Source: Asterionella formosa (lineage: Eukaryota). Taken from it: 64,000 bases of DNA. Positions 1 through 64,000 of the stretch are shown here, piece by piece (the stretch's first letter is position 1; each line of letters begins with the position of its first letter). The stretch covers positions 1 through 64,000 of the forward strand of contig NKIB01012750.1 of the NCBI GenBank assembly GCA_002256025.1. The letters run 5' to 3'. A model generated the notes under the pieces. That model searched no databases. It saw only the letters and a list, made by a program, of their open reading frames with translations, and was not told the DNA's origin. A program made the translations under genes and the position numbers.

Positions 1-122
1 AGATAATATATAGATATATTCAACTACGTATTTTGATGTATTCAACTAATTCATGTGATGCATTCAAAATCAACTAGGCTTATTTATGTGATGGTCACTT
101 CACGTAATACGCGGCTTAGATG
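1..122 (+). mobile_element. Right end of a TIR (MITE-like) repeat family ending ...CGCGGCTTAGATG
   Basis: 1-110 is near-identical to 9518-9626 and to the reverse complement of ~15437-15550. Its terminal CGCGGCTTAGATG is the reverse complement of CATCTAAGCCGCG at 8835. Confidence 0.7.
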
Positions 123-1703
123 TTGGTCAGCTACTGGCTTTATGCCTACAAAACCAGCAGAATGCTGGCACAATAGTGATGCTATTATTATATACATGAC
201 AAGACATTGAATATGTCTCATTTCAGTCATCACCTGGATAACATTTCTTATTTACATGATAATTACAGTCTGGTGGATCATACCGCCGTTTTTGGTAATG
301 CAGGATATTTAAATTGCATACCGGTATATCCCATCCATGATATCACCAAACTATGCATACCACCGGTACCAGGTACTGAACGAATTAATTTTCGTCATAC
401 ATATCAAACCGCTTTATAGGTGAAACCCCCTACTTTTCAAGGTTCATGTGATGCTACTATTTCCTGAATGAAACGAAGCTACTTCCTGATTAGTGATGTT
501 GCGGCTCTAATTCTGGTGCAGCATACAAACATGCTCGCCAATAGCAAGTCAATGAGAATGGAAGAAGACCCATGATTAAGGCCATGAGCAACAAACTGCG
601 CCGCCATCTGGTCCATCATCTTCACTTTGATCCACATCTCATCTTGAAGAACAGATTCGAAATACGGATCAATGTTCGCAATGGGCGAATTATGATCAAA
701 AGGTACTATCTTCTTGATTTCGGTTGGAATTGGAATTGGGTATGGCCTTCAATGCATTGTTCTCCAATTCTGTCATATAAATTTACCAAAGCTTTTGATT
801 TCGAGTAACAAACAAACAATCAAAATTCGCCAGCATAATTCCCCATCAATATCAAGACCATATCATTTGTTATCAGACTGAGATCATTGTCGTCCCCACA
901 AGAAGGTAGCTCATAAGGGATTCAACAAATGCACATGGCTTGTAAGAAATTCGATTACTGATATGCGAATGGAGAGATAATGACGAATACTACTGGTACA
1001 AGAATTGGATCAAAGCATGTACTGGTAGAGCATTCAAATCGGAATGGCAACAAGGATGCACCGTTGTTGCACAGAATTCATTCTAATAGTAGCATCATTG
1101 GGTACAACAAGGTTTACATACACATAGCTAAGGTGATCTGTGTAAAGTCATAACCTTCGCTAAAACAATAATTGATCAAAGAACAACAGCTATTGATCAA
1201 TCAAACAACGTATCAATATATCATAATATTTGGTTAGCATATTGGTTTTGAAGGTTTTTCCCTTTTATGTATGTAGAGGAGTGAGTGATCCCGCTCAACT
1301 CCACATACAAACCTATAGGGTTAGGGTTACATAGATTGCATCAGAACTCTATCAGGAGAGAACGCGACTAACACCCATTGAATATTTTAGTCAACCTAGT
1401 AGGAGAACGAGTTGAACACAAAGATTAACTAATAAGCTCATATATTCAACAAATACTGCAACCACTTCAAGTTAGATTGACGTACCAGCAAGTTGCGGTA
1501 ATTGTGCTGAAAATAAAATGTTAGCTCTCTTTATCTTATATTAAATTGTTTATTTAAGCCAAATGACCGCAACTTGCAGGTACCTGTTACCCGGTACTCC
1601 CTGCCAGGGTTCATGCGTGGTGGTACATGTTATTGCCGGAATAATGATGTTGATCCAATTACCGGTATTTGTTGAAATATCCAACTGAAACGCAAACTTA
1701 ACC

Positions 1704-2387
1704 ATGAAGATCCAGTCCCTATTAACCATTCTCCTCCTCACGGTCCTCGCGAGCTTGGCTTGGGCGGGTACTGACCAAGAAGGGCTTGACTTTCTTGCGA
1801 AGAACGCCAAAAAGGAAGGCGTAGTGACGTTAGCCAGCGGCCTTCAGTACAAGGTCCTTCAAAAAGGGTCTGGCACGGCGCATCCCAAGGCAAGCACTCC
1901 CTGCCTTTGCCATTACAAGGGAGAGCTGATCAGTGGTGAACAGTTCGACTCGAGCTATGATCGCGGGGATCCATCTACGTTTGCCCCTAACCAGGTCATC
2001 AAGGGATGGACGGAAGCCATGCAGCTTATGGTCGAGGGTGACAAGTGGGAGATGTACATTCCCTCTGAATTGGGTTACGGCGACGGAGGATCTCCTCCTA
2101 AAATCCCCGGAGGATCAGTCCTGGTATTCGTAATGGAGCTGGTGGAGATTCAAGGGGAATCAGTCGAAGCACTCAAATGTGATGCGGCCACGGGTGAGTC
2201 GTGCAATGACCAAGAACGCACCTTTATTGAGAAAATGAAGCTCAGGGAGAGTGCTGCCTTGGCCAAGGAGTTGAAGCGAGTCACGGGTATGCAGGGAGCG
2301 AAAATGACTCCGGATCTCAAGGCGTGGATCTCAAGACGTATCTTTATTTTGAAGCAAATGGTTGGCGAGCAGAACCCCGAGTTTTAG
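1704..2387 (+). CDS. FKBP: Secretory-pathway FKBP-type peptidyl-prolyl isomerase with C-terminal helical extension
   Basis: Signal peptide; FKBP motifs SGLQY, HYKG, FDSSYDRG, QVIKGW, IPSELGYG and IPGGSVLVF. C-terminal ~70 aa with a Cys pair and WISRRIFIL, ending NPEF. Confidence 0.95.
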   Translation: MKIQSLLTILLLTVLASLAWAGTDQEGLDFLAKNAKKEGVVTLASGLQYKVLQKGSGTAHPKASTPCLCHYKGELISGEQFDSSYDRGDPSTFAPNQVIKGWTEAMQLMVEGDKWEMYIPSELGYGDGGSPPKIPGGSVLVFVMELVEIQGESVEALKCDAATGESCNDQERTFIEKMKLRESAALAKELKRVTGMQGAKMTPDLKAWISRRIFILKQMVGEQNPEF

Positions 2388-2424
2388 GGTGGTGTGATGC
2401 TGGAATTTATTGATCTATGCTACC

Positions 2425-2672
2425 TATCTCAATAGATGTCATCGATGCATAACGTTTTTATCAGACAAAGCAGGCCACTGCAATTATCTGATAGTTCAAA
2501 AGTTCCACAACTTAGTCAAGAAACTTACTTACTAGTCCGCTTCCTGAGTATCTCAATAGATGTCATCGATACCTAACACTAGGTTTTTATCAGACAAAGC
2601 AGGCCACCACAGTCATCTGATAGATCACCAGTTCCACAAATAGTCAAGAAACTTACTAGTCCGCTTCCTGAG
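2425..2672. repeat. Tandem duplication, 2 x ~124 bp, just downstream of the FKBP stop
   Basis: TATCTCAATAGATGTCATCGAT...CTAGTCCGCTTCCTGAG begins at 2425 and again at 2549. Confidence 0.9.
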
Positions 2673-3250
2673 TAAAATACTGTTATATCTAGGGTCCACA
2701 TATGACATGGAACATCGTCGTCTCACAGTGGTGTTCGAGTCGAAAGAAGTCATACACACGGATCAGTGGATCGATTCATTGTGATCGTACAGTCCAGTCA
2801 ATGAAATAATATTTATGATTTGAATTTTCTATGGAGAAGTACGAGGTTAGAGGGAGATAAGAAAACGACAATCGGAACGGGAAACAATAAGATGCCATGA
2901 ACGAAGCGGGAAGCAGGGATGATTTGAGTTGTTTCGCTAGGTTCGAGCTCAAAACTAAAGTGGACATCTGTTTCAATACAATCATTATAGACCCTGAGAG
3001 AACTAACTGGAACGATGCGTACTAGATATCGACTACCGATAGTTCAACAATCAATGTCATAAAAACAGGTTCCCGTACAAAGACCAGCCGTTGGCGTTAG
3101 TATGCTGCGGAATCCTTGGGCAATCGAGCCAATCTATATTTTAGTCTACTTCATGATATGCTCAACACATAAAGCCAGCATTGGGTTCCGGAAGAAACTG
3201 GCTAAAATATGAGATTGAGGTTTACCCATTTATGCACCAACTAAACTAGC

Positions 3251-6200
3251 TTATGGCTTATTTATGCCATCGTCCATTGCCACGTAGTCCAAGTGTAACT
3301 CTGTCAATTCTGACAATGACTTGGTTGCTGCCAAGTTCTTTGACGATCCACCACCAGCACCAACCTTTTCAAGCTCCGATAAAAGCGTATCTGATACCCA
3401 ATTCCCATATTCTGGATTGCCCGTAAAGTTCTCAGACACCAAATGGTTACACAAAAATGTAACACTCTGGAGAGTGCTCTCAAATAGGGGCGACACCTTC
3501 CCACGTCGGCCCGCTCGTAAGTTTTCACCAACGAGTACAGCCATTTGGTTCACAATGTCTGTCAAATCTTCCCAGTACTCCTTGTTCTTGCTTAGATGAG
3601 CGATGGACATCAAGAGAATCTTGCAAAGAAGAATGCAACAGTTCAACCTAGGAGCCTCGGATGTCACCGGGGGTTGCTTGTTGACAATTAGGTGGAGGAG
3701 AACTATCCACTTTTCGTCTGGGAGTGAACCCATTGGAGTTGCTGCAATGAATCGTTGAAAGCAGTCCGTTCCTTGCAAAGAAGTGTTCGGGTCAAAGTTT
3801 CTACAAACTGCATAAAAAGCGACAGCAATGTTTTGCCATAAGACTTGATCGTGAACTACATGCAACTTGTTCTCGTTGCTTCCGTTACTGGTATCAATTT
3901 TGACGTCGAGCAAGATGATGTGGCGGTAAAGGTTCTCAAGACACATCATTGCCGGAATAGAAAGCGATATATCGTTCTGGTAGGTGCCAAAAACAAATTT
4001 CAAGAGAGGCTTCGTTAACATTAGTGAACCCTCCTTTGTTAGAATATGGCGTTCTTCTCCGTCTTCAAGCATCGCCATCATCTGCGACTCCACTGTGTTC
4101 GCAACGCCATCAAAGACAAACCCACGACCCGGGCCGAAAAAGGCAAGCATATCTAGCATGCTGATGATGAACTCCCAGTCAGCGGCATTCTCAAGCAAAT
4201 GAAACTTTTGGCTCAAAAAAATGGCCATTCCGCAAGCAATACGATCAGAAACAAACCGAATAAAATTAGGCGGTAGAGCCATGAAGAGGTGAAGAGATTT
4301 TTTTAACTGAGGGCGAGCTTCAGGAATGTCGTACAAATGGATGCATGCGCGAAGAATTGTGACGACGACGCGCTCCATTAAGAAGGGTGTTGGAATGTTC
4401 TTTGGCTGGCTCTCCGAAGGGTGTTCAGAAGTTCCTCCGTGTAAAACAGTTTCAAATTTCGCTAGGAAAGTTGGGTACAGGTCTGCAGAACGATCGCGAT
4501 TGGAAATAAGGGCCAAGAGGGCAAGCTCCAGCGAATATACAGCATGCTGCTCAAAGATAGGATCATCGAAATAAGGATAGGCATCGATAGCATCCAACAA
4601 GGCTCTGACAGTTTGCTTCGCCATTGGTAAATTCTTAGGACGCATCAAAACCACCTGCTCTAGCTTGGCTCTCTTGGTGACTTGCAATAACGACACAGAA
4701 AACGAGGAAAGTTCTTTTTCATTTTGGTCTGGAAAATCCTCAGTGTCCCCATGGAAAAGGCTAGCAAGTCCTTGTTGTTCCTTCTTTCCGGTAAAAAAGG
4801 AAGTCATCCAGCCTTTCTTCTTATCGCGATCGGACCCTAGTGATCTGTAGTATTCATCCAAACGGCGCTGAGACTGCTTCGCAAAAGGAGAGAGGGGTAA
4901 TAGATTTCCTCGACTATCGGCAAAGTCATCCAAGAAAATGACTCGATCCGGCAGTGCTCGAGCATCCCGGAGAGCGCACAAACATTCGATGAGAGTGGGC
5001 CAGGCCTCACGTATTCGATCTGGTTGCTTGCGAATCAAGGTAAACCCGCAATCCAACGATAACAAGCCTCTATGTGCGGCTGCTCCTGTCATGACTTCTG
5101 TGACATCTGAAAAGGAAATTGACTTGACCAAGAATTCTTGTGGCACTGACAAAGGCGCTCCAGCCTCGTTTGTCATGACGACCTGTGATGGGATATCGCT
5201 GCTTGCACTCCCGTTATGAGTATTTGGACTTGGCCCAGCTGCCATGATTTCAGCACTATCTAGTCCAGCATATTCCAAAGCGATGCAACTCATGATATAA
5301 TCTCGACCATGGCCAAGAAGGATTTGCAAGATATCATTGAAGGTTTCGTCTAAGTCAAAGTAGACACAGATTTTGCTCATTTCCTGAAATCCACCAAGGG
5401 CCTTGGTAACCAAAGCGTCGTTGGTAGACCTGACAAAGATATTGGAAATAGACTGAATGGCTGCCTTTGCAATCGACACAAACATATCACGATCATTTAT
5501 ACCGGCTTTCGATATGTGAGAGTATGCCGCGCCTGCTGGAGTAAAGTTGGCAGGTATGTGTAGTCTTTTCAAAATGTCCTCCCAATGTTTTGCTGGAATC
5601 TCGGCATCTTCATGGTGTCTGCGAATCACATCTAAGAATTCCTTCTGAACTTGAAGTTCATTTTCCTGAAAATCGTGGTATATGAAAGTCAAAAAATCGA
5701 CGGGGAAATCGTCCTCGTCATTCAATCCACGATTATTGCGAATGAACTCGTCTAAAGTCATGCGTTTGTCCTCCTTCATTCCCGGATTGTGCAAGTCCGT
5801 GTTGAGCATAATGGTTGAAAAAGCCATGCGAAAGACAGCGTCAGACGATTTAAAGTTGGCGTTTGGCACTGTTACCCCCTCGTCCTCAATTTCCAAGGGT
5901 TGACTGGTCGGTTTCTCTTGCTGCTGCTGATATAGTTCCGTGCTAAAACTCTCCATCAATCGATCAATACATTGGGCTTCGCCCGGCAATCGAAATTTGG
6001 CGAGAAATGTTCGAAGTGAACCCGAAAATCCCAATTCCTTAAAATCAAACAATGCCACAAAGGCCGCTCGAACTTTTTGGTGAAATGGGTATTTTTCATC
6101 TGGTCCCTTGCTCAAGTAAAGGCCCAATTGGGTCATGTCCAACTGGGGAGTCGTGTACAAAAAGGAGGCCACCGCGCTAGGTGTTGGGTCAGCGGAAAAT

Positions 6201-7873
6201 AAATCCAATTCTTGGGCAGTCACCATCCAACTTGGATTGTTCCGATTGAACTCATGAGCAATGAGTTGAAGGGCATGCTTTCTGCGCTTGCGTTCTTGAA
6301 TGACCTTGTGGTTTTCTTCGGCTTGCCACCGTGCTCCGAGATTATCGTACGATGCGTCGTCTTCGGGCATGGTGCCACCGTATAACGATGTTTCTTCGTC
6401 GGTCTCGTCCAAAACGTCGGTGCTGGTCTTGAGGAATCTTTCTCCAGGGGTACACTTCCGACCAACCGAATCCATCACCGCCAAGAGCCCCTCCAATGCC
6501 AAGCGATTCAACGAATTGACAAACGTCCCCTCGGGAGTGGCCATTCGACTCAAGGTTCCACAAATACTTTCAAATAAATTGGTACAATGAACATCGCAAT
6601 CGTAATTCAAGTACAGGTCTTGCATCATTGCTGGTTCTTGACAAAATTCCAATAGACTTTCCAATGCCACTTCACGTTGCTCATCGCGAAAGTTTTTGAT
6701 CGTGGGATCCAAGATGCGAAGGTGGACGCTGGTCAAAAATATTTCCAAAGGCAATTTCATATGATTGCGTATGGTCTGGAAGAGATTGAAAATGACACGG
6801 AGAGTCAAACTCAGAATGACCAAATCATGTGTGGTACTCCACTGCAGCAAATGTTTGCAAAGATCATTGTGAAGAATGGCGATTTCGGCCTGAGAAGGTT
6901 GATCTTTCATGGTTTCGAGTGCGATGTTGACCAGTGTCAAGGATGTGACACACGTGCGGTCGGTAGATTGGGATGGGTTGACCAAGTTGGCCAGCGAGGA
7001 GAGGATGGTAGCACGCGCCTGCGAGACATCCCCCACGTCGGGGTCCACTTGAAAGACAACCAAAACGATTTGACAGGACGCATCCGTCGCTGCCGACTTG
7101 AGTAATCCACTCGCATGCATGGCTCGGTGCGAGACATGGAGACACGTGTCCAAAAGTCCCACCACCAACGTGGCATCCAAAATACTCGAGGAGCGCTGCA
7201 AACTGACTCTGACCACGAGTGCCGCCAGATTTAACAGCTTCAATACGACTTGCTCATCATCATGCCACACTTGAGATTGCCGAGCGCTGAGGTTCGCCTT
7301 TCGCTTCCCGTCGGGCCCATGCGTCGATTCTTCAAACGTACAATGCAACAGAGACTTTGCGACAAGAGCCATGCCCTCCATAGCCTCCGGAGTTCCTTCG
7401 ACAATGAATCCATAAAGGAGGAACTTGTGCAGGGCATTGAGAGACGCTCCAGTAACACTGGCACTGATATCTCTACCGCTTATGGCCGAACAGAAGGGTT
7501 GCAGGTACTGTAGTAACTTGAGCTCGTCCTTCAAATCTGCATGAGTCAACGTCTCGTCCAATTCCTTCAACATGATCAACAGCGGGTGCTCCTCAAGGCC
7601 TACTTCTTCTGAGAATCTCAAAGGAGATGCGTACCTCGCATCGGATCTCATCACGTTCAGCACGTTGTGAATTTCACCCTTGATGACCTTGATGGCATTT
7701 TGTCGCTCCATCAGAAGGGTAGGATCCACAGTGAACGCTGATGCCGGTTCCACTTCGTCTGTTTCCACAGTGCTGTCTTCTTCACCTTCATCGTCATTTG
7801 TCTGCTCCAAAGTATCTTCCATTGTCGTGGATTCGCCGTCGGGAGAGACATCGTGACCGTCCTCGTCGGTCAT
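3251..7873 (-). CDS. GBF1: Large Sec7-domain ARF guanine-nucleotide exchange factor, GBF1/GNOM type
   Basis: 1540-aa ORF. Sec7 glutamic-finger motif FRLPGEAQCIDRLME, IMLNTDLHN and FIRNNRG; HUS box YLNYDCD; GBF-like N-terminus (DISASVTGASLNALHKFL). Confidence 0.93.
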   Translation of the reverse strand: MTDEDGHDVSPDGESTTMEDTLEQTNDDEGEEDSTVETDEVEPASAFTVDPTLLMERQNAIKVIKGEIHNVLNVMRSDARYASPLRFSEEVGLEEHPLLIMLKELDETLTHADLKDELKLLQYLQPFCSAISGRDISASVTGASLNALHKFLLYGFIVEGTPEAMEGMALVAKSLLHCTFEESTHGPDGKRKANLSARQSQVWHDDEQVVLKLLNLAALVVRVSLQRSSSILDATLVVGLLDTCLHVSHRAMHASGLLKSAATDASCQIVLVVFQVDPDVGDVSQARATILSSLANLVNPSQSTDRTCVTSLTLVNIALETMKDQPSQAEIAILHNDLCKHLLQWSTTHDLVILSLTLRVIFNLFQTIRNHMKLPLEIFLTSVHLRILDPTIKNFRDEQREVALESLLEFCQEPAMMQDLYLNYDCDVHCTNLFESICGTLSRMATPEGTFVNSLNRLALEGLLAVMDSVGRKCTPGERFLKTSTDVLDETDEETSLYGGTMPEDDASYDNLGARWQAEENHKVIQERKRRKHALQLIAHEFNRNNPSWMVTAQELDLFSADPTPSAVASFLYTTPQLDMTQLGLYLSKGPDEKYPFHQKVRAAFVALFDFKELGFSGSLRTFLAKFRLPGEAQCIDRLMESFSTELYQQQQEKPTSQPLEIEDEGVTVPNANFKSSDAVFRMAFSTIMLNTDLHNPGMKEDKRMTLDEFIRNNRGLNDEDDFPVDFLTFIYHDFQENELQVQKEFLDVIRRHHEDAEIPAKHWEDILKRLHIPANFTPAGAAYSHISKAGINDRDMFVSIAKAAIQSISNIFVRSTNDALVTKALGGFQEMSKICVYFDLDETFNDILQILLGHGRDYIMSCIALEYAGLDSAEIMAAGPSPNTHNGSASSDIPSQVVMTNEAGAPLSVPQEFLVKSISFSDVTEVMTGAAAHRGLLSLDCGFTLIRKQPDRIREAWPTLIECLCALRDARALPDRVIFLDDFADSRGNLLPLSPFAKQSQRRLDEYYRSLGSDRDKKKGWMTSFFTGKKEQQGLASLFHGDTEDFPDQNEKELSSFSVSLLQVTKRAKLEQVVLMRPKNLPMAKQTVRALLDAIDAYPYFDDPIFEQHAVYSLELALLALISNRDRSADLYPTFLAKFETVLHGGTSEHPSESQPKNIPTPFLMERVVVTILRACIHLYDIPEARPQLKKSLHLFMALPPNFIRFVSDRIACGMAIFLSQKFHLLENAADWEFIISMLDMLAFFGPGRGFVFDGVANTVESQMMAMLEDGEERHILTKEGSLMLTKPLLKFVFGTYQNDISLSIPAMMCLENLYRHIILLDVKIDTSNGSNENKLHVVHDQVLWQNIAVAFYAVCRNFDPNTSLQGTDCFQRFIAATPMGSLPDEKWIVLLHLIVNKQPPVTSEAPRLNCCILLCKILLMSIAHLSKNKEYWEDLTDIVNQMAVLVGENLRAGRRGKVSPLFESTLQSVTFLCNHLVSENFTGNPEYGNWVSDTLLSELEKVGAGGGSSKNLAATKSLSELTELHLDYVAMDDGINKP

Positions 7874-8834
7874 GTTCGATCGAAAATTGAATGAACTACC
7901 TACCGGTAAAGAAGTGCATATTTCAAAGCACGATCACAGCAGAAGGTACCTGATGCCTGATGTACCAGGTACCAGGTACGACCTGATTTGGTCGTAGGCG
8001 CAGACTGGTAGTATGTATTGCTTCAGTTGTATGATGGCTGATTTATGCACCGCGTATACCGTATATGTAATAACTGTATCATAAAATATTCATACACTAC
8101 TATCTGAATGTGTCCGTTCCTACAAAAGATATTACCTACCGTACCTAGTACTGGCATGTGTGCATACTAATATTGCACGAACGTTTTGATGTCGTGAAAT
8201 ATCCTCCGTAACGTTTGTGTTGCTCGACTACTAACAACCTGGTACCTGGTACCTGGTACCCTGGTACCGGTAGTCGACGCCTCTGGCTGAATGACTGTAA
8301 CCGTTGGTATTTCTGACAACAAGCAGCAATATTCTAAGTAATTTTATGCATATGAGCATGCATTGCGTCTCAACGCATGCGGAATGACCGCGAACAACGA
8401 ATTGTTTCAACGAGGAAACAACAAATACTATGTACTAACTGTGAATTTGGCTCGGTCCAAACTTTGAGGACATCGGGTAGGCTCGTGTAGAGTACAACGG
8501 ATAACCCTAACCCTTCTGGAAAAAAAGCACGCAAAAATGGTTGTTTTGCCATTACAATGGCCATCACTGACCGTCGCTTTTCTTTGTACCTGATCGCGAT
8601 CTCGCAGATTCAACTCCGGTTCGAGTATCTCAACTGTCTGGATTTAAAGAATGAGTTGATGGATCCGCAAGGGCATGCATTCTCACTAAATTTTGCTTGA
8701 GCTAGTAGCTATTTTAAAATTATTTGTGCAGAAAGAAGCTCCTACTGGCTGAAATGGATTCCAATTGAGCTCTTGTGTGACCACATACACCTGAGATTTA
8801 ATGTCAAAGATGACATGAAGTTCACCAAGACCAT

Positions 8835-9626
8835 CATCTAAGCCGCGAAATATGCCACTTTTCGAAATTTGTTCTACGTAGTAGGAGTGTTAATTATGTG
8901 GTACTTCACATGAATTAATGCTACTCTTCCCATAGAAAAGGTTACTTTTAACGGTTTCATGTGAAGTTGTAATGGTTTCATGTGAAGATTTCACAAAAAA
9001 TTTGAACTCGAGACTAAATTAGTTGATGTTTCAAATAATTCATTTCAAAGTTCAACAAAGTCCTGCTCATGAGGTTAATTCATTTAGGACATGCATCTTC
9101 CTTTGTGAAATAGTAAGGATATTTGTGGTGTCTTAATTCATGCTACAGTGGTGTCTTAATTCAGCTACAGTTTATGGTTGTACTTCACATAAATAATATT
9201 TACTATTATACTAAACACGATTACTTGTCATGGTTTCATGCGATGGTTCACAATAATACGGTTATTTTCGACTGCCCCAAGAAACAGTTGAATATTACAG
9301 AATTAATTGAAGTATTTCAAATAATTATGTGAAGTATTTCAAAAAATTATGTGAATTATTTCAAATAATTATGTGAAGTATTTCAAATAATTATGTGAAG
9401 TATTTCAAAAAATTATGTGAAGTATTTCAAATAATGACATGAAGGTGATCACGTAATATAGTGATGATCAGGAATGCATGCATGATACTCTGATCAAATA
9501 ATGAACGTGATGTATTCAGATAATATATAGATATATTCAAGTAAGCATTTTGATGTATTCAACTAATTCATGTGATCCATTCAAAATCAAATAGGCTTAT
9601 TTACGTGATGTCACTTCACGTAATAC
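8835..9626 (+). mobile_element. Non-autonomous TIR element (~790 bp) containing a 22-bp minisatellite; right TIR clipped
   Basis: Starts CATCTAAGCCGCG. The right part matches 1-110 but stops just before the GCGGCTTAGATG terminus. No coding capacity. Confidence 0.6.
9301..9444. repeat. 22-bp tandem repeat AATTATGTGAAGTATTTCAAAW x6 plus a partial unit
   Basis: Units start at 9301, 9323, 9345, 9367, 9389 and 9411, with a partial at 9433; no spacers. Confidence 0.95.
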
Positions 9627-9700
9627 ATATATAAAAATATGTTATTCATGTAGTATGACTACATATAATTTCCCAGAATATTTCAGAACTTGCTTGCTCA

Positions 9701-9768
9701 TCCTCAGACTAAATCTAGCCGTCGGACACCTGTCGACATGAGCAGCCTCACAGACACATTCTGACACC
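9701..9768 (+). repeat. ~70-bp dispersed repeat (copies also at ~38500-38571 and ~38875-38942)
   Basis: TCCTCAGACTAMATCTAG...GGACACCTGTYGACAT...CAGACAMATTCTGACAC occurs three times. Confidence 0.85.
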
Positions 9769-9877
9769 CTCCATAATCTGCTGATTAGTGTCTGCATGGT
9801 TATAGTCAGTAGTCAGTCCCAGTACCTGGCACACCTACGTATTTATACGCACAGCAGAATAATCATATGCAAACGAG

Positions 9878-10259
9878 TGTCAAGGATATAGCATCAATGG
9901 CTATAATGAGTCACAAGGACTGTGGAGTCTACTATAGTCCAATGAGTCAAATGGTGCGTTCCCATGTCAAGAAGCTTGCTAACAAGATTGATGTCTTAGA
10001 TCAATCAGAGGAAAGTTTACATCAACGAAAAGGGAACACGAAGAACAGGTTCTCGAAGTGTGATGAATGGGATTGAAACTTGGTTTTAGTTTAAGCTTAT
10101 AATTAAGAAACAGTGAGAATTGACAGAATAAGGTCAATAGCAAAAACTAGCACGAAGGCTAGCAGCAGAAAGAAGATAACAATACTAGTGCTGGTACAAC
10201 AAGGTAAGACCTAGTACGTAAGACCCATCAGACAGGAAGGAGTACGTTTCCTTTTAACA
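9878..10259 (+). mobile_element. Solo LTR of a Ty1/copia family, TG...CA, flanked by direct repeat AACGAG
   Basis: Starts TGTCAAGG and ends TTTTAACA. AACGAG lies at 9872-9877 and 10260-10265. Colinear with the LTR at 32977-33371 (-), which precedes a gag/protease relic. Confidence 0.85.
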
Positions 10260-10489
10260 AACGAGCAGGGCAAGAATCATATTGTATGTACAGTACCAAC
10301 ATTCCCGCGCCGACCAACTATATACTCCAGAACTGATAGAATAGTACATACCGGTATGTAGACTCGAGCCGAACACAAGAATACTCGCTAGCAGTGTCCT
10401 CTCTCTCTCAGTCGTGTTGCACCTGGTACCTTAATTTATGATTACATATATATTTGCAAACCTGGACAAATGAGAGAAGGAAGAAAGCA

Positions 10490-12139
10490 ATGATTGAGCC
10501 TTGGATGATGACGGGGCTCAGCATCAGCAATACCAGCATTGCCATTGTGTTGGCATGGATGATTTACACCATCTTGTCAATGTTGAACAACAGCACAACA
10601 AAGAATCTACCACCATGAGTAATTTCCTTTTGGCCATTCCTAGGATCTGCTTTGGAATTTGGTAACGATTGTCAAGCCTTTCTTGACAAGTACTTTTCGA
10701 GATTCCAATCTCCACTGTTCTCTGCAATGATTGCTGGTAAAGTTATTCATTTTGTGCATTACCCAGATCTGACACCAGAGCGACTCTTTCGATTCGAAAA
10801 GCAACTGAACTTCCTTCCAATTGCCAATGATGCCATTGACTGTCTCGTTGGGAGGAGAGACAAGGAATTAACAGACACGATCAACACCAAGTGACAAGCC
10901 AATTTGATTCATCAGCACGCCAGGTCACAAGGATTGGCCAACATGTTACAGAAGGCGCAGCGAGTTCTACTCACTGCAGTGCCAGATACTTTGGGCGAGT
11001 CTTGTTATCATGGAGGGTTGAATGACTTTGTTTGGAAACAACTTTGGCCAATATCCTTGGCAGCAGTGGGAGCAGCTGAAAGCACAAGCGCTATTGCCAC
11101 AGAGGAGGTGGTCCCATACTGCCTTTAGAGCTTTAGACAGAGCATTTCCTTTTTTAGTTTCAGGGGTGACAAAATATATGGAATCCAACGAGTCGAGAAT
11201 CAATATTCTTAGTAGTGATTAGAAACCAAGACCCAAAAACATTTCGACATTTATAAACGTTTTCAGCTTTAGTGATCTTAAAAGTGAGATCTGTGATATT
11301 TCAACTAGACAATTTAACACAGGGGCGCCCATTGCTTTCTTTCCAGCTGCCAACTGTGGTAGACAGTATTTGATAAATGCCATGGCTGACATGAAATTTC
11401 TCTTATCGCAAACAGGTCTCTGTCAGGACCATTATAACGAAGCGAAGCGGATGGGGATAACTGATCTCAAAGACTTTGGCAGACTTCAACTTGTTCTTTT
11501 ATGGACTGTCATTGCGAATACAGCACAAACTGCGTTTTGGGAAATATTTCACATTCTCCATGATCCTGAGGCAAAACGAGCAGTCCAGAAAGAGGTGGAA
11601 AATTTTGTTATTGAAAAAAAAAAGAACTACGCGTCGAACAGTTGGATCAATTGCATGCTTTGCATTCATGTATTCAAGAAACTCTGCAACACTATTTGGA
11701 GAGTATGATTATTCAACAAGTGATGAAAGACTTTGAGTTGGACCTAGGCGTGGAAGGATTGGGCAAGTATACCCTTCTGAAGGGAACAAGGGTTGCTATC
11801 ATAATGAGTCGTTTGCATATGGATGGCGCAGTCTTTGAAAATCTCCACACATTCAAATGGGATCCGTTCATTGATCCAACCAAGATCTTTTCCAAGAATG
11901 GAAATGCGTTGCCTAATCCAGTGCGTCCCTTTGGGGGAGGATCATCAATTTGTCCTGGTCGAAACTTTGCCGTTTACGAACTAAAATTATTTCTTGCAAG
12001 ACTTTTCTGTGACTATGAAATTGAGTTGATCAATAACAATATTCCTCGTGTGGATTAGACAAGAATTGGACTTGGCATATACGGACCAGAAGCAGATGTG
12101 AAGATTCGAGTGACGAGGCGATATGAAGAGCAAAGTTGA
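10490..12139 (+). pseudogene. Cytochrome P450 pseudogene, CYP7/CYP8-like
   Basis: N-terminal TM and PP*VISFWPFLGSALEFG; I-helix WTVIANTAQTAFW; heme motif PFGGGSSICPGRNFA. In-frame stops at 10616, 10892 and 12056; frameshifts near 11060 and 11630. Confidence 0.88.
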
Positions 12140-12495
12140 TCGGGTATTAGTACATTTTGTTGTTTTTAGTTGCATACAGGATTGAATTAGAACCCGACGA
12201 AGTAGTTAATCACAAGCCCATTGGTTCACTGTGTCCTTTTCGTACTAAGCTACCCTTCGGACCCTCATATTATATTTTTTCCAATGTTACATTCTACTAC
12301 AGTGCCATTGTTTTTTTTAACCAAATATACAAACATTAACAGCTGCTTGGCTCTAAGATGTGCAGCTACAAAAAGTGAACTTGTGAGTTTTATTTCAGTG
12401 ATTTTGTTCATATGTAGTAATACTTTTCATTTCAAGTTTGAGAATAACATATCCATTAAAAACGTTGTAAATGTCAGCGAACTCTTTTTGGATCA

Positions 12496-14746
12496 CTACT
12501 TGCTAGCACCAGGATGGTATTGTGGAAAGTTTTGAAGAAAATTCTCTTTCGTTGCTTCCCATACACTCACTTGTTCACTCGAGGCTTCCTTCATTGCCGA
12601 ACAAATAATTTTCATACTATTACTCCATTCTGTTCGTCGTTCAAAAGAAATTCGATTCACTTCACTTTTTAAAATGGTTCCAATGACATCACATTGTGTT
12701 ACAGCATCCACTGCAATTTCATCACTCATGGTGGCATCCCTCTCCATTGACGAAAGTTGCATCATCGTCGTCGTGCCCACCATGGATCTTTGTTGAATCA
12801 ACAATCGCTGAGCACGCTGATCGGCTTTTCCTCGTTCTTTGGTTCGTTTGATCAATGCCGCACGTCGATCATAAAAGGCTAATTTCTCATACCGACATAG
12901 CTTGTATTGTGTGACAAAGGAATGCATGGCAGCTGCCAATTCTGTGGCCAATCGCTTTTGACGACGAGAACCTCGCAATAATCCTCCGGCCAAAATTTCA
13001 ATTGGGACACTCAAGTCTCGATCAGAGGCACTTTCTACTTCTTTGCTCAATTTGCCCAATTCGATGCCCACTGCACCAGCTGATTCACCATATTCTCGTA
13101 GCAATGTAATAGCACCTTCCAGCTTTGGAACGGCTTGAATGACAGCCCCCATACGCAAGCCTTCGCTACTTGCCAAAGCGAGTAGTTCGGCATTGTCTTC
13201 CAACATTTCTTGTGGATTTTCCCAAGGCATTTTGTGTGAGTCAAGCGAGGTGGTGGCCAATGTACTGACTGCTCCTAGTCTTGTCAAGGCATTGTTGGAA
13301 ACTTCAGGCCATGCCGTTCCCATATCATCTTGTAGGGCCAAAAACAGTCTCAAGCATGCAGATTTTCCCGCGAGAGGGTGATGGGCCAATGCATTCAAAT
13401 ACACTTCCAATTCTGCACATCGTTGAATGGCAAATTCAGCCGTTTGCAGAGTAGAAGCTTCTTCAATAGCACGAGAGACGTGTTTGTCAGGTCTACAGTG
13501 ATTTGCGTCCGGAATTTTGTGAGATTTGTGTGTGAGTGCATGGTACTTCCCAGAAAAAATGATACATGATCTACCTTTTACCAATGGGTACATAGTCTTA
13601 CCTTGGTGGCAAAATGGCTCCCTTGCATTCTTCCCTCATTTTTTCTTCCAGTGTTACTACATGTCGAAATCTTCTTCTAACCAACCAACATCCTCCTTCC
13701 TTCAAGGTGGTCTGCACTTGATAGGTCCAATGAGGTGGTTGTATGTTAAGAAAGGAATACGGTTGAATCAAAAGCGGTTCACTGACTGCAACTTTTCCAT
13801 AAATGGGTTCCACAGTGGGTGGACGTGAAATGGGTGGCAATCTGACGTTGTATGGTTGTGATGTCGTTGAATTGTGCATGCCAGCTGTAACATTGGGAGG
13901 GATTGGTGGCACAGGAAGTCGTGACACCACGTGAGTTTGGACGGATCCTCCAGACTGACTGTAAACATAAGTATTGTTATGAGGCTGCTGCTGCTGCTGC
14001 TGCAAAGGAGGTGGATGATCCCGATAAAAGCCATGGTCTGGTGTGAGATTGGTTTGACCATAGTTGATGGGTGCTGGTGACTGGAGCGGGATCGTCTGCA
14101 TGCTGGAAGTTTGTTCTTGCTGTTGGATAGGAGGAGGATTACTTGTAGGATAATCTCGATAGAATCCATTATCTGGTGTCGTCATGGTGGTGTTATGCTG
14201 TCCACCCGCGTATATCATGTTAGGAGGTGGCACAGCAGCAGGAGGATATGATTGTTGCATGCCATATCCTCCCGACATCATGGCTGCTAGTTGCTGCTGC
14301 TGTAACTGAGCTTGCATCAAAGCTGCTTGTTGTTGCTGTTGCTGCTGCAGCTGAGCTTGTTTTTGCTGTTGCTGTTGAAGGATCAACATTCGCTCTTGAT
14401 CCATTCGTTGTAATTCAGCTTCTTGCATTTTGCGCTCTTCTTGCATTTGTCGTTGACGATCTTCTTCTTCTGCTCGATCCATTTCATCAAAAAGACCTCC
14501 ATTTGTTGTTGTAGGTGCTGTAAGTAGCAACCCACTACTTGCCAACAATGACATTGATGCAGTTGGTATCGTGGTGGAAGAAGTCTGTCCCACAGCAGGA
14601 GCAGAAACAGTACCTGTAGCAGTACCCAGCATCAAGGTAGTGTCTTCCTCTATGATGGATCCAAACAAATCATGATCTGGAGACGACGAACGATTATTTT
14701 CTGCTGCAGTTAAGGAAGCTAACAAGTCATGTGCCTTATGTGACAT
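12496..14746 (-). CDS. PX-BAR sorting nexin (SNX1/Vps5-like) with Q/P-rich N-terminus; exons 14746-13602 and 13492-12496
   Basis: PX motifs VRRRFRHVVTLEE and ILPPR|PDKH joined across GT-AG intron 13601-13493 (spliced length 713 aa, in frame). QRCAELEVYL and LRLFL are followed by a helical BAR-like region ending SEVNRISFERRTEW. Confidence 0.88.
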
Positions 14747-15423
14747 GATTGATGGATAACGGAGAGAGACAAGGTGAATAACAATGAAAACAAGTTTGTG
14801 CTCCGAGCTGCTCGAGAATGCGTTTTGTTTCGCTCAACCTTTTTCCAGATGGTTCGATGCATTTATATTTTCTACTCGTCTTATTTTACAGTGGTACAAG
14901 GTACTAGGGGTACCAGTACTGGTACCTGGTACCGTAGACTACCAGGTACCAGGTACTATACCGTAGTGATCTTACAAAGATACCGAAACATCATACGGGG
15001 AACGTGAATGAAATATGGAATATGGAGAATGTACATGACCTTTCGCTCGTCCGTTGGATTCAGATTTCCTTATTACCGGTTTCTACGAACATACAGAACA
15101 ATGCACACACTCCGCCCTTAAATTTCTTTACAAAGTATTCCGGCACAGCCGACTACGTATGTACGCAGTACCATGATTGGTTTCTGCTGCGGAGTGCACA
15201 CGACCCACGTAAATGATGTTACAGCACCCACGCAAATTACACTCCTTATCGATGGTGTGTCTGATGATGCTGTCTCCAGTCGTTGTTGTTTTTTGATCAT
15301 TCCGCTACTGGTACTGGTAACGGTTCCCGTAGTGTTGAAGAAGTAGAAGACACAAGACGTGGAAATCACAAAATGGACTTGCAGCTGATGATACAATATA
15401 CCACTACCGGTATATGTACTTCG

Positions 15424-15597
15424 CATCTAAGCCACATATTACATGAAGTAACCTTCACATAAATAATCCTAATTGATTTTGAATGGATCACATGAATTAG
15501 GTGAAAACATCAAAATGCGTACTTGAATATATCAATACATCATCTGAATTCATCACATTAACTATTTGATCAAATCACTAGTATATTACATGATCAA
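15424..15597 (-). mobile_element. Inverted terminal fragment of the CATCTAAGCC TIR family
   Basis: Begins CATCTAAGCCACATATTACATGAAG; the reverse complement matches 1-122 and ~9445-9626. Confidence 0.7.
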
Positions 15598-15670
15598 AAA
15601 TTGAAACTCACTTCTTATAACATGCTTTCTAGCAAAGACCATGGAGTTGCACATGGAATTTCATAGCACG

Positions 15671-15875
15671 GCCTGCCAACTAGACCATGTACTTCCCTAG
15701 TTTTCTTAGTGTAGGTGAGTCCCCAGCCAACCATCGTTTGTGAAAATCATAGCTGCCGCATTATGGGAAACTCCAACCGCCTATGAAGGCGGCACACTGC
15801 TTGTAGGGGGGGGGGGGCCACCATCTTTTCCTTGCACACAAGCCAGGCAAAACCGTGCGGATCGCTCGCTTGGTG
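15671..15875 (-). mobile_element. Body of a SINE-like repeat shared with 56611-56785
   Basis: The reverse complement shares TTGCCTGG..TGTGCAAG, CCCCTACAAGCAG and GGGGACTCACCTACACTAA..AAAACTAGGGAAG with 56611-56785. Confidence 0.7.
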
Positions 15876-15924
15876 ATATGATGACATAAATAGCAAGCAA
15901 ATTAATCTTACCTAAAAGCATCCA

Positions 15925-15989
15925 GGGGGATTGCTTAGTTGGTTAGCACGCCTTCACAGGTAGCGGGTTCGATTCCTGAATTCTCCGCC
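15925..15989 (+). mobile_element. Degenerate tRNA-like sequence (Pol III A/B boxes), probable SINE head or tRNA pseudogene
   Basis: GGGGGATTGCTTAGTTGGTTAGCACGCC...GGTAGCGGGTTCGATTCCTGAATTCTCCG has an A-box-like D arm and canonical GGTTCGATTCC, but the anticodon arm is collapsed. Confidence 0.55.
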
Positions 15990-16811
15990 TGTCTTTCGTT
16001 TTCATTTAGTCCCTAGGGTTCCGGGGGTGAGGCTAATGAATTAACAAAGACAGAATCCCATTGTACCATACGGACGATTAAAACCGGTACAGATACCCGC
16101 ACACCAACGCCCAAAGTCACCATGTTTGTTGGGATGATCCTGGGTTGGTAAGTTAGTACATAAGTACACATGCACATCAGGACTGGCAGCACCAGGAAGC
16201 GCTACATGGTCTACCCTTCTAGCAAAGGAGTAGTCTTAAAGCGCTTAATACAAGTTTTTTTGAGTTTTGAGAATGTATAGCAAAGTAAGCAATTTTTGCT
16301 TACTTTTGCTTACCAGTCATTGTCATTTGGTTTATTAGCCATTTGCCCATGCTTTGATGTTTCCTTGTTTGGATGAATAAATCTGTAAATCACTAAGTTG
16401 TGATACAGAAAATTTTCAAATGACAGTCAATTGATGACATTCTCGATGTATGATGAACATAAGTATCTGTCTATCCTCATGTTGTCCATTCAAGCAAAAT
16501 TTACACTGCCACTTGCATGTAATCATGTGCTTTGCTGCATTTGCTTTGATGCTAGCTTCGCTGCTGCCTACCAAATTTTTGACTAGCACTACTCCACAGT
16601 TGCTCTTGTGCAATTTTGTAAAGGATATTTTCTATGATGCCTTTATACTGCAAACCTGCAAAAGTTTATTTTAGGGCTACAGATATATACCAGTATACTA
16701 ATGCCTGAGCAGTATGGTTTTCTGAAACAGTGCAAACAGTATACCTAGCTACTGGTATACTGATCCAGCAAATCCCAGGTCTTCATTCAATTTTGCAGCA
16801 TACTGCCAACA

Positions 16812-17251
16812 CAGGGAGGTACAGGAAACTCTGTACTTCCTCACCATGTGGAAAATTCCTTTATGTGTATCATGTACAGACCTTGCTGTTTATTTTCGAA
16901 ATATCATGCAAAATTCTAGCTGCACATTCCACTGCAAAAAAGTATGCACGACTATCATTTTGTCAAAGTGAGTTTGAGCTCTGATATGGGATTAAACATT
17001 CAGGGGCAATATGAGCATCCATTCCAATACACAACAAGATATCATATATACCTGATATTATCACACTGAGAAAGTTCAAATGAAGCAAAAGAACAGGAAA
17101 ACCTGGATATGCGACGTTTTTGGGGGTTCTTTTGGAAACTTCACATTCTTTTGCAGTGGTCCTTTTGAAAACATGATGCAAGGTCAATTTTAAATAAAGC
17201 ACAGTTTTGGTATGTGACTTTTTGCACTTCGGAGTTTCTGTCAACTCCCAG
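16812..17251 (+). mobile_element. MITE, probably Tc1/mariner-derived (more decayed copy)
   Basis: Colinear with 57609-58099. Imperfect TIRs CAGGGAGGTACAGGAAAC ... GTTTCTGTCAACTCCCAG, followed by TA. Confidence 0.7.
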
Positions 17252-17292
17252 TAGGTGACTGACCTATGGTGTATACTATTAAAAAAATCATA

Positions 17293-19032
17293 TTACACAG
17301 GAATGGCCATAAGATCATATTGAAAATTCTCATTCCAATTCCCCGTTGTGTCTCGGAGCATTGATACCATAGCCTTATGGTATCCAGATGGAATATAATG
17401 ATCATCAACCAAGGTACGTGAAAATTCAATGGATTGAAAAAACTCACAGGGAGTGTATGTACCCATATATCCAGAACTACTGCCATCTCGAAATAAATGA
17501 AGACAGGTTCCCGGTGGGATCAAAACAATGGGAAGTCGATCTTTTGGAACCTTGTTAAAATAAGGCACTTCATTTTTTTGCATACCTACTTTGACCCAAT
17601 CCATTATTCGAGCCTTTGGTATTTCAAAAAACACAGTTTCATTTAAGAAATCAAGAAATAGGTCGACATCGACCAATCCCTTTGGTGTCCAATCATAACT
17701 CATTATATCCAAAAACAAGTTTGCCATGGATGCTCCACTCATACGTGGAACAACATCGGCATCACTTATCACAGTTATTATGTATTCCTTCGTCGATACA
17801 CTCAATTCGAGATTTAGCAAGGCAGGACAACCAAAACCAATACTATTGGCATGAATCCAGGGATAGTTGTTAAATTCCATTGCAGCAATGGCAGCAGCAC
17901 CTGCTCCCAAGGAATGTCCAACCAATGTGAGCCTAATGGAATCACGTTGAGAAACATTCAATAAGTGATGGAGGGTATCAATGTGTTGTTTGACAAGGAA
18001 TTGACCCGAAGCTTCTATCCCACCATGAACTTTGCCATTCCGATAATCTTTTGGAATTAACAATCCATCGGATAAAGCATCCCCTAATTCCTTGGTCCCC
18101 CGAACAACAAAAAGTATTTCAAGTTCACGTGATGGCTTGTTAGTAGTTTTTTGCCATGGTATTAGAGGTGGCAGTGGTTGTTGCTGGGTGGAGGATTCTT
18201 TTTTGAGTGCTAGAAAGTGGGCTGGTTCACCAGGAAAGCCTTCAGTCGTGGCATATATCAATTCATGACTGTGATTGCTAAATCGGTGTATGCCATGTTG
18301 AATATCTTCCAACGTCTTGGCATATGCCAATTGAGACAAGTACAAGGCATTGTGCAATTCATGAAGTGTTTTGACTTCGTCGAGTACCTTGTGATATCGA
18401 TGATATCGACGTTTCCAACTTGGTGTAGTACGTTCTTCTTCTCTTTCCACAAAGTAATAAATGGAAAGAGGATTGAATCGTTCCAAAGATACTTCATCCA
18501 AGACGGACGCCTTGAATTGTAAGAAACACTCTTGTAAGTTTGTAGTGAAAAGTTCCCACAACTGTTGCATCGAACGTCGAGTACGAACATTGGTAGCAGA
18601 GAATTGTCGTGCCGTGAATATGAGATGTTCTAAAGAAGTATGGTCGGAGGAATCCTCATTCATTACCATATTTGTGACAGATTGTGCCATGGAAAGTAAG
18701 GAAGGGCCGTTGTCGTTCGATGTACTTGGTTCGGATCCAAAGAGTTGGTCAAACTGGTCTGCTGGTGAAGCATCCTCGTTCCCCTTTGAGAATTGATTGA
18801 ATACATTCGTTTCTAGAAATTTCTTCCCCATGCCGACTTGCTCATCCAGCCAAGTTCCGAAGACATCAAAGACTGTGGCGTCATTTTCGTTGTGGAAATG
18901 ACGTGTGTCGCCAGTTGCAGCGTCGACCTCCGCTTCCTGTTGTGCGTTCGAGGGCAAGCACAGCAACAGGAATGGTACAAGGATGTGCATGACTACCAGC
19001 ACCACAAATAGTCTGTAACTCAGTGATCTCAT
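17293..19032 (-). CDS. Secreted or membrane class-3 lipase (DAG-lipase-like alpha/beta hydrolase)
   Basis: Hydrophobic N-terminus (start ATG 19032 or 18990); motifs VVRGT, VHGGI, nucleophile LVGHSLGAG, DVVPR and C-terminal DDHYI. Confidence 0.88.
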   Translation of the reverse strand: MRSLSYRLFVVLVVMHILVPFLLLCLPSNAQQEAEVDAATGDTRHFHNENDATVFDVFGTWLDEQVGMGKKFLETNVFNQFSKGNEDASPADQFDQLFGSEPSTSNDNGPSLLSMAQSVTNMVMNEDSSDHTSLEHLIFTARQFSATNVRTRRSMQQLWELFTTNLQECFLQFKASVLDEVSLERFNPLSIYYFVEREEERTTPSWKRRYHRYHKVLDEVKTLHELHNALYLSQLAYAKTLEDIQHGIHRFSNHSHELIYATTEGFPGEPAHFLALKKESSTQQQPLPPLIPWQKTTNKPSRELEILFVVRGTKELGDALSDGLLIPKDYRNGKVHGGIEASGQFLVKQHIDTLHHLLNVSQRDSIRLTLVGHSLGAGAAAIAAMEFNNYPWIHANSIGFGCPALLNLELSVSTKEYIITVISDADVVPRMSGASMANLFLDIMSYDWTPKGLVDVDLFLDFLNETVFFEIPKARIMDWVKVGMQKNEVPYFNKVPKDRLPIVLIPPGTCLHLFRDGSSSGYMGTYTPCEFFQSIEFSRTLVDDHYIPSGYHKAMVSMLRDTTGNWNENFQYDLMAIPV

Positions 19033-19259
19033 TGCGACTGGGCCTCTTTCTAGAATAGAGAGTATGATTTGACCATCAAATGCAGCTTTGTCCCTGCGAT
19101 ACACTCACATCTCGAGAATCTTGCAAGAAAGCAATAATAATGGTAAAGATTTAGCAGAGAAATTCCGATCCAAAAATTATGTTTCAATCGCACTTGATCT
19201 TTTCATATTACAACAAGGAGGTGTAGTCTACCGTACACAGTTCCGGTATTGCTGCGATG

Positions 19260-19348
19260 GAACGGCGCTATTTGACTCATTTGACTATATTCGAGCCCAC
19301 AGTCCTCGTGACTCGTGATAGTCATAGATGCAACATTTTTTCTCGACA
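19260..19348 (-). mobile_element. 5' part of a related copia-LTR-like sequence upstream of the lipase
   Basis: Starts TGT and shares GCATC...GAGTCAC[G/A]AGGACTGTGG...TAGTC[A/C]AATGAG with both LTRs, then diverges. Confidence 0.5.
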
Positions 19349-19496
19349 CAAAATACATAATGGGGTTGCTATATTTCTTCACCTTTATTACATGTATATT
19401 TAGTAGGTCATATGGTGTACAAATTTGGGATACCATGACGGAATAACAGACTTTTTTGATAGTTGGACATCAGGCCATTCCATCTACAATAGGTAC

Positions 19497-19785
19497 CTGC
19501 AATGTGTGAGTCTTGAGGTAGCATTTGATTACAATAAGGGATATTATAGGATGCTCCACATTGTAGTAGGTCCCTTAAGATACATGTAGTGGCTTTGATC
19601 ATTTTGAGGTCCCAAACTGCCATTACGCAAGAAAGTACCCATGATATGTGAGTCTTCAGGTAGTCTTTTATTTCAATCAGTGGTATGATAGGATGCTCCA
19701 TTTTGTAGTAGGTCCTTTAAGAACTTCCATGCAGTGGCTTTGATCCTTTGGATGCCCCCAACCGCCATTAGGAGTAACTTTCCTT
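19497..19785. repeat. Degenerate tandem duplication (~142 bp period) of the mannosidase/GnT-II gene 3' end
   Basis: GTGAGTCTT-AGGTAG, AGGATGCTCCA, TTGTAGTAGGTCC and AGTGGCTTTGATC each occur twice; AGGATGCTCCA is at 19548 and 19690. Confidence 0.8.
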
Positions 19786-22700
19786 ACAACTGGATTTCCA
19801 ACCATGGGGTAATAGCTGGTACCAGTAAAGTTTTGAGGGAGCTGATATTCCTTCATCTTTTTCTGCTTGATTTTGGATATCGACTTGCCATGCATACCCT
19901 CAAGTCCTATGTGTTTGACCAGCATCCTTGTTGAGGTGATTACCATTGATGGTAAGAGCCTCTTCTGCATTAAATGCACAAGGGACCAGTCCCAATTGTA
20001 ATCATCAACGACACAAAAATCCTTGGCATTGGTTTGAATCTTGGCCCATGTGTTCCTTGTTAACACCATTGGACCACTAACAAAGGGCCGTACGAACCAC
20101 CCATCCTGGCGCATCCCAAGGTCAGGCCGTGATTGACCGTCGGTTGGATCCAATGTGATGCCAAAGAGGTGATCTTTGTCAATCCCGTTAGTTATAATGT
20201 CCAAAGCTGTCAGGATGTTTTTGTAGATATTATTGCCCACGGTATAATCCTCTTCCATGAACAAAAAGGCCTCCGCTTTTATGTCCAATGAAAAAACGGA
20301 CTTGAGCATCCACGTGAAATGATGCTTACAGCAAGTGATTTCCCAAGTTCGGGGATTCTTGTACAAATCACCTTCATAGCCGATATTCAGAGTTGGATCG
20401 TTTCCAGGAAAAGAATGAGGATTATCATGACAGGAAAAATTGTGAACAAGTTGCATCACAATGAATTCCTCCTTGAGAGTCTCGACATATTCCATCATTT
20501 CTGGAACATGCCCATCATGCGAGAATATAAGAGGAACACGAGCGCGATCAAAGTCAGAGGCTCGAATAGAAGCGATCACCTGTTTCAGATAATCAACCCG
20601 TTTAAACACCATGAAGACAAAAGGGACAATGGGAGAAGTATCATCAATTGAAGCGACCTTCACGGTGATATTTGTGTAAGATACCTCCTTCGCACTTCTG
20701 AGAGCACGCTTGTCAAGGGTTTTATTTCTGTTTTGAAATTTCGGAAAAATATGAGCAGCATTGATCAATTTGTTCGATTTCGAAAATTTGTTAGCGGCGT
20801 TGGCCGGTTTTATCTCATCGTACCTTCGCCTTGCAGTCTTGCTTGATACTTCACCTGTGACTGCTGCGGCGGACTCGAAAGCAAGCTTCCCAAATGACTC
20901 TAGAGGGTGATTCAATTCATCCCACATGCGACGGCAAAGTGGTGTAACGTCGAATTCTCCATTGATGTTGAACCCTTCATATTCAAGGACGAGTCGAAGC
21001 TTTGTCCGTGTTGGCACATTGTCCATTACTCCATGACCAAGTCCACGCTCGTCGTCATGACTAAGTCGGCGATCCAACCAAACGTCAATGGCACCATTCT
21101 CCAAAGAAGCCGTTCCCTGTGCATGCTCACTAATGATTGTCATTCTCATGGATCCATCTTGTATTGAAGCTAGCGTCGGCATGGGGAAAACTTGGGACTG
21201 GATAGGCATATCTGAACGAAAATAATGTGTATCAAAGTTAAAACCATTCAAGTCAGTATGAAAAATACCATCGTTTTTAATATCCGCCGAGAATCGAACA
21301 ACCCACTCCTCCTCTGTCGTTTGAAGATAAGTTTCAAAAATAAAATCCAAAACATGAGCTGAATTGCCAAAGTCATCGGATACTCTTTTTTCCACCAGTG
21401 TTCGTTTCCAATCGCCATCATCGATCGACCATCCATCGCTTGTTACTTGAGGATCTATCAAATGGCGTTTATTTAGTATTCCAGGAAAGAACAAATAAGC
21501 TCCACCTCTGTTGACCTTCCATACTTGCCATGATTCCTTGATTGGATATGTCAGGAGACCTGCTTCAAATTGATAAAGATTTGCCTTGTTTGCGACTGGT
21601 CCAGGATGTTCACATGGAGAAAATACCTTGGCATTTGAATGCCCTTGTACGTGTATAGATCCACATGTTTGAGGCACCTCCAATGGATTGTAGACAGTGA
21701 CACCTTGAGAGAAATTTCCGCAAAGGTTTTGCGCAAGTCCACGAGGTGCATCAGACTGCCAACACGGCTGCAAGTCATTATTACTGTCGCCGAGGATCTT
21801 CGTTATCATCCAATCTTGCGTCTGGTGTATGGCGGTATGAATCCGTTTGGCATAATCAAGAACCACATTATTCCTGGCCGTGCCAGTGACACCATCATGA
21901 TGTTGAAAGAGAGAAAGGGCACGTCGAGGCTGCTGTAATTCTTTGGTTGATGCTCCCAACGTATCTGCTGCAAATAATACTCGTTCTAATTTCCGATCAA
22001 GTGCCTTATCAAACACACGAGATGTAAAGTATCCGGACCAATAATCTTGATCTCGATCAGCATAGGTAAAAAATGATCCCTTTAGAATCGGTACATCAAA
22101 GGTACCCATTACAGCATGAAAATAGTCGGAAAGTGTCCCAAATTGCGCGGTAACCCCAGGGACATTGGCGTTAATGTACTGGAATATTTTTTCATAATTG
22201 GAATATTGTGCATCTGCTTCCTCCATGCTACCATATCGAAAGTCATCTCCTAAGGGTGACATAACTACACGGCTTTTATACAAAGAAGATTTTTTTTGCC
22301 ATTGGTCCAATAGCAGCATACTCCGTTCATGAACATTGATCTCAGTAATAGGTTGTGGTTGTTGGTGCCAAGGACACGCCTGATGTAAATTTCTGTCAAG
22401 CATCCGGGAAAAGTCAAATTGACAACACACAGACGGATCTGGTCCACACGTATGTGGCGCGTCGTAGCTATAAAAGGGCATGAGATGTGTAAAAATATCA
22501 TGATTTCCAGTATCATCCCAAGTTTGTCTGAGGAGTAGGTTGAGATAACAACCAAATGGTATTTAGGCACTATGTATAAATAGTACATTTAGAACGAACA
22601 CAAAAAATTAAGACACGTACCGCCACATGAATTCCAAGTGTTGACGTTGTGCCAATTCTTTCTTAATGGCATAATGGACCCGTTGAATCAACATGCCTTG

Positions 22701-23612
22701 GAATCCAAATTTTTGCAGTAAAAATGCCATGGTGGGTGAATATCCAAATGGATCAATCGACCAGCCAAACTTTGGAACATACTGTGACCCAAACGTCTCC
22801 CTAATCCAATCAAGACCTTCTTCTAGCTGTACTTGCATGGCATATAGTTGCGTGTTGGCTTCATCTGTTTGTACCCATCCTCCAGTCACAAATTCCAATT
22901 GTTTCCGTTGTAGCAATTGCTTGACTTGTTCTTGTACTTCAGACGATTGTTCCCGGTACCACCATTCAAAGTAGGATATTTCTGCCCAAATGAATGTCCG
23001 CTTTGGATTCTTTAACAAGGATTGAATGACGGTGGTAAGAATTTCTTTCGTTTGTTGTTGAAAGTACTGATCAAACGTTTTGAGCCATCCTGGATCACAG
23101 TGAGAATGCGGAATGACGTAAATAGTCATGGGTTCGTCTTTTGAATATGACTTAGGTAATACATCATATCCTTGTTTCCAAACTCCTCCGTCTGGATTGT
23201 CGAAGGGCAGCTGTCGATTCAACTGACGCATGTCAACAATTTGAGTCTCAGATTTGCTCAAAACTGGTGGCGGTGCCGCTACTTCGGCTTCCATGGGTTG
23301 ATGGACTGGAATTTCCTCCCTCGTGGTTAAGGCAGTACTCCATGATGTCGAACTTGGTCCTCCATGGAAAAGAGTTGTATGTTTAAAAAGGATCAAGGGA
23401 ACTAGAAACCAAACGGATACACCAATCAATAGCAACGCAATGAAAATGGTTTGCTGATGATTACGATGTCGCCTTGAGCGGTTCTTGTTGTCAGGGGCAC
23501 CTCGTTGTCTCCTCCACGTCGTCGTCGTAGCAGCTGTAGTGATGGGCACAAAACCAGAACGGCGCTGATTCAGAGAACTTGACGAGGAATGATGATGCGA
23601 AGAAGCCTTCAT
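19677..23612 (-). CDS. Golgi alpha-mannosidase II (GH38) fused to a C-terminal GnT-II/MGAT2-like (GT16) domain; exons 23612-22621 and 22527-19677
   Basis: Type II TM. GH38 motifs VIPHSHCDPGW, WSIDPFG, LGDDFRY and QHHDGVTGT. A 93-bp GT-AG intron gives FMWR|QTWD (1280 aa spliced). The C-terminus has LIFSHD, KHHFTW, FMEEDY, FCVVDDYNWDWSL, HIGLEGMH and NGGWGHPKD. Confidence 0.92.
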
Positions 23613-23954
23613 GATGGTGGATGAAAGAAGTGCTTTAAAAGAAATATCGTAAGCGTGCTGACGAAGTCAGTTTCGGTTCTTGTCATTACCGGTATGTGAC
23701 AGAAAATATGTGATGCTATTATTAATGCGCGCCCTTCGAAATTAAAAAATATTATTGCATGATGTACTATAATATATTCCAGTATATAACATAAATTGTT
23801 GTACTCATAATCCAAAAATTTGTGTTTGTGTTAACCAAATTTGGTAGGAGTACCAGGTACCAGGTACCAGGTTCCAGTACCAGGGTAACTCTGGTTCTCA
23901 CCTCAAGTCCGCTGCAACCTGCTCATGTAGTCTGGGGCAGCAGCTTACAATCAA

Positions 23955-24626
23955 TGATATCATGTCATTGTTGGACAGTGTTCTGCCCCATCTACCAATT
24001 GGATCACATGAGTGGGAATGTGCAGCATCTAAACATAATGAAAATTTTCCAGACAAGGAACAAACTGGAACGTCAATTTGGCAAAAGTTTGTACAACTAA
24101 ATAAAGTAAAAAATCAACTGGTGACCCAACATGTCCTGCTGAGATCTGATATGCTAAGCAAGTATTCCAAAAAATAGAGGAAAGAGCAGATGCTACTCAT
24201 GAATTTGATTCTACAGACCTTGGGATAGAAGATGGTGACAATGTTCATGATGAATTCATGGTACTACTTGAGGACAGTCAAGAAGCGTTTCAAATGTCAG
24301 AAACGTATGCTGCAATTTCTTCTGATTCCATTGGAGCAACTCCTGCTGTTTCCGCTGGAGCAACTTTTGCTATATCTGCTAGTGCAAGATTTCCTTGTCC
24401 TATGGTACCTTCTTGGCTCAGGCATAAACCTGTGTCGAACAATCTCAACAAAATATTGGCTCTAGTTTCAACACAATTGCTTCAAAAATTCGACAAGAAC
24501 GATAATAATCAGTTGCAGTTGCAGTTACAGTTACAGTTACAGTTACAGAAACAGAAACAGAAACAGCAAAAGGAACAGCCTGATGAACATGATGATGATG
24601 TCAATCATATTGACCGACACTGGTGA
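23955..24626 (+). pseudogene. Decayed Myb/SANT-like ORF of the LPIG..EW / TGDPxCP type, possibly transposon-associated
   Basis: LLDSVLPHLPIGSHEW...SIWQKFVQL, then a frameshift to STGDPTCPAEI*YAK; low-complexity (CAGTTA/CAGAAA)n tail at ~24510-24568. Confidence 0.5.
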
Positions 24627-24714
24627 AATTATGAAACTCATATATATAATGAACAAGTGGAGGCATAACACACAGAGGATGCATCGCAATGAAAATTTAA
24701 CTGTTATAAATTAT

Positions 24715-24945
24715 AGTTAAACGATGACAATTTGCAGAATAAGTCTCTCAACACGACTCGGATTTGCTGACTGATGAAGAAACCTGTTCAGCAAACCGTC
24801 GTCTAGCTTCAGAATACAAATAGGAATCATCTCTTTCTATGTATAGAACTTGCTGAAAATGACTAGAATTTGGATGCTGACAACAACCAAAATTTGCTGA
24901 CAATGATTAGAGTCGCTATGCTGACAACAACTAGAAATTGTGGAA
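24715..24945 (-). repeat. Dispersed repeat family with TCAGCAAA subrepeats (copy 1, inverted)
   Basis: The reverse complement matches 48715-48935 and 39645-39850, including GTTTGCTGAACA...TTCATCAGTCAGCAAATC and CAGAGACT..TTCTG. Confidence 0.8.
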
Positions 24946-25902
24946 ATGAATGGATTTTCTGAATGACACTTATGTGTTGGCACTGAGATTGCTATCATAT
25001 TGATACCCTCGTGTCACTTGTTTTCTTGTACAAGCCTTTTGGGAGATGTTTTGAAACGTTGCAATGGCTGTCAGGCAGGGAAACCAAAAACCTGACCTTG
25101 TGGGAAGTAGTCGACACATTCTCAATTACGGACCTCACCACCCCTCCCATATTCGAGGCGGAATCAATCTCTTCTGGTTGTTTTTTCATTGAAAAGCTTG
25201 TAAATATGTCCAAATCAGCAACGATGTCATCGAGAGTAGCGAGTGTATCTTGCTCATGTATCAGTTGCACTGTGTGATATCTTGATTCTCGTGCCACTCA
25301 CTTGTGTTGTGATGGTGAAAAGATCTTCTGGGAATAAACCAGGGAGTAGACTTTGTGCAAATTCAATGAGGCTATATCAGAGGTATTTAAACAAAGACAA
25401 GCTTCCTGAGATTCCTGCCAGTCAATATTAAAGTGTCCTTCTTCCTGCCATGAGAAACAACAGCCGAAAATACATGGTTGTTCTCATTGTCTTGTAGATT
25501 TTTTAAGACCTCCAAGACTGTGATAACGTCGTTTTTAGAGTGCTCCAGACTTTTATAGTGCATGATGGATGTTGGGGATTTAGGATTCCTTAAGCTCATT
25601 TCGAGTAAGTTGTTTGTAAAGGTTTGTTGCCTTCGAATAAATGCACTTGTCAAGTCTGGAGAACTTTTGATGGTGGACATAAAAAATCACATGTGGGGTC
25701 TTGTCTGATCTCGGTTAGTGTTCTCCAACCCATATATTTTCATTATAAGCTGTTGAAATTTCTTTGTAATTGTCTACTTTACATTGCAACAAAAATACTA
25801 AAATACTCATTGTCATGTGTTACAAACATCTTAGACCTGCTTGCCTTGACTAGTTTATTTCGGTATAAATCCGTAGATAGAGTGACTATTTTACTGATTC
25901 GG

Positions 25903-26048
25903 CCATACCAATTTGGATGTGCGTAACAATTTTGAGATACCAATTTGGGGATACCATCTTGGTAACTCTAATTTGGATCTACCAATTCTTGATACCAATT
26001 TGGCAGCAGTACCAATTTGTTGATAGCAGTTTGGAGATACCAATTGTG
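25903..26048. repeat. Cluster of imperfect TACCAATTTGG subrepeats
   Basis: About nine variants of [GA]TACCAATTTGG at 12-20 bp spacing. Confidence 0.7.
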
Positions 26049-26999
26049 ACAATAATGGTGATGTCACTTTATAAAACCTTCATGAAGAAATCTAAGCTCC
26101 AGAAGTTTGAGAGGCTTGATACAAATGTGGGTCCAAATTGGTGCAAACACTACTAATTGAGGAAAATTCGCCTCGATTTGTATTCCAAATTGGAATCAGA
26201 AGCTTCAAGCTGGTCAAACACCCATTCCCCCTATTTCAGCTTTCCAAATTGGGTATTTTTCGGCTCCTGCTGCGTAGCAAATGTAGACTGTATTTTATTT
26301 TGTCATTTGAGAAATTATCAAGAGCGATTAGTAGGTTCTTGCTTTGCTAATGACTTTCATGTAGTTATAGAAATGAAGTCACAGGCCCCTTCTGTTGGCC
26401 AGGTTTGATGCAAATGAAGTCTAGAAATGAAAGTAGCCACCAGTAGTCACCAGGGGTATCAGGGTGCTGGTACCAGGGACTGGCTGCATGCATATCATAA
26501 ATCAACAAAACTTACTACCTGGTTGCCTAGGCAAGTAGACCTATTCTTGTTACAAAGAATGAAGTTATAAAGCTGTAAAGGCAAAGCAACAGTAATCCTA
26601 GGCGGGGACAGAACAAGAACAACATTAGTTATGCAGATAGATAATATCAGCATACTTTTATAGCATATTTTTTGTACATTCATCCATGGAGTGTAATGAG
26701 GCAAGTGGCAACTTAGTTCCTGTCCTGAACCTGCTCAGCTCACTTTACAGTTTTCGAATCACTCACATCGATAATCGCTGTTCAAGCTTAGTCCCTAAAC
26801 CATCCCAACTGTACGGACTAGATTTTGCACAGCCTAGGTCTATCTAGAGTTAACAAAAGTAGTGCATCCATACAACATAATTAGAGTTGTGTTAGTAAAA
26901 ATTAAGGTCGTTGTCAGTTTTGTTCGCCGAGTTCAATAGGGCCCATGATGAGAAGGAAAGAGTTGTGCATTATTATAATGAGTGAGACTTGATGAGTAT

Positions 27000-27723
27000 T
27001 TATTCATCCTCATCTCCTCCTGCCGCAGCTCGGCTTGCCGCACGCTTCTTGGCCACACGCCCAGGGGCACCCTGGCCATACGGAGAGTTGGTCGAAAAGT
27101 CAATGTGCTTCTCACTGGCCGTCCTGACATTGAACGAAGGAGTGTTAACCAATTGACTTCCAACACGAATATGGCGCTGACGAATCAACACACGGGCATG
27201 GTGGATGGACTTGGCCAACCCTTGCTTGTACACCTTGGTCTGAAGACGTCGTTCCAACAGTTTCTGAGTAGTCAACTGGAGAACGAAATCCAATTCAAGC
27301 TCGTCATCTGCCAAAAGTCCGTATCTGAACATTCTGCGCAACAAGGCGGCTCCTTCAAAGACTCGCTTTGGGTCCTTAGGATCTAGCGTCAACAAGGTGC
27401 GAGCCGCCTTTCGGAGCTTTGCAAGAGCGTATTGAACCCGCCAGATTTCACGCTTGCATCTGAGACCATACTCTCCAACAAGCTTGAGTTCCGCGTCAAG
27501 GCGTTCCTTTTCATAAGGACGACGGGGGGTCTTGAATGTCTTGCGGTCTGAATGTTAAGTAAGGAGGTAAGTGAGTTTGGTTATTTATTTAGTTTAAAAC
27601 GAATCAAAGTGACGTCAACCGGCGAAACACGCAGGAGGACGATGGCGAAAAGCACCATGAGGACTTGAGCGTCGTTTGATGAACAAAACACTCACAGTTA
27701 CGGTGCTGCGCGTTGGTAGGCAT
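27000..27723 (-). CDS. RPS9: 40S ribosomal protein S9 (uS4); exons 27723-27696 and 27547-27000
   Basis: [47 protein letters not shown]...LERRLQT...[22 protein letters not shown] intron 27695-27548; 191 aa. Confidence 0.97.
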
Positions 27724-28375
27724 CTTGAATTATTAGCTATTGAATTGACGAGAGAGAGAACGAACGAAGGAGATCAAAGGATCGTTAATGGCAGGACAAA
27801 CGGGTAGAGCAAGTAGAGTGATTAATCTCGCAGGACTATAATGCTTCGATATGACTGCGCTTGCTTGATCCATGCCCTTGTTTTGTGCATGCCGGTTGAG
27901 GGAGAATTTGCTTGTTTAGTATACTTTCTACGAGGGTCTACGGCGCAGCCGAGGGCAAGCCAAGTAAGAAGTAAATTGAATGTATGTTTGTCCGTGTGTA
28001 TAGGTTCAGTTCCAAGCTGAAATGTCTGCCTACCGGTAGGTACTTTGCGATTGATGAAGTGAGGCAGGCAGTTTATATACAGGTGAAAGCAAATACATAT
28101 CATTCATACATGAATATATATGTATTGAAAACAAATATTAAACCTTGAATATACCAGGACAGAACTCCGAGTACCAGTTCTACCAGGTTACCAGGTACCG
28201 GTGCTGTACTACACATCTAGTACTGGTATTCCTTTTGTGCCTGTTTTGGAAATAAATCGTGCAGCCTCCGTTTTTGTGCACATACTCAAATTTCAGTGAC
28301 ATTAATTGCCTCTTCCGTTCCTATTCAGTTGCTCTCGTTGCCCCTATCTCCTTACAAACACAACCACACAGCATT

Positions 28376-29245
28376 ATGGGAAACAAAGTGTCTCTGGAGG
28401 AAGAACTCATCAATATGAGAATAGTGTCGAAGCAAATGATTCGATCCTCCAAAAAGTGTGAAAAGAATGAAAAAGCTGCCAAGGACAAGTTGAAGAAGGT
28501 ACGGTTGGTCAAATTATCCACACAACACAAATGGGAGAGACTAATCGGCATGGAATCTTTAGTTATTACGATTTACCAGGGTGCTATTGTTCAAGGATGC
28601 ATATGTTTGTAACCACTAGCAAGATGTACCCAGAGCGACGCAAGCGCATGTCGAGTCGTGCCGATGCCTACCTTGCAATTCTATTATGTAGACTTGACCG
28701 CATGGTGTCTCACCTTGTTGATATAACTTCGAAATTCACAGGCCATTCAGCAAGGAAATACTGAAGGAGCTCGTATTTATGCCCAAGATGCCATACGAGA
28801 AAAAAATCAAGCCATTTCTCATTTGCGCATGGCATCTCGTATTGATGCTTGTTCCAGTCGCATCGAAACTGCGGTTCGTATGAATCAAGTTACTGCAAGT
28901 ATGAAGGGAGTTGTCAGGGGTATGGACAAATCGTTGGCTGCCATGGACATTAATCAGATATCACAACTCATGGACAAATTTGAACAACAATTTGAAGATT
29001 TGGATGTCAAGACACAGTATATGGAAGGGAGTATGAATGCCACGACTTCTTCCAGTACCCCAGCGGAACAAGTAGATGAATTGATTCAAATTACAGCTGA
29101 TCAGAATAATTTACAATTGGGAGATGCCTTTACTCAAGCAGGACCGATTGCGAAGAAGACGCCAGCATTGGTTGTGCCATCAGCCAAGCATGACAATCCA
29201 GTTGCAGATAGCTTGGAAGCCAGATTGGCTAATTTGAGAAATTAA
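28376..29245 (+). CDS. CHMP1: ESCRT-III CHMP1/Did2/Vps46; exons 28376-28498 and 28742-29245
   Basis: KKCEKNEKAAKDKLKK|AIQQGNTEGARIYAQDAIREKNQ...MDKFEQQFEDLDV; C-terminal MIM1-like LEARLANLR; GT-AG intron 28499-28741. Confidence 0.95.
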
Positions 29246-29467
29246 ATTATAAATGTGCCATGAATTACCTTGACTATTTGTAGTATGTGCCTCACTTATA
29301 ATGAGCTGCAAATCAAGGCATAGTACCACTAGTCTAGATAGCTTGGAAGACAGGTTGGCTAATTTGAGAAACTAAATGATAAATGTGCCATGAATTACCT
29401 TGACTATTTATTTCATGTACCTCACTAATAATTAGCTGTAAATCAAGGCACAGTACACACTGGTCTA
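29206..29467. repeat. Tandem duplication (130 bp period) of the last CHMP1 codons, stop and 3' flank
   Basis: AGATAGCTTGGAAG...GCTAATTTGAGAAA.TAA...AAATCAAGGCA starts at 29206 and at 29336. Confidence 0.92.
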
Positions 29468-30537
29468 CCTGGAACCGTGTAGTGTTCACATAATACTACT
29501 GCTCTAAACACAGCAAAAAATACAGCTATAGTACTTGGAATTTTTGTGTACAAAGTCTTGGATAGGCGTTGATACAACAACTAGACTGAATCTATGTCCC
29601 AAAGTTCATAGCAGTTGATTTCCACATGAGTAGCAAGTGCCGAATAGCAGTAGAGATCAACAAAAAATTTAACTCCAGAAAAAAATAAAGGTGTGGCACT
29701 GATAAAAATGGCAATATCCCAACTATGTACAATTGTTATCTGTACACGAAGAGAATCAAATAAATACCTCCATAGAGAAGGAATGCAACATAGTATAGCC
29801 CCATTTGGAATAGCGATGATGTGCAATTTTGAGTGAACTACAACCTGCCTGCACACACCTATTTCTACTGAATCGAGGACATAAAGAATGCGTAACTCCA
29901 GATTAAAAAGGAAATCGAGTGTGTAGAATTTATGTGGAGCAATTGAATGAGTTTGCAAACAAGACAGGTCTACGAAAGCAAAGAATCTCATTATTTCAGT
30001 AATTAAATACCAGAGGCAATCTGGCTACCAAGTGGTGGTGGACTCTGATGATAATCCCACCCAGGTTTATTACTAGTTAGTAACTACAGTCGATAAACTA
30101 AAAGACCACTATATTTCCCCATTATGGGGCTAAAATTAGAAATCTGTTGAGCCAACCCTGATTAAAATCTTTTCGAGTACTAGGTCAACTAATGCATGTT
30201 ATCAGATTCTTTCTGGCTAGGCTGGATTCAGTCTGGTTTTTCAATCCCTTGCCCCTATGTAGCTCAATTCACCGGCCGGATGTTTCAAGTTAATCTTAAT
30301 CTATAGAGCTGTAGCTTTCTGGAGGCATGTATGGCAATAAGCTTCTAGGTTGAAAATATTCAGATACAGCCATGAGAAGTCTGCCTGCCGAAATCATCTC
30401 AAAAATATTTTTTGTACAGGATGGCGTGAAAACGAAAATTGACAATAGGGAAAGTTTCCGTCGTTTCATGCCTTTCCAAGTACATTCAACCATCACTGGG
30501 GGTAAAAAATGATCTTGCGAATATCACGAAGGGTAAT

Positions 30538-30647
30538 AGATTGAAAAGAATGATAATTCTGCAGAGAGAAATGAAGAAAATCAGAGGTAAAGAGATTGAA
30601 AAGAATGATAATTCTGCAGAGAGAGATGAAGAAAATCAGAGGTAAAG
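30538..30647. repeat. Near-perfect 55-bp tandem duplication
   Basis: AGATTGAAAAGAATGATAATTCTGCAGAGAGARATGAAGAAAATCAGAGGTAAAG at 30538 and 30593. Confidence 0.9.
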
Positions 30648-31429
30648 AGGGTGGATGATGCTGATCAAGCATGACAAATTTATTACAATCATAAGGAATT
30701 ATTGTACTAACACTAATATCGACAACGAAAATTGAAGTCATCAATGACACGGTTTTTTCAGAAAGGCACAATTCTTTAAACCGTGATGGTTCGAATAGAT
30801 TTGAAACTTTTACATTAGTTGCACAACAAACAAAACAATGACAAGAGGATGAATTGAAGCAACATATGTGAAATAAGTTATTCATTAACTGATAATTCAA
30901 TTATTAGGATCGACAATTTGTGTAGTCATAGATGCACCAGCAGGTATGATAGGCTCCGACAAGAAATGTGAAGCATGTCAAAACGTTCATGTGCAGCAGC
31001 CCTGCCTTCAAGCTAAGGTTTCTCTTCTTGATTTCATTATACCATTTTACTAAACATATGTTCATGATGCCACACGTTCCACCATCATGTTCCCCCAACT
31101 TTCAAGTAAACAAATGATCAGATAATGAGCCAAAGTACATTTCTTTAGCTGGTCCATTATCCTACCAAGAAATTTAAAAACAGGAAGCTAATAGAAGCAA
31201 TACATATCATAATTAAATATACATCGTTCAAAGGGTTACTATTTAATTCACGATAGTATTTATCATATTTATTAGATTATATATTTTAAAAAATTATGAT
31301 CTGATGATCAAAATCCTATGATGCATCATGGGATTATGATGGTTTTTATTTGCAGATGTTATTTATATTGTCAATCACATAATTATTTTCAAACTCACCA
31401 TTTTGATTATTCCATTTGTTCTTTCCCTT

Positions 31430-33371
31430 GCTTGTTCGTTTTCTTTGCCTCAAATTTCGTCCAATAGTTTTCATTGTAGTCGTCGATCGATTGTTGTGTT
31501 GTGTTATCTTGGTGTAGTTGCCCGACTTCCATCACTGTTTGCTTGATGATCGGCTTACTTTCGACATGATACATTGTGCCGAGTTTTCGAGTATTGTCTC
31601 TTTGACAGATCAGGAAACCGCTCTTGTTTCATATCATCATCCTATTTTCTTCAAATATCACTTGATTGCCCTTGTCGATCATTCTAGAAAACGCTGATGA
31701 TGTTCTGCTTGAACTCCGGTGTATAAAGCACATCAGTGAGTTTCAAAAGCGTTTTCCTTCGTTTGTAGTCGTCAGAGACAGTGGATACTATCTCAGTTCC
31801 ATTCCCTTCCACGACTATTTCACTTACTTTTTTTGTCTTCCATCAAGCGCATGTCCGGGCAGACGTGGACTGTAGCAACGCTGTCTAACAACCAGTGATT
31901 TCTTGAAGTCACAAGCGAGGTTGACCTCCTCGTTGTAACTCAATTCAACGCGCATGGTGACAAACATTCCTTGCTGGGTAGTAGCTGTAGTCGTGTTGTT
32001 CTCTTCGTTTTTATTATTTTTAGATGCACTGTTACTAGTGCACTCACTTACGTAGTATCCCATGCGTTGGCACTTGAAACACTTGATGGTTTTACTTATT
32101 CCTTTCTACTCAGGAGTGAGCTCTTTCTTGTCGGCACTATTGCCCTTGCTGCGATAGTCAGCTGCCTTGTGGCCATACTTGCCACAACTTTTCGACAGTC
32201 GCCTTTGAACTTCCCTTTTGTGTAGAATGCCTGTTCGCTATTTTTCTTGTAAGTCGCTTTGAAGTCATCCCGGACATATAGTAGATCGTAGATTCCCCAA
32301 ATATCTGTCTGAATCTCCTCAACTGTTAGCGTGTTGCGCGCCAGGCCAAACCTTTCTAGCTACTACCAAACTCTTGTACTAGCTTTCCAGTAGTAGGTTG
32401 TTGATCATGTGTGCCACATAGACACCACTCGAAATGGCGGAGCTTGTGTTGCCCAATCGTTCCCGGATACGATCCAACTCCACAGCATACAGGCTGTTGG
32501 GGTTCTCATTTTTCCCAAGAGTGCACTTTGGCTATTCTTGGTGGGACAAGGCAATGACATTTGCCATGCATGTTGCCTGACTCAAATGTAGAAATGAGCT
32601 TATCCTATGCTTTGTTAGCATTTCCATTAGGAAACTCTGCACTTCTTGCATTACTGATGTGTCCAAATGGCCCGCTCTGGCATGCCGTTATCAAACTTGC
32701 ATAGGCAACCATTTTTTCCTTCAGATGCACTTCTTGTCAGCATCCTACAGCACAATTGCATCCTTCCTATTTAGGTATTTCTCTCCTCGTGATAGTTTGT
32801 CACTATTGAGTATTGCTTGAAAGTTTTTATAGCATGTGTATATGAAAAAATTTGCTTTCCATGTGTGCCATTTGGCATCTTGGCCATTAAATGTCAGCAA
32901 CCTTGTCACAGATGTGTCTTTGTCACTTCCCATCATTCCTGAGTAGCCTGTATCCTCAAGGCATCACTTTAAAGTGTATTTAAAGGTCAAATACTCCTTC
33001 CCATCTGACAGGTATCCTCTTACGTAGGTTGTACCTGTTGTACTACTACTAATAGTGATCTTATTTTTTGCTGCTGGCCTTAGTGCTAGTTTTCGCTATT
33101 GACCTTTCTGTCGATTCTCACTGTTTCTTAATTATTATTTTTAACTAAAAACTAATTTCCATCCCATTCATAACACTTTCAGAACCTGCTCTTTGTTTTC
33201 TCTTTTTGCTGATGCATACCTTCTTCTGATTGATCTAAAACATCAATCTCATTAGCAATCTTCTTGTCATGCGAACGCACCATTTTTCTCATTGGACTAA
33301 TTTCGAGTCCACAGTCCTTGTGACTCGTGATGGCAGACAGTGATGCTATGGTACGAGGTATATTCTTAACA
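31430..33371 (-). mobile_element. Truncated, decayed Ty1/copia retrotransposon: 5' LTR (33371-32977), gag and protease relic
   Basis: The LTR matches solo LTR 9878-10259. Gag start FNGQDAKWHTWKANF (ATG 32936); zinc-knuckle relic FKGDCRK/CGKYGHKAAD at ~32160-32215; protease relic WLLDSVATVHVCP at ~31855-31895. Stops and frameshifts present; no RT recognised; left boundary approximate. Confidence 0.8.
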
Positions 33372-33839
33372 TGGACCCTGGTTGATATACGGACAGCAGG
33401 TGGATCAGTGACAAAGTCAAGTCGTACGTATGTCAACATCCCACCGTCATCAGTCGAAGCCGGTTTACGCGTATTTTGTCATGTATGCAAATCTACGTAT
33501 GTAGATATGATATCTACGTGAGCGAAGGGCGCTCATCGTACTCTGCCTAAAAACATGTCGGCGGCTGGCTGATGGCGGCTGATTGCAATCATCTTGACTG
33601 CTCGCTTCCTGATGATTGTTGCTTTCTTCCTTCTGACATAATTGGTTTGGTTGCTGTTCTGGTTGCAAAAACAATTACCTCTTCATCGTCACGAGAGAGG
33701 CAGATAGAAACAACCGCTGCCATTGTAAGAAGCGATTGGGAAAGGAAAAGCGCGTGTCATCAAAAGTCTCGCGAAGAATCAAAATTATCTTCAAACTCAT
33801 CTGCTCCAATATATACATACAGAGAATCAACAACAATAT

Positions 33840-34223
33840 ATGATGCTACAGAGAATTCTTTCATTCTTTTTATTGTGGGGATTGGCCACGGAAATCGTTG
33901 CCTTTCATCCCCTGTCACCTAAACCACCAACGGTTCTTCCTTCTGTGGCGTTAGTATCTCGACAGGACTTTTTTCGGAACACTTTTGCTGCTGCTGTATT
34001 GGTAGTTCCATTAACTGCTTCTGCCAAGGATTCGGATGCTTCCACGAAAGGTACCAAAGCAGACCCAGCTTTTCAAGCATGCATATCCACTTGCATGTAC
34101 GAATGTACTAAACCAAAGGCAGACGAACAAAAGACTCGTCAAGAATGCTTGCCAGAATGCAAGGCTAAATGTGCAACTACCAAGGCACAACTCATGGTTG
34201 GAACACCAACGTTGTCCAAATGA
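33840..34223 (+). CDS. Small Cys-rich protein with bipartite plastid and probable thylakoid-lumen targeting
   Basis: Signal peptide ending IVA|F, transit region, SRQDFF plus hydrophobic stretch ending ASA; the mature part has two Cx3Cx3C motifs. Confidence 0.75.
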   Translation: MMLQRILSFFLLWGLATEIVAFHPLSPKPPTVLPSVALVSRQDFFRNTFAAAVLVVPLTASAKDSDASTKGTKADPAFQACISTCMYECTKPKADEQKTRQECLPECKAKCATTKAQLMVGTPTLSK

Positions 34224-34652
34224 GAAATATATTAAAGAACGTTCAGATTTATTTATGCAATCAAGAATTCCATGAAACATTCAACGAAACGTAACCACCC
34301 ATTACATATCCCACAACTATTGACCAAGGACTGCTATAACTTTACTTAATTGGGCGATATTACCATTTCTGTATTTAAATTTTTTTGCATTGGACTGGCT
34401 AATGTGACACCGCAAGTATAGAATCGAGAAGGTCAGTATGGCTGCAGGTTTGCGGATGTGGCAAAGTGCTCCAAAGAGCTAGACACACCTAGAACAATGG
34501 TCTGAGGGGCGATCGTAACAGAGATTAAAAAATTTAAAATCCGGGTCGTATGTTGCTTCCAGCAACACATTTTTTGTTGCTCCGAAATGTGTATCTGTGT
34601 GTATCACTGCAGATACAGTGTTCTTGAAATTTATGGCACTTCGTCCTAACAT

Positions 34653-34718
34653 ACTCCAGTACTGCCCTGGAATGACTGGTCAAGATCTTTCTCTTGCCCC
34701 TTGTTTTGCATATTACTC
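34653..34718 (+). repeat. ~65-bp dispersed repeat (second copy ~38774-38840)
   Basis: TACTGCCCTGGAATGACTGGTCAAGATCTTTCT...CTTGTTTTGCATATTA occurs twice. Confidence 0.85.
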
Positions 34719-34728
34719 CAAGTCGTGT

Positions 34729-35892
34729 TCAAATCACTGATGACTTGCATATGGGAAGGTAAAATATTCTGAAACCCACAACAACGCAACAGACAAGACT
34801 AATGGAAAAGAAAACGAGTTCCAAAAAGTGGAAGTATGGAAGGAATCCTTTTTTCACCTGCCTTTTGGGTAGTCCACTTGAATTTTCCTCATTATTCAAA
34901 GCCATGTAGTAGTCGACTTTTGGTGGGAATATATTGATGAGCATTGCTTTGAATAAATCGTCTAGATCCAATATGAATTACAATGCTGTCGCACTAAAAG
35001 CAATGTTATAAGTGTCCAGCTGGAGGAAAATATACCAAAGATTGACCAGGTATGCCAAAGGCTCATATACAAAGTACATGAATTGGTCACAGATTTTTGT
35101 ATACATAATGAATCCACCAGTTTGAGTAATGCTTCCACCAGTAAGGTTGAGTCCAAATTGCTGAACTTTCTGAATTAACCGGAAAACCAGGCTCAAGAAG
35201 TAAATGCAAGCGATGGTGCCAGCAAGTGATCCATTGTCTATATGGCTAGCTTCTTCTGCAGCTCCTTGTTTCTTTGGAAAAAGTCTTCCATAGAAACTGA
35301 GTCATAATCTCTCCAAGCACTGATAGCCATCACAATCGGAACGATCAATTGAATGACGAAAATAAGAATCAGGAGAAATTTCGAGAAATTACAAGCCCAT
35401 TGTAGTGAGTCGGTTGTTTGATGAAACCTGATTAAGGTCACGAGGCGGACATCCCGACTGGTTTCGATGTAAGTCTCCCATTCATTGATGCTCGTTTTAC
35501 TCTTTTCCTCAAGTTCAGCCATAGTTTGAGCAGTGAGAGGAATCCTAGCATAAGCAATTGCTGCCCCATTCGAAATTGGCATCCCCCATGATTTCGCTGC
35601 AAAAATCAAATTGATAGAAATCCCCACCTCCGTTTCTGATGTTTCGTACTATGGCTGTAGCAACAACTACTTCTCGTTTGGCATGTGTGGATGTCGCCGA
35701 ATTTGTTGGTATCTGGAAGCCAGGCACACTGTTTAGTTCTATCTTCAACGTTTCCAAACCACGATCAGTCAAAGCCCTCAGCATTTCACTCCAGATTATG
35801 TTGAATTCAACAATGGCTGCATTATGATTTAGAACATCTCTCGTAAATACAGCAATCACGGGAGGGAGGGAGAGGAAGGACCACAGGGGCAA
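34729..35892 (-). pseudogene. Possible fragmented multi-pass membrane protein gene, family not recognised
   Basis: Chain of overlapping minus-strand ORFs (35892-35545, 35627-35238, 35196-34978, 34971-34729) with several hydrophobic segments, broken by frameshifts and stops. Confidence 0.35.
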
Positions 35893-38800
35893 TCGTAGTC
35901 ATTATTGTTACTAGTAAAGACTAAGGAAAGCCTATGTGCGAGGATATTTGCAATGCTATTCTATTGGTCTAAACAGTTTACTATTGAGTAAGTTTAGAAA
36001 TTATAATGCAATTATGCTGTTCCTGAATATCAATTATATTTGTTCAAGGACAATTGAATATAAATTTGAAATTGAAATGTTGACGAAAATAATATGCTGA
36101 CAGAAAATATACCACTGATATACAGGTACACATAGAGCCATTGCGGACTTGTTGTCATTGCGGATAGGATTCGGATACCAGGGCAATATCAAACATGGCT
36201 AAATATTATTAAGAAGCTAAAGGAATATTACCCCTCATCAGCCAATAGCAAAACGTACGCAACATTTTCACATTCTGAAAACTGACATAAACTGGTAACG
36301 GTTCCCGGCTTGCATTGTCGCTTCGTGTGTTTGGGTCAGGTATCATATTGAATCTGGCGAGTACTGAAGGTAATACACGACCGAGGGTGGAGACTGCCTG
36401 CGAGTATTCTTGTGTTCGAGGCTTGGGAGGCGCGAGTAGGTTGACTGAACGAGTGGCGCCCACGGCGCTGCGAGAAGGTCAATCTGCGAGGGCCTCCCAA
36501 GCCGAGTACACAAGATTACGAGTAGGCAGACTCCTCCCGAGTAGGGTATTACCTAGGCAATTCACAAACTAGCTATCGGCGCGCTTTTCGCCACTACATT
36601 GCCCTTTCAGTTAACATTGAAAACCTATTTTAGATAGTTTGTACGCTGGATGCGAACTAGCCTATTGCCCATCACATAAAACATATATTGTAGATTTCAT
36701 ATGTACAGTTTTTTGATTACTCAATCCTGCAATTGCCCATTATATAAACATTTTTTGTTTATTTCATATGCTCCGTTTTTCCACTGCCAAAGTACCTTCA
36801 ATATTTTCAACAGCCCCTAGATTTTATTGCTGAAATCGACTGCCGTTTATTTAAGGGAATTTGATTACTGATATCTATGGCCCCTCAATTGACTGCCGTT
36901 TACTTACGGAAAATCGACTGCCGAAATTGGACGAGAGTAGGAGGAGCTACATGAAGGCACGAAATGATGGTTTTCTTTCACGTGTTGGCGGCAATTCCAC
37001 TATTTACATCCCTGCCATCTTTCAGCATGCTCCGATGTATACAAAATCTGGTCATTGATGTCTCAAACATCGACTCTTCATCAAATGGATCTGGCTAGTT
37101 GTTGGATAATTCGACTTCTTATGGGATTCATATCTTCGCATCGTGCTTGCTTCGTCACAGTGGCGCCAAAATTTCGGTTCCCCTTTCTGTTGATTTCCGA
37201 TAGCCTTTCCGGTCAACTCCTTCGCTAGATTTGATATGTGGTGATAAATAAATTAATGATTGTTCAGAAGCGACCTCAATCAGTCGTTGGGTATCAAAAC
37301 TCAAAACGTTATGGTAGGTCAAAGTTAGGCTTCCATCTCGTCATGGAACCGGTATTTTCGTCAGATATGATCAGCCGTTAAATTTTAACTATAATTTTGT
37401 AGTATGTTTTCTACATTCTACACTATCTCAAATCAGATCTCGGCAGCATGTTTTAGTGCTCATGTGTTGACTTTTTCCCGCTGCTCTACAATAGCATTGT
37501 TTCATTGCTTTCTAATCACAATATTGCTTTTGTTACTTCTGCATAATCTTCTAGAATGACAACAAAAAGTCGTCAATCTCAATGAGCTATCGCAAACTCC
37601 GCCGCAAAGCATCCGGAACATGATGGAATCGGTGTTCTGCATTAACTCGTATTCAACAAGGAAGAGAGGACAGGTATGTGCTTGTTGATTGTTGTTGTCA
37701 TATTTGAGTTCCTGCCATGGTCAAGTATACTAATTATGAAACATATTTCTTCCTCTTCAGAACGTTGATGAAGGCTATTGTCATGTTACTCCTCCACTTC
37801 CTGCGATGCAACAAATCAGTATCCACTGGTCAAACCAGCTTGTCCAATGAGGTGAAATATGTTGCCAGTTGTTTGTTGTTTTACAAGTTATAATTTACAC
37901 ACACTAACATTATTCTTTTCCTGTTTTCCAACGCTAGCAAGCCACATTGTTTATCGAAACTCACACGAAGATTGCAAAGTCTCCAGGTCGCAAACAATGT
38001 GGGCAATGTCTCTCGCCAGCACCTACAACATATCACTTCATTGCTCCCTATCAACCTAATCAAAACTTTCCTCCTCAATTTTCCAATTAACAAACGTCCA
38101 CATCAGCCAGAGAATTTTCGACGCATCCTGCTCCTGCTCCTCCTCCTGCCGGATACTGCCAGAATTCTGCACCGCCAGCACCAAGAAACCTCCGCTATCA
38201 AGCTGTTGCTCTTCCAACACCTCAGCAACCACAAGTCCAAATCAATTCATAAACCAGCATTGCCTCAAAATCATGCAACATTCCATGTAGTCGCGCGTAC
38301 TTCTGCGAAGTTCGCCATCATCAGACATCTACCGGATACTTACGCTGATTTTCGTAGAAATGTTCGGACAATAGGCTGGTTTTTCTACCAAAGTATGAAC
38401 TTTAGTGCATTCCCAGTTGATAGATTCTCACGGTATATCTTGCACTTCTATATAAAAACAATGTAATATAACCCAACATAAAATATATACTGGTAAAAAT
38501 TCCTCAGACTACATCTAGTAGTCTTTGGACACCTGTTGACATCAACAGCCTAACAGACAAATTCTGACACCTTCCCCTTACCACATCATCCCAAGCAATG
38601 TGTACGCTCAACACACCCTGCTTCTCTTTTTTGCTTCGTCTCTTTTTCTATTTTGCCTTTCTGTTCTTGCTGAGGACTCAAACTGTTGACCTCTTGTTTT
38701 CATATACATTCACATACCACTTCTACTAACAAGCATGCTACCATGTTGAAATTTATAGCACTTCTTCCTAGCGCACTCCACTACTGCCCTGGAATGACTG

Positions 38801-39644
38801 GTCAAGATCTTTCTTGTGCCGCTTGTTTTGCATATTATTCTGCTGTATGAATACTGTCTATTACCGTTTATACATTCCTCAGACTACATCTAGTCTTCGG
38901 ACACCTGTCGACATCAATAGCCTAACAGACACATTCTGACACAGTGGTTGTTAGGCATCAGTTCAGTTCTACTGGACAAAGTACCAGCATTCTGTGTACC
39001 TTGACCGGAAAATTGTTTGGTATTGGAGAAAATGATCAAACTGTTGATCATCAAGATGAACTCAGTAAAGCTAGTGATTTTCGGTTGAAGTTATAGTGAA
39101 GATCACCTTCACGGCGTTCTCCCAGATGATTGTTCGGTAGCTGCCTGGTACTAGTAGGTCGTAGCAGCATCCTACCAAAGGCTAAATTAATTTATGGAAT
39201 CCTGTGATGTGTACACGGATAAGTTTTTCGTGAGTTCAAGTGTGTTTGAAAGAATTTTGATACATGCATCATGATCAACACACTTACCAGTACACACCAT
39301 GGCATCATTGTTCCATCATTTCATTGCTGCAAGACTGGATGGCTGCCCATATTAATCATCTTCTTGGTGAATGCTTATTGCGCTTGGTAGGCTTTGCAGG
39401 AAGTCATTGAATATTCGCTTGATGCAGGTTGAAATGGACAAGCTAAGCAAGAAGTAGTAAAGCATGTTTGATAATATCAAAATAAATGATTATTCTTTTT
39501 TTGATTTGCCACTACTATATTATTTCCTTTTGTCACAAATCTTTCCCTTTCCTCCATAATGCGCGCCTGCAGAACTTGGCTACTACTATAATCAGCAGAA
39601 CCATGTTTAATGTTTGACAGGTTTTTTTTTTGCAATTTCTTTTC

Positions 39645-40000
39645 ATAGTCAGCAGTTTCTAGTCGTAGTCAGCAGTTTCTACTTTTAGTCAGCAAATTCT
39701 ACTTGTAGTCAGCAAATTCTTGTCGCTGTCAGCAAAAAGGTAGGATCATTCCCATGTTGATTCCAAAGCTGGAAGACGGTTTGCTGAACATGTTCATCAG
39801 TCAGCAAATCTGAGTTGTGTTCAGAGACTGATTCTGAAAATTGTCTTCTGTCAATAAGAGTAATGTTTTACGAAATTACATAAGGAATATTATTTACATG
39901 GGAAGCTGGCCTATCTCAGCATCCAACAGGCATGAGACAATCCATTGGGAGTGCGTCGAAACTGAAAGGTGCGCATAGAACGTCCGCTGCCAGACCTTCC
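39645..40000 (+). repeat. Dispersed repeat family with TCAGCAAA subrepeats (copy 2)
   Basis: GTCAGCA[A/G][A/T]TTCT tandem units followed by a shared block; ends GACCTTCC like copy 3. Confidence 0.8.
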
Positions 40001-40472
40001 TGCTGCCAATGTACCAGGGTACCAGGTACCTGGTCCCTGTACCAGGTAACAGGTAACAGGTAATAAATAATGTATCAGTTGGTCACAGCGGTTCCAAAGT
40101 TTTTTACTGGTCCTACCTACCATACTCCCAATCCTATCTTAGGTGTTAATCATGGACCAGGTTACGGGTACCTTGTACCTGCTTAAGTCACCGGGTTGGT
40201 ACCTGGTACCCTCGTACCAGTGCATCCATGACAAGAAAAGATTTGTCGCAAGAAAACAGGTGTGCAGCAACCGGCAGATGGTTCTCGTCGAGTTGACGAC
40301 CAAACTTAACTTCAATCCTGTCGTTGCAACTGTACAATAAGAGTGCACAGCTTCCATTTTGCGGTTCACAGTTACTACATACACGCGGATGACCGAACAG
40401 GTTAGTAGACACAAACACAAACTATTTACACTATTCCCCACACAATAATAGGCTACCGGTATTTCACAAACA

Positions 40473-42332
40473 ATGATGCAATCGCAACCATCACCACCGA
40501 ATTCCAAGATTCGTCGGTCGTTGTCTAATTTTAATCCAACAGACATTTCGAAACAATATGCTTTGAACAACCAAATCTTGGCAGCCTTTGATTCATCCTA
40601 TGGGCACAACCTTTATCAAGTTGCCTATGCCATTGGGATGCAATTTGTTGAAATGGCCTTGTTGGAAATTCCGAAGCATGGATATTACCAAAGTTCGCGA
40701 CATCTTGTCGAAAAGCAAGAAAGTGCACGGGATGCACTTCGAGTTAGTCAATTGCTACAGAAAATGATCCAAGAGGAATGGGACGCACTCCATGCCACGA
40801 CATCTACCGGTAGCCAGAAGAAGGAGCCATCATCCGGAAAGGTCAAACTAGCGACCCAAGAAGCGGAATTGGAGAAGGTAAAACAATTTGTCAAATTAGC
40901 AAACGATCAAGCGTCGAATACTAAGGAAACAAAGCAATTGGAAGAAGACCGAGCGAAATTGGAAGAAAGGATACAAGGAACGATGGACACAACAAACTTT
41001 TGTGGACAATGGGCAGAATATGCTGATCTGATCAATGCAGCGATATGTCCCCAACAACAGCAGCATCAGCAGCAACAAGGAATAGCAACACGAGGCTCGT
41101 TTGTCAAGACCCCTTCGTCATTCCTACTTGATGGGTCATACAACTGGAATAGCAGTACCAAGTCCGTCATGCGGACCAGAAATGATTTTATTGATGACAA
41201 TGGCTCTGCAGCTACGTCGACAGAGATTTTTGTCTCCTCCTTTCAACGACAGCCATCGGAACTTTCCATTCAACCAACAAGTTGGAATGACTCGTCCTTG
41301 CGTGCATCATCACCTTGGAGCTATTACAATAACAACGGAAATGACCTATCGTTCGCTTCTGGAGAGTCGCGCGAAGCCTTCTTGTTGCAACGAAAAACGT
41401 CGGAACTGGAAATCGAACGAGCACTGTGGTTGAGTGGATTGGAAATCCAAGCAACATTGGAATTAACACCCACGCCATCATCGTCCGAACACAAGGAACC
41501 ACCGTTACGGCGCACCAAATCACATTCGGACATAACCATTTCTGTGCTGGCGGCACTCTATCATGAAGATTTTGCTATGCTTTGTTCCACAAGTCGAGTC
41601 CGAGTAAATCATATGACCACCTTTCAAGGAAGGTTACCAGAAACTGTCAATGGATGTACAGTGATTGCCCCATTGTTATGCATCCACCACTTTCACAGCT
41701 CATGGGACGAACGAGGGCCAGATATGGGGTTGCCGGATGAAACAATTGTGCAAGTTATTGATGAAGCCACCCCTACAATTCTTCCCGAAGTAAGACAACA
41801 GCTCGGTTTGACCAAAAATGCCCTTATTATCCCTTCTGATGTTCATGATTATTTGATTGATCGCTCATTGTTGAACCCAGAGCAGTTTGTGACCGTATGT
41901 GGAGGAAATGTTCTAGATGCAGATCATGTGAATGACTTTGTCCACCAACTTGCGGGTGCCAATGGTCCTGATACACGTTTAGGAGGAAGGAAGGTTGCAG
42001 CAACACTATTCTTTCATGAACACGTTGTTACCATTCAAAAATTGTTGCGAGACGATTATGGAGAGGCATGGTATGATTTGATTGACTCCTTACCGTCTCA
42101 AAGAACGTACCGACAACCTCAAGAAATTGACGACGATTCTTCTTCCTTTGTTCCATTCGCTGTGCGAGTACGATGTTTCGATGAGGAATCTTTAAAGGCA
42201 TTGATCCGATGGTTTGCGTGTAGTAAATTTTCGGATGAAAACCAACATTATATTGACATGTATGCATGGGATGATCATGAGGCAGACTTTGATCCTAGAG
42301 TATTCCAGGCCTTTATTTGGTCTGAAATGTGA
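40473..42332 (+). CDS. 619-aa protein: USP8/AMSH-like N-terminal helical domain, disordered linker, putative Cys-protease-like C-terminal domain
   Basis: Long intronless ORF. AYAIGMQFVEMALLEIPKHGYY resembles the AMSH/USP8 N-terminal motif; the C-terminus has FQG...NGCTVIA, FFHEHVVTI and YDLIDSL. Confidence 0.75.
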   Translation: MMQSQPSPPNSKIRRSLSNFNPTDISKQYALNNQILAAFDSSYGHNLYQVAYAIGMQFVEMALLEIPKHGYYQSSRHLVEKQESARDALRVSQLLQKMIQEEWDALHATTSTGSQKKEPSSGKVKLATQEAELEKVKQFVKLANDQASNTKETKQLEEDRAKLEERIQGTMDTTNFCGQWAEYADLINAAICPQQQQHQQQQGIATRGSFVKTPSSFLLDGSYNWNSSTKSVMRTRNDFIDDNGSAATSTEIFVSSFQRQPSELSIQPTSWNDSSLRASSPWSYYNNNGNDLSFASGESREAFLLQRKTSELEIERALWLSGLEIQATLELTPTPSSSEHKEPPLRRTKSHSDITISVLAALYHEDFAMLCSTSRVRVNHMTTFQGRLPETVNGCTVIAPLLCIHHFHSSWDERGPDMGLPDETIVQVIDEATPTILPEVRQQLGLTKNALIIPSDVHDYLIDRSLLNPEQFVTVCGGNVLDADHVNDFVHQLAGANGPDTRLGGRKVAATLFFHEHVVTIQKLLRDDYGEAWYDLIDSLPSQRTYRQPQEIDDDSSSFVPFAVRVRCFDEESLKALIRWFACSKFSDENQHYIDMYAWDDHEADFDPRVFQAFIWSEM

Positions 42333-42584
42333 TAACGTCGCGTTTAATACTATACATTGTGGCAGTTGCATTTAGCATATATACAGAACATCGTGAGACT
42401 ATAGTATAACTGTTGCTTTCGCATTTCAAAATCAGCCTCCTTTTTAATGAATTAGTTGTCCAGAGTAAGAATCATCTTTGCTCAACAATACTTCCTGCAT
42501 CAATGAAAAATATTATCAATCGAGCAGCGACGAGAGGAACATGTTGGGTATTGAATATTTTTCCTTCTCGTACGGAATTTTCTT

Positions 42585-44946
42585 TTAGAGGAAAAATGGA
42601 ACAAATGCGATCACCGTCATCATGAGTACTCGATGCATCGACATTCTGTTGCCACTAGACGTCGGGAGTAAACTATTCGATGGTGCGACGTTGCCACCAC
42701 CACTACTGCTGGTAGAATTCGTCGAGGGCTTCTTGACAGGTGAGTTCATAGGAGAAGTAGGTGTGGAAACATTTAATGGAGACGGAGTCACTGTGACAGG
42801 CGATGATGGGACATTATCAGCTGTGGTTGGTGTTGATGCAGAAACTGGACTGCTGCTTCCTCCACACCCTCCACCAACAATGATTAGCAGCGAATTATCC
42901 TCAAAGTCAAAGAATGTTGTATTCTGATACAAAATCACATTGTCGGCACTGACGACCCAGAAACCATCAGGGTACAGTCCTTAGGCACAACGGCGACAGG
43001 AATATCCATTAGCAAACATATTTGACACAGAACGTTTTTTGTAAGCCACACAAAACCCCGCTCTTACCGTCTCCTGCAGTGTCTTTGATGAAAAATACAT
43101 ACTCTCCCTCTGATAGATCAACAGAGAACTGGTAAAGCGTCAACGGATCAAGATTGGTGGAATTAACATCCAAAATGGATATCTGATTCCCCGTGCAAGT
43201 GTTTACATATCCCAACGACGTTTGACCAGGAAAATCATCAGTGGACAGAAGCACGTCAATGCTGGCATTGGGACTAGACAGATACTTGGGAGTGCAAATG
43301 CCATCGCCAACCACAACCACGAATGCGTCAATATCAAACGCAACGGACGAATCAATCGAATACAAGACTTGTCCATCTGAAGAAAAGACCACACCACCAG
43401 AACCGATAAACCCTACAAAGAATAAGTTTAGCCAACAAATTCCTTTTTATCGGTGCTGAAGTGAAAGTACACAAATCAGCGTACTTACCGTCTTTGCTTT
43501 GATCCACCGTTGCGAAGATGTATCCTCCATTTGAAACAGTGAGCGACTCGGTGTATTCCGTATTCGCCGATTGTAGCCCCTCCAACATAAAACTTTTAAC
43601 GCCATCGCACAAATTTAACGCAAGCACAGTGGTATCTCCTGGATTGATGTCTGAAGTCAGAGCAACATTCACAATCGCCGTTGGGCCAGGGAGATATACA
43701 TCACCGCTACCAGCAGGATTGTTTGAATCCGGTGGTCTCGTAGAATAATTGGTGTCGGTGCATGTTCCATTCAATACACACGAAATCCAGTCATTGAAGA
43801 AACTCACTCGAGTGGAAATGTCAGGAAATGCTTTTTGAGCACACCCAACTCCAAATGACGTGATACCCACCTGAATGTCATCCGCAGGAGTAGCGCCCAA
43901 TATAATATAGGGGCCACCTATTATGTAGGTGATGAATAGAATCATGAACCAATGAGAAATAATGTCGATAGTATTGTAATATCTTGCCAAATCAAAAACA
44001 ATTCAGAAACGTGCAAACGCGAGGTATGCGAGACTTACCTGAGTCTCCCTGACATGCACCTTTCCCGCCAGTGGCATCGTAACCCGAACAAAGCATAGTC
44101 GAAGCATTGATTTGAGATTGAAAGCTCAGGACGTTTTGATAATCGGAAATGCACTGATCAATATTCACTGTTGGTAAATCAACTTGCAACAGCGAACTAC
44201 TGCTTGATCCACCTTCGGTCGTCAAGCCAAGTCCAATCGCAGTGGTGAGCTGGCCGTCGGCGGGGATGGATGCATCGACATTGAGGCCAATGGGTGTAAC
44301 TCCCGACACGGGTTCGTCAAAAAACAGCAACGCAATATCATTGTTGTTGGTGTCATGATCATACTCTGGATGGATATATATAGTCGAGACCGGTCGGTCG
44401 TAGACACCTCTTAAATCGTCGACACTCGTATAGTTCACATAGACTGTTGGCAACGCGAATCCATAGTTTCCCACACAATGTGCTAACATCATACAGTATA
44501 TTACCCAGCCATCACATCATACAGGCAAACAAGAGTGAGTTGCTTGAGTGTATGATGTTGTGATGGCCGGCACCGTCTTGCCATGATGTAGTTGGGGGCC
44601 GGGGGAATTGGCTACATAGTGTTCATCTCCTGCACGTACCTGCAGTCATGACGCAATTGTCCCGAATCAGCGACCCTCCGCAGGAGAGGACAAGACCAGG
44701 AGTGTCAATGCTTGTCTCTTGAAAGCGTGTGAAGTACGGATATCGGCTCGTAATGGCAGCAGTACCACCGACAATGCGCGTACTGACCGTTTCGGCGGGT
44801 GCAGCAGTGCTGCCAAGGACCTCATTGGTGAAGACCCCAGCAAGAAAACCGGAGCCAGCCGGTGGTGCAGTGGCCGTCATGGTGGTGGCAAAGGTACCAT
44901 TGCATAAAAGTGTAGACACCAGAAGAGAGGTAAAGCGTTTCATCAT
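42585..44946 (-). CDS. Secreted S1 (trypsin-fold) serine protease with two C-terminal repeat domains, S/T/P stalk and GPI-like tail; 5 exons (44946-44640, 44482-44039, 43917-43489, 43412-43068, 42979-42585)
   Basis: Signal peptide, R|IVGG, CGGSLI, TA|AHC, NNDIALL and CQGDS|GGP across GT-AG introns. Two TxDxxPGxT...DxxxDG units; hydrophobic C-terminus. Confidence 0.9.
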
Positions 44947-47572
44947 GTTGTTTAGTATTATGACCATAAAGTGTTTGGCGAGATACTTGTGGACAACTCT
45001 TTCTACCTTTGAAACGATTGCCAGGACAGTACTACCGGTACCGGTATTGCCGATACTTAGTCCTATACCGGTAACATAGGTATACGTGGAGGAATATACG
45101 TCCGAGTCACCTTTGTTGTACAGTACCGGTATAGTGGGTAGCAACACCAGGTACCGGGGTACCAGGTACCCTGTTTGGCTTTGAATCGTGATCTCAGTGG
45201 TTACATTTCGTCAACACCAGGCAGTGGTGGTGATAAGCAACGTGATAACCCAGTCGCGCAGGAGGGCTTTTATGGATAGCTATGTCGTGCCTATGTGATA
45301 CTACATGTATATGTATATAGATATCATGTTGTAGATCTACCTGGTACTGTATCAGGTACTTTGTAGACTGTTCGTCACTACCATTATTACTTTATGGACG
45401 ATTATGGCTATATAAGGAGATGTACTGGTATATAAACAAATGTCACACTATTTCGCTAAGTATAAAGGCGAGCAGAATAAAGACAATCATAAAATACAAT
45501 TATCAAGCAGCAAGGAATCCTCTGGTAGTGAACCTACGAAAGCTTCCGGATTCCCTTTTGGGAAACCTCTTCAATCCAGCAAAGAAATAAAAAAGCAAGA
45601 ATTAGTGCACCAGGCAGAATTCATCAGCATATAAAGGAACAACCGATAATGACAGTGTAATCGAAGAGGCGCTTCCCAGCGCAGCACCAGTGAACCCAGG
45701 AGCAGCAGCACGTATCCAGCATAATGATTTGAATAAATCTCCACAGAATGAACGAGAATTGAATTCAATCCTGAATGGAAAGAAAATGGCAAAAATATTG
45801 ACAACAAGTGGAAAGACATTAGATACAGGAACAATTGATGATGGCATGATTGAGATTGATGAGGCACCTCAAGGCTCACAAGTGTACCTTTCAGCATTAA
45901 GCATAAAGCAGAGTGAGGTTATTAACTTGCCACAGAAAGAACTTGAGTTGAATTCTATCCTGAAAGGAAAGAAAATGGATAACATAGCTCATGACACTGG
46001 CTCCAATGTCTGCAAAGCAGGCACAGTGGAATACCGGATTATCGACAATGGAGAAGCTACACATTCGTGCAAATGAAGGTATGCATCTGCCATCAAAGAT
46101 TTCGAAACCATTCGATATAGAAGCACGAAAATACTTTAAGATGGGACCAACTATCTCCCAAAACAACGGCACATAAATGTGCCCAAGTCCTTTGCCACAA
46201 AAAGGACAAACTAAGATCAACACTTCCTTCACAGGTCATATGAAAAGGTGAAGAATTGACAGACTCAAATACCTTCTGCACCTCACAGCACCACTCTGCA
46301 CTCACTTACACCTTGACAGTCGGTTGAAAAGGTGTTCCCACACCCATCATCCCCACTTGACGGCGCCAGAAGTCAATACGTATGATATGTTGATATCAGG
46401 AGGGTTAGAATTTTTTAAACCCAGGCTGTTCACGCCAGGAAGTGCCATGCAAGCTGCCCTATATCCAATAGAGTACCTTTAAGGCGCTAAAAAAAGAAGC
46501 TATTATATCAAATATAATAGCAACGCATGTCAATGAAATTTTATAATAAGTAGAGCTATCCAAAAATCACACTTGTGCCCACTTGAATGGAAACAATAAG
46601 TACCGGTTTTATTAATCAATTTTAAAGCACATCCAGCATCTTACTATTATACTATTTCAAGAGTTGCCGTCTTTGCACTCCATTGCCCATATAAACAAGG
46701 TGGTGAGGTGTTGGAAAGGAATGGGTGGTAGTCACTTCCTCCAGAGGAAGTAGTTTAAAAATGTGCTCGCTTCATTCTTGGTTCAGTTCTCTATGACTGC
46801 ACTTCCTCTTGTGTCAGCCGGAGAATTGGATGGTAAGTGTGGATCAGCTTAAAGCTTTCTATTTGGCACCACTTCTGATGGTGGTTCTAATTGAAGTATC
46901 CGTAACTAGAGATGATTCCCGGGCTTCCAACTCATTGTCTGCATCAACATAAAAAATATTGCTTTTAGCTGAGCACCGTCTGTGGCTTTTATTTCTCTGT
47001 CTTCTTCTTTATTAGTACATGGCCATTCTTGTAGTATTCCTCTTCTTGCTCTGTAATGGCGTTCATTGTTTTGGAAAAGAAGGTAACTCTTTTCTTGTTA
47101 GTTTCTCTTGTTATCTTTGCGTGGATCTCCTTCTCCTCTTGTTGCGCTGATACCACTGCCTTGAATTCCCCAATTGTAGGGTTTGTGTCAAATGCCCAAT
47201 CGACATCCATGCAATCGCCTGTGTTCGCTGCTTCTGTATTAACAAGTTTTGTCTGTTTTCCATCTCCTCCTCCATCTGTATTCTCTTTCTTTCAGATTTC
47301 ATAATTATCATCTTAGTATGGATCTATCCCACATGAATGATTTGTTCTTTCTCTGCTTGGTGGGCCGCTTGGATAGCCCCTTTCATCATGGTTAATTTGG
47401 TCGTTTTTAGACATTGTGAGGAACTATCGGGACCCATAGGTCCCTGTAGCTGGAATACCACGAAATTCTGTGATCAGCGCTGCGTTACTGTTGTAGTACT
47501 ACTAGTCTTTGTAAACTCGCCTTTTCGACTTGGAAAAAAGCAGCTACATAAGGAGATGTACATATGATGGTA

Positions 47573-47574
<2 letters not shown>

Positions 47575-47604
<30 letters not shown>
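47575..47604. repeat. (TA)n microsatellite
   Basis: About 14 TA units. Confidence 0.95.
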
Positions 47605-47607
<3 letters not shown>

Positions 47608-48711
47608 CTACCAGGTAGACTACCAGTTCTACAGGTCCCAGGGGGATATAGCAATAAGCAACCTTTGCACATTTTATGTGCACTTATTCTGTGCACTCAA
47701 TCATTTCGACTTACTCCCAATGACTCGTCTTATGCCTACTGGACAAGAGAGGCTGGCTTTCCATTCCAAACTCTCTTAAGTAAATCTCTATAATGTCAAA
47801 TTTTCAATCAATAAATCCAAGTCGTGCTCTGATCTTCGAAATCGTGTTCACCTACTACTACTGATAATGGTATTCAGCAACTGAAAGCCGGTTTCTTACT
47901 AGTAATGGAATTCACCAATCAGTAATTTCTAGTCGTATGTAGTCACCAACTGGATCAGTAATCATAAGCAAAATAGTCGTTTTGAAAATGTCAATGAACT
48001 ATGATTAATTGATATGATTATATATAGAGAGTTGAACAAAATTTGGTTCGAACTACAGATTGTCTTACCAGGTAGTGTAGAGTGTTGCATGCTGTGAAAG
48101 GGTTAAATCTCGTCCTAACTTCGTCGTTTTGAATTTTGTATTGTCAAAAAGTAAATGAATAAATGCGCCATCGGCGCCTTCAATTTTCGTTGTCAATATT
48201 AATGTTATTAAAGTTATTATTTTACAATTTTATCATCTATTTAGTGTTAAATATATGTACTACTACCCAATAGCAAAGCATCTTTCTCATTTTTCGTGGA
48301 GAAATTCGCTAATTCCATCATGGTCCAGGTGGGGGCGGCATGATGCAGAATTCTCCAGCCGCTCACAAGAACTACACTGTAGCGTTATAAATATATAAAC
48401 AAATCGCAACATCTAAGCTATTTAATTATATACTACTAGCGTCTACAAGGGATACCTCGGGTACCCTGAAAATACATATCCCATGTGCGTAGCCATAATA
48501 TATGTGATATCATGTGATATGTATGATATTGCAAATATAGTGGTACCCTGGTAGGCTGTTGCATCAGGCGTGATAATGACTGTGACCATGTATGTAATAA
48601 TACGTCACATATGTTCATAGTATTGGCAAGAAGGCTATCAAGGGGTAGTGTTTGTGTCTGTTCATGTATATATTTCATAGGTATGAGGGTCATTCAGAAA
48701 TCTACGTATAC

Positions 48712-49084
48712 ACAGCCAAGTTCTATTCGTTGTCAGCAAATTCTATTCGTTGTCAGCAAACTCTAATCGTTTTCAGCAAATTCTAGTTATCTTCAGCAAG
48801 TTCTAAAATCAGATAGAGATGATCTCAATTTTTATGCCAAAGCAACAAGAAGATGATAGTTTGCTGAACAGGAGGTTCATCAGTCAGCAAATCCGAGTCG
48901 TGTTCAGAGACTGATTCTGCAAATCGTCATCGGTCAATACGAGAAACATTTTCCTAAATTCCTGAAGGGTCATTTTTTCATCGAAAGCTGGCTTATCTTG
49001 TCTGGCAGGCATGAGACAAATCATTGGGAGTGGGTCGAAACTGGAAAGGGGTCCATAAAATGTGCGCTACCAGGCGGACCTTCC
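48712..49084 (+). repeat. Dispersed repeat family with TCAGCAAA subrepeats (copy 3)
   Basis: 20-bp tandem units TTCTATTCGTTGTCAGCAAA, then a block shared with 39780-40000 (AAGCTGG..CAGGCATGAGACAA..CATTGGGAGTG.GTCGAAACTG..GACCTTCC). Confidence 0.8.
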
Positions 49085-49989
49085 AGGTACCTGCAATTTG
49101 CTTGTGGTAATTGTGCTAACACTAAAACTTTGCTTTCTTTATCCTATAGATTAAATTGTTAATCTAAGGTTCCTGTATTTGAACCGCCAGGCAAAAATTA
49201 AAATATTGCTTAGGGTTGCCGAAATTCCCTGGAACTATGAACTTCTATGAACTAATTTTGAAAATCGATGATTCCGTTTGAAATATTTAATTCAGTGGAA
49301 ATTTGGCTGCGCGTGTGTGTATACAAAGGTTAATATAAAGATTCTTCATCGCTGTTTGTACATATAGCTACACTACCGTAGTACACTCAGTTCAACAAAT
49401 ATGTGTCGTATGTGCGACCAAGCGTCTCGGAAAATATTTGAAAGTGCATTCTAGAAATGTACAGGTGCGCATACACCACTATGACCAGCCAATGATGATC
49501 AGCTACCGGTACCAGGGTCCGGCTCAATTGCCCTCTTGTGCGAAATCACATAAGCTACAGATCCATGTATAATATAAATTTAGTAAATTTCAAATTGGCA
49601 ACTACGTTTTTGGGCTGTTTCGATTTTCACTTATGGCTAGCTATCTGGAGCAAAATGCAGGTGCAAGAGGACCCATTTATTTCGAACCATCCATTCTCAA
49701 CATACTTACGAAGTACGATATGACAGTAGTCAATGGCAGCTTGCGTGGAATGCGAAACCCTGAAAGTGGCGATGATGGGAAGGAAGAAAACGACGGTATG
49801 CTCGTTTTGAAGATTGTAACCGTTAAATATCCAGAGGTGTGGATAATGTAATTGCAACAACCGCAGAAAGTATACCAAATGACAGTTATAAATCGGCATT
49901 TGGCGATTTTAATCATGTATGCTAAATTGGTTTCGAATAATTTATTTACACGCTATTAATTTAATTACAGGAACTGAGTGTATGTTCGC

Positions 49990-50153
49990 GACGCATTTTT
50001 TTCGAGTAAACCAATCTTCACGTAAAAAGATGGTAAGTTGGCTGCGTAATCCTTCATATGCCAACAGTTAAGACGCTTTTTTTCGAGTAAGCCAATCTAC
50101 ACGTCGAGAGATGGTAAGTTGGCTACGTAATCCTTCATATGTGAACTGTAAAG
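49990..50153. repeat. 82-bp tandem duplication
   Basis: GACGC-T-run-CGAGTAA.CCAATC...GATGGTAAGTTGGCT.CGTAATCCTTCATATG at 49990 and 50072. Confidence 0.9.
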
Positions 50154-51028
50154 ATGCTAGTGGTGCCGGAAATTGGACGCAATTATTTTCAACGAGAGGG
50201 AGTACCACAAGATACTACTCTGTACCAGGAACCAGGTTGTGGATATCGCATCGGCCAACATCCAAGAAATTGTTGCATGTTTATCCATTTTGGCGGGCGT
50301 GGGATTGCAACACCTAATAAACCAGGCCAATCAAATGGATGTAAGTATAACCAATCAGAATATGAATAATGCAGCTTTTTGTGCAGCAGATTCTAGGACT
50401 AAAATTTTTAGAACAAGACTACCATTCCGATGATGATATTTGTTCGGCAATTAGCGATTCTGATTCCAATATTTTGGTGACTGTAGAAAAGGCCGATTTC
50501 GTCGATGTTTTGGACGACAATAGCTCAATGTTGGCTGTTTCTGAAGGCGATTTCAATACATATGTAACCTTCAAATAGCAACAGTATACATCTTCCAGAA
50601 AGAAACTACAAAAAGGAACTTCGGTATTTTTACTATACCAAATAAACAGATTTCCCCCAAATTTTCTAGTCTTTTTAAGCAAAGTCAACAAATCGAAATT
50701 CCTTTCTGCAGCGTCTCGCCAGATCCTATATCCTGACGATATAAACCATGTACCGGTATGCCTGTAACTTCCTTTTTGTAACAGGTGTACTCCCAGGCAA
50801 GACACCACCTCGGGAGTGGCTTGCTTTCACCGAACAAGCTCCTGGTTGCATATGTTTTACTGCATACCGGTACCATAACTTATTCTAACAAACCAATCAT
50901 GAAAGCGACCTGAATCGGCACTAGCTCTATTCGTCACTCACTTTTCAGCGGCATTCCATCGCTTCGATTTTCCATCAACACCCAGAATAGACAAGGGAAA
51001 ACTCGAATTTAGTATCGACGGATCCAGA

Positions 51029-52220
51029 ATGAGCTTCATCGGGTTTCTCCTCGTTATTCTCTCCTGCACAGAAGCTCGAAACTGGTCGACGGACGCTGCC
51101 TTTGATCTTCACGGTTTTGAAAATAAGGCGGGGGCCTACAACGGCAATGCCGCTCGAATTGTGGGTGGTAATATAGTCAAGAATACGACCAGATTCCCAT
51201 ATTTTTGCGCTCTCTACTTAGTCAATTCGTGGTCTGGCAACCCCTTTTCGTACTGCGGTGCGTCGCTGATTCGAAAAGATTGTGTTGTCACAGCTGGTAA
51301 GTGGACGACGAGAGTCAAGTTGCTTGGTGCGTGAACATTATAAATTATAACCCCTCCGAATAACTGGGGTACAAATAGCGCATTGCATTGTTATTGATGG
51401 TAAATTTTTGATTCCACGAGTTTTCGTAAACTTCACTGGCTTGGGCGCTGTGAACTTTAGTCAAACCAGAGGCGTTTCTAAAGTTTTTGTACACCCAGAG
51501 TTTGATGACAATACAGCTGTCAACGACATTGCTCTCTTGTTCTTAGATTCACCTGTCTCGGGGATAACTCCAATAGCCCTCAACGATGATTCGTCGATCC
51601 CTCTTGCCGGCCAAATCGTACGATTGATCGGAGCTGGCGATACCACAAAAAACGAATCTTGGTCTAACACTACAAGCAAGGAGCTTTGGGAAATAGATCT
51701 ACCAGTAGTGAACATAGATCAATGCGCTGCCAGTTACCATGATGAAGAATTTGATATCAATTCGACATCCTGGCTTTGTGCTGGAAATGGATCACGCGGT
51801 ATTTGTTTCCGGGACTCTGGTGCGTGATTTACATCTGTTTCAACTTAATAATGTCAATAATATGAATCAGCTCATGTGATACTTTCATCAATGCTACACA
51901 CTACAGGTGGACCATATTTTGTCATGGGTACTTCTCCAGCAGATGATATATTGGTTGGGATCGCTTCCCTTGGATCTTCCTGTGAAAATAACACTGTCCC
52001 AGATGCTGCCACTAGAATCAGTGCATTTCAAGGCTGGATTTTGTGTGTGTGGGATGGAGTATGCACAGAGAGCTTATCTCCCACATCTCGTAGTTCCTCG
52101 CCCCCAACTGTTGCCCCTACCACAACAACAAGCAACACCATGATGACATCATTTCAACTCTGTAGTTCGTCCGTGCTGTTTGTGTACCTAGTGCCGCTAC
52201 TCCTTGCTGCCTTCCACTAG
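51029..52220 (+). CDS. Secreted S1 serine protease paralog with GPI-like tail; exons 51029-51296, 51379-51819, 51907-52220
   Basis: Signal peptide, R|IVGG, CGASLI, TA|AHC, VNDIALL and CFRDS|GGP. Same two intron positions as the 42585-44946 paralog; S/T-rich stalk and hydrophobic end. Confidence 0.9.
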
Positions 52221-53236
52221 CCTTAACGGCATTCACCATATATAGGAGATCCCGGGTATGAATACATGTACCACATTAATGCTCAGAAATAGAATAAATG
52301 CTCGCTGTTCGTTTGGTTGAAAAATAGTTGACACTTTGTCTAGCCCAGTAAATTGTAAGCAATGCACTAAAATTGCGAGAAATGGGACCGTTGCACCAAT
52401 TGTCACAAGCAGGGGAGGGAGGGGGGGGTACCAGTACTGTAGGTGATGACAGAAAATTGATGATATGGAGATTTTGAACAAAAACTATTTAATAATAATG
52501 CAGTCCGTATTATTTAGTGCGACGCCAGACGATAGTAACATTGATTCTAGCTACCGGTATCCAGAACGCGAACTTTGATATCGGTAGGATGGACCTGTAT
52601 GATAATTTAGGCTGTTGAAACATCATACGAAGGAGGGAATACCGCTACCGGTATTATATTTCATACTATGTACCAGTGACAAACGAATGCTCCAATAACA
52701 TCGATGCATATAAGGTATCCAAAACCTTAGTATCAATAATCACTCGTACTGTACCCTACACTTAAGAAACACCACTACCGGTACCGGTAGATAAAATTCT
52801 ACCGGCATCATATTCTGAAGGAGTATATGCACCGGTACATGCACATACCGGTAATAAGATAGAGCGTGATTTTTGTTTCCTGCCTCCTTTCTTCGTTTTT
52901 GCCATTATTTTGCACTCCTTGCTTTGTCCTAATTGCATGATATGAGGTACTCCCTCCCTCTGGCTGGGGGAAAACAATTACCAGTACGTCAAATCAGGTC
53001 CCAGGTACCTGCACCGGTCGCATCTTCTGTCAGCATTCGGGCGCTCCATGTGTACCTGGTACGTATAGCTACATGCAGCAAGGAGAGAACGAAAGTAACA
53101 GTAATATAATTAAGACATATATAAATATTATCACATACGGTATATTGGTACAGCGATGGTCTACGTATGATAGCTAAGCAAATATCAACGTTTGAAGCAA
53201 AACCACCCGCCATGCGCGAAGCACTGTAAATATGTA

Positions 53237-53270
53237 GTACCTGGTACCTGGTACCTGGTACCTGGTACCA
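53237..53270. promoter_or_regulatory. (GTACCTG)n heptamer array upstream of insulysin; representative of a motif upstream of most genes
   Basis: GTACCTGGTACCTGGTACCTGGTACCTGGTACCA lies ~160 bp before ATG 53430. The regulatory role is inferred only from positional recurrence. Confidence 0.4.
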
Positions 53271-53429
53271 AGGAGTTACTCGGAGTAGCTAACAGGAATC
53301 ATCTTTTTCCATCCTTTGGCTTCTAAATAATATTTTTTAAGTTTCAATCGCTGATGAATAGATAGAACGGAGTACGGACCATTGTACAACGCAGCGCCAG
53401 CACACATGAGCCACTGAAATCCAATCACC

Positions 53430-56330
53430 ATGGCGACCAACGCAACTACAAACTCAATCGAACGGTCCCTCAAGGACGAGCGGATCTACCACTCGTTCAC
53501 CTTGCCCAATAAACTCACATGTCTTGTTATTAGTGATCCCACTACGGACAAGGCCAGCGCGGCATTGGACATCAACGTCGGTCAGTATTCCGATACCATT
53601 CATGGCATCGCGCATTTCCTGGAACACATGCTGTTCATGGGAACAAGTAAATATCCAGACGAGAACGACTATAACAAGTACCTTAATTCCCACGGTGGAA
53701 ATTCTAATGCTTACACGGACTTGGAGCATACCAATTATTACCTGGACGTGTCGGCGGATCAGTTGGAGGGCGCGTTGGATCGATTTGCACAGTTCTTTGT
53801 TGCTCCGTTACTAAAGGAAGACTCGGTTGATCGAGAAAGACAGGCAGTCGACAGTGAACACGCCAAAAACTTGCAAACGGACTATTGGCGCTCTTTCCAA
53901 CTTGTCAAGAGCCAGAGCCGTCCAGATCATCCTTACTGCAAGTTTGGGTCCGGCAATACCGCCACACTGGCAGTTGAGGGGATCCGGGATCAAGTGCATG
54001 GGTTTTATGATGCGCAATATTCTGCCAATCGCATGATGTTGGTAGTTTATGGAAAAGAAGATAGTGCGCAGCTCCAATCGTGGGTGGAAACCTACTTTAC
54101 GGACGTGCCCAACAAAGACTACCCAGTCGATATCTTCCCTGGTGAACCCTTTCGAGGCACCCTGCCCAAACTACTTTCTGTGGTTCCCGTACGGTCTAGT
54201 ATATCCTTGGAGCTCTTGTTTCCCATGTGTGAAGTGGATTCCATGTACCTGTCCAAGCCCACACGATACCTTGCTCATTTATTGGGCCACGAAGGCACTG
54301 GATCTATTTTGTCACTCCTCAAGGAACGTCATTGGGCGCATGATTTGTCGGCAGGTGAATCGCGATCATGTAGCGATTGGTCACAGTTTAGCATTTCCGT
54401 CACCCTCACAGAATCTGGACTTGTTGCTAAGGAACAAGTTATGGAGTGTATCTTCGCGTATTTGAATCTCCTTCGAGAGGTTGGACCACAGGAATGGATT
54501 CATCACGAAACTGCAACCATTGCAGATATTACCTTTCAATTTTTGTCGAAAAGTGATCCAATGGATTACACGTCCGCTTTGGCGTGCAAGATGCATCAAT
54601 TCCCAACGGAACATGTACTGTCTGGATCGTATCGCATTTATGAATACAATGCAGCAAATATTACCAAATGTTTGTCATATTTGCGACCTGACAATGTCAT
54701 AATTTTGGTGTCAGCAAAAGAAATTGAGGGTACTACTGACCATGTCGAGCAATGGTATGGGACTGAGTATAGTGATCAGGCTCTGGACGACACATTGGTA
54801 GGGAAATTGACTGTCGCCAACGTGGAAAGCGACTGGATGACACCCAAAATGAAACTTCCAGAACAAAATGACATGATTCCTACGATGTTTGAGGTTTATA
54901 CAAATGATGCCCTTCCCAAAGATCATCCCACGCTCCTCATGGATGCTCCCACCTGTCGCTTGTGGTATAAGCCGGACAATGTATTTTCCATGCCCAAAGT
55001 GAATTTCTTGGGAACACTCCGATCCCCCGTGGCATATGAGTCTCCTCTAGGGACAGTGCTAACCTCGCTGGTTTGTAACATTCTCACAGAACATTGTAAT
55101 GAATTCACCTACTTGGCCAGCATGGCTGGATTGCACTCCTATTTCTCTGCCACCAGAACAGGAATTGAACTGCACATGTCGGGATATTCTCACAAGATGG
55201 ATAGACTCTTAGCTCGATTGTTGCTCACCATGAAGGATATGACCACTACATTGACACAAGATCTGTTGGATCGACTGTCGGACAAGATGAAACGTCAATT
55301 GGATAACTTTGCTGTTTCGCCACCCTATCAACATGCAATGTATGGTGCTGATTTAGTGCTGTTAGAAACAAAATGGACGACGGAACAAAAGGTGGAAGCC
55401 CTCGCTTCTGTCTCGAAATCACAACTGGAAGAATTTTACAATCGATTCTTGGGACGATTTCATTTGGAAGCGCTGGTGCACGGGAATGTCACCCCCGAAC
55501 AGGCCAAATCGCTTACCATGTCCTTGTTGGATTCCTTGGCACCGTCAGTTCCGTTTGCCGTACCTGAACAGCGTGTCGTTCAATTAACTCAAGGTCGTGA
55601 GCATGTTTATCGATTCGAAGAATTCAATCCCGAAAATACAAACTCTTGCTTGGAGGTCATTTACCAAATGGGACCATTGGCCTTGGTAGACAATGCTCTC
55701 TTGGCTTTAGTCCATCATCTCATTAAGGAACCTGCCTTCAATGAATTGCGTACCGAAGAGCAGCTCGGATATTTAGTCCATACTAGTATTTCTACCAGTG
55801 GCGATGACATCAAAGGCCTTCTCGTGATGATTCAATCGGATGCATTCGACCCCTTGCATTTGGATAAGCGCGTGGAAGCATTTCTGGAACGCTTTCGCAC
55901 CACTCTGGTGCACATGACTATTGATGACTTTAAGACAAATGTTGACGCTGTGGTGAAGAATTTCTTGGAACAGAATAAGAATTTGGGAGAAGAATCGACG
56001 CGGTACTGGGATGCCATTACGAAGCGAAACTACATGTTTCATAAATACCAACGCATTGCAGAGTATGTCAAGGTCGCAACAAAGAATCAAGTGCTCATCT
56101 TTTTGGACCGTTACGTGTGTAAGGGGTCTCCGCATAGGAACAAACTGTCTATTCAAGTGTTTTCCAAAGCGCATGTTGACCAAATGGACGAAACCGTGGA
56201 GGAGGATGTGACTCTAATCAAAGACACGGTGGAGTTCAAGCGTGGTCTACCCCTGTTTCCATTGCCGGCGACTGTGGCGGTGCAGGACTTCTGCACGACA
56301 AAGTTCACGGACAATGCCAGAACCAAATAA
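53430..56330 (+). CDS. IDE: Insulysin / insulin-degrading enzyme (peptidase M16A)
   Basis: 966 aa; inverted zinc motif AHFLEHMLFMGTSKYP, GGNSNAYT, RERQAVDSEHAKN, HLLGHEGTGS and FNELRTEEQLGY. Confidence 0.96.
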   Translation: MATNATTNSIERSLKDERIYHSFTLPNKLTCLVISDPTTDKASAALDINVGQYSDTIHGIAHFLEHMLFMGTSKYPDENDYNKYLNSHGGNSNAYTDLEHTNYYLDVSADQLEGALDRFAQFFVAPLLKEDSVDRERQAVDSEHAKNLQTDYWRSFQLVKSQSRPDHPYCKFGSGNTATLAVEGIRDQVHGFYDAQYSANRMMLVVYGKEDSAQLQSWVETYFTDVPNKDYPVDIFPGEPFRGTLPKLLSVVPVRSSISLELLFPMCEVDSMYLSKPTRYLAHLLGHEGTGSILSLLKERHWAHDLSAGESRSCSDWSQFSISVTLTESGLVAKEQVMECIFAYLNLLREVGPQEWIHHETATIADITFQFLSKSDPMDYTSALACKMHQFPTEHVLSGSYRIYEYNAANITKCLSYLRPDNVIILVSAKEIEGTTDHVEQWYGTEYSDQALDDTLVGKLTVANVESDWMTPKMKLPEQNDMIPTMFEVYTNDALPKDHPTLLMDAPTCRLWYKPDNVFSMPKVNFLGTLRSPVAYESPLGTVLTSLVCNILTEHCNEFTYLASMAGLHSYFSATRTGIELHMSGYSHKMDRLLARLLLTMKDMTTTLTQDLLDRLSDKMKRQLDNFAVSPPYQHAMYGADLVLLETKWTTEQKVEALASVSKSQLEEFYNRFLGRFHLEALVHGNVTPEQAKSLTMSLLDSLAPSVPFAVPEQRVVQLTQGREHVYRFEEFNPENTNSCLEVIYQMGPLALVDNALLALVHHLIKEPAFNELRTEEQLGYLVHTSISTSGDDIKGLLVMIQSDAFDPLHLDKRVEAFLERFRTTLVHMTIDDFKTNVDAVVKNFLEQNKNLGEESTRYWDAITKRNYMFHKYQRIAEYVKVATKNQVLIFLDRYVCKGSPHRNKLSIQVFSKAHVDQMDETVEEDVTLIKDTVEFKRGLPLFPLPATVAVQDFCTTKFTDNARTK

Positions 56331-56494
56331 ACAAAAATTAATTCTGTTTCAATTCACTTGTTTACAACTTCTGGTATAGATACCATTCCCTTGAGCATTT
56401 TTGCATTTGCTGGTTTCCTTTAGATCTCAGACTGTCATTCTGGTTGATTCACAACAAAAAATCCTACATAGTATATATATATACATAGCACATA

Positions 56495-56785
56495 GGGGGA
56501 ATGGCTTCGTGGTTAAGCACCACATTGCCTTTGATCTGAGGTTTTGTGGTTGGATTTCTTCAATTTTTTTGAGAAGCAGTTGTTGGGTTCAACTCCCACA
56601 CTCCTTACCATCCTGAACAGTCTTGCCTGGTGTGCAAGAAATAGTGGGTCAACCCCTACAAGCAGCTTGTGCCACCTTCCTAGGTGGTCAGAGTTTCCCC
56701 CTATACCATGGCTAAGACAATCACGGTTGGGGACTCACCTACACTAACAAAACTAGGGAAGCACAGGTCTTATTGGCAGGTAGCA
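56495..56785 (+). mobile_element. tRNA-headed SINE-like element (head 56495-56610, body 56611-56785)
   Basis: GGGGGAATGGCTTCGTGGTTAAG (A-box-like) ... GGGTTCAACTCCCACACTCCTTACCA (B-box-like). The head recurs at 60577-60695 (-) and the body at 15671-15875 (-). Confidence 0.65.
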
Positions 56786-57072
56786 CAATGAAGTACTTGC
56801 CTAGAAATAGGGAAGTACAATGAGCTATAAAACAAATCAAAATTTTATTTTTTATTTAGCACAGAGGTAGGTACCAGTATATATTGGAATTATGGATTCT
56901 GATCCAGCCAATCATAGTCAAACAAGTGATGTGGTTGGCTAATATAAATATCCATCACAATCCAATTCATAGAACCTACCACATCACATTTCTACAACGA
57001 AACATGATACCAGGGCTAAAAGTTCGAAAAATATTATTGTTGTTACTTTGCGATTTTCAACTTCTTCATATT

Positions 57073-57159
57073 TCAGCCAATCTTGGCCACATTTCAGATC
57101 TAAGCTCACCGTATTTTTATTAGCTTAGCTAAGTCTAAAATGTGGCCAAGATTGGCTGA
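57073..57159. repeat. Inverted repeat with perfect 22-bp arms
   Basis: TCAGCCAATCTTGGCCACATTT (57073-57094) and AAATGTGGCCAAGATTGGCTGA (57138-57159). Confidence 0.92.
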
Positions 57160-57608
57160 CAAATAAAAGAAATCATTTCCGATCAACCTCTCATTTCCTT
57201 TTTCTTGTTGATTGCAGTGACAAAACGAAATTAATTTAGCTTTAAACAATGCAAATTGCCCTTTTAATCACATCTAATTTGTAGCACAACATCATGTTGC
57301 ATTTGATAATAATTGGGTTTCTATGTATGAAATACTGATCACATTTAAAGTACAATACGAAATCCTGCGTTTGGGTAACTTTGGAAAAAAGTGACCTAAA
57401 CATAATGTGTTTTGGTAACTTATTGGCATATGGGCACGGAATCCTTTAAAGCAAACGCGTTTGCGTGCCGTCGGGTTTTTCACTCCCGTTTGCACGGTTT
57501 TTTAGGGTTCCCAAAACTAAACACTGTTTAGTTTTGGTCCACCGTTAGCAACGTTCTTACATACGGTAATTGGAGTGCGAACTGAATTACAGAAACCTGG
57601 TTCAGGTA

Positions 57609-58099
57609 CGTGGGAGGTACGGGAAAATCCGTACTTCCTCGGTATGTGGAGAATTCCTTATGTATGTATGGTGCACAGACCTCGCTGTTTATTTACCAAA
57701 CATAATGCAAATTCAAGTCGTGCGTTCTTTTGCGAAGTTCGCGTACTCCGCCTTCTAGAAAAGTACGCGCGACTATCATTTCTTCAAAATTTGAGCTCTC
57801 AAAAGGCATTAAACATCCAGGGGGAATATTTACATTTCTTCCAATAGATGGCAAGAAATCGTATACCTGGTAGTATCACACTCAGAGAGTTCGAACGAAA
57901 AGACCTTGAAAGACCGCAATAAAACGTGAAGTTCGCAAAAGAACGAAAAATCCGGATATATATGACGTTTCTTCGGTCTTTTGCGAGCGTCGCGTTCTTT
58001 TTCTTTTGTTTCGGATAACGTGATACGAGGTCGATTTTGGATGAAACACAGTTTTTGCACGTGACTTTTTGTACTTGAGAGTTTCCGTCAACTCCCTCG
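57609..58099 (+). mobile_element. MITE, probably Tc1/mariner-derived (better preserved copy)
   Basis: TA|CGTGGGAGGTACGGGAAAA ... GTTTCCGTCAACTCCCTCG|CA; colinear with 16812-17251. Confidence 0.72.
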
Positions 58100-58988
58100 C
58101 ATACACCTGGTACCTGGTACTCTCTTGTACCTGCTAGTAATTCTCGCCAATACAGAACACATGGATTGTACCGGTATACTGGTAAAAGCTTGACACCCCT
58201 GTCCCGACCATCGTACATACCGGAATACTCATTATACGCACATCCTGGACGACAAGAATGTGATAATTTTGTTGGTTCACATCGACTACCGGTACATGCA
58301 TACCGTTGCGATTACCAGGTACCTGTGCCACGTGGGGTGTACTCCGAGTGTTCTAGTAACAGCGAATGCATAAAGAAATAGCACCACATGCATATGGAAG
58401 CAGTACGCTCAAATGTACTTGCCTGTTCAAATAGCCTACAGTACCTGGTACCTGGTACCCATACGACATCAGATTCTAATGTATGGTACCAGGGTACCTG
58501 GTGCCAGGTACCAGGTACCGTACCGCTAGTCATGATCACTCCGTATTGTGTGCAGCTGATTTTGTACCAGGCACCTGAGGAGTATACATAGCTGCTACCG
58601 GTATTCAAAATTACGTTGAAAATTCCAATCATTTACGTCGGGTTCCTGCTGTCGTGTCGTGTCCTGGTTTTGAAGGACAACGGTTAGGCATGAAATAAAA
58701 ATATAAGAACGAATTAATTCTGAAAATTCTACACACGTTGTACCTGTACGTATGTATAACATATATTTTATTCATTATACCCGAATATATTTTTTCATGG
58801 GGGGCTGCTTTTTTCGTTTTTAATTTGCTCATATGTAATCACCTCACTCGTCAGGCAGTGTGGTTCCATCGCATTTGTCACTTCCATGAGTGTTTTGTTA
58901 ATCATTACCTAGCAACTTTGGTTCCATACATCCATCTCTCTATTTTACCCAACACACATCACATCACGCAACTCCACGTAACGCAAGA

Positions 58989-60044
58989 ATGAAATGGTTT
59001 TCTGGCGCTTGTTGGGCCTTTTGCGCAGTTTGTACGGCTCCTTCGTTGTTGCAGCCCAACAGAAATTTGTCACTGTCACTGCGAGGTGGAGGCGGTGCAG
59101 CCGGGAAATCCGTAACATCTCTGGTATATCGTCTTGGCATCTTGCTGAGATCGAAGCCAATCATTCGAAACAGTTTGGCCTGCATGTGTCTCTCTGCCAT
59201 TGGCGATATATTGGCACAACGATTTGAATTATTGCAAAATGCAAAAGCAAGGAAAGCGACGCACAATGCGATAAAGACAACTAACAACGCAAACGACCAA
59301 GAACTTGAGCTTCTCAATTTAAATCGAACGTTGACGCTGGCGTCCTTTGGACTGATCGTGGCAGGACCGTTGTATTCCATGTGGTACCCGTTTTTGGAGG
59401 GATTGTGTCATCCCTGGTCCTTGTCGAAATACGGACTTTGGGCCACACCGATTGCCAAAATGATGATTGAAATGACTTTTCTAGAACCACTATTTTTGTC
59501 ATTATTCTTTGGATACATGACATTGGCCGAAGGAGGGACTGTGGAAATGTATCAACACAAAATGGCATCGGAATTCTTACCGACCTACAAGACCAGTTTG
59601 GCTGTGTGGCCGCCCTACATGTTGGTAAGCTTTCGGTTCGTTCCTGTTGCAGCTCAAACCATTGCTATGAATTTGGCAATGGCCTTTTGGGATGCTTTTC
59701 TATCTTATCAAAATGCACGAACCATGATGTTACTGTCCTTGATGGAGGAAACCATTGAGGATTCGACCCGAAGTAAAACGCTTTCACCGTCCGCATTGCT
59801 CCAAGAGATTAGTGTTACTACAAATACAAGCACTCATTCATATCTTAGACCGAACGTCCAGGAGGATAAACCAACCTTTGATCGAATGGGAGTACCAACT
59901 TCTCGGTTGGGTCAACCCACCACCAAGAACAACGACGTTCAGAACAGTAGCATTCAAGAAGACGAGAGGATCACGGACGACGACGACAAGGACGATGAAT
60001 GGAACTCACAAGACGAGGAAAATGAGGTATATGCGACTGATTAG
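58989..60044 (+). CDS. Mpv17/PMP22 family membrane protein with N-terminal signal-like segment and acidic tail
   Basis: AIGDILAQ, GPLYSMWYPFLE, KMMIEMTFLEP, LAVWPPYMLVSFRFVP and FWDAFLSY follow the Mpv17/PMP22 pattern. Confidence 0.85.
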   Translation: MKWFSGACWAFCAVCTAPSLLQPNRNLSLSLRGGGGAAGKSVTSLVYRLGILLRSKPIIRNSLACMCLSAIGDILAQRFELLQNAKARKATHNAIKTTNNANDQELELLNLNRTLTLASFGLIVAGPLYSMWYPFLEGLCHPWSLSKYGLWATPIAKMMIEMTFLEPLFLSLFFGYMTLAEGGTVEMYQHKMASEFLPTYKTSLAVWPPYMLVSFRFVPVAAQTIAMNLAMAFWDAFLSYQNARTMMLLSLMEETIEDSTRSKTLSPSALLQEISVTTNTSTHSYLRPNVQEDKPTFDRMGVPTSRLGQPTTKNNDVQNSSIQEDERITDDDDKDDEWNSQDEENEVYATD

Positions 60045-60576
60045 AAATCATTAAATTCTTGTCGCAATCATGTTTATACTTTGATCAATATGCTACACTA
60101 TGTAGCAGTCTATGTCATGTAACTCTTTATCATCACAGGGGAGCTCCTTTCGATTCATTTTCAGATCAAGCGCTCTCCCTTCACCTAACCTGTGATATAC
60201 TCATGCACAGTAGAATAGCTCTTGAGTTGTTAAAACGATTCTAAGAGCAATGCATCAATCCCACAAACTTCAATGATTCCAGACAATTCAAACTTATCAC
60301 TTTGATCACATCCCATTTATAAAATGGCATTTGTACATAATGGCAGGCATGAGATCCAAAAATTAATGTCCTAGATTAGTCTTGGTTTTTACGGAGCTCC
60401 TACTAAAAGGATGGCAGGAGAGTGTATGTGTGGAGAATAGTCTACAGGTTGCCTCGAAAACTTCAGTCGCAGCCATACCATAAATTTATACCCTTTTTCA
60501 ATTTTAGAAAAATTGACTAAGATACTAAATTAGTACATTCATTGAACTAGTAGTGCCTTGTTGTTTTATGTGAGCC

Positions 60577-60695
60577 GGTCAGGAGTGTGGGAGTTGCACC
60601 AAGTAATTGCTTCTCAATTAAATTGCGGGAATTGAACCACACAACTTTAGATCAAACGCAATGTGGTCAACCAACTACCGTATCAAGCCATTGCC
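60577..60695 (-). mobile_element. Second copy of the tRNA-like SINE head
   Basis: Reverse complement GGCAATGGCTT...ACCACATTGCGTTTGATCT...GGTTCAATTCC...TTGAGAAGCA...GGGTGCAACTCCCACACTCCT aligns with 56495-56607. Confidence 0.7.
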
Positions 60696-62200
60696 TTGCT
60701 GTCACTAGATTCGTAGCAGACAAAGTTGGCAAAATAACATGACTAACCAAAGATGTGGCGGCTGGGCGCTTTAAACTGGGAACGGAAACATTGGGCAATA
60801 TGACTAGGAGGAAAAGACGAGCAGAGGAGAAGGAGAGTGAGAAAGCGAATCAGAAAGTTATGGATTATAAAACAACGTGAAACAAGGTGCAAAGGATCAG
60901 AGTGCTTAACAAACAGCCACACAAATGGATGGTGGCACAAACAAAAACGATGGTGTTGGGGTAGTACAAACAAATTGGCGATGCACACATGACCTGCAAC
61001 AAAACAACTACCACTGCTTACCAGGTATGTTGATACAATGGGACATGGCGATGCACCAGTCCAGTTGTCAGAGCCATACTGCCACCAGCAGCCTCAGCTG
61101 AAGAGGACAACAAGGATGGAAGTTGTGGTGACAGAAGTGTGATTTATGTGTTTGCATAATAAATTGATGTCAGTTGGCATAATAAATTGGAGAAACTATG
61201 GAAAATGAAGCGCAATGTTTTCTAAATGTTTACAATTAGTACATAAAATGATGTATACATGATAAAAAATATAATGCCTTTTAAGTCCACTAAAATGCAA
61301 AATGAACGACTTAAGAAGTTCGATATCATAAGATATATACTTGAAATTGTTGCAATTTTTAGTTTCCAAGTACTTGCATGCTTTAGTTCATTCCAATTCA
61401 AAGGGTTTTAATTGGGGTTGGCTGAACATTTTTCTAATTTTAGTCCAAAACGGGGTAATATACCGGTATATAGTGGTCTTGGACAGTTTTTGATTGGTAC
61501 CAGGTACCCACGCGGCAGGTACCTTTAGTCTACTTGTTCCTACGTTTTTCTCTCTCTGTATGATAAACCAACAGCCAGGAGGGAAAGAGGTGAGCGAGGT
61601 GGCAACTAGTACTAGGTAGGTACCTGGTAACAGCGGATACAAGCAACTGTGTACATGCATACAAATGATACTGCAACTGTTAGAATTCCCGTTCATGTAG
61701 CTTCATAAATATCATTCGGAGTACGATAGTAAACCCTAGCTAAGTAATTGCTCGATGCTCACAGTGTTATTATTCAGAACAACAATGACGATCAAAGAAG
61801 CCTCGTCGTAGGAATGACAACGACGATCAAAGAAACAGAAGGCAAGGAATATGTACTGTGTATGGCATTCGAATTCGTGTACCATGCATATTGCACGCAC
61901 TAACTAGTGCGAGCTACATAATGGGAATCAAATGCAGGAACCTAATAGCTCTACACATACCGGTATACAGTACTGGTTTTCCGTTTTCATGCGAATGTGA
62001 CACAGACTATCTGAGCATTCCCGTGCTTACCGGTAACAAATGACCGGGTAGAGTCTACATATTTTCTAAGGTCCGACTCTACTTGCGCGTGACGTTTGCT
62101 TCGAGAGGATCAACACAATGTGAGACAAAATTGAACATTGTATAGGAACAGGTGCCTCATGACACATGACACACCAGTAGAAGTGATCATTTCCAGCATA

Positions 62201-62260
62201 GCAGCAAGCAGCAAGCAGCAAGCAACAAGCAACAAGCAACAAGCAACAAGCAACAAGCAA
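62201..62260. repeat. 7-bp microsatellite (GCARCAA)n immediately before the ABCG start codon
   Basis: GCAGCAA x3 then GCAACAA x5, ending about 8 bp before ATG 62269. Confidence 0.9.
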
Positions 62261-62268
62261 ACCATAGC

Positions 62269-64000
62269 ATGCCTCCTCAAGACGATGACAAGGACGGCTC
62301 CACTGCCTTGCGGAGCAGCAAACTTGCGAGACGAACAGTGACCCTCGTTGAACTCGAGCTGCAGAATGTCACGTATGCTCCGATGACGGCGTCCACATCT
62401 TCGTCTACAAAAGTCCGCAAGACCATTCTCAGCAACATTTCCACCAAAATTGAACCTTATCAGCTCTCTGCGTGGATGGGACCCAGCGGAAGTGGCAAGA
62501 CGTCCCTCATTTCGGTGGCAGCTGGATTGACCAAGGCTGGAGACTTGTTGGACGACTCCACCATTTTGATCAATGGCGAACAAGGTCGACTGCCCAAACG
62601 GATGGTCGGCGTCGTTTGGCAAGATGATTTGCTCTTGTCCAACCTGAGTGTGGAAGAGACCATCTACTTTTCAGCGCGCTTGAAGTCGCCCAAAGCGGTC
62701 TCGGAGGCGGAGGTGCGACAAGGGGTGGAACAAACAATGCAGGAATTGGGATTGACTCATGTACGTCACTCTCTCATTGGAAATGCAGCAGTGCGAGGAA
62801 TATCCGGGGGCGAGCGCAAGCGAGTAGCGGTTGCATCGGAACTGGTCGTGCGCCCTGCCTTGCTCTTTTTGGACGAGCCTACCTCGAATCTGGACGCCAC
62901 GTCTGCTCAAGCCCTCATGGCGACCCTCAAGGACTTGGCGACCATGGGACACGCTATTGCTGTCGTAATACATCAACCTAGGACTGCCATTTACAACCTT
63001 TTGGACCATGTGTTGTTGTTGAGTCAAGGCTGTGTGGTGTTTGATGGCAAGGCGTCGTGCGCAAGGGCATATTTGGAAGCTGTGCCGGGGATCGGAACTT
63101 TGCCTGCAGAGACTGGCATTGCGGATTGGATGATGGATACTATAGTGGAAGAAGAGCGACGAGAAACAGGGGACAATGCTTTGTTAGAACATTGGAACGC
63201 CAAATCTGTGAAGAACGAACAAGATGGGGAAAGCCACTGTCCACTTGCGTTCCAACCGCCAAAGCGCCAAATGTCTACTCTCCGAGAACTTCACGCGATT
63301 CCAAAGTTTGAGTCTTCGTTTTGGACACAGCTACGTCTCTTGACCGCTCGCACTATCAAGCAGCAGCGAGGAGAACGTCTCACTCGAGTAGCAGCACTTT
63401 TGACTCTTGCATATGTACTTTTCACTGGATTGTTCTGGTGGCGCATGCCAGACAACACATCAAGAATATATCAACGAAATTCTCTTCTTTTTTTCTTGCT
63501 GATTGCTCTTTCAAATGGTGTTGTCTTGGCAAGTATGACTGTATTTCAGCAAGAGCGAGCCCTGTTGGAACGAGAACGAGCAAAAAAATTGTATCGCGTC
63601 TTGCCATACTTTTTAGCCAAGACAGCTTCGGATATGACCAATACAGTGCTTTTGCCCTGCATCAATGTTGGCGTGGTCTATTGGGTTGCCAACTTGAGAC
63701 CCACGGCGATCGCCTTTTTGCAATTTTTGGTGGCATTTTACTTGACGCTCTCGACAGCCCAGTCCATGGGTTTATTTCTTAGCATTGCCATCCCCAGCAT
63801 GAGTATTGCTTTGATTATTGCTCCAGCGATTACTCTATTCTTCATGATTATGGGGGGATTTTACATTCCATTTCAAAATATGTATCCATTCCTACAGGGT
63901 TTGTCTTGGTTGTCCTTTGCAAGATATGGGTATTCCTCCTTTATCGTAAATGAATATGCCGGTCGAGACATTCCATGCGTGGAAGGAGATGCCGCAATTT
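62269..64000 (+). CDS. ABCG (White/BCRP-type) half transporter, 3' end beyond the window
   Basis: ATG 62269 (MPPQDDDK); Walker A GPSGSGKT, signature ISGGERKRV, Walker B LLFLDEPTSNLD, H-loop VIHQPR, then an ABC2-type TM region (FQQERALLERER). Missing from the ORF track because it has no stop in the window. Confidence 0.93.
   Translation, partial: MPPQDDDKDGSTALRSSKLARRTVTLVELELQNVTYAPMTASTSSSTKVRKTILSNISTKIEPYQLSAWMGPSGSGKTSLISVAAGLTKAGDLLDDSTILINGEQGRLPKRMVGVVWQDDLLLSNLSVEETIYFSARLKSPKAVSEAEVRQGVEQTMQELGLTHVRHSLIGNAAVRGISGGERKRVAVASELVVRPALLFLDEPTSNLDATSAQALMATLKDLATMGHAIAVVIHQPRTAIYNLLDHVLLLSQGCVVFDGKASCARAYLEAVPGIGTLPAETGIADWMMDTIVEEERRETGDNALLEHWNAKSVKNEQDGESHCPLAFQPPKRQMSTLRELHAIPKFESSFWTQLRLLTARTIKQQRGERLTRVAALLTLAYVLFTGLFWWRMPDNTSRIYQRNSLLFFLLIALSNGVVLASMTVFQQERALLERERAKKLYRVLPYFLAKTASDMTNTVLLPCINVGVVYWVANLRPTAIAFLQFLVAFYLTLSTAQSMGLFLSIAIPSMSIALIIAPAITLFFMIMGGFYIPFQNMYPFLQGLSWLSFARYGYSSFIVNEYAGRDIPCVEGDAAI

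Follow-up and report, generated by a model that had tools for sequence, protein, structure and literature searches.

A single diatom gene predicted to encode both Golgi alpha-mannosidase II and GnT-II, with an in-frame intron in the inter-domain linker

Can two consecutive steps of N-glycan maturation be encoded by a single gene in a diatom? This question is raised by a locus of Asterionella formosa in contig NKIB01012750.1 (assembly GCA_002256025.1), of which positions 1 to 64,000 were analysed (the window). We found one minus-strand gene encoding a type II membrane protein in which a GH38 alpha-mannosidase II (Man II) domain is followed by a GT16 GnT-II (MGAT2) domain. ORF analysis located the ATG at 23612 and the TGA stop at 19677 (whole gene 23612-19677; all features below are on the minus strand), and the frame stayed open between them past intron 1, giving 1280 aa as originally predicted. 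All 10 motifs named in that prediction were found at their places. Exon 1 (22621..23612) contains the ATG, the cytoplasmic tail, the type II TM, the stem and the first GH38 catalytic half with HSHCD and IDPFG. The single TM segment (aa ~55-75, 23388..23450) gave the hydropathy maximum of 2.8 and no other hydropathy window of the protein exceeded 1.5, which agrees with a type II topology lacking a second TM or a signal peptide. Intron 1 (22528..22620; 93 nt, GT..CAG) has stops in the reading frame and is removed at the RNA joint 22527/22621. Exon 2 (20824..22527), delimited by Pfam and RNA, encodes the rest of GH38 (GDDF, HHD, middle and C-terminal domains) and the start of the linker, and exon 3 (19677..20727) encodes the end of the linker, the GT16 domain and the stop codon. 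The original prediction had assumed one short intron; this intron is real, but a second one within the linker (intron 2, 20728..20823; 96 nt, GT..AG, in frame and stop-free, RNA joint 20727/20824) had been overlooked.

The RNA evidence consists of assembled contigs of four runs (X1, X4, X5, and X7); runs X12-X19, which had small word shares, were left out. A 3867-nt polyA contig from X5 covered 19539-23594, including both domains, with both introns removed and with zero RNA depth in its flanks, although assembled contigs of this kind are no proof of a single transcript and say nothing about isoform abundance. The contig thus crosses the linker instead of ending or starting in it. One might still suppose that two adjacent genes were read as one or that the assembly was joined wrongly, and at a related locus in Fragilaria crotonensis the annotation is split into pieces of 140 and 534 aa. 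However, the frame has neither a stop nor a second TM or signal peptide at the junction, ORFs of 1248 and 1280 aa sit on contigs of 4.1-4.3 kb, and a search for the same architecture recovered the GH38-then-GT16 order in 65 of 71 homologs. Together with the spanning RNA contig, these ORFs and the recurring architecture refute an artefact, whose probability we regard as negligible.

The GH38 domain (aa 161-873, 20901..23132) was assigned by Pfam and by phmmer against Drosophila Golgi Man II (dGMII). GH38N, Alpha-mann_mid, and GH38C all scored above their curated cut-offs (GH38N E 3.7e-75 in the 1248-aa form), and phmmer gave E 4.5e-170 to dGMII. The score was 570 bits to dGMII vs 157 to the lysosomal 1o7d_A, which is a 298-aa piece only. 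In an alignment read by hand, the Zn and catalytic residues H90/D92/D204/D341/H471/D472 of dGMII correspond to H171/D173/D287/D426/H541/D542, and the GlcNAc anchor and holding residues Y267/H273/P298/W299/R343 to Y350/H356/P383/W384/R428. The anchor residues Y267, H273, P298, and W299 and the holding R343 are Golgi-specific and absent from lysosomal GH38; D341, R343, and H471 were kept in 53/53 rows of alignment A1. Zn ligands, nucleophile, acid/base, holding and anchor residues are therefore all shared with the Golgi enzymes (dGMII, MAN2A1/2). Unlike dGMII, the diatom protein carries a GT16 domain, and its C-terminal part is reduced by ~240 aa (568-732 vs 498-785 in dGMII, with an end ~26 aa past the last aligned block vs 147 aa). 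These data support the identity of the GH38 half as Man II and predict that it removes mannose in the Golgi; from the topology alone we infer the Golgi localisation.

The GT16 domain (aa 964-1264 of the 1280-aa form, 19728..20630) scored 122.8-128.3 bits against Pfam MGAT2, for which the cut-off is 27 (E 2.3e-35 in the 1248-aa form, E 4.8e-37 in another Pfam scan), so that the HMMER check returned both expected domains. It matched human GnT-II 5vcm with E 1.6e-15, and its identity to human GnT-II was 25-26% as calculated with the model of homolog P0245. E259-E260-D261 of the human enzyme correspond to E1089-D1091, D342-W348 with the base D347 to D1172-W1178, and H374 to H1203; the GT-A fold match (5vcm, 5vcr, 5vcs) and NGGWG are also shared. 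R127, D154, E259, and E260 were kept in 53/53 rows of alignment A1 and D347 in 42/53, the remaining 11 being gaps. Thus, the gene is one ORF covered by one RNA contig, its two domains are identified and their active-site residues are conserved, as the original prediction of a single polypeptide had it. The GnT-II half is also masked by annotation, as had been suspected, since in NCBI the proteins of Mayamaea and Seminavis carry the name 'alpha-mannosidase 2'. The identity of this half as GnT-II is supported, and it is predicted to transfer GlcNAc to the a1,6-mannose.

Human GnT-II has its own TM and stem, which the diatom GT16 half lacks. In the 5vcm alignment the loop-helix-loop (181-224 of human GnT-II) is present but ~15 residues shorter, and the TEHN segment is missing; EEDH is replaced by EEDY, with Y in 52/53 rows of alignment A1. 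Because of these differences, the acceptor specificity could differ. It is conceivable, though unlikely, that the Man II half acts as expected while the GT16 half uses a different acceptor, for example diatom-specific glycans, or shows low GnT-II activity, so that biantennary N-glycans are not made. The shortened loop and the lack of TEHN fit this explanation, as do the clade of its own that diatom-type GT16 forms apart from the animal GnT-II rows (support 99) and the stand-alone TM+GT16 paralogs of some diatoms, which suggest other uses of GT16. Glycoproteomics of Phaeodactylum tricornutum likewise found 69 glycans, 68 high-mannose and one hybrid, with no biantennary form and no GlcNAc2Man3, although the PNGase F used would miss core-fucosylated forms. 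However, EED, R127, D154, and DDYNWDW with the base D347 are nearly invariant, the domain is kept beside Man II in the 65 hits, which is consistent with a role in the following pathway step, and trimming by hexosaminidases can mask the product. We infer that the diatom may make biantennary complex N-glycans.

The fusion had been regarded as novel unless already described. This claim falls, because among the literature searched one 2025 review (PMC12507850) already contains this fusion of Man II and GnT II, reported there without biochemical data: its section 3.2.2 lists a bifunctional Man II/GnT II in P. tricornutum (Phatr3_52248, 1453 aa) and five other diatoms, with homologs in Fragilariopsis, Nitzschia, Seminavis, and Mayamaea. 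According to this section, the P. tricornutum protein shares the type II layout, the N-terminal Man II and C-terminal GnT II, the single transcript and the catalytic residues. Homolog P0200, taken for the P. tricornutum protein by its length of 1453 aa alone, is 64% identical in GH38 and 50% in GT16. The window's protein is shorter (1248/1280 aa) than this type, with a linker of 59/91 aa vs 168 aa in P0010, a member of the P0200 cluster. The in-frame linker intron with its two forms is also a difference, being unmentioned for diatoms in that section of the review. The Mayamaea, N. inconspicua, and Seminavis hits have the same Pfam set. In FastTree trees with SH-like support, the window's protein clustered with Mayamaea, Nitzschia, Seminavis, and P0200 (support 99 for GT16 and 90 for GH38); from the GT16 tree 22 rows (21 of short coverage, 1 of long span) and most animal rows had been dropped.

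Three occurrences add to what section 3.2.2 of the review describes. The centric diatom Ditylum also has the fusion, Incisomonas marina P0366 has it in reverse order (GT16 then GH38), and viral N-glycan polyproteins hold both domains (IMG/VR locus L001, 2462 aa). P0366 and the viral polyproteins thus combine both Pfam families in a single polypeptide, but with GT16 first, and form a separate clade in the GH38 tree; in the GT16 tree the viral rows are separate together with P0127, a GT16-bearing cluster-mate of P0366. The viral polyproteins add GT2, GT10, GT49, LicD and others. A search of viral contigs with the diatom GT16 domain gave no match, and P0064's own contig was absent from the matches of a metagenome scan with that protein; P0064, P0252, and P0308 may be cellular or viral. 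Since the fusion extends to a centric diatom, a heterotrophic stramenopile with the reverse order and viral polyproteins, the distribution suggests that a physical link between the Man II and GnT-II steps has been selected repeatedly.

These results make it probable that the protein is a diatom-type bifunctional Golgi Man II/GnT-II with tethered luminal domains that processes glycans sequentially; catalysis is predicted from residue conservation. The N-terminal tail and TM would anchor the luminal GH38 domain, behind which the flexible linker would tether GT16. After GnT-I has made GlcNAcMan5GlcNAc2, the GH38 anchor site would grip the GlcNAc-b1,2-Man arm and the Zn/Asp287/Asp426 centre would remove two mannoses, as expected from conservation with dGMII. 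The glycoprotein would then be released and rebind to the GT16 domain, which, by analogy with human GnT-II, would move GlcNAc from UDP-GlcNAc to the a1,6-mannose with EED/Mn and Asp1177 as the base. The fusion would supply the anchorless GT16 domain with Golgi localisation, 1:1 stoichiometry, and proximity, acting as a tether and not as a closed channel. The terminal GlcNAcs are probably trimmed afterwards by hexosaminidases, as postulated in the review (PMC12507850).

The linker (20631..20900) measures ~91 aa when intron 2 is retained and ~59 aa when it is spliced, and contains no TM. Over 64 simple fusions the linker length ranged from 25 to 168 aa with no conservation of sequence, and a TM-like segment was found in 0/64. 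An AlphaFold2 model was made of homolog P0245, which is 70% identical to the window's protein (over 1200 aa in full). It showed two well-folded domains joined by a linker of pLDDT <50, with pTM 0.67, and Foldseek matched it to dGMII and human GnT-II (GT16 E 1.5e-18 to 5vcs). The original prediction had raised possible channelling, in which the domains would be packed by a fixed interface and the glycan handed over without release. The steps are indeed consecutive, the domain order is kept in the 65 hits, and mammalian MGAT2 and MAN2A2 associate in the Golgi as separate proteins (PMC6453868). Against this, the linkers are unconserved and vary by 32 aa within the window's gene itself, the P0245 model shows a disordered linker (a weak test), Incisomonas has the two domains in reverse order, and other domains lie between GH38 and GT16 in P0064 and P0252. 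Moreover, Man II and GnT-II bind the same 'recognition arm' (PMC7014118); if both active sites need this GlcNAc arm, the arm has to be released from one before the other can bind it. Tight channelling is therefore doubtful, and we consider it very improbable. Domain-domain docking in two runs without alignment scored 0.00 and was counted neither for nor against binding.

The window's linker carries RRR and KRALR, which we take to resemble dibasic or RxL processing sites. A Golgi protease might accordingly cut a polyprotein in this basic linker and free a soluble GnT-II. However, no protease site was conserved over the 64 linkers (RxL 24/64, RxxR 21/64, KR/RR 29/64) and the freed GT16 domain would be anchorless, so that we give cleavage only a slight chance.

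We then return to the tethered enzyme and its two lengths. Intron 1 was spliced in 4/4 RNA runs and intron 2 in 3/4 (X1, X4, and X5). Contigs of X1 and X4 also retain intron 2, and the X7 contig enters it by 65 nt, with no spliced joint in X7. Depending on intron 2, the product therefore has 1248 or 1280 aa. The RNA run with the window's allele gave the 1248-aa product, whereas the 1280-aa form appeared in these data solely together with a variant allele at 20750, within intron 2. Among 15 listed of the 16 cluster members, four have 1248 aa and four 1280 aa, and the pairs 1248/1280 aa and 920/952 aa match splicing and retention of intron 2. Elsewhere, 14 pairwise comparisons in six other clusters revealed internal gaps of only 3 aa and 1 aa, which is a weak test. 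The two tether lengths most likely reflect splicing that is leaky or depends on the allele and is tolerated in a segment that can vary freely. Alternatively, intron 2 could be a regulated switch, the 59- vs 91-residue tether tuning mono- vs bi-antennary (later paucimannose) N-glycans, in an enzyme pair fused in both orders by stramenopiles (GH38-GT16 in diatoms, GT16-GH38 in Incisomonas) and incorporated by large DNA viruses into multi-enzyme assembly lines. The two orders and the viral assembly lines are present in the predicted proteins, but intron retention is common in diatoms and occurred here only with the variant allele, which weakens the switch; taken as a whole, it is quite unlikely.

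To a specialist in microalgal glycosylation, the fusion itself is no surprise. Mammals couple the Man II and GnT-II steps by non-covalent complexes instead, and the diatom fusion could serve glyco-engineering as a one-gene Man II plus GnT-II module. The compact, RNA-supported 1248-aa member would be a handy reagent to test for biantennary N-glycans in diatoms. In the rest of the window, no N-glycan pathway families were detected in the nine other long ORFs scanned or in the downstream lipase ORF. Directly downstream of the gene lies a degenerate copy of its 3' end (19502..19625), with 103 of 124 bases identical to 19770-19644.

The fusion gene is real and transcribed. It starts with an ATG at 23612 and ends with a TGA at 19677 on the minus strand, and its open frame encodes 1280 aa when intron 1 (22620-22528 (-), 93 nt, GT..CAG), which was spliced in all four RNA runs examined, is removed. 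The original prediction of a Golgi α-mannosidase II (Man II, GH38) fused to GnT-II (MGAT2, GT16) was correct as to both domains: Pfam assigned GH38N, Alpha-mann_mid, and GH38C followed by MGAT2 (E 4.8e-37, C-terminal 340 aa), and every motif it had named was found in the minus-strand frame. The sole hydrophobic segment of the 1280-aa product lies at aa ~55-75. Part of the window was contained in 17 of the 19 listed RNA runs, eight of which contained at least half of its words, and four runs (X1, X4, X5, and X7) were aligned to it, all as assembled contigs. One 3867-nt polyA contig of X5, from 19539 to 23594, covers both domains, as had been expected of RNA spanning the linker. RNA depth was at or near zero in the bins flanking the gene, which argues against DNA contamination.

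The ORF and intron 1 of the predicted gene model stood, but its count of a single intron did not, because the RNA revealed a second intron inside the linker. Intron 2 (20728-20823 (-), 96 nt, GT..AG, joint 20727/20824) is in frame and stop-free; when it was shuffled, 9.2% of 20,000 trials remained stop-free, indicating that its open frame is only mildly unusual. It was spliced in X1, X4, and X5 and was also retained in contigs of X1 (depth 117 vs 58 spliced) and X4 (30 vs 20), contig depth being a poor gauge of level, and an X7 contig extends 65 nt into it. Among the 15 listed members (of 16) of the window's protein cluster, four are of 1280 aa and four of 1248 aa, differing by exactly the 32 residues of intron 2, and the source contigs of a 952/920-aa pair differ by 96 nt. 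All five intron-2-retaining proteins have F924 in place of the window's I924, a change that corresponds to the variant at 20750 within intron 2. X5 lacks the variants of the other three runs and has the spliced form only. Since X5 matches the window's allele, the supported product for this allele is the 1248-aa protein. Retention of intron 2 may depend on the allele or on the condition. Intron retention has been called prominent in Phaeodactylum tricornutum (PMC5859163). The variant is 2 nt from a putative branch point, CTCAT, and retention was seen only with the variant.

No N-glycan role was assigned by Pfam among the scanned neighbours (lipase, Sec7 protein, ribosomal S4-family protein, M16 peptidase, and others); the downstream gene (17293-19104 (-)) encodes a Lipase_3 domain (E 1.2e-14) and is unrelated. 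A degenerate tandem copy of the 3' end of the fusion gene (19644-19770) was observed at 19502-19625 (-), with 103 of 124 bases identical, just past the stop codon and within the RNA-covered region. Short tandem repeats lie upstream at 23850-23884 and 24510-24578 (GTACCAG x5; CAGTTA/CAGAAA), and loose ends of X1 contigs fall at 23750-23850, perhaps owing to strain differences.

The GH38 domain matched Drosophila Man II (dGMII) with E 4.5e-170 and the GT16 domain matched human GnT-II with E 1.6e-15; residue correspondences were read from the alignments by hand. The Zn ligands, nucleophile, and acid/base of dGMII correspond to H171, D173, D287, H541, D542, and D426 in the window protein, and the Golgi-specific anchor and holding residues (Y267, H273, P298, W299, and R343; PMC13204073) to Y350, H356, P383, W384, and R428. 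For human GnT-II, EED 259-261 corresponds to E1089-D1091, D342-W348 with the base D347 to D1172-W1178, and H374 to H1203. Gaps aside, the columns of all these residues were fully or almost fully conserved across 53 aligned rows, with conservative variation in the Y267 (Y 27, F 23, gap 3) and D343 (D 39, E 12, gap 2) columns. The C-terminal part of the diatom Man II (20901-21910 (-)) is ~240 aa shorter than that of dGMII, a shortening common to all full-length fusions aligned. Compared with human GnT-II, the diatom loop-helix-loop is ~15 residues shorter, the TEHN segment is absent, and EEDH is replaced by EEDY.

A homolog search with aa 560-949 of exon 2+3 yielded 71 proteins of 521-1661 aa. 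GH38 precedes GT16 in 65 of them, the window's own cluster included; the other six contain GT16 alone. Carriers include Mayamaea, Nitzschia inconspicua, Nitzschia sp., Seminavis, Bacillariaceae, a cluster that contains Fragilaria crotonensis proteins, and, among centric diatoms, Ditylum brightwellii. Novelty cannot be claimed: a 2025 review (PMC12507850) already described a bifunctional Man II/GnT II in P. tricornutum, with homologs in F. cylindrus, N. inconspicua, S. robusta, Bacillariophyceae sp., and M. pseudoterrestris, and its authors stated that biochemical data were still missing. The available portions of older reviews (PMC4135232, PMC7140410) mention both activities but not the fusion, no GnT II passage was found in those of PMC7864949, and our literature search, which covered few subscription journals, found no other paper on the fusion. 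The window gene is thus a further example of this kind, its model needing one correction, the linker intron. The two linker isoforms and a broader distribution that includes the reversed domain order add modestly to what the review reported.

The data show one ORF and one RNA contig, with two domains of intact catalytic residues and one anchor. The protein would reside in the Golgi, where the GH38 domain would trim GlcNAcMan5GlcNAc2 as Man II and the GT16 domain would then transfer GlcNAc to the α1,6 arm. Both enzymes grip the same GlcNAc-β1,2-Man-α1,3-Man 'recognition arm' (PMC7014118), and the glycan must therefore be released from the first site before the second can bind it. The linker is 25 to 168 aa long in 64 simple fusions (median 70 in all 65), and no conservation, TM, or common protease motif was found across the fusion linkers. 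In the AlphaFold2 model of a 70%-identical homolog (P0245; mean pLDDT 82.6, pTM 0.67), the linker is disordered. The required release of the glycan, together with this freely varying and model-disordered linker, favours a tether that co-localises the two domains over the channel originally suggested. The mammalian MGAT2 and MAN2A2 proteins interact without a covalent link (PMC6453868). Counting against the predicted biantennary product, the 69 N-glycans reported for P. tricornutum comprised 68 of the high-mannose type and a single hybrid (PMC8678454); the authors point out limits of PNGase F.

Stand-alone TM+GT16 proteins of some diatoms, such as Epithemia and Attheya (P0050, P0105, P0053, P0070, P0091, P0056, P0089, P0094), branch among the fusion proteins in the GT16 tree, which suggests that they may have arisen by duplication and fission. 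P0053, P0070, and P0111, each on a contig of length 1,357,660, may form a paralog cluster.

The reverse of the diatom order, TM-GT16-GH38, was found in P0366 (1377 aa) of the non-diatom stramenopile Incisomonas marina; GT16 also precedes GH38 in P0273. The putative Incisomonas fusion should be taken with caution, since P0366 is a transcript-derived model whose cluster representative is the 491-aa GT16 part only. Our search, with few subscription journals covered, found no paper linking Incisomonas with a glycosyltransferase and mannosidase. GT16 also lies upstream of GH38 in an IMG/VR polyprotein of 2462 aa (L001:4794-12182), which additionally carries GT2, GT10, GT49, and LicD domains and adjoins nucleotide-sugar transporter and phosphonate genes, and in polyproteins of 1700-2900 aa (L006-L027); an ORF with this order was present in 18 of 59 metagenome loci. 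In P0308, a diatom-like GH38 is followed by a GT16 that belongs to the viral/Incisomonas clade, and in P0252 and P0064 a sulfotransferase or LicD domain separates GH38 and GT16 domains that are both diatom-like. LicD, sulfotransferase, GT61, or GT7 domains surround diatom-like GT16 in P0064, P0252, P0259, P0369, and P0308. P0345 (1481 aa) combines a pectinacetylesterase domain with three MGAT2 stretches and is possibly a gene-model artefact.
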